Shown: positions 1 to 64,000 of the stretch, piece after piece
Numbering within the stretch: position 1 is the first letter of the stretch
Layout: the number at the start of each line of letters is the position of its first letter
Assembly: GCA_000934665.2 (NCBI GenBank)
Contig: KZ537969.1
Coordinates: 186,001-250,000, forward strand
Reading direction: 5' to 3'
DNA: 64,000 bases
Origin: Catajapyx aquilonaris
Taxonomy: Eukaryota
Notes under the pieces: generated by a model
Database searches by the model: none
The model's input: only the letters and a program-made list of their open reading frames with translations
Told to the model about the DNA's origin: nothing
Made by a program: the position numbers and the translations under genes

Positions 1-166
1 AACACTCCTGAGCCAAGCCGCTTGCGACTCAGGCGCTAACAAAATACCCACCATTACGGATCCAGCTAGTTTTTGTTATCGTAAAATAGCCTGACAGTGC
101 AGTACAACAGCCAACTGCCAAAAGCGTTGCAATTACTTCAAATTTTGAATGCTGATTGTATTACAG

Positions 167-310
167 GCAAAGGAAGCATATGACTGCAGTCAACAGTATG
201 AGATGCTCAACCCTGAGGATGTTGCAAGAGCTGTCCTATTCGCTGTGTCGCAGCCCCAACACTGCGCAATCAACGAGATCCTCATTGAGCCTAAACTTGC
301 CCCCATTTAA
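167..310 (+). CDS. Last coding exon of a short-chain dehydrogenase/reductase (gene begins upstream of the window)
   Basis: The ttacag acceptor at 161-166 is followed by [47 protein letters not shown] (TAA 308-310). LxPEDVAxAVxxAxxQP...INEIxIxP is the C-terminal motif of YdfG/DHRS11-like SDRs. This frame is not in the ORF track. Confidence 0.85.
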
Positions 311-752
311 TTCGGAGATGTTGAACCTGTTTTTCATGCTTCTAACTCTGTCACTACTAGTAGTGTGCTTCTGCTAATCAAGATTCTTCCATAATCTTTC
401 TCATGGGTTACCTTAGTGGCGTAGCATAACGATGAAAAACCTGAAGTAATTTATTCATTTCAAATCCTGGCCAAGACAATTTTCTCACAGCACTTTATAC
501 TTCTATAATGAAAGGTTTCAAATATATTCTCATATGCATTCCTGTCAGAATGACTTGATTCAATACGATGTATTGCACAGTTTTATTTATGACCTGGTCA
601 AATGTGACAAAAGTCCATTTCCTGTATCATTAAAGACTTTTATTGTACTGCACTTTCCACTTATATCAATTCCTTTGAACAATATCATATTATTTACAAC
701 AGTCATTCACAGAGTCACAAGCACATACATAGAAATTTGATGCTCAAGTCAA

Positions 753-3700
753 TCACGCCTTCTCCTCTTTCTCCCGGTTAAACTTTTCCAGCTCTTTCAA
801 GAACTGCGCCTTGGGTTTCATGATGTTGGGCCTGTCTCCCCTACACTTGGGGCAGTACCACTTCCCTTTAGGCTTGGTTGCAAGTCCTACACATGAGAAG
901 TGGAACCATTCTATCGGGCACAGGTCGTTGTCACAACCAATCATCTCTCCATAAGACACCTGGAAGCAAGATTATTAAATAGTGAGCATTTCCGAAGCAA
1001 GCTTGTGAGACATGATGACTATGTCACTTCAGATGATATGAAATCAGTCCGGTCATGCAAAAGTCCTCACCTGATCACACAGGCAGTACGTCGGTTCGTC
1101 TGGATCAATCGGGATGTCTGGCGGGGAATCTTCCCTTTCCTTCTCCTTCTCCTGCTTGCTCTTCCTCTTCTTCTTTCTGTTTCCACCCACGCCTCCCCCG
1201 ACCCCACCACCCATGCCACCTCCCCCACCTGCTCCACCTCCACCCCCTCCGCCTCCTCCGCCTCCTCCCTTCTTCGCTGATGCAGCTGAAGCAGAACATA
1301 GGGCCAGGAGGGGCTTGTCCAGGAGCAGATCCATGGCAGAATCATTGCAATGGGTGGCCTCTCCTCGAGTACGGCGGGCTCGCTTTGACTGACGCTCACC
1401 TGAGTGAAGGTCACGTGAGGAGTCCCCGTTGTCATGGTCACGACCTATGTCTTTAGTGGGAAACAAGGTTAATTAATGAGTACTCTGGCCTAATGCACAT
1501 CTTAAAGTCCGGACTTTGGAATAATCATTAACTAAACCATGAAGCAAATCAGGTTTCATAATCATTAACTAAATTATGAAGCAAATCAGGTTTCATAATC
1601 ATTGTTTGATTCTCAAATAATTGTTAAATAAAGTACTCATCAAAATGAAACTGATAATAAACTGTGAATCAAGGCATAATAAAATAATTGCAAATGCAGG
1701 TAACGTGACTTCATGGTAAATGCACTCCTCAGTATGAGCACTCGAGTCGAGTATGGTATTCCTGCAGGCAAATGTGGGCAGGGAAAAAGCTGTCTGCACA
1801 TTTACACATCAATTTCCTCTAATGTTATCTGTTGCTAAAAATTATGAGCAATCAGTCTAATTTAGACTAGAGTCACATTAGCAAGTTGTAGTGTAATATT
1901 TTACATATTTTAAAATGACCCCCCTGTAAATGCCAGTTTATAAATTTAATACTGGTATGATCGGCTACCCATCAAGTCATACTCGTGACCATTTGATAAT
2001 GCTTTTCCAATCTAATTTGGACATGTCAACTAGCTGTGAAATGTAACTTTTCTCTAACATTTTCTCTAAAATTCTGTAATTTCTAAAAGATTCTTGCAAA
2101 TTCTTACTTTGAACTTGGGCTCTTCTGATGTGCATCATCGGGTGTAATTCAGGAGAAGGAGTCGTTGTGGGAGAGGGAGTCTGAGAGAGGTGACTGGATG
2201 ATGGTTGAAGAGATGTAGGAGGTACGTGGATGACAGTTGGGCTTTCTAGTCACAAGTTACCTGTACATGTCATGCAAACCAAGGTCATTGATCATCTAGT
2301 ACCAGTTGTTATTACCCTTGCCGATCAGGTAGAGTTATTCCTGAATTTGCACATGAAGCTCTTGTTATAGCCTACCTAATGTCAGGCAGAAATCATAACA
2401 CTTCAATATCATCAAATAAGGTGCTACATGAATGTGCAGGTGAATTTATGCCTTTTTGGCTGACTGAAGATTTAAAAGTTGCGACTAGGAACAAATAGTG
2501 ATACTGTACTGTGATTATATCCCTAGATTTCCTACTAACCATACTCACAAAATTACTACACAGCATGTGCAACAGGGATCCTCTACCTTATGCAATGGAG
2601 GTAATCACAATGGACACTTCAGGGCTGTTTACATCAGCAACTTGTGGTATGAACAAGTCACCTTGTGTAAACCCTTGCAGATGAATGCTTTGCAGGTGTA
2701 TGTAAACTATGGGGAGATGCACTTGTGGGCATAGGCTACTGACATCCTATCTCCATCACATCCTGCACATCTTCCACAGTGCACACACCATACATTGCAA
2801 CGAAAAAAACTTAAGTCCGAAAGAAAAATGAGTAAAAAACTGAAACGAATCCGAACCTCTCTTCCTACCCAGGTTCTTATAGTCAATCTCCAGCTGCCTC
2901 GCCTTGTTATCCACCAAATCCTGAATCTGCTGCATCAGCTGAAGCTTCTCATCCCCAATCTCCTGCGCTGCAATCAGAATACCCTTGATCCGCTGCATAT
3001 GCCTCTTCCGCGACGTTGGATCCTGCCGCAACGAATCCTGAAGCTGATCCAAATCCCGCAGATATCCTGCAGAGATACACTACATTAATATATTGCAACT
3101 TGCTAGGTACCAAAACTGTTGTGTTCCCCCTAGCTCCATTCCATGAACAGTTGCAGAAATGTGTAAGTTAGCAGACCTGAAAATTAGCCTCCGCATGAGC
3201 CATAAAGAGGGAGGGACTCTCGTTGAGGCTAATTTGAGCTTCAGATCTGCTACCTTACTTCTTTAAATTGTGGAAAAGAATAAGGTAGCAGACCCGAAGC
3301 TCAAATTAGCCTCCCTGTACCTCATGGGTCATGGAGAGGCTCTCTTTGAGGCTAATCTGAGCTTCAGATCTGCTACCTTACTCCTTTCTGCAACTGTACA
3401 GCATGGACATTAATCGATTTATACTGCTAGGGACATTTTCCTTAGCGGCAGAAGAACAAATCTTGCTCACACGGCTTCCTTGCACTATCCATATCTTCGA
3501 TTCGTTCTTCTGCCGCTTCGGAAAATGTTGCTAGCGGTATGACTCAATTAATGTCCAACACTGTACATTTGAAGGAGTACGGTGCCCTTCAAGAGAGATG
3601 CTATGTCTCATCACGAATCGTGACGTAGCGGCTAAATTTTCAGGTCCTCACAAGTCGTGATTAGGCTACCTTCTTTAAGTTGCGGAAATGTCTAATGTAG

Positions 3701-4114
3701 CAGACCTGAAGCTCAAATTAGCATCCATGCAAGGTGATCCTCCCTGTACCTCCCTTTGAGGCTAATTTGATCTACAGGTCTCCGTGTCTGTACTCACCAG
3801 CTGTTCTGGATCCAATACTTGTTCGGGCCAATTGTTCTAATTACATTCAACATTGGAGCATGATTTCCATGCCAACCACCATTTTTTTTGTCTCTCTTAT
3901 TTTTTTTTTCAATTGTGTTTCGCACGGATCAGATCGTTCGAATTCAGTGTCCCGTACCTTGATAGCTGACGTCCAGCTCTCTCATCCGGGACAGCTGCCT
4001 CTGCACGTCGTCGGGAAGGTTCTCGACGCAGTCCAAGTAATCCTCCAGGTACGTGGCGGAGTACAGGGCTTCAAGAGCCGCCGCATTCATCGGATCCTTC
4101 GACTTCACGTCCAT
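753..4114 (-). CDS. ING1: Inhibitor of growth protein (ING1/ING2-type), about 313 aa; exons 4114-3958, 3066-2869, 1450-1071, 959-753
   Basis: N-terminal ING domain ([29 protein letters not shown]...GDEKLQ), basic NLS (RKKKRKSK), PHD finger ([49 protein letters not shown]) and a basic tail. All introns are GT-AG and phase-consistent (942 nt total). A second in-frame ATG lies at 4090. Confidence 0.95.
1521..1603. repeat. 37-bp tandem duplication (about 2.25 copies) in ING intron 2
   Basis: ataatcattaactaaa(cc/tt)atgaagcaaatcaggtttc occurs at 1521 and 1558, with a partial copy at 1595. Confidence 0.9.
3148..3396. mobile_element. MITE-like element made of two tandem hairpin units (family A)
   Basis: Outer inverted ends cagttgcagaaa...tttctgcaactg. 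Internal units 3163-3258 and 3281-3380 each carry about 30-bp inverted arms (TAGCAGACCTGAAGCTCAAATTAGCCTC / GAGGCTAATTTGAGCTTCAGATCTGCTA). Confidence 0.75.
3399..3563. mobile_element. Tc1/mariner-type MITE with long imperfect terminal inverted repeats (family B)
   Basis: TA|CAG...CTG|TA boundaries. About 70-bp imperfect inverted arms (ggacattaat...cattttcc..gcggcagaagaac / gttcttctgccgc..ggaaaatg...attaatgtcc). No coding capacity. Confidence 0.7.
3680..3781. mobile_element. Degenerate third copy of the family A hairpin unit
   Basis: gtagcagacctgaagctcaaattagcatc ... gaggctaatttgatctacaggtct, preceded by the same ttgcggaaatg junction seen in the other copies. Confidence 0.7.
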
Positions 4115-4289
4115 TTTTGTCCGAAACTGACCCCAAGCTTGTCACAACCTGATCAGCCTTCCTCGGCGGTTAAGTGCTGCCACCTCCCGCCCGAATTACA
4201 TAACCGGCTCTAATTACAAACAAATTAATTTAAATTATAAAATTAATGCTGTAATTGCACGTACAATCTACATTACAATTATTTATAAA

Positions 4290-4560
4290 AAAATGCGATT
4301 GGCTGTATGTAGTGAGCGGCTGTGTTCCGATTGGCTGCCGTTTGTAGCTAGCTGTTGCGAAAGGCACATTAGTTTTGTCAAGGGAAGTTCGAACACGGAA
4401 GAGTTGTGCTCAGGCTTCTGTTGCCGATTTTGCAGGTTAGTTGGCCCCGGGTTGGCCCCGGGGGTGGCCCACCAGGTGTGCTGGAGCCGTACAGTGCCAG
4501 GGTGGATCAGGGCCCGGCAGGTTGGGGTCAAGGGACAGGCAGGGGGGGAGGGTGTCACCG
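4290..4560. promoter_or_regulatory. ING proximal promoter: two CCAAT boxes and a G-rich block with G-quadruplex potential
   Basis: gattggct at about 4298 and 4329, upstream of the ING ATG. G-runs gggg-tcaa-ggg-acaggca-ggggggg-a-ggg at 4524-4552. Confidence 0.5.
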
Positions 4561-5974
4561 GCTTTTTATTCGGGGCTGGCCAAATCAGGTCAAGCCAGGT
4601 AGGAAGCTTTGCTCATATACACGGGCCAGGCTTGTACCGGCTGGTGCAGTACCGGAATGTAGAAGCACGGACGTAATTAATTGCATTCGGGCTTAATTAA
4701 AATATGAACAAAGCAATCCCGCCAAAAAATAACGTCCGCCAAAAATGGGGTGCAAATCGCAAGCATATCCCCTAACCGTTGTTTTGTTGACGGGGATTTA
4801 TTGATAAAACTTATCGATTTTATTATAATTAATGTGCATGCAGCTTGAAACTAATTATTTCATGCACATTTCGTACTGGACGCCGTAATCGTAGTGCATG
4901 TTCAAGTAACAGGTTGGCCACGCTTGGCAGAAAGTTCAAACGGGCTTGCCAACTGTTGGGATTGGCAGCCCGCGTTGTTCGAACCGGTATTGTACTCAAC
5001 AAATGTAATTACATGTAATTATGTACTTTCAACCTTTACGAGCGCAACCGAGTGCGCACCCACACTCACGCAAGTCCATTGTTGCCACAGTTGCATCTCA
5101 AGGGCATGTAAGGTTTTCGGCAACATCGCCAAAGTTGGAAACAATTTGCGCGAACCATGTTGCGCACTAGGTTGCGCTTATTAAAAATTCATCTAAAATC
5201 GAAATTTATTGGCTTAACCTTTACACTGATATTGTTGGCATACTCCCATCAAGATGGGGGTTCCCAGCGATGACCAGGTACTTTAATCCACCTGGCCATC
5301 TGGTACTGTACAACCAGTGTCATGAATTGTGTTTCACCTTGAATTCATTGGTGAATTCAAGCCCAATTTGATATCCTTGGGCTTGGCACTGTTGGAAGTC
5401 CAGTGGGTTGTGAATTAATATGTTTGCTATTCTTCTCTTTTGGGTGCACAGGTTTTTTTTTTTCTTACTTCCTTCGCGGTATTCGCCCACAAACATCTCC
5501 GCATGCTCGCAGGGTCAGGTTGGCTTGCCTGCGTCCAATCAGAGGCCGCACACTTGAAAGACACGTCCTTCGAGCCTCCGCCACCTGTAATACCTACCTG
5601 AACCAGAGGGAAGAAGAAGAAAAAGAAGGTAAAAAAGAAGAAATATTTACGAGAAGAACCCGCAAGTTGCAGACAAGACAACGATGTTTCCATCCAAGAT
5701 CACCGTCGGTTTGGGCAACGACACCAGGTCTCTGTTCAAGTAAGTCTGTTCGTTTGGCCAGAGAAAAGCACAGAAAATTCAATTAAAAAAAACACACACA
5801 ATATTGTCGCCATTGTTGGTACAACAGGCGACAAGACATTGCACAAATTCGCAGTTGGGAAACTCTTAGGATGTGTGGTAATATAGGCAGGAAAACAGGT
5901 TCTTTTTGCGGACTTAGCGCCTACAATGGATGGAGTAAGAATGGGGTGAAAAAAAAGGAGGTGCAAAAAGGGAG

Positions 5975-6150
5975 CGGAATTTTGTGACGTCACAAATCTC
6001 ATTTCACGGGTTTAACAGGCGGAAGGAGTTGTGTCGTCTTCGGATAATTCGATGTGACTAAGGTGCATCTCGAAGGTCAACCTGAGGAATTCCTCAATCT
6101 TTTACACTTAATTGCAATTACGAGCCGCCATTGTTTCGGTCGGTATGTTC
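5975..6150. promoter_or_regulatory. Putative (possibly bidirectional) housekeeping promoter
   Basis: Palindromic CRE tttgtgacgtcacaaa (5981-5996), YY1-type gccgccatt (6124-6132) followed by a + strand GTATGT donor-like site at 6143, and a second CRE near 6326. Confidence 0.4.
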
Positions 6151-9100
6151 CCTTCAGCCTTTTTTTTTCTTCGTAAATATAAATTTTGGGGTGTCCTGCA
6201 GGTTGCCATATTTGGTCATAAAAATGTGTAATATGTTGGTGAATTTTAATGGCGCGTGCTAAGATGACTTATGTGGTAGTTCTACGTAGTTGAGCATGAG
6301 GGTGAATGCGCTCTTAGGGAGGTAGTGACGTCAGGATGTCTTCAGTACGAGTAAACACATGCTCGATTAAAATAGTCAGAACGGGATCAATGTGTCAACC
6401 GGTACTTTTTTATTATTATAGTGCTCTCATTTTATTTTTACAGAGGATGACAATAAGCACTGGTTTTTTTCCATATCTGGAAAGAAATTTTTGCTCCTAA
6501 AGTATTGGTGCAGAACTTGGCTAATTCCATGGCGACACTTTTTATATGATGGGATCCATTACGGAAAAATTCCCCCGTTCTAGTTCGTGCCAAGGGCTCC
6601 TTTCGTTCTTTAATGTTCACATTGAATAATGCTATACGGTGTTTGTTTTTTATTTTCAAATGCGTCTTATCCGTGGGAAAATTTACGCTCGGAAACAAGT
6701 GGTTAAAACGTGTGCGACACGGCAGGCGGTCAGTTTGTTTTTATGCCTGTAATGAACCTGTATACGTAAAGGATATGTGGAGGGCTTCACATTTCAGAGG
6801 ACTTGTGTACCGGCACGATAAGACATTAAGGGGATTATACGGTGATTGCTGTGTAACAGAAGCTGCAATTTTCTCTCAGCCAGTAATTTGTATCAAGCAC
6901 GATGAGTTCTTCTTTTTGTGGTGTGCTGTTCTGTGGCCAAGTTATGATTATGAGCCGTAATTAGTGGGGGGGAATACGAGTTTCAATGACTTTTGTCATT
7001 AAGATAAGACTGTCGTAACTTACAGGATGCAATCGGTAGTATTTTACATGCGCATCCGAGCATCTTGTGATATTAATGCTTCGAAATTACATGTTGGTGT
7101 CGAAATTACCAGGTTGTGTGTCAACTTGGGTCAACATGTTATTTCGAAGCAGGTTATCGCTTTTTTTTATTTAAAAAAAAATTATTGGCGGCGATGAATC
7201 GGCGTGGTCCACAGTGGATGACCACCACGCCCAGCACCGCCCATGGTGAAACATGACCACAAAGGTCACTTTGCGGCCTGCTAATAAGCCTATTGAAGCA
7301 AGGGGCTCCTATACGACCATTATGCTGAAGAATGATGACTACTCATTTCCTGTCTCCACCCGGCGGCATATCTTACACTCATTATACACACATGGAGCAT
7401 ATTCAACCCCCTCATGCGTAATTCAGATTTCACGGAACTGCATCTCCAACCGAGGTAAACAAGAGACATGTTGTGGTCTTTTTGGATGCAAAATTTTTTA
7501 TCTCAAAAAAAGAGGGGTGGACTTTGAAGGGTTTTGACCCGGTTCGTGCTGGCGTGGGTCTCTTGTGGCAAATGGTATGCACGTAGGTAGCTGCTGGGGT
7601 CCTTGAGAAAGGAAAAAAGATGGGGTTGGTGGACCCCCGCATCTGTGCTTATGGAGATGGAACACCACGAGACGACGCTAATTAAGTAGCGCAGTGTTCT
7701 GGCACACCCTGTACTACATGGTGACTCATACACATATGTACAGTGCTTGTCAAGTGTATTGTATTGCTAATTGACAATTATTGGATGTGACTGATAAAAC
7801 TTTTGGGGGAACCCTGTAGTACAGGGTGTGTCAGAGCATCTGAGCATATTGAGACGTAATGATCCCGGGCGTCACTTGCATTTTCACGTCTTCATTGTGC
7901 TCAATGAGTGTCATGGAAATTTAAAAGGGAAAACAGTCCTTTTTAGGCGTGTGTCGTAATGCAGTGTGGGTTGATTCGTAATTTTGGCGGCGGTTTTTAA
8001 TTAGCGAGCTCGAACCGGCTGATGTGACCTTTTTGTGACTGAGGTCACCCTGTTCCTTATGAGTGGCGGTTCCAATTTTGCGGATAATCAGGGACGCCGG
8101 TTGCTTCATGGCCGAAAAAGCGGGGGTTTTAAAGAAAGATTGATCACATGCGCCGAATGTTGCGCCGGCTTACCTGGGCTGTACAAGGTGATGGCCATGA
8201 TATCTAGTTTTCTAGTAAGCCCAGTCCTATTTTAGACAAGGTGGGTTTTCGAACCGAACAGACCTAAGCAGTCGGCTGAAGTGTCTAGGAGCTGCAGTGA
8301 GGAGAGAAAAAACCATGGTTCTGTAAGTAGGACGAGGTTGTGTCGAAGCAAAAATTATTAGTGAATAATCGATCTGCGATAAGTAGGGCCCCCCCCACTA
8401 TAAGGGTTTCGCAGGGTTAGCCATCCCGTGTCCAATTGGAAAGTGAGGAAAATGGTGTTTTAAGGGTCTGATTCTCAAAGAGGGCATTTCATTAGCGGTT
8501 CGAGAGACCTTTGACCTCGTGCTTGAGATGAGTTACTCCTTTCGCCTACTTTTAACAATAATAAAAAAAAGTGAGGGGAAAATTGGTTGAACATGGAAGG
8601 GTCGGATGGTGTCCTGTTCATTCATAATATTTACATATTCATAATATTAGAAGTCACATTGCCCTCTCCGCTGGTGTCATTTGGTTAATTAGTGCTTGGG
8701 ATAAGTGGACGACACCCACATCACTTCTTGTTAGCCAAGTTTATCGCCAGCCTTGTGTTACAAAAAAAAAAAAAAAAATGTTACTTGTGCGTGAATAGGG
8801 AGCTGTGGCGTTATTTTGGTTATTATTTTATTGTTGGGTTCTCCAAGGTGATATTCATAAAAATACAGAGGGTTTCGCTATATTTAGACGTTCTTGTGCA
8901 CGATAATGGGCGATATTGTGATGGAAATAGGCTACTTGAGACATTCCAAGAAGCCTCGAATCATCTTTATTAATCAGTGTTTTTTTTTTTTGCACGGTAG
9001 CCATTTACGATATTGCTACTCAAAGAGAAGCATTGTTGTCGACCTCTTGACCTCGTCCGGGGTAATTAGGCAGAATGATAGGGCAATGGGGATGAAAACA

Positions 9101-10607
9101 CACAAGGAAAAAGGAAATGACAAGTACAGGAGCGATAATTACGACTGAGTACAAGGACAAAGAGGCTGCTCTTCGAACCGAAACACCCGACTTGGGGGGA
9201 TGTCAACTTATGTTGTACAGTACGGTTGTCCTTCCAAGCCTTTTCCAGAGAGCATTAAAAAGGCAAAAGTGAACGCTCCGATGGACACAATATGTGCGAA
9301 AAAATGCGGATGTCTTCTGCTTTTGTGGGATCCAAAATGTTTACCGTTCGGTTTTTGTCCTCAAGATTTTTGTATGAGTTGTCAAATGCAGTGTACGAAA
9401 CGGGGACGTTTGATATCGATTTTGGGGGGCACACTGGAATTTACTACCATGGAAACGTAACAAACTTCATTCTATTTAGCTGCCCCAAATTTTTGGGGGG
9501 TAGTTTATATAAGGGGGGTTCTCAAATTTTTTTGGAAATTAGGAAAATTTATTCAGAAAAATTCACCAGTGATGTCATTCTCACATTATTACACCGCCTC
9601 GCCCACAAGGTGCTACATGTACGGTGCAGAAGACTTGGACAGCTACGGAAAACAGAAGAAACCATGCCTCAGGTACAGTTCATTGGTCGAAGCTTAGGAG
9701 ACCGAAGTTCCGGACTTTTGCCAAGATTTATATGGCGTATAAACCGTAGCTGCAGTCACGTCCAGTTCGCCCAAGCGTCATTTGATAGGCTTTGCGAACC
9801 ACATCCGTCTGGCAGTATATATTTTTTTATCGCCATTATTATTGCACCGGATCATATTCCCGAGTGTATTTTGAGACAGGTTTTATTAGACGTGGTCCGG
9901 GACGTAACTGGAGCGTCCCAAATGTTTGTCCCCTTCTCCTTTCACGCCAACCTCTTCCTCGAAAATTGTCGCGAAGTAGGACTATTCACATGCTGCAAAA
10001 AAATGGCGAAATTAGTGGACAGTTATTAGCAATTTGGGGGTGGTTCTCACGGAAACGATTAGTGCGACATTTCGCAGCCGGGGCAATTTGCGATCGGATC
10101 TTGTAAATACCAGCAGTATAGGGTGAGGCAGATCATATCTATATAAAAAAATTTTTTTTGCACGTTTATACAGCATTGACCCATTGTGTGTAAATTGAAA
10201 CTGCTTAAGGAGGAGATGGATTTTCTTTTTGCGCGGTTATGAAGTGCCCCTTGCAATCCGACCGTGAAGAAGGGATCGTGCCGTTGACCCGACAGTCTCG
10301 AAAACACCGAAATGAGCTCAGTTGGACTCGGATGGCCTCGATTCTCTATTAGAAAAATAGCACTTTTGGAGAAGGAGGAAGATGACTTTGCCTGGCGGGG
10401 GGAAAATGGTTCCGGAAGAAGTGCTTTTATGCCCGGCTAGATGCGTATTCTGACACCGTTTGCTATCACTAATAACCTATTAGCCTGTAAACAGTTGGGA
10501 GGGCTGTCGTAAAAGTTGTCACCACATCGCTGCTATTTGTGGCTCCTGGCAACTGCTGTATTGTTGAGCGCGCCCATGGTTGATTTATTGTATTTATTTA
10601 CTAGATC

Positions 10608-10656
10608 AACTGCCCGCCCACCAGAGGCGCTGCTTCCCCCCATTGCGCCGAACGAT
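10608..10656 (-). repeat. Partial copy of the dispersed NRF1-like/CTCF-like module
   Basis: Reverse complement reads gttcggcgcaatggggggaagcagcgcctctggtgg, matching the copies at 40024, 42766 and 44737. Confidence 0.6.
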
Positions 10657-13600
10657 TTTGTGATTTTATTATAATAATATTTATTATTCCCGGTATTATG
10701 TTGCATGGCAGCGAATTAAGATGTTAAAGTTGCACATATACATGTCGCCATTCAAATTTAAATCCCCTGCAAATTTTTTGCATACCAGCCGGTCCCCTTT
10801 GTGAGCAGCCGGAATTTTTTTTTTGCACGTTTTACGACAGCCTTTGCGAATCCGTCCGAAAACCAAACGGCGGAACGGACTGAAAGGGCAAAATTGTAGA
10901 GGATGCGACAGAAGCAGGTTTTTGAAATTACTATGTAGATCTGCAGGTGGTCCCAAGTTTTTTTTTTTTTTTTCATTGGGCACACACAGTCGGCGAAAAT
11001 GGGCTTGCTGCAGGTCACGATCGTTGGTTTCCGGATGGTTGCCCCCCATTATTTATCAGCTCGATTTCACTGGGACAAAAAGATATTTCGGCGGAGGCTA
11101 ACGGGCTTCCAGTGGGCTATTCCTCAAGATGATCTTCGTGGCCGAGGGAACCGGCGGAACAGGATCAAAAAAGCGTGACAGTGATGGTTGATTGTTATCG
11201 CGCCTTGTAATGGGCGCGATAGCGTGAGGAATGGCTCCCGATTGATCTTTGCAAGGAATAGTGTCAGGGCGAAGTGTTAGCATAAGAATGTACCGGTATG
11301 TCACTCTCCGGTAAAAAGTCGTGACCACCTCTATATGCATATGTGATATGGACTTGTGCTCTCGAGCTTTTTTTTTTTCATTTTTTTCCTGACATGACAC
11401 AAGTTTTTTTTAAATGGTGTCGTTGGCCCCTGGGATGCTGGGAATGCTTCGGTCACGTTTTCTGCCCAAATGGCGTCCCACATCGGATCCGTTGTTTTGC
11501 TGGGTGTCAGCAGGGTGATGGCCATTTCATGAGAACCACTGGGCATGGCAGTGTCATTGCTGGACATTGTTATGTGGAACGTGTGCGATTTTTTTAAATG
11601 CTGTTAAAATTCATGGGCGGTGCAACTTTCGTGTGGAGAAATGCGTTTCAGGGTATACATTCGAATTTTTTTAAAAAGAGTTTTACTGCTTTTGGCCTCA
11701 TTTCGAGAAAATAGGGGAATCAATTTATGCTGATTGAATGGACCACGCCTGCACACGTGTATGAAAGGGAACCGTTGTGGGTCCTACCCTTATGGACGCA
11801 AATTATAAGGAGGGTTTGGCTCATACGACGTGAATAAGGAGGCTTAATTTTGTATCATTTGGAGGTAACTACCGGCTGGTTACAACCGGTTGAAAATGTA
11901 CCGGGGGGGNGGGGGGGATTTCGAGCCATGTCAGGTCGACTCTGGGAAGACGTATATCGTGAAAACTTCTTTTTCCACATTTATGGAATGAGGTGGAAAC
12001 TTCAGGAAAGTCACGACACAGTGTATGTTTTGTAGTCGTAAAATTACTTGGGTAACCTATGTTCGCTGTATACTACCAGTAATTACTGTCGTTAGCAAAA
12101 ATTGAATTGGGAGCAACAAGTTATATTGGCTGTAAATATAGCGTGTCATTGACCAACTAACTTCAAGACATCCTGGAAAAAAAAATGACAAGATGACTAA
12201 TCTATAAATGGCTATCCGATGTATACATTCACAGATGAACATGTGAATAAAAAGTGGGAATAATATGCAGAGACACGAGTGTGTCTGCCCTTGACTGGAA
12301 GAATGGTTTATCAGCATATCCTCCTTCCGCGATGTCCCAAACTTATGCAGCAGGGAGTTGTCACCGACTTCCATGAAAGGCATCGCTTGATTGTAAAGGA
12401 CACACAGTATGACATGTCTTCAAATGGCTAACTGTACACACGAAGAATACGCCCACATTTCATGTATATTCCATGTTTTCTAGCCCAACATGCACCGCTT
12501 TCTTTATGACAAGATGTCCACCCGTTTTTTTGAGAGAAACCCAGTGAAAACTGGCGACAGCATGTAAATCACCTGCTTGTCCGTGTCCTATTTTCACGGT
12601 ACATGGCCCTACCCCCATATGCAACCCAGAGGCGCGTATTTCAACCGGAGCAATTAGGACCTCACTAACTAATGGCCGGTCCGAACAAAAAAGGGCTGAG
12701 GAAGTTGTGTAGCCCCAAGCAGTGGCAATTCCAAGGTGCGGAACCCGTTATGTTGTCCTAGAGGGGCCCAGTTTGATGCCGGACAATGGTCAGCTGGATC
12801 CATGTCCGGATATTTTGATCAGCACCCATAGAGGGGCTTTCCTGACCTTGTCCTTGGCTACTACGGTTCTTTGTCATTCACGACCACTTTCTCCAGTTTT
12901 GCAAAAAATTTTGCGCTTGATATTTTCCCTCTCTAATATATAAAAAAAAGTGGGCGTGGGCAACCCCTCCTTAGAAAGTGCGTCTTCATGAGGGATGATT
13001 ATAGGGGTCAGAGTAATTAGAACCGGCGTGACTTACCAACAGTTTTGGGGGGTGGCCCATTGCGGCGGAAAATTATGCAGATCCGATATTCAAATTGCAG
13101 GTGGCAAATAGCAACTTTGACACAAGAATTTTTAAAGATGGGAGGTCAACGGACGGATTTTTACGTCGTTTGGGAAGAAGAAGAAGAAAAAAAAGACCGT
13201 TGGTGACGAATCGGTCCTGCAGCATTGTCATGGGTCAGGCTTAGGAGAACGGGAATCGGGGGAGACAAAAGACACATGACGACACGTGTCACGTGCGACG
13301 GTGCTAAACTTCCTGAAAACGCTGGACATCTTGCGGCTCTTTGTTCCTATGGGATTCTTGGGCGCATCTTCCGCATCCGAGTTGTTTTTCCATAACCGCG
13401 ATGCGATTTTTTTTCTTTCTTTTCTTCAAAGTGTACCGTAAGGAATGTTATCAAGGGTGGATATTCTGGTGTGAACTGCAATTTGGGGAGGAAAAAGTAA
13501 ATAAGTTGCAGGTATGCTTTTATTATGATGAATGAATGGCTTTGTTTGAGGTGAAGGAGGGGCAAAGACCGGGCGTAATTGACTTTGGGAGACCATTGTC

Positions 13601-14983
13601 TGTGACGATATATTCGCATGGCTTTTTGTCGATTTCTCAAGGTACGGCTGCTTTTGAGGGGGTATTGAATTAATTTGATGGGCTTCATCGATTGTGGCTG
13701 GAATGAGCAGGATTAATGGTTTGGGTGACGTCACGCACGGGTACACCGCCTGGAGGAGGAAAACAATGGAGTGATACATAGTTTCAAGGAATCTGAGAGT
13801 CATCTTAAGTTTTTAGTAGGGGGGTCGGAAATTTGTATTGCCCTCATCAATCTTTGTTGAAATTGCAGGGTGGTTCAATGCCAAGTGACTTGGGAAATTC
13901 CGAGGAAAACATTTTTGCGATTTCAAGGTCAGTGGCGCAGAGCCGGGCAAAATAATATAGCGCATTTTTCTAGTGTCTTACACCCTATAGTCAACAGGCC
14001 TTTAGAAGTATTCTTCAAGACATGCACACGTGCCTGGAGTTAACAAATGGTATGCCATGTTCATATTTGACACCTTTCATTGCGCCTCCTTTTGTTGTTT
14101 GGCCACAGTTGGGACTACGCCTCGAGAAAAACCGCTGTATTGATGAGCGTCCTGAATCGCTTGACATATACGGCAATAAGTTAATGCGGAAACATAAAGG
14201 AGGTAACGCGGTTTGCCGTACACCTGTTGACATTCTTGTCCGCCTTTTAAATATATTTTTTTTAAACGTACCGTATATCAAAATGAGCATCCTTGTTCTC
14301 GAGAGGAAATGGTGTAGCCGGGGATAGCCGATTAGCCATTATTTCCACCCCGTGTTATCTCACAAATATGTAGGTCGCAGTCTTGGCGTACTGCATATCT
14401 AATTCGTATACCCCCCCCCCCCAAAATATATGCGAAACATTCCACAAATACTTAGTGAAAGGCGAAAAGGGTCAGGCACGAACACACCAGTGTCTTGACC
14501 TCAGAGCCCAATCTTGCGTTTCGGTTCGGCCAATTGATCGGGGAATAACACCATCACCCGAAGAAGACGAAGAAAAAAAAAAGGAAGGGTTGGGCGAGGA
14601 AGTGGAACGGACATGAAAGGAACAAGGGGAGAGGAAGGATCTTAGGGTTAGATAGGGGGGGAAGGAGATAAGGAAAAAAAAAAGGAGCATCCCGAGCATA
14701 AAAAGTGGCGTGCGAGGTCATCACTTTCGCACTTTCTGGAGGAATTAATTGTCGGATGGTAATATCTGGATGGGTCCTATAACCAGAGGGCAATGTCGCA
14801 CTACTACCAGAACCAAGGGGATGCAGTATCTTAGGTTCTCCACCCCTTGCATCCTGTAGCTTTTAGTAGAAACCCTCTTCATCCTCCCCTCTTGATGGTC
14901 GTAGTTGGCAGCTCAAGAGGAAACCAGGAGCAGAGCCAAAGACCCTTTGGTCGATGGCTTTTGGCTCCTGAAGGGGGGGGGGG

Positions 14984-15204
14984 NNNNNNNNNNNNNNNNN
15001 NNNNNNNNNNNNNNNNNNNNNNNNNNNNNNNNNNNNNNNNNNNNNNNNNNNNNNNNNNNNNNNNNNNNNNNNNNNNNNNNNNNNNNNNNNNNNNNNNNNN
15101 NNNNNNNNNNNNNNNNNNNNNNNNNNNNNNNNNNNNNNNNNNNNNNNNNNNNNNNNNNNNNNNNNNNNNNNNNNNNNNNNNNNNNNNNNNNNNNNNNNNN
15201 NNNN
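14984..15204. other. Assembly gap (221 N) flanked by homopolymer runs
   Basis: N run with poly-G on the left and poly-T/poly-G on the right. Confidence 0.99.
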
Positions 15205-15448
15205 TTTTTTTTTGAGGGGGGGGGGGGGAATTCGGATCATTTTTACTCCCAGCTTACTGCGGTGTACCCTTGTTGGCAGGTATATCCCAAGCTACGTCAC
15301 GGATTGGCTGGATGGGAAACACAGGTAAAAGCCGGCGTATGCCTGTTCCAGACCTTGACCACCAATCGGAGGCTACTCTTCTTCCAAGCAACAATTTTCC
15401 AAGCCGCCCCCGCCTACCAACCACCACCCCCTTTCCTTTCACGTGAAC

Positions 15449-15456
15449 TATATAAG
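15449..15456 (+). promoter_or_regulatory. TATA box of Jupiter first exon A
   Basis: tatataag about 110 nt upstream of the ATG at 15561. Confidence 0.55.
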
Positions 15457-15560
15457 AGGCAGAAGCGTGTGTTGAGGACAGGTTTTCTGTGCCGGTGCTC
15501 CAACTTAGGACCGTTTTTTTAAAAATAGTTTCGGTTTTTTTTTGAGACTAAAGTCTGACA

Positions 15561-18500
15561 ATGGCTGTGTATGCCTCGTTTCGTCATGTGGAACTCGACA
15601 ATGTAGGGACTGGGAAGAAGAGGTCAGTAAGAAGCTCGTGAGTTTTTGGGATTTTTTATACATTTTTTGGGGTAGATATTTTTTTTTCAGTAGTGCCCAC
15701 ACCCCACTCTTGAATGCTTATTGTCTGGGGCTTGTCACGCTATGGGCTTTGTGCGGGGCTTCCTCGTGTGCAGTGTCCACCTGGCTGGTTATTGACCCTT
15801 GCAGACGGATATTGGGTTGTAGGGGGGGGGGGATTCACGTCAAGATTGGGCTCTTCGATCTTTCAAACACGGCAGTGCGGAAGTGTGCCATTGAGCGTGA
15901 TATGTATGCAATGTTTCTGAGTCATTCCTGGGATATCTGTGGGTGTCGAACCTATATGTTATGGCTGGTTTAAATTCCACTCGTGTGAGTGATTGCTTGT
16001 CCTAGGTGGGTTTTATCGGGTGTAATCAGTGACGTTAGTGTTGCTCACCTGCCGATAATCTTAGTGTTCGCGTAGATTGTACTGAATATATGAGAAGCTG
16101 CGCAGAAAAATTTAAACCAATTTACTGCATTGTTACGTTTTTTTATTCGCCCTAATAGTCACTTTTTTTTTTGAAAAAAATGTTACAATCTGACAGTGAC
16201 TGGCATTGTTGACAAGAAGCCATCTCATAATTAGAGGTCGACTGCAGTATTCGATTTATGGCAAAATTGCGAAAATTTTATTACAGCGGTACTTGCTTTA
16301 TCATACAACGTGGAAATAATTTATGGTAATTTCTAAATAATTACCGCCATCAGCTAAACCACGAGTGACCCCACTTTCTGTTTTACCAACAATCGTTTTG
16401 CGAAACTAGTTTTTTTTTTGGCGACAGTGATGTACGAGAGCATTATAGTTGCGACCCAGCACATGTTCCACTAAAACAAACAAACTGGTCACGTGAAACA
16501 ATGCAGCAAAAACGGTGTCTTCCGGTCTGCGACTAAGGGAACAACTTTCTACCTGCTCATCACCTGACTGATTCTCAGCCCCAGATTTTTTTTCTTCTTC
16601 TTCTTTTTCTCAGAGACTGTATCGGGTCTGGGCCCCACCTTGAGGTAAGGTCAGCTGATGTGGATGGAATCCAAAGAGGGCAGTGGGCTTTACAACATAG
16701 CGGGGTATACCTTCGAGAATTTTAAACCGGTCCTCCCAGGTGGGCAACCACCTTGCGGGGGTGCCGGTATGGGCCGTACATACGGGAGGAGAAGCCGTGG
16801 GAAATCTAAGGAATTTCTAGAACCGGATCTAAAATTAATCAGGAAATTGGCATCGACCTTAATTTTTTTTAAATAGATTGAAAAAAAGCGAGTGGCTTCT
16901 AATCTAGTTCTCATGCCCTGTAACGGGGAAAGGTGTCACATTTCCAGGTCTGGATTTAAAACCAGTGTGCGTGAGGGATTCCAGGCCGGTCATTAGAGGG
17001 GCATTACCGGAATGTGTTTTTCCACTCGAGACAAGCTGGCACAGATGTTTGGTTAGCTGATTAGATACGGCTCAGGGGGGGTTTTAGCAGGATGGAACTA
17101 CTGGCCGATAGAGAGGAAGGACCCACTTCCTCTCTGATTAAGAGGTGAGAAAAACCGGTTGTATTTTTCCTGCGTGGTTTAAACCCACCACTTATAGTGC
17201 CAAGAGGGGAAAAAGGCTGAGTCGCGAGATGTATTCTGGGGATCAAGTGAGATTTCACACGTCACCTTTGTTTTGCTGTGTCAACCAGAGTTCATCAGGG
17301 TGAGTCACAGCTTGCACAACATATGCACAAAATACATGGCGCAATTATTTGTACTTGCACTTGGGGAAAAAAATGGGCATCAAATTCACCGATAAGGGGC
17401 CGGAAAATCTGAGAGGGGGCAAACAAAAATGGTGGGGTGTCATAAATAAAAGATAAGGTGTCCAACCAAGCGGTAAACCTCGGGCAATTGAAGAGAATGG
17501 GGAACAACGGTATGTCTTGGGAGATAATGCAGATGGTGATGAGGATGATGCTCACGGAGTTGCAACCTGCAGAGCACTTGGGGAGTCACGATTCACAACC
17601 CAAAGTCACGACCAAGGTATCAGGGAAGTGTTAGTATGATGTGGAGAAGAAAAAAAAGAAGGTAACTGGACTTGCTCCAGAACAAATCGGTTTTCTCGCT
17701 CTAAAAATGGGGCCGCAGTGTCAATGGGTGAAAATATGGGTGGGCAAGGACAATGTAGAAATTATTCCGCGGTCAATAAGCAATTCGACAATTGTTTCGT
17801 CCTTCAGCCAGCCGTGAGGGCAATGAGGAAGCGCAACAATGCAATACGAAATTAATTATTATTTTTTTCTGGCCTTTTTTTATTACAGTGAGAAACACCC
17901 AATTTTTTTCATGGCCACTATATTACGAGTATTTAGCTATTTTTATGCAATTGCGCATGCACCGTGTGAGTATCGATTTCGTTCAACAGGTGCTTGTGGG
18001 ATATTCCCGGTGACAGGACATGGGAGGCCCCCAATTTGGCTTAAAATTGGCCCACCTGAGTCATGTGTCAATGACTGGGTAGGCCGGGTGGGGTTTAACT
18101 ATAAAAGGGGCCGTGTGCAGTGTGGTGGGTGAATCAGAGCTGATAGAGAGACGCGGTTGGCCTTAGAAGAACTTGGCAGTGCCAGCGAGGCGGTTCAATA
18201 GGCCGGTTGTGTGTAGAAGGAAGGTTACGGAAAGGGGCTGACCAGTGGTAACCAGTTGGGAATCCAGTTAGCAAGATGGCTCAGCAACAGAGGTATTGTA
18301 GGAAGGAAGTTGTATCTGGGGGGAATTTTCTGTGCTTTTGGTTGGAATGTGTAGGTATGTGCAGGGTTTGTTGTACCGTGATGCCGTTCCAGGGTGATGA
18401 AGCCCCCAGGAGGTGACAGTCATGATTTGTTTGGGGCTGAGTTCAAGGGCACCCCGTGCCACAACAGGCAAGTTTTGATTGGAAGAGTGTCTGCTGGGTT

Positions 18501-19593
18501 AATATGCTTTAACCCCATTTTTTCCCTTAACTATACAGCATGTTTCATGCTCGGCGACACTGGAAATTCCTGGTGATGGTTGGCATGGCTTGGGATTTTT
18601 TTTTAGAAGGATTAATGCTTTTCTTGCACGGTTGACCTGCGCTTTGGTGTGGGGATGTGAGTCGAATTGGTTTTAATGGGGGTTTTGTTTTACCAGGGTG
18701 ATCCAGCCTCCCGGTGGCACATCCAGCGACATCTTCTCTGAGACTCCGGATCAGAATGGGGCTCCACGTAGAGTGAAGGATCGTATGGCGTCCAACATAT
18801 TTGCCAATGGGGAGGAGAACGGAGCCAACGGAGCACAGAGCAAGATCACTACTCCGACCCGTGCTCGCCCTGATGATGCCTCCTTCGACCGACTATTCGG
18901 CAAGGCCCCACCGACGCCTACCAGGGCCAAGGCTTTCCTGCAGAGCTCCATCTCCATGGAGGACATGGAGCCCAGGACTCCATATGCAGGGACAAATGGC
19001 CACCACAATGGCAATGGTGTGGCTAATGGCAACCACTCCCCAAGTGAGTACAGTCCTAAGTGCAGCTTTTGCATGTTGCTGTATACTTGCCACTTGTAAC
19101 TGTTCATAATTCACGTTGGTGCGAGGGTGCTTGGGTTTAGTGGGAAACTGTGACTAACTACCACCGGAAACACCTGTCACGACAGTTAGCCGGTTGCTTT
19201 GCATGCTGGATGTTGGCTTGTTGCAGGGCGTCAGTCAACGGCACACATGAACCCACTGACTGGTGATGGGTATGATCCCCAGAAAATGGCCAAGCGGAAC
19301 AGTAGGAACCGAGGTAATGGTGGAGGCCTAACCAACCATCCGCACTCTTTATGCTTTCGTGCACATTTCCACAGGGGCTTAACTGTTTGCAGATGATCAG
19401 CTTGAGTGTCATGAGGAATGCTGCCACTGGGTTTTCTTGTTAATAGAGAAACTCACTATCGTGCTTTATGACAGGTGGAAACGGCAACCCGGTGACTGGC
19501 GACGGCTATGCAGAGGAACCTGTGAAGGACGCCGCCAGCAAGTTGCCAAAGGCCCGAGTCCCACCCGGAGGATATGCTACCAAGTTGTGGTGA
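15561..19593 (+). CDS. Jupiter: Microtubule-associated protein Jupiter (JPT/HN1 family), about 229 aa; exons 15561-15622, 18393-18467, 18697-19043, 19227-19313, 19475-19593
   Basis: First exon MAVYASFRHVELDNVGTGKKR resembles the insect Jupiter isoform start. Repeats RVMKPPGG..DLFG and RVIQPPGGTSSDIF, two NP(L/V)TGDGY motifs, and C-terminus RVPPGGYATKLW*. Phases are consistent (690 nt). Confidence 0.92.
18100..18292 (+). other. Jupiter: Jupiter alternative internal promoter and first exon B (coding 18276-18292, MAQQQR)
   Basis: TATAAAA at 18100 with CCAAT-like boxes at about 18030-18050. aagATGG start at 18276 with a phase-2 donor AG|GTATTG that fits the phase-2 acceptors at 18393 and 18697. 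Confidence 0.65.
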
Positions 19594-21848
19594 TTTCCTC
19601 ATCCGTCGGTCACAGCGAGATAGCAGGAGAGGAGAAAAAGAAAGGAAAAAAAAAGCCCCCTTCTGAAACTGTTTCAAAAGCCATTACTTTCACAGCACTT
19701 TAATTTGTACGGGGATTTGTATTTTTGCAGATGGAAGTGTGTTTTAGATCATGGCCTTAAGCAAGTTTGGCATATTTTGTAGTTTGGGTTTAAGGGAAGA
19801 AGAATTGTGCAGTGCACTCTGATGACTAGGGGAGTCCAGTGTTCTTATCAGCAAAATTTCAGTGCATATGATTGATGGGTTGCCCATATTATTATACATG
19901 CAATAATCTGAAAATTTAGTACTTTGCAATTTCAAGCTAAGACCTATGATGCCATTTTAAATATCCGTTAAAATAATTTTGACGGCCATTTAAAAATGTT
20001 CAAGCAGTATGAATACCAATTATTGGTATCCATAACGCCTTGAAAATTTTGATATGAGCAAAACCACAAGTCAAGACAATGCTGGATTTTTGTTGCCAGG
20101 AGCATTGATTCCACACGTGAACTGTGCAACTCTTGCTTCCTCTTTCAATCCTAAAAAGTTCACGCTTGCTGCACTTTTACTCTTATCATGCCCTTTTTAT
20201 ATAACCTCCTCCTAAAATGGCAAAGTCCATAACAATTTATGAGCATATCACATGAAATTGTACATACCCGTATTTATTAAAAATTCTGTAAAGAACTATC
20301 ACTTTTTATTCCCATCAAACCGAGGGGTTGTAGGTGGCTTCCCCCACAACTGTCCCTCAGTCCATCCTGTCCGTGTGTCACAAATCTGGGCTGTGATCAC
20401 AGTCTGACTACTCACCTTCCTCCATCACAGGCGGCTGTGGAATTCCTTAACCAAAACCTGACCCCCAGAAAAGATTGATATTATTGCTTTCCGATGTCAC
20501 ATGTTACTGGATTTGTTAATTGTGCATGTGTCATTTGAGACTGACTGTCCTTGTCACTGTGAAATAAGTAGTTGTTGCAGTATTTAACTGGACTTTTGAG
20601 AGGAACAATCTGCTATGCTAAGGGGAGGTTGAACACGATAACAGACGATAATCTCAAGTGAGACTTATTGTTGGGAACAATTGGTACATTATTACATTGT
20701 TGGTTACATTTGAGACTGCTCGGTGGACTATGTGATTGATAGTATAATTATCCAAATACTGTAATATTTATTCTTGCTATTCATTGTTTCAAATATTGCT
20801 ATCATGGAAAGTGGCTGGTGTGTGTGATCAGTGGTAAATCCAGAAGTAGTAGGTGAACCTTGTTATTCATTGCTCATATAAATATTGCAAATAATAACAA
20901 GGGCCTGCTCTCGATAACACTCCAACCTAACAGGAATCAACCATTTGTTCAAGATTTACTATCATACGACAAACTGGCTTTCACATGTCCGACATAGTGG
21001 AGCCGGCCAAGAGCTGTATTTTGCCCGCCCTCCCGGAGATGAACGTAGCTCCACTGATGCGAGGCAAAATGATCTGCACTGTAAATGTCACAAGTTTTTA
21101 TTCACGTTATAGAAATACACAAAGTTCTTACAGCTTATTTTACAAAATGACAGGTTTTTGTTTAGTATAAAAAACGTGGCACAAAAAAATTGAATTGCCT
21201 ACATGGCCTTGTACCCGCGTGACTTGTTAGCTTTCTTGGTTAGTCTAATAATGATTGTTCTGGTTATTTTTACCCACACCTTATAACTTGATACAGTATA
21301 TGACTTTATTTCCATAAAATTGCCAAATGGATCATGATTGCACTTGAATTTAAACTTGTACAGTAAATCAGGAGTGAGGCCATTCGTAGCAATGTGGGAA
21401 ACTGCTGTGGTGCACTTGGTGCATTGTTTGCCATTCAATAGCCTGTGCAACTTGTGGCTTACTGAGGTTTGAGCATGTGCATTGTAAACCTGCTGGTCGG
21501 AAGGGGGATCGGTGTTAGACTAGGCATCAGAGCCAATTGTTGGGAGCTGTTCATCAGCAGTGGGGGAGAGGGAACTGAGGTACTTGAATACAGATTTTCT
21601 TCTCTTTTTTTTTTGTATTTTGACAACGACTAGAATTCTAAAAGCGTATGCATAAGCAGGCTTACTGTTGAAACAGATGCAAAAACATTTTTGCCACTGT
21701 CGCAGTCTTTACAGTGTGCTGGAGGACTCGGTCTCTTGAAGGACGACTAGAGATAGTGACATGTTCCAAAGTCCTCGCCAGTTAAGAGAACCGTTTGGGT
21801 CCGCCTCACTTTTACCATTCATATCCCACTTACAACCCTGAGGTAGAC

Positions 21849-24800
21849 TCAAGAAGGTTTGAACCGGCTCTTGTTGTTGAGGGGCAAGGCCGACCTCGAC
21901 ACTACCATTTTGAGCTTTCTGTCAGTTGGGATGGTTGTAGGGTCGGAAGTGGGGGTTGTGGGTGTCCCTGGTTTGTCCTTGGCAGAACTAGCAGCAGTTG
22001 GTCTCATGAAGCTGAATCCAGGGCCGTTGTTGGTTTTTCCCCTGGAAGAGGCAGCGTCAGATTTGCTGCTGCTACTGTGCCCACTAGAAGAGAGTTCAAT
22101 GGGTGTTATTTTGGGAGGGGCCGGTCCTTTCAGGGAGCTGCTCCTGGAGGTGGACACTGATGACCTGGAGGCTGAGTTTTGCCTGGAGAGATTTTCCTTG
22201 GAGCTGGCACTGGGGTGACGGGAGCGCCTTTGCGACAGCGACGAGGCTGATGAAGGGGTTCGCCTGAGGTTGCTTGTTGTGGAGGAACCACTGTGCTTGC
22301 GTACCAAGGAAGACTTGGGCTGAAGTTGACCCAGCGGTTTCTTGGTAGTTGAAGATGGAATTGAAGTGGCTCGTGGCAAGCGAGATGTTGCCAGCTGCAA
22401 GCCTGGATCGTTCTTTGCGGTCTTGCACAGGTTTTTGGTCAACACCTTTATGGCCGAGGTGTACGCAGCCATTTTACCTTTTCCGTCACTGGACGGCGTT
22501 AGTGAACGTGAGGTCACAGCCCCTGGAGCCATTCGAACAGTGGTCGCTGCGGATGTACCACTGGTCAAAGAACTACGTGAGCTACGGAGACTGGTCTTTG
22601 ATGTCGAACGTTCCATGCTACGACCACTTGTACTACTGGCTGCACTGACAGGTTTTCCATTCGGTACATTTCTCCAGTTCTTGCGAATAGGAATTTCAGA
22701 TCTGGGAGCATCTGCCACCACAGAATTAGGAGGGTTCAGAGTCAATTCTGTATCGCAAACTCCCTGACTTGGTGTTTCTGACTGAGAACTTTGACTTTCC
22801 TCAAACCCTTCGTCCTTGTCATGCTCATTGCGAATTCTAATTACAGTTGGAGTCACCGTTTGGATGCGAATTCTGGGGATGCTGTCTACTTTTCTGGATG
22901 GCACCGTGGCCTGTGGCTCACCCTTCGCTGGTGCTCGGCCAACTGTGCTTGAATCCACAGTGTCTACTGCCTTACCATCTACTTTGCGTGGATCTGCTCT
23001 GGCTGTTGCAATCTCCCTTTTGAAGGCTTCATGCACTTGCTTGGGGTCAATCAGACTTCTTGACCTGTCTCGCTTTTCCCTGGTGCTTCGGAACAGTGGT
23101 ATGCTTGAAGTTGTTGGCGTCAGAGCTCTATCAGGGGTTCGCCTCCAGGTGGGTGATGCTTCGGCATCAGGACTTGATGTCCCTCCTGGTTTCAACTTGC
23201 GAGTCAACCTAGCTGTCCAACTGCCTTTCTCCTCTGCCTCGTCACTTGGCCTCCGACCCACAAGTCTCTCCTGCCACTTCTTGAGACGGGCCTCTTTGTC
23301 TTCTTTCACAGGGCTTACAGTGCACGACTGGGATTTTTGTAAAGCTGGCACACGACTCACTTCCACCTGCGCTTCCATTGGCTGGCGTGCTTCAAGGAAC
23401 TTGCTGCTGTCAGGAGGTGTAGAACCTGTGTCATGGCGCTTGTACCTGCGGGTACGGCGAGTTGAATGAAAACGGTCAAACTTTCCATCACCCATTTCTT
23501 CATCAGCAGTGCGGTCTTGAGACGAAGACAGGTTGTCAACACCATCTCTCTGAAATGCAAGACGTATAGGTATGATATTGGTCAGTGGGAAGAATTCAAC
23601 CAATTTACCTGTTTTCCTTTGGCATCCTTTTGCCCATCATCTGCTGCTGACCGCACTCCTTTTCCTTTGCTTCCGACTGCATCTGAAGTCAGACTCCGGA
23701 AGCGTCTGTTGTGACGCCTAGCATCAAAATCTGTGTCTGTTTCAGCTGCTTCTGAGACTTTGGCAGCAGTCTTGCTTGAGGATGCTGGTGACCTGAAGCT
23801 CCGGAAGGCAAATGCTTTTCGTGTCACTGGAGGTGTCTCAACGTTTTCAGAATCTATGTCTATTTTGTCACTTGAGCCTTTTATGCTCTGGATTGTGTCT
23901 GCCAGGTCACTGGTGTCCAAATTGCTGAGGATTTTCTCTTGGAGTTTGGTTCGCAATGCGTTAGGGGTCAGTGGCACAGGCCCATTCTGCCGGCCACTAG
24001 ACTTTGTAGCGTCATTCTTTCTTGAAGGCACTGGAGATGATGACAGACTGTCAATAGTTTTTATGACATCTGGTGGAACCTCAACTGAGTCACGGAATTT
24101 CTTCATCAGCCTAGAACGGGTAGACTCGTTTGGACTTGTACGTTCCGCCTCTTCAGGTGGATCACTTGGCTTCTGCTCATCGTCCTCCTCGTTAGGATGT
24201 CTAATGTACAGCGTCAAGCTTTCCTTCATCCTCTGCTTCCCAAGCGAACCAATCATCTCTTTACGCTTGTCTTCTTCCTTGATAACCTGAAACCAACATC
24301 ATTTGCCGCTTGTTCAATGCATTCATGGAGATGTTAAGAGATAATTACTCAAATTCTTTCTAACCTGTAATCCGGAGGAAGCTGCTACAGGATCCAGGTT
24401 TCCCCTAGACCGCATTCTCCTCAATCTTCTAGCTTCAATTTCTGTTTCCTCTGAGCTATTGGGCACATTGAGAGTTGACTTCCTCCAAATGGACTTGTCC
24501 TTGACTGGACTTTGAGCACCTTCAATGGCCTCCATGGCACCCACAACATCAGTTTTGTCGATTGTGGGTTTCCAGTCTGGATATACCCTTTGATATTCAG
24601 ATGCTGCTTTCCCTTCAGGAAGTGTATCCAAGGGGCTGCCAACTGTACCTCTGTTGTCTGTCTCTGCAAATAATTACCAGTGATAAGTAATCAGGAAAAA
24701 TACTCGTTATATTAATGTGTTGTAGTATATGCAGTGGCGGATATTTGCACTGACCTGGTTCTGCTTCAGCTACTCGCCGCTGTGGTTGAAGTCGACGACG

Positions 24801-27800
24801 CCTGTTGCTAAGGTCCTCTGCTCTCTGTTCCTCTTGCTCCGTGGCTGCTAACCAGGCCTCAATCTTTTGCCGCCATGGAGATGGTCTGCAAAATATTTTT
24901 GTGTTAACAAAATTATTATGCACTATTTACAAAATGCAGCAAAATTAATATTACATTCAATTTTATTAAATGAGCATGACTTTATTAATGGTTCAAGATT
25001 CCTTTGGAGCTCAAACTATTCATTTATGATTTTTTAAAAGAGAAAAACCCTAGTGCCATAGACTACTCTGCAGTATATTACATGGTATTAACCAGTTGGG
25101 GCCAGTTTGCTTGTAGGTAACTTTGCATTGGAGTAGAAATTGTCATACGTTGTATAAATTATATTTTGCAGCTGCATCTGCATAAAACCCTTGAAGTGTG
25201 AATAATTTATTGTAGCTATCAAATGGATTTCAACGGTTGTCAATCTTACAGTAGGGCATGTAGCAGTTCACATAGAATTTTACGTCACTCTGTTTACTCC
25301 ACCTTATTTTCCCTAACATTGTTTTGGATAGTTGTCATAGTGGCCATCGATATATGCAGTCTAATGTGTTAAACGTAAGGACTGCATGATGTGTGACACA
25401 TATTTGCAGTCTTATACTGTCTAATTATTTGCAAATATAATTATGCGCAATTTAGAACTGACTTTGACTTAGAATCCGGGACTTCAGAAGGCACAGGTAC
25501 TGCTGGTGCTCCTTCCTGTGTAGGTGTCGAAGCAGCTGAAGGAACCGATGGAGCACCTCCGAGGCCAGGTGAGCTTGGTCTCTCCCTCTCCACGCCAAAG
25601 TCTGCACTCAGTAGATCAGGCCTCCTTCTGCCACCACTTCCACGTGCTCGACGTGCCCAAGAACGATCCAGAGAACCATAGCTGTCTGCAGGAAAAAATC
25701 ATACACATGTAAAATTAATTACTACAGTAAATTTAATGTGTTATTAGCTCTTGCTATGAACTATGGACAGACACAACACATACATGCAGCCGAAGCAGGA
25801 CGAGGGACATCAGCAGCAGTGGCTGAAACTCCAGCACACCCACCCAGTCCTCCCCACGACTTCCTCTCTCTGGAGCCATCGTGTCCAGAGGCTCTCAAGA
25901 AGTCCATCAAGTTCGAATCGTCTTCTTCCGAAGGGACGCGGCTGCGACGACGCCTCAGGCTACCATTAGGGGTCACATCTGGAATGAATTTGCATTGAAA
26001 TTACTGCTGCAATTGATAGATTTTAGAGTTGTCACCTGGTGAGTTTGTGTCCTCACGATTTGGCTCTCCTGGTGGTCCAGAAAATGATCCCAAACGGCGA
26101 CGGACTATTCGAGGAGAGTTGGTAAGTGATCCCAATTCTTCCTCAGACGTTGGGATCCCATTGGCCACACCAAGATCTCGTTTAATCTTGCGATTCTGCA
26201 GTAAGTCACTTTTGATAATTACTGAACCCTTGTGTATATATTCGTGTACAAACCTTATCCTTATCGCTGTTTTTCCTCTGAAGCAATCCAGCACGAATGT
26301 CACCCAGAAGAGAGTCCACCAAATTGCAATCAGATTCAGATCCACTTGGTCCCTGGGAGCTGTTGGCTGAAAAACCAAAAAGTCGGTGTTATTTTCATGT
26401 GGCCAATGCATCAAGATAATTATTAGTAGCCTACCTTGGCTTTGTCGACGTCTGGCTGCTAACTGCTCTTCTCGCTGTCGACGTCTCTGCTCAGCTTGTT
26501 CCTCCTGCAGTTTTCGTCTCTGGTTCTCAGTTACCGCTTGTTTAAACCTGACACAGAATGTGTGGAACACTTTGAAGCACTCCTCCAGTTTGAAAGAAGT
26601 CGGATCCTCGCAAAAGAAGTTGGACAGTTCCACACGCACCAGCTCCAGTTCCTCCAGATCAGTCCTCAGAGCCTTCATCTCCTGCATGGACATCTGAAGA
26701 GTATGGACAAAAATGCATCAGAAATAATGCAATGCCAATCGGTCCAAATGTGAATAAATCACATATCTTGCAAAACCATATATGGGTGTAACGGCAAAAA
26801 CCACTTTCAATATGATGTGGGCGGGTGATTCATTTCAAAGGTACGAAAAATTTAATAATCGAAGCCAAAATTAGTCTGAAGGTCAATTAAGGGCATTTAG
26901 GAGTCACCTTCAAGACTTACCTGAAGAAAACCGGACATCTGCTCTCTAATGTCAGCCTGAGTTGACTGCAACTCGATTTGCTGTCCGATCTTTGTTGTTC
27001 GGACATCCAGTGCCGCAATCTCATTCCGGATTTGTTCTGTTGTAGTCCTGTAATAGCGCCCCCATTTTAATTACATGCAACTGGAACATTATGCTACCGA
27101 TGACTCACTTTGTGGCTTCCTCCAAGGCCGACATATCCTCGGTGAACTTGAGCAAGACCCGGTTCTTTTTCTCGGCTTGCTATTAAAGGAAAGCAAGAAA
27201 ATCGAGGTTAATTGCAGATAGATTGATTGCTGCCACTTTTGCTCAAGGACTTTTGCAAATGTTTTTTTTCGCATCCTTTATTACCAGGGCAACGTAATGT
27301 AGGAGATTCATTCCAGGCTTGTTGGCACGGATGTCTGTCAGTTTCTGCAACGAGCTCAGCTTCACTCCGGCAGCATTTCCAGCGTAACCGCCCTGTTTTG
27401 AGTTAATTAGAAATTTGTAAAGCTCATTCGGTAATTAAGATTGTCACTCAAGATACTTACGGAGTTTAGGAAGTTACCGGCCACTAGCACCATGTAGAGG
27501 ACTTCATGCAAATCTTTATTGTTTTTTAAGTCTGCAAAATAATTGTTGAATAATTAGACTAAATTTTTAACAATTATTTGAGTAAATGTACCTTCTGCAG
27601 CCATGATCATAGCACTTATAGAAGGCTCCAGATAGCCCATGTTTGAAGCAAATTCTTCCTTCAGCAACATAGCTTCGATCCTCAATCGGTAGCTGCGTAC
27701 AAAAAAAAAAAACACATTGTTACTAACTGTCAAAAAATTATTAAGGAAACAAACTACTGGCAATCTACCCACTTCGGAACGTGGATCAAAAGAAGCAGAA

Positions 27801-30800
27801 ACTTCTCAGCATTTCCTAATCTGTGTTTATCGCCGTCAAAAGACTTCAACACTTCGAGCTCGTCGTTTTCTGGCAGCAACTTCAAAAGTCCTCGAAGGCG
27901 CTCAGAACCAATGTCATCATGTGCTCCTTCTCGTATCAGCTGCACGATATCATGATGCGAACTGTAACATGGTAAAGACACATTTTTAGAAATCTGTAAT
28001 TCTACTAACTCCATTTTGAGTAAAAAAAATCATTTAACGAAAACTATTCGCCTGTTTAGCTATCAATTTCTGTCGAATATTGATATCCGGTGATTTTCAT
28101 TGCTCAATATTTCAAGTGTACAAAATATTTAATTCACGCTTATATTACTGATTATAAGTACCTTTATTCCCCTTTCAAGGATTTTCATCTGAACATACTG
28201 TGTACTCAGTGAGTCAAATTCAACTGAAATGTTTTTTTGTTTTTTTAAATATAGTGAATGGCAATTACGTCAGGAACAGCACCCAAAAATGGGATAAATG
28301 TCGGGGTCGAGACATGTCATGCAACCAGTTTTACCAGCCATGATGCGATGGGCATGACGGAATTAACCACTTTCATACCCCCACACCACAAAAAAAAAAC
28401 GTTCCAAGGGGTGTGGTTTTGTTTACACGAGGCCCCTATACTACTAAGCAGCTGGTGTCTTATGAAATGCCCCACCGCATTATTATTGTGATTATTCCCG
28501 GTCGAAAGGGAGCAGTTAGACCATAACAATGAAGGTAAGAATTCCTGATGGAAGAAAGTATTATAGTGTATGTTGCCTTGAAGGTTCCTGCAGTATAATG
28601 AAGGCGATGAGGAGTGCCTAATGTATCACTTATGAATTCACTCCGTGCCTCAGCTCAGAAGAAGGTGGAATCGTCCTTGACACTCCCTCTTCCTCCATCA
28701 TTCTCTCCTCAACATTCACCATTGCTTAGTTACGTTGCTGCGATCCTTACCGATTTATCTGGAGCAATTGTAGCATCTTTTTTGCGCCAATTGCAACAAA
28801 GTGACATTATATGCTGGAATGTGTCTGACCTCACCAGCGCAGCGTTTATATATTGTATGGGTGTGTATGTGTGTGTATAGGTGTGTATTTGTGCAAATTA
28901 CTTGGCGACATCGAGGCACATTTGTTTGTAATTTTTGCTGTTTGTCCATGAACTCTCTGAAAAACCAGCTGACGAAATTTGCACATTTTTGCAAGGTTTT
29001 CTCTCCATAAGGAAACAAGTCAGCTCCCTCTGGCAGTAGGCTATCTTGTGCATGGCCAACCGGCGCGATATCTACTCGAGTTTATGATTCTGCCCAGGAG
29101 GTACGAATTGCAAACCCCCCTCAATCCAAGGACGTCCACTATATATGCTGTTACCACCGAACCGTCTGTCGGAGGAAGACCAGCTAAGGCCTCATGTGCC
29201 AAATATGGGTTGGCTCCCTAGTCGACCTGGCGAATTGATGCCAAAGTGAGCAGCATCTCATACCAAGACTGATTCAAGTAGGACTGTTTGCAATGTACGT
29301 GACGGTGAGATTAAAAAGAGTGGCTGTTTGAAGGTTACCGCAATTGCCGATTGTGATTGGCGGTATTTAATCGAAGGCGGTGATTGTTGATGAGAGTACA
29401 CCCCTTAGTGGTCTAATCAAAGTCGAAGATCCTGACTGGCATAATAAAACTAGGGGACTATCCCCACTTAAATACTGATGGATGAACCCGAGTGGAACGA
29501 ATTGTTTGGCGAAATTTTGAACGGGTAATGAATCAGTATTTTTTTTAAAGTATGCAGATTTAGTTTAACAATATGCCAATACCACCTACTTACACATCCC
29601 AACACCTGCACAACCGGACCCAGCAATTAAAAAATCAGTGCCTACCTGCGAAACTGCTTGAGGAAGATGTTCACATTGAGGCTTCTCTTTCCATCCAGCA
29701 GAGCAATCTGTAGGGGAAAAAAAACACCCAGAGGTAAAACATGGTGGCAACTTTGCACCTGGTCGTTAATTTGACCTCTTAAAAAAAAGAGCACATTTTA
29801 ATTTCTCCAGGTGAATAGTGTGGCCACCCAGAAGCCATGGCGACCTGCCCTGTATTGTCACGCCCAAGCTTAAGCCACATGGGGTGGAGCTTCTGAATTT
29901 TTACCAAACCATAAGCAGAGGATCTTTTTACGACTTCTCATTAGCACAAAAATTAGGGCCGGCTCATTATTTTGTCAGCTAATAGAGCAGGGTGCTATAG
30001 AATTGTTTTGCTGCTGCCCCCTGGAGGAACATGACCCAATTGGCCACCGCCAAAACGCTCGTAAACGTCACTGTTTCTGTCGTGACAGGTTAATTAGTGG
30101 TAGCGTCAGGTGTGCTGTTTTGCGAAAAAGGACTGAAGGGTCTGGGATTATTGTTATTAAATTGAGCTGAGATTAACGATGTGGAATTGAATGCGCGAAT
30201 TGGACAGGATGATCACTGCTTCTTGATTAAGCAATAACTGTTGACTAATCTCTCCAGTTTAAAAAAAAACACAGTTTGCTGCTAAAAATGAAAATTAAGT
30301 CGATGTCAATTTTTAACTAACCAAAAAAATTAATTTGCATTTTTGACCCCATTTGTATAATTCAGTAGCACACTGTCATGATAAACGTACGATTGTCATA
30401 CTTTTAACCCCAAACTGTCCATATGCCCACCCAACGTCAATTAGGCCAATCGTGCTAATTGTCTGTTTCACCGACGTATTGTCGCGTCACACTTGGCACC
30501 TGAGTGATCTTTGGCTACACATTGCAACACCCTACAATGTATTGGGGAGGGGAAAGTAAAATAGTTGAACTCGCTGACCTCGGTCGGTTCTCTCCTCCTC
30601 CTGTCTACATCGGAAGCTCCAGAGGTGCTGGCCTCCCGACCCAGTTTTGGTGACCCCTGAAGAGATGATGCCCCAGAGGCACCTGACCCATGGGCTGCAG
30701 GTTGCTGACAGAAGAGTCCTTCCATCTCCTTCCAGTCCAGATCTGCCATGGGTGATGTCGAGTGCTGCTGGGCCACAAGTGACCAAATGTTGTTCTTGCC

Positions 30801-33800
30801 TACCACCTAAGAAGTAGGCAACTCTTAACACTTTTACGCTATTAAAATCGTTGGGTTGTATCATGCCAGGATGAAACAATATTAAATACATTATTAATAC
30901 CCGACTGTGATGGAAACTCCTCCCACACCGTACGGCCTATAGAGTTGGGAGTGGTCTCAAATTTTTGCCCGCGTTTTCTATATTTGCAAACCACTTTTGG
31001 ATTTTTGGAAACAGTACCCAGGGTCTCGTGAAACCCCCCAAAAAACAGACGACGACCACCCAGTAGCCACTTCCACGGAATTCCCAAATCCGCCGCGCAG
31101 TCGCGCAGGGCGCTACCTGCTTGGTCGCTTACTTCAGAACTTTACCGTCGGATGTCGCTGCCATGCTGCTGCTTGGTCCTCTCTTTCTCCACTTTCGCAA
31201 TTTTGCCTAATTATTTGCCAAATTTTGGCAAGTTGGTGTCTAGTGATACATTTAATAGGCATTTTAAGTTTTCTTTTCCACTGCATAAGAATATTCTGAG
31301 CGTGTATAGGCTAATATTTTTTGTGGCTATTTCGAGTCTGCTTTTTAATAAAGGTGACGCCCTCCTCGTGTGCTGCCCCGGGACACACTCGGTCAGTGAG
31401 GATGACCCCTCAGGATGTGGCAAGGGTGGAGCTTGACCGCATGATTGCCCCGCTTGTTTATCGCTTCATATAAACCAGGTTTCAACACCTCAACCGCCAT
31501 TTTTTTCCGTTACCAAAAGGGCTGCTGGGAGTCAGTTTTCACCTAATTATGCTCAATTTCATACCAGTAACGGTTTGCTTCCCGATAACAGATTTATGGC
31601 CTGAAGATAATAACAACTCTTTACCTTATTGTTAGGAATCTTGTTCCAATTGATGGTCTTCATCTTAGCCTTTGGAGTGGGCGTCTCCTGCTGAGGTAGT
31701 CGGACATGTTCCACTTCCGGTTCAGGCTTGGGTGGTACAGGTGCCATGGGTGGTGTGGGCGGGGGCAGGGGCGGAGGTGGTGGGAGGCCTGAGCCCCTGA
31801 TTGTTGGGGGTGAGGGGCCACCCAGGGGCGGAGGTGGGGGCGGAGGAGGCGGTGGAGGCGGAGGACGGGCGGATGTGTCTGGGGGCGGCGGTGGAGGCGG
31901 AGGAGGGGCGGGAGAAGTTGGGGAGAGAACACCGGGGTCTGCCAGAAGAGGCGACCCTGCCAGATTGAGATGCAGGGACTGCTTCCTGGAGGATTGGTCA
32001 CGATGACACTGGCACAGACAACGGGTGTCAGAGGCTACGGCTTTCAGTTTCGATAAGTTCTTAGCATGGGACGGTGCTCTCAGGAGACGTCCGGCGTCCT
32101 CTTTTGACTCTAGGAGCGTGGCACGATGGACCAGTCGCTCAGCCGTGTCCCACACCACGTCCGATATGGGCTCCCGTGGGTCTGTCCTCAGGAGATGCTG
32201 GAGGATACTCAGAAACGGGATCTCCTGGGGTGTATCCAGCACCTTCGTAACAATACAGCCATCAGGAACATGCACATCTGCATCAACAGACAAACGTACC
32301 TGCCGAAGAATCGCATAAAATATGTCCACATGTGAGCTAAGGTCCACACCATGCGGTCCTTGAAACTGCGACTCGTCGCTCTCTCTCTGCTCATCGAAGA
32401 CATCCAATTGTACCGACAGATCAGCCTCAGCGTTGGACACTTTCCTGATAAGACAACAATCGCCGTAAAGCAAAAAGTGGCAACAGCGTTTTTCCCAGAA
32501 TGTTCCTTCCTACCCTGCTGGCAACAAGAAGCCGGAAAGAAATGGGAGTATTTTTTGGGAAGGGTGAAGAAGCTGCTGGTATAGGGGAGAAGAGAGTAGA
32601 TAGCAAAAACTCTGGGTAGTCAGAGACTATATTTAGAGCTCCAAAATAACGATATGCTGAAATAGGCCATGGATGCTCCTCACAATGGAAAGCCTATCCG
32701 GATTCGCCAAAAGGGTGCTAAAGTCAGTTACGCCCAATTTAATGTCGTCTCCAGTACTTAAGCATTTACTGGTCAAGTCATCCTCAACCAGCCCTACTGA
32801 TGAAATTACAAATTATTTAACACTACAAAATAATCAGCTAGCGGATGACCAATGTATTTTCATGGTTCAATTATATAACTAATAATATGGCAGCCAGTAA
32901 CTCATAGCATATTAGTGAAATCGCTTCTGACAGCACCCATCCCCATTCACACCTTCTTACATACACGACTATTTCCTGTGTGTGAAAATTTTTCAACGGC
33001 TCTAAATTTATACACCCCATGGTGTCGATCGTGGGTAAGCCAAAGTGACAACATTCCAAACCCGCCCCCAATTTTTTTGGGGGGGCAAGTCACTCACCTC
33101 AGTTCATTGATGACTTCAAGTAGTCTCAAGCCTGCAAAACGAAACACTTATTAGAACAACGCCTTAAAAATTCAGTCGCGTTTGTACAAATACCCATTTT
33201 TTTTTTGACAGACTCACCAACTAGAGTACAGCTGAGTAAGCAAAGCCCTTCAGCTACCGGATGCATCCCCCCTTCCCAACGTTTTTTAAAATAAAAAAAC
33301 TATAACATGTGTATATATAATTTAACACCCTGAAGTTTAGTGAACCCACCGAGGAACTCGTTGCGAAGACGGATTCGGTCCTTTAACTGCGGCGTGGAGA
33401 TGATGAGGCAGTTGACAAATGCAACCAGGGCCGTCTGGTAGTCGAGAGCAGAAGCTGACTTGAGCTCGTCTACCACTACTTTGAACCTGTACCGCTCTCC
33501 TCGTAGGTTCTGGAAGAGGAATTTAGGTACGGCTCAGTTGGTGGATATGTTATCGGGTGTATCGCATAGCATGTAGGGAATGTGCGTAACTTGCCTTGAA
33601 ATGTTCCAAGGCATCCAGGGCGCGACTGTAACCCTCTTGGTTGTACACACATAGTGCGGATAACAACTCGAAGACCTGCTTCTTGACTGTCACATTGGTT
33701 GTGTCCAGAGCTGCAAAAAAAAATTGTTCAGAGTGATTAATTAGTTAGTGTGGGAAGAATGTACCGACAAATGTGGACTAATGACCTATATTTGTAGTGT

Positions 33801-36800
33801 GTCTCTTGTGAATTGGAGCTGCATTCCGTGCATGACTTCTTGGTAATGATTATGTAGGGAAGATTTGATTATGAGCAGATAATTCATAAAATATTTCGCA
33901 AAAATGCTGTCACCTGATGATAAAACTAAACCCAATTTGAATACAGTGTGTGAATAAACTTGAAATTTGAATAGCCTGGACAAAAAAAAAAAGCAGATTG
34001 ATGCAGCGTTTATTGAGTGACCATACTTGTTTCGAAGCAATTATGTTTTTACAAGAGGACGAATTATAATTGCAGTGTAATATGAAAGGGGGTAGCGATT
34101 TTACAACGTATTATAAAGGTGCCAAAGTTATTGTCCCATTTCGCAGGCCAAGCCATAACAGGGTGCTAGAAATTCCCATAATTTTGTCTAAATTGCTCGA
34201 GATGTTAGTTTGACATCATTCTTTTATGTCACTAACTTTATTTCAATGTGAGGCAATCAACGTTGGAATTTCCCCATTTTTTCATACACGAACAGGTCAA
34301 AAAAAACGGATTGAAATAAATGTCATCCTACATTGTAATAGTATGCATGGGCCATCCCATCAGCAGATAGCATGAACACCACTGTGGTCTCTCTCTCTCT
34401 CTCCAGATAAGAGAAGAAAAATGCACTCAACTCTTCTCCCCAAAAGTAATGGGCCTTCCGCACTTAAGCATTCCGAAGTGACCCTCGGATTGTCCAAATA
34501 AACCAGATAGTCTGGCTCTCAGAACGCGTATAAGCGATGAATCACATTCAAAAAACTTCTTTCAACCCGCCATTTTTTCTTAGTCAGCTCGCACTGTTGA
34601 CATTCATAACAAGGAAAATAATTAGGATGTTAACCTACATTTCTGGCGCCTAAGAGGCGCCAGTTTGATGGAACGTGTTCGGCAACGAGAAATAAGGGAG
34701 CCCACTATCTGTTATATCAAAGGCGGCAGCTCAGTTGACATTTCATTGAATAACAATGTATGGATTCACCTCATGTCGCTCTCCTTGATGTACAGCGAAA
34801 GTGTAACCAACTTTCGTCAAGGTCCTGTTGTGACGAGAAGATTTGCACTTGCCAGTTGTGGCGCCAATATTGGCCCGAATTTTTTTTTTATATATATATT
34901 TGGGGACTGTTGCAGTGGGCCAAGGCTAGCATGTCAATTCGGAGGCAAAAATATTCCCGATTTGGTCTTAGCGATGACCTAGGTGACCCTCTCGACCCTT
35001 CTTCACCCTCATTGTATGTGCAACATCGGTCCAAACATGGGGGGCAAAAACGCCTTGAAGTTATGCTTCCCTCCAGTCACAGTGACCATGGCCGCTATTT
35101 GCGATGACGGATTGCAATGTTGTTTTTTATTCTTCTTCTGACTTGTCAATGCCTGAAGATGAATGTGCTTCTTGGACTCCATTAACATATTCTGCGTTTG
35201 ACGCATTTTGGGGGGGCTAATTGAGGGCAACAAAACACTGGGGCAATTGGCTCGATTTATTGACGCCTCACTCGTTGTGTCGCAAATGCACTAAGGGTAT
35301 GTCCTTCAATTTATGGAAGACAACTGCTGGTAGTGCTGTTCAATTATTATACACTTGGTGCAATTTTTTGTATTGTTATTCGAAGTATTCAAAATGTGCC
35401 GATAATATGAATCGGAAAATTGCTAATAATTCCAGTGTTGGTACTAAAAAGTGTAAACAATCAAAATAAGGCAAAACCACTAAAGTGATTAAGAGGATAT
35501 ATTACCTGCTTTATGCCAAGGCTACCTTACAGGTTTCCACATGTCTATAGAACTGGATAGAGATCTCTTTGGGTGATATATAACCGCAACTGTGTGTAAG
35601 TCGCATCCTGGAGAAGATTAATTGCGCACATTGTTGCATCGCGATTCGGGCGAAGGTGCACCATGACTTGGACAAATATTAGTTTGCGAATATCCGCGGG
35701 TGGCATTACAGAAGCCTGTCCTCTTGGACTTCAGTAGCCATTAGAAGGGTGGGTCGTAGGCGGCACCCTAACATTTTTCGCAAACATATGCAAAGGTGAT
35801 GGGTTTGTCGACCCATCAGAAAGAAAGGTGAACGAAACCTGAAGGATGAACCCACGCGCTATTAATTTCATCTCTAAATATTAATGAAGCATATGGGGCT
35901 TCCCAAAAAACTGTATAACTTCGACCTTCACAGGACGTACCGTATATCAAGAGTTGGTCAGATCGGATGCCGCAAGGATAAGTACATCACGAGTCGCCTT
36001 CACTTCAACATGGCCTCTCCCAGGTACACACAGTTAACATACACAAAAAAGTTGGGAACATACTCTATCTTGTCCTCTGACCGTCAGAACAGCCGACGGA
36101 CAAGCTGCCGGACACGCCCTTAGACATGGATCACTTACAGACTGACATATCACACGGATGCTCATCATACCTTAATTGAAGAACCTAGCTTTAGGATAGA
36201 TCAATCATTTACTAAAGTGGAGGAATTTGTCTCACGCAAACTGCACGTGTTGGGGGATACACCGTTATAAAATACCAGTAGTTCTCACCTTTTACCTGAA
36301 GAAAACTTGTTTACTCAATGGAATGGGCCTGATCAGGACATAATCCTAAAGAATGGGAAATCCGTCTGACTGAAGGACGCGACACCCACACACTCTGCAT
36401 GGCTTCTTTCAAGAGAAACGTGCCGGAATATTTCAGACATTTCCGGTCGACGGATCCTGTTAGGGTGGCAACCACCTTGACACCAGCAAAAAAAAAAGCT
36501 AGTTGAAAAAAAATACGATACGAATTGTTTCGAGATGGTAGATTGCATGAACTGTAATTTTTAAGCAGAAAAGTGGCAATCAGATGGACATATCAAATGT
36601 TCCGTCGTATCTTTACGGGCGGTTGATAATCAAGAGATAACAATAATTTCGCACGGTGCAAATCAGAGGTTTCTACCATTTTTACGATTGCTATTCGAGA
36701 CATTTACGAGCATGGTCGTGAGCAATGATCGGAGGACATCAAATTGTGTAGTGTCACTCTCGATTGGAAAGACGGGTCCGCCGCGGCTTGTGTTTTCATG

Positions 36801-39800
36801 TCGTTTCCAGTTCCCTTTGATCTTTTGTCAGGGCCTGACGTGCATGATAAGACACTTTGGCAAGCATGAAAACACAGGACAGTGTATCACAAACACGCAT
36901 ACTTCATTGCGGGTACAATGGACCATTTTTTTAGCTCTTCCTACCCATCATTTTTGCTAACAAGCCGCTTTGATACGACTAAAGCGACGATAACCTCGTG
37001 TCAAATATTGCGCAAAGTCATGTCCCGCAATTTTGCGGTACTGTCCACCATATGATGACTTATTGTGTGCGAAAACTTTTTCTTCCGTACACGTTTACCC
37101 ATTGGGCGAATTTATCCGCTTTCGAACCCAACAAAAGCCCGGGTGTTGTCTCGAAGACACTCATTTTCAGCATGGGGTCATCTCAGTCATCACATCCTTT
37201 CACTGACCCTCTTTGAAACTCCAGAGGGGTGCTGCTTCCTACTCATATTAATCGCTTAATTTTTCAACCGACCATTTGGCGCCGGTTCTTATTCTCACGT
37301 CATCGAGGTTTTTACCTTCGTCTCTTATCCATGTTTGACTCTACTGGGTCATTGCCGTATAGCAACGGCCACTTTACTGCCTTTTTGGCGTCAACTTCTC
37401 CTGTCATACGATCCATTCAAAGATGGAGTGGGTAATTTGGGTCTTGCTCGAGGGACTTTGCCCTACTTGTTTTTTTCTTTCTAGGTACTAACTTTTATTG
37501 TTCAACCAACACCCTAATAAAGCACTGATCGAATGGCGGCCACTGGATTTCCTGTGCTTGAGAAGAGCAAATAAATAAAAGCGCGGAAGCAGCCTAGAAG
37601 GGGGACGCTTCCACTTGAGGGCGCGTCTGTGCATAACTTTGGCGTGTTATGCACGCTTTCGAGGGCATGCAAGATGATGTCTTAAAAGGATGAAGGGGGG
37701 GGGGAAAGGACCCAACAGTAGTCTTCTCTAGGGTTTTTTGGCGTGTACAGTTAATCGAGGTGGAGTTTTTCGGAAGGTTCCCAGCAGCTTTTATCTCCTT
37801 GGTAGTGTCCCTGACCGTCAGCTAAATGAACAGACAGGTTGTCACCACACCCTAACACAGGCAGATTCTCCTAGATATTAAAACCACCTTTTTGTTCGGT
37901 ATAAGGCTAATCAAACTTACTGATCAGTACAGTGAAGATGTGGTCAGTTGTCACTAGCTATAATTTGTTGTTAATATTAACATTTTTGAGGGGCATCACC
38001 TATACCTATACTATACCTATACCTATACTCTATACATATGCCTATACTCTATACCTATGCCTATACTAGTGTGTACAAGCCGATGATGACCTTTTACCAG
38101 TTGCTGCCCACGCGCGTGATGGCTAAGCATAAACAAATCGGCCCAAGTGGACGTTGGTGGCTTGGCAGGACACAGATGCTGAGTTCACTTCCTCTGACTG
38201 GATCCAATCCCAGAAGCATGTGCCACCCACCATCCTAGAATCGATCCCCATCCCATTCAATTCATCCGGCATCCAGAATTGATTTGCCCCTGAGGGATGG
38301 GCGACTCCGCCCAAAAGAGATTCTCCTCTTGGTTTCTTCTTATAACCTAACCGCCTTGTCTATCTTTCGTGGGCAGGTTGCACACAATGAAGAAGGCAGC
38401 ACACGTCCTCCAACCTTGGGTTGAAGAGTCGCCCACGGGTAGGGCGGCCTTGGGTCTCTTTGTGCTGCTGGGTTGCTAGTCTTTTAGGCGGAAGTGTTCT
38501 GTTCATTCCACCATTCAATTCGCCTCGTTGACATCTCCAGGGTGTTGCCCACGCCCTGAGGATGGCCCTGATCTTGTCTGCACAACCAGGTAGCTCACCT
38601 CCATTTCCATTGACTTATGGAGATCTGGTACGGTGCAAAGGCCTGAACAGCCGATGTATTTATTAGCGGCGAAACTGCGACATCGACAAGCTGGCCGTGA
38701 AATGCGATTTAAACAGTGGTCGTGGACAAAGAAATAGTCTCTCGAGCATGCTCAGGGGCGAGGCTGGAGTTATCGATGGAATTTTGAATATCTCATTCTG
38801 GAAAGGGTTGTTCCTGCCCTCTTGTATTGTTTATGGGTCTGGTTTTTGTGTAGATAAGAGCCCATAAGCTACGAGATGACTCAATTTGGAACATGTCCTC
38901 AAGATGATAGTCATCGAGGCAGCGCCTGAAGAGCTATGTTCTGCATGAATTGAACACAGAATATGGGTCAAATACCATGTGGAAATTAATGTGAAAGCAA
39001 CAGGTCCATCCGGTCAGTCTGACATCCACAGGAAAACACGGCTGTCAAGGATGGCTGTTTTTGATGCTTTCATAATCCCTAAGAAAGTGCCTACTCATGG
39101 CGTAACCAGATTGGGCTTTTTGCTCATCAGAGACTGTCCTTGTCTTTGTCACTGTCGCATGTTGTAGGTTGACCGTCATCAGACTTGGGACCTGAAATCC
39201 ATCACACTTCATCGCGTGATTTCGTGACTCTTTGTGGGTACATCTGGGGACCTCCCACTGAGATGGTGAAGGCGAAAGTCATCATTGCCATCATCTTCTT
39301 CAGCTGCTTCGTCGGAGCATAAACTTTCCTTCTTCCTGTGTACCAGTCCCGTTGTGATGTTTAAAAAAATATATAGTTGCTAGTTTCACTTCCCCAATTG
39401 ACAGGTAATCGTCGTTTTTACTCCAAAAGTCAGCTTTCTCGGGGAAGAGGTCGCGTGCGGATAATCAAGCCTTCCATTCCGGCGGGCATCTTTCAAGGAG
39501 TGATGAAGAGACCTTCGAGTAGTCAAATCGGTTTCCCCTGGATCTTTTTTCGAAAACGTGGTGATGTCATCTGGGTGCTGCTTTCAAGGGCAGGGCGTTC
39601 AAGTAGGTGGCGGCGATGATTCAACCAACGTCTAGGCGCCAAAAACAGCGGAATTTTTGCATCGCACTTTGTGTCGCAAAATATAAGCCAACAGGTTTAG
39701 GAGAAGCAGGTGGAGTGACCTTCGCCTAAATGCTCCGGTTTGCCAAACAATGTTGGCTAGATGCAATTCGGTGTGAAATTGGCGCCTAATAGGTACCTAG

Positions 39801-42800
39801 TTAATTTGGGATAATTCATATCCGCAGGGTACTGAGTAAACGTTACATCAGATATTGTTTCCTTGCATAGAGTTGTTACATCACATTGCCATATACAGCT
39901 GGCTCGGCACAATACAATGACATTTATCAATTTATAATCATAGATATTAAAGAATATATATCTATAATATTTTAATTGGTTCACCGCATATTGTTGTTAC
40001 CGCGACGTTTCCTATTAGCCCAGTTCTGCGCCTGCGCAATTGTGTGGAGACAGCGCCTCTGGTGGATAGGAGGGGGAACTATCAATTCGTTAGTTTATTT
40101 ATATTATCAGGTACCAACTGGAACGAGGGTTAGTGACCTGCTGACATTTGCACACTGCGACTTGTATTTCGTGCCCAGTTTGTTCCCACTTATTCGCCCC
40201 CATCACAGTACAGGTTAATAACTTGCGACCCTTCCAGCCCCTTGGGGTCAACCGAGTTGCACTACACGTCCAAACGTAATGGTAGACCTTTCGTCAGTAA
40301 TGTGACGTCCTCTTCAACTACCGAATCTTGCTCAGCAGCTTCCAGCAAAAATGTTAGTTGAACGTATACTAGCACCTTGACTCATTCCATCCACGTTTTG
40401 TTCCTGCCAAACCTATTACACTTTAAAATGGGCCCTTACCCTCGGATCATAAATCCTGGTGGCCAGCAATTTCATGTGTGGGCTTTCCTCCTCCGCGGTG
40501 TGCATTGCGAACTCCACCGATTATTAACCCGCTATACGCACCTGTTAGCGCTCCGGGTAATAACCCTACACTTCACTCCCTCAAAAAAAATTAATACAAG
40601 AATTTTCACTTGGAAAACGACCACACACGGCAAGGCACGTGAAGAATATATTGTGCAAAGTTGCTCCCTTTGAATGAACCAATTTATGCTGAAAGGAAGG
40701 CTTGTATAGACAAAAGACCTCACGAGGAAGCAGCGTCCTAATCACGGTTCCTTTTATTATTATTAGTATTATCGGAGCATCCGGTCCTGAGGCATGATTA
40801 CGTGTATGACTTTCACTGAATTCATTACGATTGCTTGTGCCATTCTATCTGCCGTAGGTTGGTGCTGCTCCATCTCGAGGCGATCACGAAATGGGAACCT
40901 ACTTGGCATCCAGCCCTCTCCAGTCCATCACATCAGTAACCAAGGACCTTCATCACAGGGCGCAAATCGTTGGATAATCATTGACACTATTTACAACTAA
41001 ATTTTTGTGTATGTCAATTTTGCGTTTATCACAGGTGGTATGTTTCATATGTCGATATCGTGATCACACATACCGGTAGCACCGACACTCTTATATGCAT
41101 ATGTGTCGATGAGGGGGGCCCAACCTTGGACCTGCATGTGTGCCATGGCCTGCTGTACACGTACGGTGAGGTACACCTTAACCCTGTTTATTTACAAAGG
41201 GGCAGGTGGGTGTCACTCGTGGGTTTTGCATACGCCACCAAAATGCTCGAATAAACTAGAGCAGGCATATTCTGAAGCAGAGAAAGGCGTTGCCATTTGC
41301 ACCGGGGTTTTTAAGACGCCGCCGCCAAGACACAGGCCAGACGTACACATCAATCAACCGGAAAAAAAATTTGCATACGCATTCCTGGGCCTGTGCACGA
41401 ATCGAAACACCCGCGGGGGTGTCAGGAATGTCAACGCTTAATAAAAAGTATTGGCAGCCAGCCCTTCGACGTCAGTGGTCATCGCATTCCTTCCTTGCTA
41501 ATAGACATTGCATAAACAGACCGGAACAGGTTCTAAATTCGCTGAACCTGGATTTATGTGCATGATCATAATTATTATGACACCTGGCAAATTGCTATTG
41601 AAAGCCCTTCGAAATTGATGGAGCTTGTTGCACACAAAAAAGGGACTGTCAGGTTCAAATTGGTGCCGCCAGCCCATAGCTATTAATCACATTTTGGTCT
41701 GGGCTGTAAATCACGACGAATCTTCGTACATATGCATCCAAGGCAGGAAATCGTCAATGAAATCTCAAGTAGTCGTTATATGTTTATGTGCATTTCTACC
41801 CCTCAGTCGCAACCCCCTTTTTTCCCCTGATTCAATTGGAGGCAAAGAAACAGTGTGACCCTTTACCAAGGACATTGCCATTGAACTGATTACAAAGGGG
41901 TCAGTGGTCAGTTGCATGAGACGACGCAAAGTCTGGCCAAAAAGACAGAGAATGTCACCCATTGAAAAATTGTCACAAACATGGCCTATTTTTAGGGTCT
42001 GGGACACTACTTTTACCAACCTTGGTTGGCGCCAACGTGCTGTTCGACTTACACGATTCACTTATAATGGAAACGTCTTATATGCTACACGTACAGCACA
42101 TTCCGCTTCTTGCCCCCAAGGTTCAAGCATGGGAAATAATGGCCACGGGTTTCTTTTGATATATCCTTGTAACACTCATATCTCTTTGCTCCAAATATGG
42201 AATAAATGGCCCATGAACATATCGATACATGCAACTACTTTCACTTCCAAGAAGTGTCTCTCTCGTGTGTCGTATTTTTTTCTGGTTCAAAATGTCAGAT
42301 TGCCCTCGGGTAATTCTTGTGCATTGTTTCAAAGTCATTTTTGATTATTGTTGTGTATCTTATCTTGGAATCGGACTGTCCAAAATCTGTCTTTCACATA
42401 ATAAGCCGCAGCGGTATCTTCTATGCTAAGAAATGTTTTTTTGAGAACCGCTAATGTTTTTTTTCTGACATTTTTTGTCCCACCCGCACCCCTAACAAGG
42501 CTGAGACTCCTCGACATGGAGGATGTGCATGATAATGGCCTCCCGCTGGAATGAATCAGTAGGGAAAAAAAAAGTTAAAAGTGATTTCCAAAAGACATCT
42601 GTACTCCCTTTTTGTGTTTGCACAAAGCGTGACAAAAAGCTGACATTGATACTGGCAGCTCACATTTTAGTACAAAAAAGACGAAAATTGTTATTTAAAA
42701 AAGTCATTATTGTGAATATTTCACTTGTAAGCAATAAATGTTGAGTTTAAACTATACGTATAATGTAGTTCCACTTTCCACCAACCAGAGGCGCTGCCTC

Positions 42801-45800
42801 CCCATTGCGCATGCGCAGAACGGTGACTGACTCCTACACTACATCTTTGAAATCCAACCATTTGTTCCACTGGCAGAATATGACATATCAATATTTCGTC
42901 CATAATACCCCCCTATTAATTCAACACCAGCAGATACCCACAGGTATGACAGCCCCATTCATAACGGCCTTTAGCCTAAGAAAAATTTAAATATGGCGCA
43001 TGTTGCATTCATTTTTCAACGCGATTACACCTACAATATGAGTTATAGGTAACGCCTTTGTGCCTATTGCCGCCATTAGTTTGCGGTAGAGCCTTCTGAT
43101 GGCCTCCCGTGGACAAAAGCACTTGGTCCGAAGATTTATCGCGATGCCAGCTTCTACACACCGGACCAAATTTGTCATCAGTTCGAAGAACCAGGGCAGG
43201 TATCAGTAACATGTCGATGACCTCACACTTTTTTTGATATGAACCGCCATCAATCTCAAGTCCGCGACGTATGACGTCACCTACTGATGCGCAGTGTGTC
43301 CCTCGCCTTTGATTGCAAGGTGGGTGCAGCCAGCCCAAATTTACTACTTCCCCGCCATCTTTCTCGGGACACGCGCCCTTACTCAAAAAGTGATAAATGT
43401 GCCTCCCAGGCCATATCCGCAAAGGCGCATCCCCTGGTGATTATTGCGTCATTTTTTTTCCATGTTCACACCCAACAGGCGGCGTATAGAAACGACTGGT
43501 TTTGGATGTGTTTCGCATGCACTACATTTTATGAAACACTATTTCGCACTTGGCGGTTCATGAGTTATGTTCCGAGCGTCCTTGTACACCGCGGCACCGT
43601 GGTCCGGTTCACTAGCCCTAAAAGGACACTGCATCTGATTGTAGTTTTTGATCCTTTACTCAGACCTGGGACATTTTAAAAAAAATTTAAGGAGTGGAAA
43701 ATGCCAAAGACGTATTTATAAGTAAACAACGCACCTGTTTCGCTGGCCTTTGCCTTTTGTTTTCCAACTATTCATGTAAATAATGTCATCAAAAATATAC
43801 GAGTCTTCCTTACATGACTCTACCATAACCATTAACACTTTAAGCACCTCGCATGTAAATATTGTGCAGCTTCCACATATTATTTTGTTCACGTGCTCCC
43901 AGTACAAGCTATGCTTATTTTCCATGTGAAAATAATTTCATCCACCCTATTCATAACATCCATATGGATATTTTTCTATGAGGTTGTTGTTGTTGTTATC
44001 ATCATTGCTGCATGGTCGGAACCTTTTAAAATATACGCCCGCTAATTTGCGCGACGCTAATCTGTTAATTCGCGAATGTGTCGATGGTGCGTGTCCTGCA
44101 CCATGGAGTGCGATAATGTACGGTGTGCGGCGGTTCTTTGTCTTCAGCAGTCGGAGGAGGATGGTCAGAATCCAGTTTGCGCGGGTCCCTCTCGTAAAGC
44201 ATGTAATTCCCCGCTGTTTGGCAAACCCGTGGCAAGAAAGTGTCACGTGGTGTCATTCATCATGGCCGCACCCAGCAGCCACCAGAATGAAAATGCCTTG
44301 GCCAGCCAGAAACCCTTCGCTGTTGCGCCAATCCCCCACCAAAAAAAACCGGTCCTTCTCTTTTTGTCTCAACAGTACATATACACAGGAGGAGGCGACG
44401 CACCCAACTCACCGAAGGGGGCATCGTCATATCTTGTAGAAACGGATGCCGTCCTTCGGGTGCGATGCCCATTTGGCCAAAGAAGGGACACAGATCGCAC
44501 TCGTAAATTAAAAGAGGAGGGACGCCTCGTTTTAATGCGCCCAGTCCAGAGGGTTGTCGCCCCTTTTTTTTTTTTTTTTTTTTTTGAACCAATGTGTACT
44601 GGTCACGCTGCTAAATGGTGGACAAACCTGTTGAAACTGAGACCACTCCGGCTGTATCTTTTGCGGACAAAGCTGATCTGATATAGAAGGTGTTGTGCGA
44701 TATTATCCAAATCTGGACAAACAAACGATATTTCGTTTCTGCGCCTGCGCAATAGGCGGGAAACAGCGCCTCTGGTGGACCACGAGGAGGAACTACTCTT
44801 TTAAAAAAATTTCAGTGACCATAAAACGTGGTAACTTCGAAATGAGACGTTGAACCTACATTTCCGTCTCCAGTTGCTTCAGAGCTCAATTTTAGGGCTA
44901 GTTAATAGGGGGGTTTGGAGCATCGGCGTCCATCAGTGATTCCATGTAGGTACGTTGGTAATGGTCGCCAAAAGACATGTGCTCGGCTTGTTTACAGCGA
45001 TACCGAGAGTTCAAGGTTTCCGGGCCGCGAAAGCCAGGGTCGGCAACGCCTCTTATTTGACAATTAAAGCTAATGATCCGGAACCAGGGTGGCCATCAAA
45101 AAGTGGTCATGGCAGAAGGTGGAGGAGGATAGGAGAGTTGGTGGAGGGGGGGTAACCATAAATGGGCTGTCATGTTGGCTGTCCTCTCAGGACACCACTC
45201 GTGTCACGAGATTTGTTTGCCTGCCTCTTCGCAATAACCACCGAGGAATCCTCTCCATAATGCACGTGTCATGCTGGGGGCTGCCCTATCAGAATGTTAC
45301 CTACAAGCCACGTGTTTTGGTTTTTGTCCAGTCTTTCGGCGCCTAAATTCATCAGAAGTCGAATGTATGCAAATTCGCAGAAGACTATTGCGCAATTATT
45401 CTGTCTACATGTTACGTAAGTTGCTTCTGGCTAAAATGTTGTTAGGCCAGAATTACATATTTTTTAAAATTTTATATGTAAATAAGTGCATATTTTTTTT
45501 TGTATGTAAACTATGAGGAAAATTCCGCATTTTTTTTTACATCAGCACACGTGGCGTGGAATCAACAGGTTAGTCCTACCTGAAAATCCAGATGCTCATC
45601 CAAGATAAATAATGAACGTACCCACACTATGTCACGCGCTTTATCACGGAGGGCAATTAGTCCGATATTTGATACGCGCAGAAAACCGACTCGTGCCGTA
45701 GTCACGTCGCAAAACAAGACAACACAACGTCTTTTTCTTATGCCTTGTAGCAATTCATTCACTTTTGGGACAATGTAAGTTTTGGAGGAGTCAGAAAGAT

Positions 45801-47073
45801 TTGGATTCTTATCTACTTTCTTGGTGGTCTGGAAGAAAGGTGGTGTTTCCATCGGGAATTGCAGCCTGGGAGTGGTCCACAACACCACGAACCAAGGTTC
45901 TCTCTCTATCTCTATCCTCTCTTTTCTCTTAGAGTTCCGGGTACAATACATCAAGGGAGATTTAATGGTCTCCGCCTTAATTCTTTTCTCCCCAAGCGGT
46001 GTCTCTTTTCTCTTCAGCACTCGGCGCGGTCATTTTGCATATGTGACTTACAAATTAATTGAGTGTAATGTAGCTTTCTCGTATTAACTGATTACTCCTA
46101 GAAAGCGCGTGTATATATACGCGCTTTCTAGGAGTAATCAGTTAGTACGAGTCAGCATAATAATAGTCAGAACCTGTCGAATGTTGATGGAGTTATTATA
46201 TCTGGTGATAAGCTGGGAGGGAGAAAATATCAAGACTTGATGAAACCAGTTATTTTTTTCTTATAGCAGAGGGGAAATTATTGTTAATTTTATTAACAAC
46301 CATGAGAAATTATTTTCTGCGTATTGAGACACACCTGCGTATCACTGCTATTGGCAATGTCAAGAGCTATTTCCTTCTGTAGAACGCGTATTTTTAGACG
46401 ATATTGCTCCAAGGTATGAAAAAGTGGTAAACAATGCATCACATAGTCAAGTCTAATTGCTTGTCGTTATAAATTTTGTACGCATGTCACGAGTAAATTA
46501 TTTTTGAGGCCAGCTATTAGGTATTTATAATCTGCATTGTACTCTACTATATCACAGCTGCGCAAATAATCAACACTGTACAGAATACAGTACCTTAATA
46601 TAATTAATATTCAAATTATTTCATTAAATTACGCAAATATTTAAAGCAGGTTCTTGCAAAAGCATCTTGAAAATTTCAAAGCCGCTTTGATTTAAAAAAA
46701 ACACTGATCAAAAATCGTGTGCCTTTTTGTATGGACCCCGCGGTACAGGTGTGGCCTTTTAACTGAATATCCCGCAGTGATTTGCGCAAGGACTTGCGTA
46801 CAAATGATCCATTAAAAATCAGTAAATATTCTGTCCCAGTACACACAGCACGAGCTATGCTCAGCACGCAAGCAACTGTTACATATTTTTTTCCTGCCCA
46901 CTAATTGGATGTCAATGCATATTATAAAAGGCGGTGCATTTTGCACTATAGAGGGCCATAGTCTGAAATATTTTGTCACATGCATATAAACAATGATTTA
47001 ACTCACCTCCAGCAAGCTTTGAAGTGTACTCCTTGTTCTCCACAATGTAGTCCAAACCGATCCTGGAATCCAT
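21849..47073 (-). CDS. form3: Inverted-formin family protein (form3/INF2/FHDC1-like), about 1951 aa, 23 coding exons: 47073-47007, 33710-33595, 33509-33350, 33131-33098, 32444-32300, 32242-31625, 30806-30579, 29707-29646, 27961-27773, 27692-27592, 27531-27461, 27392-27285, 27179-27109, 27047-26921, 26693-26435, 26366-26254, 26195-26036, 25978-25784, 25685-25463, 24885-24755, 24663-24365, 24286-23609, 23549-21849
   Basis: DID/FH3 ([39 protein letters not shown]), poly-Pro FH1, FH2 ([59 protein letters not shown]), DAD-like [12 protein letters not shown], and a long Ser/Arg-rich tail with [11 protein letters not shown]. All exon phases are consistent (5856 nt). Confidence 0.93.
37999..38066. 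repeat. Imperfect (CCTATA)n microsatellite
   Basis: cctatacctatactatacctatacctatactctatacatatgcctatac... Confidence 0.9.
38980..39340 (-). mobile_element. Highly degenerate non-LTR retrotransposon (RTE/L2-like) APE endonuclease remnant
   Basis: Minus-strand fragments VYAPT (39324-39310), then a frameshifted acidic EAAEEDD..DDF, and ILDSRVF..DVxTD..LLLS (39052-39000), in the order expected for LINE APE motifs. Many stops and frameshifts. Confidence 0.45.
40024..40081 (+). repeat. Dispersed about 58-bp NRF1-like + CTCF-like module
   Basis: ttctgcgcctgcgcaat-N10-cagcgcctctggtgga-N10-aacta. Confidence 0.8.
42766..42820 (-). repeat. Dispersed NRF1-like + CTCF-like module (inverted copy)
   Basis: Reverse complement ttctgcgcatgcgcaat-ggggagg-cagcgcctctggttggtggaaagtgg-aacta. 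Confidence 0.8.
44737..44795 (+). repeat. Dispersed NRF1-like + CTCF-like module
   Basis: ttctgcgcctgcgcaat-N10-cagcgcctctggtgga-N11-aacta. Confidence 0.8.
46078..46151. repeat. 74-bp near-perfect spacerless palindrome
   Basis: ctcgtattaactgattactcctagaaagcgcgtgtat|atatacgcgctttctaggagtaatcagttagtacgag, with two G/T mismatches. Confidence 0.92.
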
Positions 47074-47316
47074 ATTGACACAGCTTCACACCCCCAAATA
47101 GCACTCAAAAACCTTCTTCTCAACACACTCTCAGCATATCCGGGTTCCTTTGCATATGATCCCAGCATCCATATTTGACCCAGCCTTCCCACTTCTTCAG
47201 CGGGGGCGTCCAATAGGCACCAATAACGGTCAGATGTTGAAGTAAGGTTAGGGAAACAGGTACTCTCAGATGTTACTCCACGTGCTGGACCATGGCACGT
47301 CCTCCAGCAGCTTCAT
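47074..47316 (-). other. form3: 5' UTR portion of the formin start exon, containing multiple uORFs
   Basis: ttttacag acceptor at 47317-47318 (minus strand). Several upstream ATGs, and an in-frame TGA five codons before the MDSR start. Confidence 0.65.
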
Positions 47317-50300
47317 CTGTAAAATAACAAAGCATGCTATCCATCAGCTTCTGCCGGATTCCTCATGCTGTGCCAACCTGTTTCGGTGGCCATACCGGTG
47401 GACATGACCGCTACCGGTCACTAGGTTTATGACTGGCATTGGACCGTGGGTAAAACGAATGTACTGTCATTTAAAAAAAATGAGAGCAGAATCGAAAATC
47501 GCGAGAATCGTTTGACACCTGCTGATAAATCGATTTTAAAAACCTGACTTGCAAGGGCTTATGCAATTGAGAGTGTTTATTGCCTTGATGGCAAAGCGGT
47601 TGTTTATAGTTGGATTTACGAGTGGCCAGATTATACGAGAAGTTTTGATGAGGATCTGGGCGCCCATTTTTTCGCCTAGAAAGCTCGTTAGTGCTTATTC
47701 CGTGATTTGCAAAATAGTGGGTTGCTTGAGTTGAAATCTTGGCAGACACGTTTCCTTTGTAGGGTCCAAGGAAATGTCTGCCTTCCTTATTTTTACCTTA
47801 CCCTCACGCAATGAGCCATAAACAGTGTTATTTGGAGAGCACGGAAACACTTCTTTTTTTTCAACTCACTTTAAGAGACGAATATTTTTGCATAATGTCG
47901 AGCAATCTGGCCTCTCAAGGTAGCCTGGTTGAGCAAAGTGGAGCGCTAGCTGGGCAAGGTTTAAGGGCCAAGTTGGAACCGATCATGAGATATGGGTGTT
48001 AATAAGGTCAAATCCACGTCACAATGCCTGACTCACCCGATTTTAAAAGGTTAACAATCAGCCTAAGTGGACCACCCATATTGCAATTATCGATACAATT
48101 TTTTTGGTGTATATATATATTTATAAAAAAAAGATCGGGGGGTCTCACGCCCTATGTGACCTCCCAAGAAGTCGTGTGAAAGAAAAATTCTGGGGATATC
48201 CCTATGGTAATCCGGTCTGTTTATTGTTAGATAAGGCTCCTTCCTGCATCCAACACAACACGTTGACTCATATAATGTACCTTATTCACTAGCTCTCTGT
48301 AATCTTGAAAGGCGTGGGATGTGGTGGGGTGGAAGGGAGGTCACAGCAGTTGCCACTTGCATCGCTTCGTCATTAAGTGGGTTCTGGGTATCAAGTGACA
48401 CTGCTTGGTCTGGCCTCTTATGCTGCTTTGAAACTTTCGCTTTATAATATACATGCGACCTATTAATCTTTCTGGCCCCCTTCTAAGTTGAGGCTAATTT
48501 GTACTAATGTCCAAATTTTGATATCGAATTAAATTTTTTTTGTGTGCATTAAGAATGGTGTGTGTTCTACTCATGCAAATGGGTGGGGTTTGACATTTCT
48601 TGTGTCATAAAAATGTCACGGAATGAGGCAAGATTGAAGATCAACGGACGTCGAAAAAAACTAGCAGGTTTTTTCTGTGTAACCAGTTAGTTAAATGAGA
48701 CGAGTCGTCAAAAAAAAGAGGAGTTAGTTTCCAGGTTTTTCGTCACGAATTCCATTATTTTGATCAGTCCTCTGTTTTTTTTTACTTGGCATTTCGATGA
48801 TTTTAATGAGCTGAAAATATTCCAGAAAATTCGTATAAAGCCCAAAGTATTTTACAACCATTGACACTATTAATGGAGTCGGTGGCGTTATTGCGTCAAG
48901 AGTCTAATTAGGATAATTATTTCCTGACAACTTCCCCCTTCTCCGCAATCTAGTGTTGGGGTGCGATGAACCCTCCTGTTCGCTTCAAGAAAAACCTCTG
49001 ACATCACCCCCAAACCCGCACATGCGAACACAACCAAAGTGTCCTAATCACGATTCTGCTCGACCCACCAACCAAGACTCGCTCATTACCACAGCCTTGC
49101 AAGGAAATCTAACCTTTAAAAAAAAAATGGTCGGAAGAACCAGGAGGATTTTCTCCTCCAGCCACGAGGCATCAGATGACTCACAGATCATCTCCATCAC
49201 GAAACAGACACATCTTCACGAAAGGACCCACCCAAATATCCAGTGATGAAAGAGTTGCACCAACTGACAGTTAAAAATAATCAGTTGATTTCGTTATAAT
49301 GCAACATGTACGCGGTTGGCATTATAGTAACCAGAAGCTGCAATATGCAGCTGTAAATTGAAATTTGTGGCCCAAGTTATTTACCGCTTGTCATCGCGTC
49401 AACAGGGCTAACTAATAAGTTGTTTGGAAGCCTGTGCAACAAGGGTCTAAGTGCCCGGATTCATGGGAGGAACTTGTTGTTAGCTACCTGCTGCGGTTGG
49501 GATGACTTTTTTTGAAGCTGAGATCTACGGATAGTAAACCCACCGATATAATTGGTTGTTCGTGGCAGACACTTTCACTGACTCACCATGGGTGAGAAAG
49601 CGATTACACAACTAGCGTCGTGTCCATCGTGCGTGTGTTTACACGCACCAAAAGACATATAATTAACACCTGTTAATTGCTGCCAGACCCTTCAATTAAA
49701 AAGAGACCCATCCTCAGGCTGACATATAAATAAAACTGGTGGACTCACCAAGACCACCGGTTTGAAACTGTCGCTGGTCACTCATCGAGACACTTGGGCT
49801 GGACCAGTAATTAATATGCACTAATCAGGGACTCTGGGATGCGTCTCACAGACACGGTAGATTATATCAAAAAAATTATGCGTTCCGAATCCATGTCACG
49901 TCCTCCATGATGAAACGGCTTTCCATTACCCCTTTTTTTCTTCGGTGCCGCGGCTCCTCGTTATTGGGGCCACTTATGCACTGTACCCCCGATTTGCATT
50001 CTATATGAAAATTGTCAACATCAAAAATTGTCCAAATATCTGTAATGGCAATATTACCAAATAGTGGACCGGGTTCAGTTACCATGTGAATGCCCCCTTG
50101 TTTTTCTTGCGTAAAAAGTGAATTTGTGACAGGACGTGTACAGGTCCAAATTAGGAGACACGAGCACACTTCCCTCCCTAATAAAAACAGGGGATTTGCG
50201 ACCTGCCGAGAGAGGTTATTGTCGCAGGTGTGAGGACATCTCCCCACAACAGGTTGAGGAGCGGCTATAGCCATCCCCAGCTAATTGCCAGCCCACAAAT

Positions 50301-52526
50301 GGACCTATGTTTTTATGGCTACAATCGGGGCTACAAATGCGCAATATTGGCTTACAAAAATGGAATGTCATATGTGGAAGACACGCGTGAGATGTGTGCA
50401 TGCAACGTGGTCTTTTCTTAGTACGAGGATGAGCCACCATCGGAATGGGAAAAAGTGGGGCCGAGTAGGCGGCTGGTGAGGCGACTCCTCCCAGCCAACA
50501 ACGTCAAGGAGGCCGGTTTCAGGTCTGTCAGGACAACCCATGTGGGAGTCGAGAGGGTGGCAATAGGGAAAAAGTGGGGGAAGGAGAAGCTCAGAGGGTG
50601 CGACTAACGTTCAAAAAGCTGCTAGTGAAAAATTGGTGGCCCTGTTTACTAAGATCAACAAGTCACATATCTTCCTATACACTCTCTAAATTGTTGAGAA
50701 ATTATCTAGAAAAAAAAATGTGGCCAAAAACCTTATTCAAAATCGCAAATTATTTATTTGCACATTAAGGCAAATCGTGAACTGCCACTAAAATTAATAT
50801 CAAATTAATATCAAAAATTAGTCATTTATCTCCTTCTGAAATAATTATTTCCAGCTTTATTTGCCTACACCTTCACATACCCAGAGCAGTGCATCTAGCC
50901 TACTACTTCTCGGTTGAAATAATTTTGAGTGATTTTTCAGTCAAATGAATGAAAATCAGATGAAAATTTTAATATTCAATATTTCACTAAAATTGGCTTC
51001 AAATAGCTGTCAGCTGTGAGAATATTTTCGCTCAAAATCGGAGCTGTTTCAAATGGTGGAGTGAAAACTATTCAAACTAAATTATTAGAGAGTATGCAAA
51101 TGAGGCGTTGACTTTCTTTGAGGCAATGGCGACAGTTACGCCACTGAAGCAACTTGTTCTCCTTTTTTAAAGCATAGTTTTTTTTTGTAAAAAAATCTGT
51201 GGAGGGATATATTATGACAGTGCATGATCCTTAAAGTGCACGGGTCTGCCTTAATGCGTAGAAAGCGATTTTTATTGGCTCGTAAAACTAATTGATTCCA
51301 TTTACTGGGCTGAACGAAGGGAGGAACGGTAATAAGTGCGTTTTGCTATGCGATATTAATCATCCTGAATACGCAAAGAATTAATTGGGGGGACGATTAA
51401 TTAAAAAGTTCGGCAATTAATCAATCGGGACGATCAGGCGGAACCAAGTTTCCGAAACAAGAACAAGTGGTGTAAGTGGCTGCGGTATGGTGTAATTAAA
51501 TAATTATGGAACAAGTTGAAAATGTACGTGAGCAAAATATGTACAAGTAAGGTTTTTTTGTGCGTTTAAAATAGTTACCTATTGTTATAGCTTCAATAAT
51601 AAAATTATTGCACTAATTTCATGCCAATTTGAGTAAATGCGGAATATACTTTAAATACTTTCGGTCGAATTTTCGTTCCACTGCTATAGTTACTGCTATT
51701 AAACTTAGCAGTACCTAGCAGTCGGACGCAAAATTGACCATTTGTATTTAAAATGGAAATGGTAGTATTTAAAATGTAGAGACAGCAAAAGAGCAGATAA
51801 TTATTTTTCGAGACAGACAAATAGGCCATTGTTAAAGGTTATTGCAAAAATATTTGAATGAACAGCACAATATTGGTAGGCCTACATAAGTTCAAAATGG
51901 TACAAACGGTTTTGCATGTTACAGTCACACGTAACTCACAACAATCCTTGGTTGATTAAAAGATGAGTATGCACACTCAAATTAATTCCTACCTTGACTC
52001 ACTTTCGACTCCCTATATTTATCCAACCGTCAAAATTATCCGCCTTAAAAACAACCAATTAGTCACCACATCCTTATCACATCCGACATGAGGGCCACCA
52101 CACTCTCGCATAATTTCGAGAGGAAAAAAAAAATGCAAAAAAAAAAAATGAATCTACCTGTCGAGCATGTCCAACCCCTTCAGACACCATGGAGCAGACC
52201 AACCACCTTGTAGGCCAGTCGGCCATCAACTGCAAGGTCCCACATACATGCATCCCACTACCCGCCTGCTTACCCGCCCCTCCGTCTCCAAAACCACGCA
52301 CACCATCCACAGCCTCCCTATTTGCCCCCAAACGTCACTCGCCCTAGCCCATATGGGTGATTGATCTATTTTTTGGTCCCTCAAATCTAGGTCCCATTAC
52401 CCACGAAGACTAATGTACAGGTCAGTAAGTCCTATAAATTATCCGCAAGACCAAAAACCTGTTTCTTATAAACACACTGCAATGCAAAACGCCTATCCGC
52501 AAATTGCGCGGGGAATACCCGTTACA

Positions 52527-52596
52527 GTGACGTCACCGCCGCCATTTTGCACTTGTTTTCAAAATGGCGGCGCGCCGCCATTTTGAAAACAAGTGC
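52527..52596. promoter_or_regulatory. Promoter-like element: CRE + three YY1-type sites, including a perfect 48-bp palindrome (52549-52596)
   Basis: gtgacgtcac, gccgccatttt, then gcacttgttttcaaaatggcggcg|cgccgccattttgaaaacaagtgc. Confidence 0.6.
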
Positions 52597-53893
52597 CTGT
52601 TTGTCCAGGGCGAGTCATCAGCGCAATTTATGTGAGGGCAATTAATGGCAATGTGAGTAAACACTACGCTGTTGTACACAAACCAAAATCCTTGAAGGAG
52701 GGCTTGGAGAGGGCTTAGAAAACTTCCCACCTCATCTTTATTCATAACTTGGAGCCAACTTCACCTTCGGTTCTCTTTTTAATTCGAGACAACGAACGCG
52801 TCTAAACCCACTCTCTTCCCTTTAGGCCCCGCATAGTGGGGGGATTATTCTCGTGACACTTTTATCGTCGCCATCGTTTGAGTTAGAGAGACCCTCCGCC
52901 AAAGACAACCTGTTCGATCGCCGCCATCTTCAAAAAACACCCTTTTTATTTGTCCATTGCCTAGGTGTCCCCTCTTGTTTTTTTTGTGTTCCCAAAAAAA
53001 GGGCGACTCTATTCTGCAGGTGTCGGAGGGAAATGAATTGTCCAGCGTTAATGATGAACCCATGTTAGAAGTGGAGGCGGAATGGGGGATAAATTCAGGT
53101 GGAAAAGAAGTGCCCACCCATGCCGCACTATGAGATGAAAACAGTTTTCGAAACACTAGAGATTTTCTGCAAGGTCGACCGGAATTGCGAAAAGGATAGG
53201 TTAGCAAGGAATTTTTTTCGCGGGTGCGTGACGAAATATTTTAGGCACGCGGAATTATACTCTTAGTCACCGCACGCCTGTTTCGGCGGAGAAGAGTCGG
53301 TGCGTGGGACGGACATATCGAGAGATACGATCTGTATTGTGGATATTTATGATCGTTGGAACTGCGCAGGAATAAATACGACGAGCTGGCAACGCAATTC
53401 CTGGAGGACATAAATGCAATTAATTCTTAGTGGTCAGCTAATGATAATAGTGCTGGTTGGGCTACCCGTGTTCTAAATATATGAATTGCGATTGAATTAT
53501 TGGAACAACAGTTTAAACCGCTTTTGCAACTTTGTATGATTATTTTTAAATAATGCCGCCTAATATTAACAGCTAATTCTTTGTATAAACCGCCAACATA
53601 ACAGCTATTAATATGGCAACTCACTGCGTATGAGTATGACGAACATGGTAGCCATTCAGATTGTTACTTACGGACATGTTTATTCAGGTTAATGTTGAAC
53701 CGCGCTTAATATCATTATTTAGTAAGTTAAACACGGCCAAACCGGCTTGAAAATCAGCTGTAGCTAATATAACCAGCTGCTTCTGCCGACAGAAGAAGCT
53801 GCTTGGCTTCATTCGGCCCTCCGTCTTTCAAAAATGGCGGCGCTCACGTGCCAGTGAAGAGCATGTCTTTTTTAATGCGAAATCCTCCGAATT

Positions 53894-54484
53894 ATGACAA
53901 GTTATTACGACGAGGTGGAGATAGAGGACTTTGAGTACGACGAGGAAGAGTCCACATACTACTACCCGTGTCCCTGCGGCGACAGGTTTCAAATCACCAA
54001 GGTTTGTGGCTTGTTGGGCACTAGGCCTGGTGCAATGATTGCAAATATTATGGCTGATATATATTTTTCTTTCTTCAAATCTATAGGCTGAGCTGGAGTC
54101 TGGAGAGGAAGTGGCGGCGTGCCCCAGCTGCTCACTAATTATCAAAGTCATTTATGATCCTGTAAGTACACTACTGGGAAGAAGCAAACAGCGGGTGTGC
54201 AATGATGATGTAAATTGCGCCAGACAGCATTTGAGTGGACCACTGCCTGCGTCCAAATGTAGCTCACTTGACTGGTTGACGACAAGATTACACTGAGCAT
54301 ACTTTACCGAAGAGAAGCTTGTTGGCTCATAGACTTGTGAAACATACGGTTATGCTAGTTTCTTGAAGAGTTGCGATTGACTTGTTGGTGATTTGCCTGC
54401 ATTCCTTTCCAGGAGGATTTCCTACCCAGTGAGGAAGAAGTAATCCCGGCTCCTGCTAAGAAACAGCTTGAGAAAGCGTCCTAA
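53894..54484 (+). CDS. DPH3: Diphthamide biosynthesis protein 3 (DPH3/Kti11, CSL zinc finger), 84 aa; exons 53894-54001, 54087-54161, 54413-54484
   Basis: [63 protein letters not shown]...KAS*. CPCG and CPSCSL motifs. Canonical phase-0 introns. Confidence 0.95.
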
Positions 54485-54500
54485 CTGGAGTGCTTGAAAG

Positions 54501-55184
54501 ATGGCCGGACGGGGAGGACGTGGGGGTGGCCGCGGCCGTGGTCGTGGCGGGATGTCCTTCAACTTGGACCAGCTGGGCCTCTCCAAAGGCGAAGCTTTGC
54601 CAGGTCCTGTTCTTGCACCGCCACCATTGTACCCACCATTACTGAACAAGCCGTTAGTGTTTAAAGCAACTAGTGAGACAGACTACCTCCTGATGGTGCG
54701 CAAGGAATTTCTGGATTACATGCAAGAGTCCACATTCTATGTGAAGCCTAATCCAGTCAAGGGCGAGATAGAGCGCTACTCTGATCGCTACCAGACTGAA
54801 ATTTCTAGTCCATCGGCTCTGGATGTTGATTGGTCAAGGTTTCCAGAGGGTCTGAGGCCAAATAGGGGCAAGAAGAGGAGTCGAGTGAGCAGCGGGAAAC
54901 AAAGCACCAGGAAGAAGAAAAAAGTGGAGGTCAACATGAACCGACTGGAGGATCTAGAACAGCAAGAAGGAAAAGAGATTGACGAGGACAAAGATCAGGA
55001 GGAAGAAAAGGAGGAGGGTGAAAAGGAAGGCGAAGGGGAAGAAAAAGACGAAGAAGAGGAAGAGGAGGAAGATCCCGACAAAGAAATGGATGAAGAGACG
55101 GACTACATGAACTCTCACTTTGACAATGGAGAGGACTACCTGGAAGAAGATGAGGACAATGTAGATGAAGGAGCCATCTATTGA
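54501..55184 (+). CDS. POLR3G: RNA polymerase III subunit RPC7/RPC32 (POLR3G/POLR3GL-like), 227 aa, intronless
   Basis: MAGRGGRGG..MSFNLDQLGLSKGEALPGPVLAPPPLYPPL, IERYSDRYQ, DWSRFPEGL, and an acidic tail ending ETDYMNSHFDNGEDY...DEGAIY, all hallmarks of Rpc31/RPC7. Confidence 0.95.
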   Translation: MAGRGGRGGGRGRGRGGMSFNLDQLGLSKGEALPGPVLAPPPLYPPLLNKPLVFKATSETDYLLMVRKEFLDYMQESTFYVKPNPVKGEIERYSDRYQTEISSPSALDVDWSRFPEGLRPNRGKKRSRVSSGKQSTRKKKKVEVNMNRLEDLEQQEGKEIDEDKDQEEEKEEGEKEGEGEEKDEEEEEEEDPDKEMDEETDYMNSHFDNGEDYLEEDEDNVDEGAIY

Positions 55185-56007
55185 TCTTTTGTCTGTAATT
55201 CGAGATGTGTGATGTCTGCAGCATTGGAACACATTTGTGAAGTATCGGCACATATTGATGCATGTAACATAATCATGAACTTACTACACTGCGGTAATTG
55301 TGACATAAACAGTGTACAAGAAATATATATATATTTCTTACACTTCAGAATTTAGCTCGTATCCATGTTGCTACGAATTTTTTCAGATGCTCATTTCCAT
55401 TCGTTTCTATCATCTCGTTTGTAAGTACATTTACACTAGGATTTAGCCAGTCACAGAGAGTGGTGTGTAGGTATCTTATGAATTGCAAAATCACTGAATT
55501 AACTACAGGTAGTTATGTAGCTTTAGTACTGCAGATTACCAAATATGAACTTAGATGAAGGTGACTGACAAATGTTATCCACTTAACATGGATTGCGCCA
55601 AGTAATTTTTATTTCACATGATTATCACACTACACTTGAACTGTGTGTACATATCTTGATGAAACTGATATGATTGGAGTTTGTCACGTTGACAGGATTA
55701 CTAGAAAGCCAGTAGTCGGAAGACATTTAAATGTTGAACATAGTAATAAGTACAGCATTAACACCGGATCTCTAGCTTGTTGATAACAAAACGCAGTAAG
55801 TCCTAATAACGTGTATATCTTACACCTAAGATCAAGTTTTTCTCCTCCAACCTGGCATCAACATTTCATACTGAAATATCATGCTTTAAACTTCCAAGTT
55901 TCAATTACCATCATTCCCTGTTTCGCAATGGGCTGTGTAGGTATACATTTTTAGACCTAATGAGCTAATAAAAACTGCGCTTCAGGTTCACTTGACTGAC
56001 AAGCAAA

Positions 56008-57979
56008 ATGAAGACCTCAGCGTACTTCATCTTGGGCTTGATGTCACTTGCATGTGTCCTTCAGTCTGCGGCATCAGCACGCATCTTGGTCCTGTACATG
56101 TTTTCTGGGAAGAGTCACAAGATCTTTGCGACAACCATCGCTCAAGCATTGGCAGAGAAGGGACATGAAATTGTGTTTGTGTCCCCTTACCGAGAGAAGA
56201 AAGAGGTTCCTGGCATAAAGCAAGTGATAGTGGACGGAGGCATACACAAATTGAGAGAAAAACTGCCCAATATGTTTGAGCTTCGCAGTCAATCTCTTTT
56301 ACGCATGATCCCTTTCCCATCAATATTGGACACAGTTCGGTCCATCAGTGCACCAGTCTTCGAAAACCCAGAGATCAAGGCTTTGACAGCCAAACCAAAC
56401 CAATTTGATTTGATCCTGTGCAATGGATTTTTTAATGAAATAGCCTATGGGCTGATACATAAAATTAATGCCCCAGTCATTTTCTTACAACCGAATGTTC
56501 CGACCATCTGGCAGTCAGAGTCTTTCGGCAGTCTTGAACCTCTCTCATATGTCCCCAACATATTTTTGAAGCTAACCAGCAAGATGAACTTCTTTGAACG
56601 GATTCTCAATGTAGGATACACTGGCCTATCGAAGGCGATTAGGGAATTATATTACCTCCCCCGTATTCACGCCGAGATCAGCAAATACTACCAAGATATT
56701 CCAAGCCTTTTGGAGGTGGAGAGGAATGCAAGTCTTATGCTCACAAATGGCCATTATATTCTCAACTCTGCACGTCCTCATATTCCAGCTATTGTCGACG
56801 TAGCAGGAATTCACTGCAAGCCTTCTAAACCTTTGCCAAAGGTAAAGTGGATGTAGCTTAAACATGAAATTAATTAAGCATTGTCATGTGTCATTCCGAT
56901 CATACTAATTAACGCTTCTCTTACAGTCAGAGCAGAAATATTCTTACGTGAACTTCAATAGTGCAAATAACAAATAGACTTGGATAAGCAAAATACAATT
57001 TAATTAGGCCTACTTGCGAATATAATTTGTGAATTAATAGACACCTAGTAAGAGGCTAATACGTACAGTAATTTATTCCTTTATTATTGCGTGCAGGACT
57101 TGGCCGATTTTGTGGACAGTTCGGGAGATCATGGTTTCATCTTATTCAGTTTGGGGTCCTCAGTTCAAGGGAGCACCATGCCCGATAAACTCCGCAAGGC
57201 TTTCCTTGAAGTCTTTTCAAAGCTGCCTCAAAAAGTGATTTGGAAATGGGAAACTGAGCAAATGGAAGACTTGCCACCTAATGTGAAATTGAGCAAATGG
57301 GTTCCGCAACAAGATGTGTTGGGTGAGCAACATCTCATTTTGAAATCATGGTGGGTTCACTCATTACATAAAATATTGTACTGTACTTTCTCAGGTCATC
57401 CGAAATGTCGGGCGTTCATATCCCACGGAGGCCTTCTTAGCACCCAGGAGGCTACCTACCACAGGGTGCCGGTGATTGGGATTCCATTCTATGGTGATCA
57501 GGATGCTAATTTGATGAACATTGAAAATTTTGGGTATGGAATTAAGCTGGAACTAGGCGAGCTGTCGAAGGAGACCATTGCAGGTGCCCTCGACAAAATA
57601 CTGAGTGACAAAAGGTGTGCTAAAATGAATCTCCCTACTTTTTGCAATGAATGGTTGCTCATTTTGGTTTAAAAAATAATACAGATACAGAGAGAGAGTG
57701 ACGGAGGCATCGAAAGTATTTCGTGATCAACAGACAACACCTAAAGAGAGGGCGGTGTTCTGGATTGAGTATGTGATGCGCCACAAGGGAGCTCAACATC
57801 TGCGGCCTGGTTCAATGGACTTGAACTGGTTCCAAAATAACCTGTTGGATGTGTCTTTACTTTTTGCTGCTGCCGTAGCCACAGTACTTTACTTGTCCTT
57901 TACATGCGTGTGTTTCATATGCACAAAATTGTGTGGTGCAAAGCGTGGACCTAATCAGAAAAAACACAAGGTCCACTAA
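56008..57979 (+). CDS. UDP-glucuronosyl/glycosyltransferase (animal UGT, GT1), about 524 aa; exons 56008-56841, 57097-57322, 57395-57614, 57685-57979
   Basis: Signal peptide, ARILV..SGKSH catalytic His region, UGT signature [44 protein letters not shown], C-terminal TM helix and KKHKVH ER-retention tail (1575 nt). Confidence 0.95.
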
Positions 57980-58444
57980 GATATTATACGCGTATAATAA
58001 ATTACATAAATTACAATGTGAAGTGCAGGGTATTTTTCAAAAATTTCCTCATTTAATCACATTGATTGTACAATAATTTCACAATGAATTTTATGAAGTT
58101 ATCGTGTTGAGATTTTCATTTTAAGTGTATTGAAAGTACATGCAGGATGTTTCTTACTAGTGGAACATCGGGCAGAAATGACACTCAAAACAAGTCACTG
58201 GATAAAATGAACACATTTTAATTTTCCACATAGCCATTGTGAACACAAATTGTTCTTAGAACTAACAGGTTCCCAAGCATGATCCCAAGTTACATGAATG
58301 TGAACTACATACTCGTACTATAACGAGCATAAAATGACTAGCTAATAATGTGACTAGAGTTATCTCATTTTTTTAAAGCAGAAAGTGACCTCCCTGTACC
58401 TTCATTGCAAGACTGACAGTGAGACAACATATCAAGAGTTGCAT

Positions 58445-59997
58445 TCAAAGTTTCGGGGTCCCTTCAGTCCAGATGACTTTTACATCGGTACAACGACGTA
58501 TGACGTCCTGGATGGCATATTCCGTGATGTCGAGACAGTTATGCAAATTTAATTGGGTCAGATTAGGACAGTTGTCAGAAATGGCCATTAGAGATCTATC
58601 ATCCAGGTTCTCACACTCAACCAGCTCAAGACTCTCTAGATTACCAACCACTTCCCGCATGGAGAAGAAGGCAGGCAATATATCTGCCTCCATTCCAAAC
58701 ACATAGCTCAGGCTAAGGTTGCGCAGATGGCGAAGGCTGCCAAGTGACTCAAGAAAATCCCTCTCGGAAATGCCGATTAAATCCGATACAGACAAGTCCT
58801 GCAACACTTCAAATTTATGCAGGTGTTCATGCAAAGGATGGAGTATGCCATCAACATTGTAATTGTCTATTTCCCCAATACTCAGTTTTACCACTTGGCC
58901 TCCAACGCTATCGGCAATGACTCGAAATTCGTGGTTCAAGCAACCTGTATCCGATAGCCTGTGGTACAGGTTCACCTCTGTGAGTTTAGGCCATTCTCGA
59001 ATTATGTTAAAATGAGGAGGAAGGCTGCTGCCACGGGTCCTCTCAATGGTCAGCTTCTCCAGCTGGGGGCTCAAGGCAAATACATCCAGAAAGTTCGTAG
59101 AACCATCTGGCACCATCACAGCTTTTAGCTTGAGATCCTTGAGCAACTTGCACCTGTTGGGATGTAATCAATCAGCGTCTATTATGGCAACCGAGTATCC
59201 AACACTTACATTTGTGCCACCTCAAACAACCCAGCCATTGAATTGAAAGTGACAGCCTTCAATTCAAGCACCTCGAGCTCAGGTAGAGCGTAAGCAATGG
59301 TGGTCACCACATCGTCAGCCCCTTTGTCTCTCCAGTGCACCATGCTAACAGTCTTCAGCCGGGTCATCCATCCCAGCAGCTCTATCGCCTTCTCCGCAGT
59401 CATGCACCAACCCCGCAGTTGAACTTCCTTCCAGAGGTTAACATCGCGTGATAGCTCATACCATTCCTTGCATACCAGAGCAGCCCTCATTGTCAACTCA
59501 CACTTTGGCAAGAATGAGAACACCAACAACTTCAGATGACGATGCAAGTTGCTGAAAGACTTGGGCGTCGGCACCTGCAGAGGAAGAGGAATGATATTAT
59601 GTTAGTGGCAATATAATTGCAGCTTCGGCCAACAAAGTACCTCTTGTTGCCCATTTTGGACAGCTATTCCCTGGTGGCTTATCCTCTTCTGCCCCTGACG
59701 ACACCCTGCTGCGGTGTCACAACTCCCTGAACCCATGCCGGATGCCCACATAAACTGGAAGGTAGTACCTGGCTTCCATTCCCCTAAAGCATACTCGTTT
59801 GCAGCAGAGTTCAAGGAGGCCATGAGCTCATTGCGCATTTTCCACTTCAGCCTCATCGCCTGCACCTTCCTTCCTCCACGTTTCCTCCTCTTCTTTCTCC
59901 TTCCTTGATTACCGGGCCCTGCGGCGTCCCTCACCTCCTCTTCAGGTGCCTCTTCAGGCATGTTGTCGACAACCACTGCAGAATCAGAGGACATCAT
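58445..59997 (-). CDS. F-box/LRR-repeat protein (FBXL-type), about 476 aa; exons 59997-59641, 59574-59210, 59153-58445
   Basis: F-box LHRHLKLLVFSFLPKCELTMRAALVCKEWYELSRDVNLW, cysteine-containing LRRs (LESLELVECENLDDRSL, CPNLTQLNLHNCLDITEYAI) and N-terminal basic RRKKRRKRGGRK. Phase-consistent (1431 nt). Confidence 0.85.
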
Positions 59998-60244
59998 TCT
60001 CTTGTTCTAACGAAGCCAGATTCGAAATTTCGGATTCAAACCGTCCACAGCGGTTGAAAGCAAGTCTGGCAATGTTGCCGCGCCGAATGCTCCACACGGC
60101 AACACTGCCTAAATGATTAACAATATGTTTAACAAATCGGCATATTATTTTATTCACATTTTTTAAAAATTTGATAAATAGCAGTTGCATAAATGTTGAT
60201 GAATATTAAATCGGGTCGAATAATAAGTGAGGTAATATGGTAGG

Positions 60245-60400
60245 ATTCTGATTGGCTGCATGGAGTTAGATTGGTCTCAGCAGCCAATAGGAAATTGGGT
60301 GTGCCGCCATCTTGCAGCTCGTAGCATCCAACACCAATTTACACTATCAATCCGACAATAACCAATCACACGGCTTTCCCGCATCAGACGCATGCGCACT
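60245..60400. promoter_or_regulatory. Bidirectional promoter between the F-box gene and DELE1
   Basis: Several CCAAT boxes in both orientations (about 60250, 60269, 60282, 60360), YY1-type gccgccatctt (60303) and NRF1-like cgcatgcgca (60389). The divergent ATGs are about 640 nt apart. Confidence 0.65.
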
Positions 60401-60635
60401 TTCTTCCCACATGTTCTGTGCACAGGGAGTAGGCAGGAATTGCATAATTAATTTCGCGTTTTTATTGCGGTCACACGCTTTTCTCCTCTGGTTTAAAAAA
60501 ATATAGTGTCCGTCAACCGGTGTATTTTTAAGTAGATAACAAGTGTTGTAGGTGCGACGGGGACAGAGACGATGGGAGGAGAGACAACCCGCTAAGGTGG
60601 AGGACAGCACCTGGCCAAACATATAACAGCAAAGG

Positions 60636-62590
60636 ATGCAGCGGTTCATCAGCACGCTATGCACCTTGGCCAGAGGTAATTTCAGGCTCGGAGTTAAATT
60701 TTTTGGCAAATAGTAAAAAGAAAGAAATCAACATAACCAAGATGTGACAACATAAATTTTCATATGACTGAAGGGCATATTTTAAATTTCGAAAAAGAGG
60801 AGAAAAATAACAAAAGATGTGACAATGTTAAGTACGAGTAGTAAAAAAAATATTGATAGGAAAAATCACTAAAAATAATCACAATAATTTTCATTGGCTG
60901 AAGCCCACGTTTTTAAATAGAAAAAATATATATATCGGTGGTAAAGATTTATCAAAATAACAAGAGTGATTGTTGATAGTTGCAGGGATAAGACCTTCTC
61001 GGCAGTGCTCCGATTTGACACACCATTTTGAAGAGGGGAATACAGGATCCCAGAAGAGCGAGGGATGCTTCGTTAGCCATGTCGTTTCATGTGTGAAGAA
61101 GTTTGATTATGGAGCGTGTCTGACTGGCAGGGTGCTTGCTGCGAGCAGTGGCAATGAGAATGAGGGGGATGGGAAGGGGGAAGACAAGTTCAGGAAGAAG
61201 ACTGAGGAATTTAGATTGCCACCACCATGCTTCTCCTTTTTAGATGCACTTGGATGTGTGAGTACTTGATATTTTCATAATAATACGTAATTAATTATTG
61301 CAGTTTCATTTGTATTTAGCACTGATTTTTGTAGAAAATTAACATTAACTTAAATCCGTATTTTCCAGAGTGCAAGCATAGTACTTGGATACCACCTTGT
61401 TCAACCGTTGCGAACACGTCGCAACAACAACGAAAACGATGCAGTTAGCAATAAGAGCTCAAAGACTAGTCATGAACTGTCCCGCATTTTATGGCGCCTT
61501 CTTGTAAGCCAGTCTTCAGGAGCACGCCTTCAAATATTGCCAAATGTAGCAGCGCATACCACGAAAGCTGCGAGCGAAGAGAGTTGTGAAGAAAGCTTAG
61601 GTTCAAGTTGGGACAGTGACTGCGAGAGCCAGAGTGAGAGCGACTTTAGCTGTGATGACGAAGCGAATGAGGAGCTGGAAAATGCCGTGGCGAGGCTGAC
61701 TGAATCGCACAGTGACTTGATTTGCGCTGCACACCTTAAAGACGGGGTAGCTCTAATGGCTAGGAAGGAAACGCAATCACATGGATTTAACTCTCTGCTA
61801 AGAGCATCCGAGTTGGACAGTCCCACAGCGCATTTTAATGTCGGCTTGTGCTATCAGCTTGGCAAGGGCACCACGGCCAACGCAGCCAAGGCGGTGCAAT
61901 ACTATGAGAAGGCGGCTGCCAAGGGCCACAGCACCGCTATGTACAACCTTGCCGTAATGCTGCTGCAGGGAAGGGGAGGGCTTCCGGTGGACACCACTCG
62001 GGGAATGGGGCTCTTGAGGCAGGCATCAATCATGGGACAAAAGGACGCCATGCAAGCAGTCGCTGCCTACCAGGAAGGTGCGTGAAATTTTATGATCTGT
62101 GTGTTAACCGGTTGCCATGGTGATAGTTGCCATGGAGACCCACTGCCATGGCAACCAAACCGGAACAAACAAACAAACTTTGCCTTTTTATAATGATAGA
62201 GATTTGTAGATTCGTTCCTACAGTCATTGTCATGGGTCCAATATTATTATGGCAAATTTTTTAAATGAAGTTGCTTCATTGGAGTGCTTTGGCATAATAA
62301 TAACTCTTAAAAAAAATTGTGATTTGTTTTCAGAGCCACCGGTGATGTCTGGTAAAGCGTCTGCCAGTCGTCCTTGGGATGATGACAGGCACAGAGAGCA
62401 CATTTTGATGCGTGCCCTTGGCTACCTGGCTTTGGCAGACGTGAAATCGGGGAACAACAGCTGCCTCCGCCAGAGCTCCTCGACTCCATCTTTGGGAGAA
62501 GGCCTCGTGACCCTAGAAGCTCCTCTTATGACCTCGTTTTCAGAGCTAAGTCTTCAGGACGGTGCTTCCGGAGTTAGGATGACTTCCTAA
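60636..62590 (+). CDS. DELE1: DELE1-like mitochondrial SEL1/TPR-repeat protein, about 425 aa; exons 60636-60675, 60986-61257, 61369-62077, 62334-62590
   Basis: Presequence-like MQRFISTLCTLARGIRPSR, hydrophobic LDALGCSASIVLGYHL segment, and SEL1 repeats (AHFNVGLCYQLGKGT..AVQYYEKAAAKGHSTAMYNLAVMLLQGRGGL..GMGLLRQASIMGQKDA). Phase-consistent (1278 nt). Confidence 0.72.
62108..62202 (-). mobile_element. Truncated non-autonomous Helitron-like 5' end carrying three X-box-like subrepeats
   Basis: Minus strand reads A|TCTCTATCATTATAAAAAGGCAAAGTTTGTTTGTTTG, resembling insect Helitron 5' termini. No CTAG 3' end was found. Confidence 0.45.
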
Positions 62591-63111
62591 ATATTAAAGA
62601 AAATGGGGGGGAAAAAAAAAAAAAAAAGTTTGACTACGGTCAAGTACACCAGTACCTTTGTGTTAGTATTAAGAATGTGAATGCATGGCATTGTTCACAT
62701 ATAATCATGTTACGCCACTTATGTTATAGTCAAACTATAATGTGTATTTGTACCGGTAATAAACTCGAGAAAATTATGCGGTGTTTGCAGTGTACTGGAA
62801 TATGGAATAGTTTATTTGTAGCTGGTCTTTTAATAAGCGTTACTGATGGATGCGGGGCGGCACTTGTGATAAAATCATACACAAGTGTCCAGTGCCATAC
62901 GCAAAAAATTTTTTTCTATACATTTTATTTTGCGTTCTATTTCTTTGAACTGGTACACTGTTGCCAACATGTCAGCCAAGTTGGCAACACTGTTTAGTTT
63001 GGACGCAGCCGGCAGTTGCCTAATTCGTATGCGCCCCTTCGTCTTTCGCGCCACCGGCATTGTTCTGTTGTCCATTTTGACCTCCGTTTGCGGTCAGTGC
63101 AGGGGTCAAAG

Positions 63112-64000
63112 ATGAGCCTTTGGGTGGACAAGCATCGGCCCACCTCTCTGGCCAAGCTGGACTACCACAAGACCCAGGCGGCCTACCTCAAGCAGCTGGT
63201 ACGGATGTGAAAGGTTAGGTTGTGATTGCGACGACAACAGTTCTTGTTTTTGTTCTTTCAGGTTCAGCAGGGCGACTTCCCACATTTGATGGTGTATGGT
63301 CCATCAGGAGCAGGGAAGAAGACCAGGGTCATGTGCCTACTCAGGGAACTGTATGGACCTGGAGTTGAGAAGCTCAGGATTGAGCACCAGGAGTTTCAGG
63401 TATAGCCGTCCGCTGAGATGAGTATTCTAGGAGAAAGGTCGCAGACCTGAAGCTCAAAATAGCCTCCAAGACAGGCACCCGCTACCTCTTCCTCACGACC
63501 ACTTCGCTCATGGTTCGCTTGACTCGCTTGGAGGCTATTTTTGAGCTTCAGGTCTGCTACCTCCTGGAAGTAACTACACATTATTGCTCTACTACATGAA
63601 CGCTTATATCACGAGATGTTGTGGCTTGTTTGTAATGTTTTTTGCGATGGGGAAATTTCAGACGCCATCAAAAAAAAAACTGGAAGTAGTGACTGTTGCT
63701 AGCAACTACCACATTGAAGTCAATCCAAGTGATGTGGGAATATACGATCGGGTTGTAGTACAAGAGCTTATTAAAATGGTGGCGCAGACTCAGCAATTGG
63801 ATGTAGGCGGACAGCGTGACTTTAAAGGTTAGTCTTTAAAATTATTTAAAGAGATGCAAGGTGATAACGATGTTGTCTGTTAGTTATCGTGTTGACAGAG
63901 GTGGACAAACTGACCAAGGAAGCCCAGCACGCACTGCGTCGCACGATGGAGAAGTACATGCGTACATGCCGCATTGTCCTGGTGACGACATCGACCTCAA
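63112..64000 (+). CDS. RFC3: Replication factor C subunit 3 (partial, runs off the window); exons 63112-63198, 63262-63399, 63662-63827, 63884->64000
   Basis: [84 protein letters not shown]. Confidence 0.96.
63436..63562. mobile_element. Family A hairpin/MITE unit in RFC3 intron 2
   Basis: aggtcgcagacctgaagctcaaaatagcctccaag ... cttggaggctatttttgagcttcaggtctgctacct. Same arms as the ING intron-1 copies, with a different centre. Confidence 0.85.

Follow-up and report, generated by a model that had tools for sequence, protein, structure and literature searches.

An apparently dicistronic DPH3-POLR3G gene in the arthropod Catajapyx aquilonaris

A locus of the arthropod Catajapyx aquilonaris, in which the coding sequence of DPH3 is followed closely and on the same strand by that of POLR3G, is probably a true dicistronic nuclear gene that has been conserved in evolution, POLR3G most likely being translated through leaky scanning. 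The locus lies within a stretch of 64,000 nt (hereafter the window; contig KZ537969.1, positions 186,001 to 250,000), and its features are listed below in window positions, together with the extent of a transcript contig assembled from the public run X1.

53868..53893, + strand: portion of the 5' leader reached by the X1 contig; upstream ATG at 53875 in weak context, opening 19 codons that overlap the DPH3 start
53894..54001, + strand: DPH3 coding exon 1; ATG at 53894, context gaattATGa; PF05207 positions 1-31 of 55, E 4.6e-13
54002..54086, + strand: DPH3 intron 1; 85 nt, GT..AG; the X1 contig joint 54001/54087 skips 85 nt
54087..54161, + strand: DPH3 coding exon 2; ends on a codon boundary; PF05207 positions 33-55 of 55, E 5e-9
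54162..54412, + strand: DPH3 intron 2; 251 nt, GT..AG; the X1 contig joint 54161/54413 skips 251 nt
54413..54484, + strand: DPH3 coding exon 3; stop codon TAA at 54482-54484; from the gene model and the X1 contig
54485..54500, + strand: intercistronic spacer; 16 nt, without ATG; TGA at 54495-54497 in the POLR3G frame; AG at 54499-54500 abuts the ATG
54501..55184, + strand: complete intronless ORF of POLR3G (RPC7/Rpc31); 227 aa, ATG context gaaagATGg; PF11705
55185..55327, + strand: 3' untranslated region; X1 contig to 55249; first poly(A)-like hexamers CATAAA at 55304 and AATATA at 55322

The DPH3 gene model consists of three exons separated by GT..AG introns and was the sole three-exon model that yielded 84 aa. 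Exon 1 (49.1 bits) as well as exon 2 (36.2 bits) matched the CSL zinc finger family PF05207 above its curated cut-off of 29.2 bits, and the cysteine motifs CPC and CPSC are present in the spliced translation. The DPH3/KTI11 family is characterized by a size of about 80-90 aa and by four cysteines, arranged as CxC ... CxxC, that bind zinc or iron. DPH3 is a universal stand-alone protein of eukaryotes and acts as electron donor for wobble-uridine tRNA modification by Elongator and for the formation of diphthamide on eEF2. The second ORF was assigned to POLR3G (RPC7), a Pol III-specific initiation subunit with a role in tRNA synthesis, by its match to Rpc31 (PF11705 positions 11-212 of 212, 96.4 bits, E 3.3e-27; cut-off 30.2 bits). 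It was collinear with 22 orthologues from the first Met to the last residue, and in the resulting alignment of 23 sequences, window included, the initial Met was invariant, as was the TDY..FDNG block at the C-terminus. Among the matches listed, the nearest relative shared 48% identity, and in a quick tree the window sequence formed a long branch among arthropod sequences, with no well-supported clade. Because both proteins exceed the curated Pfam cut-offs, DPH3-POLR3G is not a chance pair of ORFs. An earlier note on this DNA had placed the DPH3 stop codon TAA at 54482-54484 and a complete POLR3G ORF at 54501 behind a 16-nt spacer, and all of these coordinates hold in the gene model and the Pfam analysis.

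The POLR3G ORF is intronless, whereas the coding sequences of human POLR3G and POLR3GL have seven exons each (PMC3875860, available text), and POLR3G of an arthropod-like locus fetched for comparison (L002) has at least three coding blocks. The ORF could therefore be a dead or redundant retrocopy that sits passively in the 3' UTR of DPH3 while a working POLR3G gene resides elsewhere. This is extremely improbable, as all 227 codons are intact with a full-length Pfam match and conserved ends, the ORF is still open at only 48% identity to its nearest listed relative, and distantly related taxa also have the two genes linked.

On the spliced RNA the DPH3 and POLR3G frames are one base apart, and the TGA at 54495-54497 is the first in-frame stop 5' of the POLR3G ATG, which confirms the earlier description of two ORFs in different frames with a stop codon ahead of the second. 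A scan of 54413-55184 for AATAAA, ATTAAA and ten further common poly(A) hexamers, 12 in all, gave no match; of weaker hexamers, TTTAAA occurs here once, at 54660, and AAGAAA five times, with four copies falling in the Lys/Glu-rich POLR3G coding sequence. The 16-nt spacer was found to be free of poly(A) hexamers and CATAAA at 55304 to follow POLR3G, in agreement with the earlier note. Since no stronger poly(A) hexamer occurs in 54413-55184, the DPH3 mRNA must carry the POLR3G ORF, barring the use of a weak hexamer. For termination-reinitiation of the viral type or an IRES-driven second cistron, a stable conserved RNA structure would be expected shortly before the restart site, but folding of the stop/start junction was no better than that of shuffled sequences, both in the window (54413-54600, z-score -0.05) and in a second example of the junction, the metagenome contig L004 described below (230-420, z-score +1.05). 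An Rfam search over the whole 64,000-nt window gave 0 matches at gathering scores.

Transcript evidence was obtained from X1, a public run whose library type is unrecorded. A single contig of 1046 nt aligned with 0 differences from the window in three blocks (53868-53999, 54085-54161 and 54413-55249). Both DPH3 introns were absent from it, so that both splice junctions are independently confirmed, and it extends without a break from 26 nt 5' of the DPH3 ATG to a point 65 nt 3' of the POLR3G stop codon, with no loose ends or further joints reported. As the three DPH3 exons, the spacer and the entire POLR3G ORF are contained in this intron-less contig, the RNA continues past 54501. An end of the DPH3 mRNA before this position, which according to the earlier note would speak against its proposal, is thus contradicted. 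At the level of the assembled contig, X1 contains what FlyBase calls dicistronic, a processed transcript with both complete coding regions. No X1 contigs lay on the introns, on the upstream flank or beyond 55249, which was not taken as evidence. The operon-like mRNA of the earlier note is accordingly supported as far as the contig covers both ORFs and the arrangement recurs in L004, whereas single molecules are beyond the proof of a de Bruijn contig, which may merge two overlapping transcripts and hence does not prove a single transcript across both genes.

Alternatively, the locus may consist of two overlapping units. The long RNA would then make only DPH3, with POLR3G as part of its untranslated 3' sequence, and the POLR3G protein would be translated from a shorter mRNA driven by an internal promoter within intron 2 or exon 3 of DPH3. 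With 84 codons, the first ORF is rather long and would tax reinitiation, and contigs show neither start sites nor single molecules. FlyBase further reports that many polycistronic loci also yield monocistronic transcripts from internal promoters, often for the 3' cistron (PMC4528330, in the text available). Still, we consider two overlapping units rather unlikely. No branch or loose end interrupts the X1 contig where it crosses from exon 2 into exon 3 and through the spacer. A leader starting in intron 2 would be burdened by upstream ATGs, five of which were counted there, and a scan of this intron (54162..54412) found no TATA-like hexamer. The same tight spacing is also seen in L004, whose contig starts upstream of DPH3. 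Finally, out-of-frame ATGs are depleted in DPH3, at P about 0.001 in L004, and this counts against overlapping units because such a depletion would be purposeless if ribosomes never scanned through DPH3.

The ATG content was assessed against a null of synonymous recoding. DPH3 of L004 harbors 0 internal ATGs compared to 4.8 expected (P about 0.001), while DPH3 of the window harbors 1 compared to 3.2 expected, which is not significant (P about 0.12). The two POLR3G ORFs were not depleted (13 vs 11.9 expected and 11 vs 9.9 expected). Between the DPH3 and POLR3G starts, the spliced RNA of the window contains one other ATG, at 54154, with T at -3; its ORF comprises 12 codons and ends at 54443. At the DPH3 ATG, both -3 and +4 are A, and the POLR3G ATG, with A at -3 and G at +4, has the strongest context. 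Few out-of-frame ATGs in DPH3 and the strongest context at the POLR3G ATG are consistent with leaky scanning, as judged from the sequences. A counter-point comes from L004, in which the presumed POLR3G start is preceded, at a distance of 8 nt, by an out-of-frame ATG at 320. With a purine at -3 of its AUG, DPH3 may also allow only modest leakiness. Of the two routes suggested earlier, reinitiation and leaky scanning, it is the latter that fits the ATG content and the contexts, whereas the ATG depletion in the window itself, with P about 0.12, does not carry it.

The AG that directly precedes the POLR3G ATG could also point to a spliced-leader operon, in which the primary transcript is cut in two and POLR3G is trans-spliced at 54499-54500. 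Very short intercistronic distances are typical of spliced-leader operons of the tunicate type, some crustaceans trans-splice, and POLR3G of the window falls among arthropods without a supported clade. Nevertheless, this origin of the POLR3G mRNA is very improbable. The 20 nt before the AG are 50% pyrimidine compared to 80% before both real acceptors, the X1 contig continues across the site and has no loose end there, and AG is entirely absent from the L004 spacer. Moreover, a poly(A) hexamer for the upstream DPH3 mRNA is absent among the 12 tested, and the arrangement is common to a beetle and a scale insect, insects not being known for spliced-leader trans-splicing.

Recurrence of the gene pair was most directly seen in L004, a metagenome contig of 1029 nt that is mRNA-like and carries DPH3, a 27-nt spacer and then POLR3G, with AATAAA at its extreme 3' end. 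Its DPH3 ORF (25-300) is unbroken (Pfam E 3e-24) and 64% identical to DPH3 of the window over 81 aa. The second ORF (328-879) matched Rpc31 (Pfam E 4.6e-10), and in the Protein Atlas it matched Rpc31 clusters only. DPH3 was too conserved for a placement of L004 by BLAST. Among the 120 matches listed, PF05207 and PF11705 occurred together in three proteins. One is a gene model of Kerria lacca (P0124, an unnamed predicted protein), in which the Met of POLR3G directly follows DPH3 residues 1-62; the second is a gene model of Tribolium castaneum (P0129), in which some 10 residues separate DPH3 from a POLR3G part that begins near its residue 54, and the third (P0126) is identical in sequence to the latter. 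Such fusions are what gene predictors produce by bridging an abutting pair of out-of-frame ORFs, and the gene order DPH3-POLR3G in both insects is implied by these fused models.

Taken at face value, P0124 would suggest a real fusion protein. As exon 2 of the window ends on a codon boundary, alternative splicing from its donor at 54161 to the AG at 54499-54500 would join DPH3 residues 1-61 in frame to POLR3G; the phase is compatible, and P0124 shows exactly such a junction. We find this scarcely credible, because in X1 the only joint from exon 2 is 54161/54413, the pyrimidine tract of the candidate acceptor is weak and the junction of P0124, a predicted protein, is a usual artefact of gene predictors. 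In addition, both halves of P0124 were found together in none of the best 150 of 1941 representative-library matches; four matches with two stretches were 104-146 aa long and hence too short for both halves. Extended DPH3 proteins were also inspected, and a POLR3G part was found in 0 of 11. At three of the four fetched loci (L001, L002 and L003, with L004 as the exception) DPH3 was absent upstream of POLR3G, for L002 within 2.17 kb. By sequence comparison, the arrangement is conserved in other species but not universal.

The dicistronic reading that we favor can be outlined as follows. One promoter upstream of 53868 would drive a pre-mRNA from which both DPH3 introns are removed, and the mature mRNA would carry, as seen at the level of the assembled contig, the 84-codon DPH3 ORF, the 16-nt spacer and the 227-codon POLR3G ORF, with a poly(A) site somewhere after 55249. 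Both proteins would be made from this one mRNA. Leaky scanning is the most likely route to POLR3G, with some 40S subunits bypassing the moderately good DPH3 AUG, meeting a single weak-context AUG in 271 nt and then starting at the strong-context POLR3G AUG. Reinitiation after termination of DPH3, 16 nt upstream of the POLR3G AUG, is a second possibility. Because the POLR3G ORF is intronless, a processed copy of POLR3G may once have landed in the DPH3 3' UTR and taken over the function of the gene. The consequence would be that two parts of the translation supply are always transcribed together and translated in a fixed ratio.

If confirmed, this would be a deeply conserved animal dicistronic mRNA, both products of which feed translation capacity, and a natural test case for translation of a second ORF behind a long (84-codon) first ORF in animals. 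It would further explain the mis-fused gene models of Tribolium castaneum and Kerria lacca and provide a marker arrangement for mapping gain and loss across arthropods. A coupling of tRNA synthesis with tRNA modification through this pairing is speculative.

Dicistronic mRNAs are a class well known in insects, whereas the DPH3-POLR3G pair is apparently undescribed; no description of it was found in the literature searched, and the earlier note knew of none. In D. melanogaster, FlyBase lists 159 dicistronic pairs, for example Snapin/CG9960, Mocs2/CG42503 and stnA/stnB (Crosby et al. 2015, PMC4528330). In the available text of this source, two separately conserved and mostly functionally unrelated ORFs per processed mRNA are described, small proteins are over-represented as one partner and stop-to-start distances range from -34 to 319 nt in loci with polycistronic transcripts only. 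The pair described here resembles these genes, with its 16-nt distance falling within that range, but it comes from another arthropod and is known from a contig only. File S1 of the same source has no entry with a Dph3 or Polr3 symbol, in a comparison made by symbol with CG numbers unmapped, and the CG numbers presumed for DPH3 and POLR3G in Drosophila are absent from it.

Likeness also exists to the conserved-peptide upstream ORFs of Diptera, in which a longer main ORF lies behind a conserved ORF of some tens of codons and some pairs are conserved to Pancrustacea or Arthropoda (Hayden and Bosco 2008, PMC2276209, in the text available), although DPH3 is a universal stand-alone protein and not a lineage-specific peptide. 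The terms diphthamide, Kti11 and polymerase III have 0 occurrences each in the main text of that paper. One of its pairs, CG9288/CG42375 (1172-nt locus, 80-aa uORF, 19-nt gap), was considered as DPH3-POLR3G and rejected, since its text describes a CX9C peptide and a 'pyruvate kinase' main ORF. In green algae, according to the text available, bicistronic loci have exclusively polycistronic transcripts and leaky scanning was proposed (PMC11291117, PMC7896298). They would be alike in the proposed leaky scanning through the first ORF, but belong to another kingdom, and any more detailed likeness would be our own extrapolation from the available text. Spliced-leader operons of nematodes and tunicates likewise have same-strand genes a few bases apart that are transcribed together. 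Unlike these, the locus gives no sign of trans-splicing (weak acceptor, no loose end, L004 spacer without AG), and its mature RNA apparently stays dicistronic.

Drosophila CG33785/CG33786 may represent another combination of a Pol III subunit and a tRNA modification gene, provided that CG33785 encodes, as presumed, Polr3K of Pol III. As described in the available texts, CG33785 (108 aa, InterPro label 'Transcription') lies upstream of CG33786, the pair being conserved to Bombyx (PMC2276209), and CG33786 is Tcs2, a tRNA t6A synthesis factor (PMC5372737); this pair was therefore rejected as DPH3-POLR3G itself, being a different one. It differs in its genes, in having the polymerase subunit first and in ORFs that overlap by 1 nt (FlyBase File S1). 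One could propose that the DPH3-POLR3G mRNA is an ancient 'translation-supply' unit of arthropods and that, together with CG33785/CG33786, it reflects a recurrent rule by which Pol III subunits and tRNA-modification factors are co-cistronic, with selection locking the limiting Pol III initiation subunit to the electron donor for wobble-uridine modification and diphthamide; we regard this as distinctly doubtful.

When every GT/AG combination was tried, a sole three-exon model of DPH3, encoding 84 aa, was obtained; it is followed after a spacer of 16 nt by POLR3G.

53894-54001, + strand: DPH3 exon 1 (GT/AG model)
54087-54161, + strand: DPH3 exon 2 (GT/AG model)
54413-54484, + strand: DPH3 exon 3 (GT/AG model), with stop codon TAA at 54482-54484
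54501-55184, + strand: POLR3G ORF, a single open frame of 227 aa

DPH3 exons 1 and 2 fully cover the CSL zinc finger family PF05207 (profile positions 1-31 and 33-55 of 55), and both matches exceeded the cut-off of 29.2 bits. The POLR3G ORF matched Rpc31 (PF11705) over positions 11-212 of 212 with 96.4 bits. Aligned with 22 orthologues, it is collinear over its full length, beginning with an invariant Met, which indicates that it is complete in one exon. Direct reading of the sequence bore out the DPH3 stop, the POLR3G start and the spacer as the earlier note had described them. Its claim that the ORFs lie in different frames also held on spliced RNA, where they are offset by one base and the POLR3G frame is shut by a TGA (54495-54497) upstream of its ATG. 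The DPH3-POLR3G feature in the window is real.

To this structure transcript evidence was added from X1, a public sequencing run of unrecorded library type, which was compared with region 53300-56100. A single contig of 1046 nt matched with 0 differences, covering 53868-53999, 54085-54161 and 54413-55249. It skips both DPH3 introns at GT..AG, the first joint being placeable at 54001/54087, and contains the DPH3 stop, the spacer, the whole POLR3G ORF and 65 nt past its stop; loose ends or further joints were not reported in this region. A sequence lacking its introns in this way points to RNA, or to DNA copied from one. The possibility that DPH3 mRNA ends before 54501 had been raised previously, and the contig shows RNA continuing beyond this point. 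The contig is an assembly, and an assembly that spans a pair of genes does not establish that they lie on one transcript. A conserved dicistronic DPH3-POLR3G mRNA is the best explanation and, in our judgment, a fairly probable one, with leaky scanning as the proposed route to POLR3G, while its main rival, an internal start site belonging to POLR3G itself, seems rather unlikely. Just upstream of the 5' end of the contig, in 53829-53850, a AAAATGGCGGC motif, which resembles a YY1/Pho site, was observed together with a CACGTG E-box (53845-53850) resembling a site of Myc/Max type; chance could account for either of them.

Twelve poly(A) hexamers (AATAAA, ATTAAA and ten common variants) were absent between 54413 and 55184, which argues against a usual end for DPH3 mRNA before the POLR3G stop, barring use of weak hexamers; in this interval AAGAAA occurs five times, four of these within POLR3G coding sequence rich in Lys/Glu, and a single TTTAAA lies at 54660. 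The first candidates past POLR3G are CATAAA at 55304, the signal already pointed out in the earlier note, AATATA at 55322 and AATAAA at 55967.

The AG immediately preceding the POLR3G ATG might in theory serve as a splice acceptor, in cis or in trans, and joining the exon 2 donor to it would give an in-frame DPH3-POLR3G fusion. However, the pyrimidine fraction ahead of this AG is 0.5, compared with 0.8 at both real acceptors, the corresponding joint was not seen in the X1 contig, and the spacer of L004, a metagenome locus carrying both genes, is without an AG.

On a dicistronic mRNA, POLR3G would probably be reached by ribosomes through leaky scanning past the DPH3 ATG. On spliced RNA, 271 nt separate the DPH3 and POLR3G start codons, and a single further ATG (54154) lies there; with T at -3, it begins an ORF of 12 codons that closes at 54443, upstream of POLR3G. 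Both start codons have A at -3, whereas +4 is A for DPH3 and G for POLR3G. A leader ATG at 53875 lies in weak context. ATG counts were tested against 20,000 synonymous recodings. The L004 DPH3 ORF contains 0 out-of-frame ATGs where 4.8 were expected (P about 0.001), and the window DPH3 ORF 1 where 3.2 were expected (P about 0.12, alone not significant). No depletion was found in the downstream POLR3G ORFs, where counts of 13 and 11 compare with expectations of 11.9 and 9.9. Leaky scanning would be expected to leave such a pattern. Reinitiation at POLR3G, 16 nt after DPH3 termination, appears less attractive because 84 codons of prior ORF are unfavourable for this route; RNA folding around the stop/start junction was not better than in shuffles (z -0.05 and +1.05), leaving a structured restart or entry element without support. 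In favour of reinitiation, FlyBase, as presented in PMC4528330, names resumed scanning among the routes.

Conservation of the linkage was analyzed by scanning metagenome contigs with a POLR3G alignment, which gave 594 pattern matches and at least four confirmed loci. L004, a 1029-nt contig, carries an unbroken DPH3 ORF (25-300, 91 aa, Pfam E 3e-24; 64% identity to the window DPH3) and, after a 27 nt spacer, an Rpc31 ORF (328-879, 183 aa, Pfam E 4.6e-10). It has AATAAA at its 3' end and thus looks like a nearly full-length mRNA. Its POLR3G is strongly divergent, with an 86% identical relative (P0122) on another contig. L004 also has an out-of-frame ATG at position 320, 8 nt upstream of where POLR3G presumably starts; the ORF of 17 codons that begins there overlaps this start.

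A search with the L004 POLR3G, and next with its match P0124, found both Pfam domains in 3 of the 120 proteins among the matches listed. In P0124 (Kerria lacca) the POLR3G Met directly follows DPH3 residues 1-62. P0129 (Tribolium castaneum TC033736) begins with a transposon-like N-terminal part that contains a CCHC-type knuckle; DPH3 then occupies residues 212-282, and residues 292-445 hold POLR3G, starting at about residue 54 of that protein. P0126 has this same, Tribolium-like sequence. These models look like typical output of a predictor forcing abutting different-frame ORFs into one gene, and they imply that DPH3 and POLR3G are same-strand neighbours in scale insect and beetle too. P0129 and P0126 resemble a mis-annotated dicistronic locus with truncated POLR3G. 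Both halves of P0124 were covered by none of the best 150 representatives, and true fusion proteins seem rare. A 173-aa DPH3 model of Glossina fuscipes (P0127) has two tandem DPH3-like segments, which may reflect duplication of a set of exons or an error of the model. DPH3 was not found on L001 (POLR3G contig with a 154 nt leader, closest to the gastropod Aplysia, 67%), on the distant relative L003, or within 2.17 kb upstream of POLR3G on L002, arthropod-like genomic DNA with POLR3G in at least three coding blocks. Taken together, L004 and the insect gene models against L001-L003 indicate that the linkage is widespread, not universal.

A POLR3G protein search gave 511 matches with E up to 0.001; among the best 120, which were listed, the closest relatives were the insects Timema, Gryllus, Bacillus rossius and Anabrus (identity at most 48%). 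When 53 POLR3G rows were placed in a quick maximum-likelihood tree, the window sequence was a long branch among arthropod sequences, in no well-supported clade, and the non-arthropods formed their own clade; the sequence was accordingly taken as arthropod, at no finer rank. The window ORF is intronless, whereas L002 has several blocks and PMC3875860 gives seven exons for the coding sequences of human POLR3G and POLR3GL; insertion of a processed POLR3G copy into the DPH3 3' UTR would be the simplest way to account for this.

Further genes and open frames were found in the window.

21849-23636, - strand: 595-codon open frame
56008-56856 and 57052-57672, + strand: UDP-glycosyltransferase, next gene downstream, at least two coding blocks (Pfam UDPGT E 5.8e-15 and 1.2e-36)
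58445-59167, - strand: leucine-rich repeat open frame (domain match)
61354-62085, + strand: Sel1 repeat open frame (domain match)

The UDP-glycosyltransferase gene begins 41 nt past the AATAAA at 55967 with a signal-peptide-like N-terminus. The 595-codon frame, like the neighbouring long frames 23582-24298 and 26001-26717, lacked Pfam matches at E 0.001 or had sub-threshold ones only; it may belong to a repeat element or represent a gene specific to the lineage.

In all features testable here the locus agrees with the dicistronic mRNAs documented in insects. For FlyBase, PMC4528330 reports 159 pairs (2.5% of protein-coding genes), stop-to-start distances of -34 to 319 nt at polycistronic-only loci, an excess of small proteins, and partners that in 82% of pairs are not similar proteins, few of these being described there as functionally related. 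Conserved upstream ORFs, some going back to Pancrustacea, are described in PMC2276209. No description of the DPH3-POLR3G pair was found in full-text literature searches, and File S1 of PMC4528330, the FlyBase pair list, holds no Dph3 or Polr3 symbol among entries that are mostly unmapped CG numbers. The kind is already known; the pairing is apparently undescribed.

A parallel is offered by the Drosophila dicistronic pair CG33785/CG33786, in which CG33785 may be Polr3K. The two ORFs overlap by 1 nt (File S1, PMC4528330). PMC2276209 lists CG33785 as a 108-aa 'Transcription' ORF and its pairing with CG33786 as conserved to Bombyx, and CG33786 is Tcs2, a tRNA t6A synthesis factor, according to PMC5372737. 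Functional coupling of DPH3 and POLR3G is an attractive, speculative idea. If CG33785 is Polr3K, a Pol III subunit and a tRNA-modification gene would share one mRNA in two cases.
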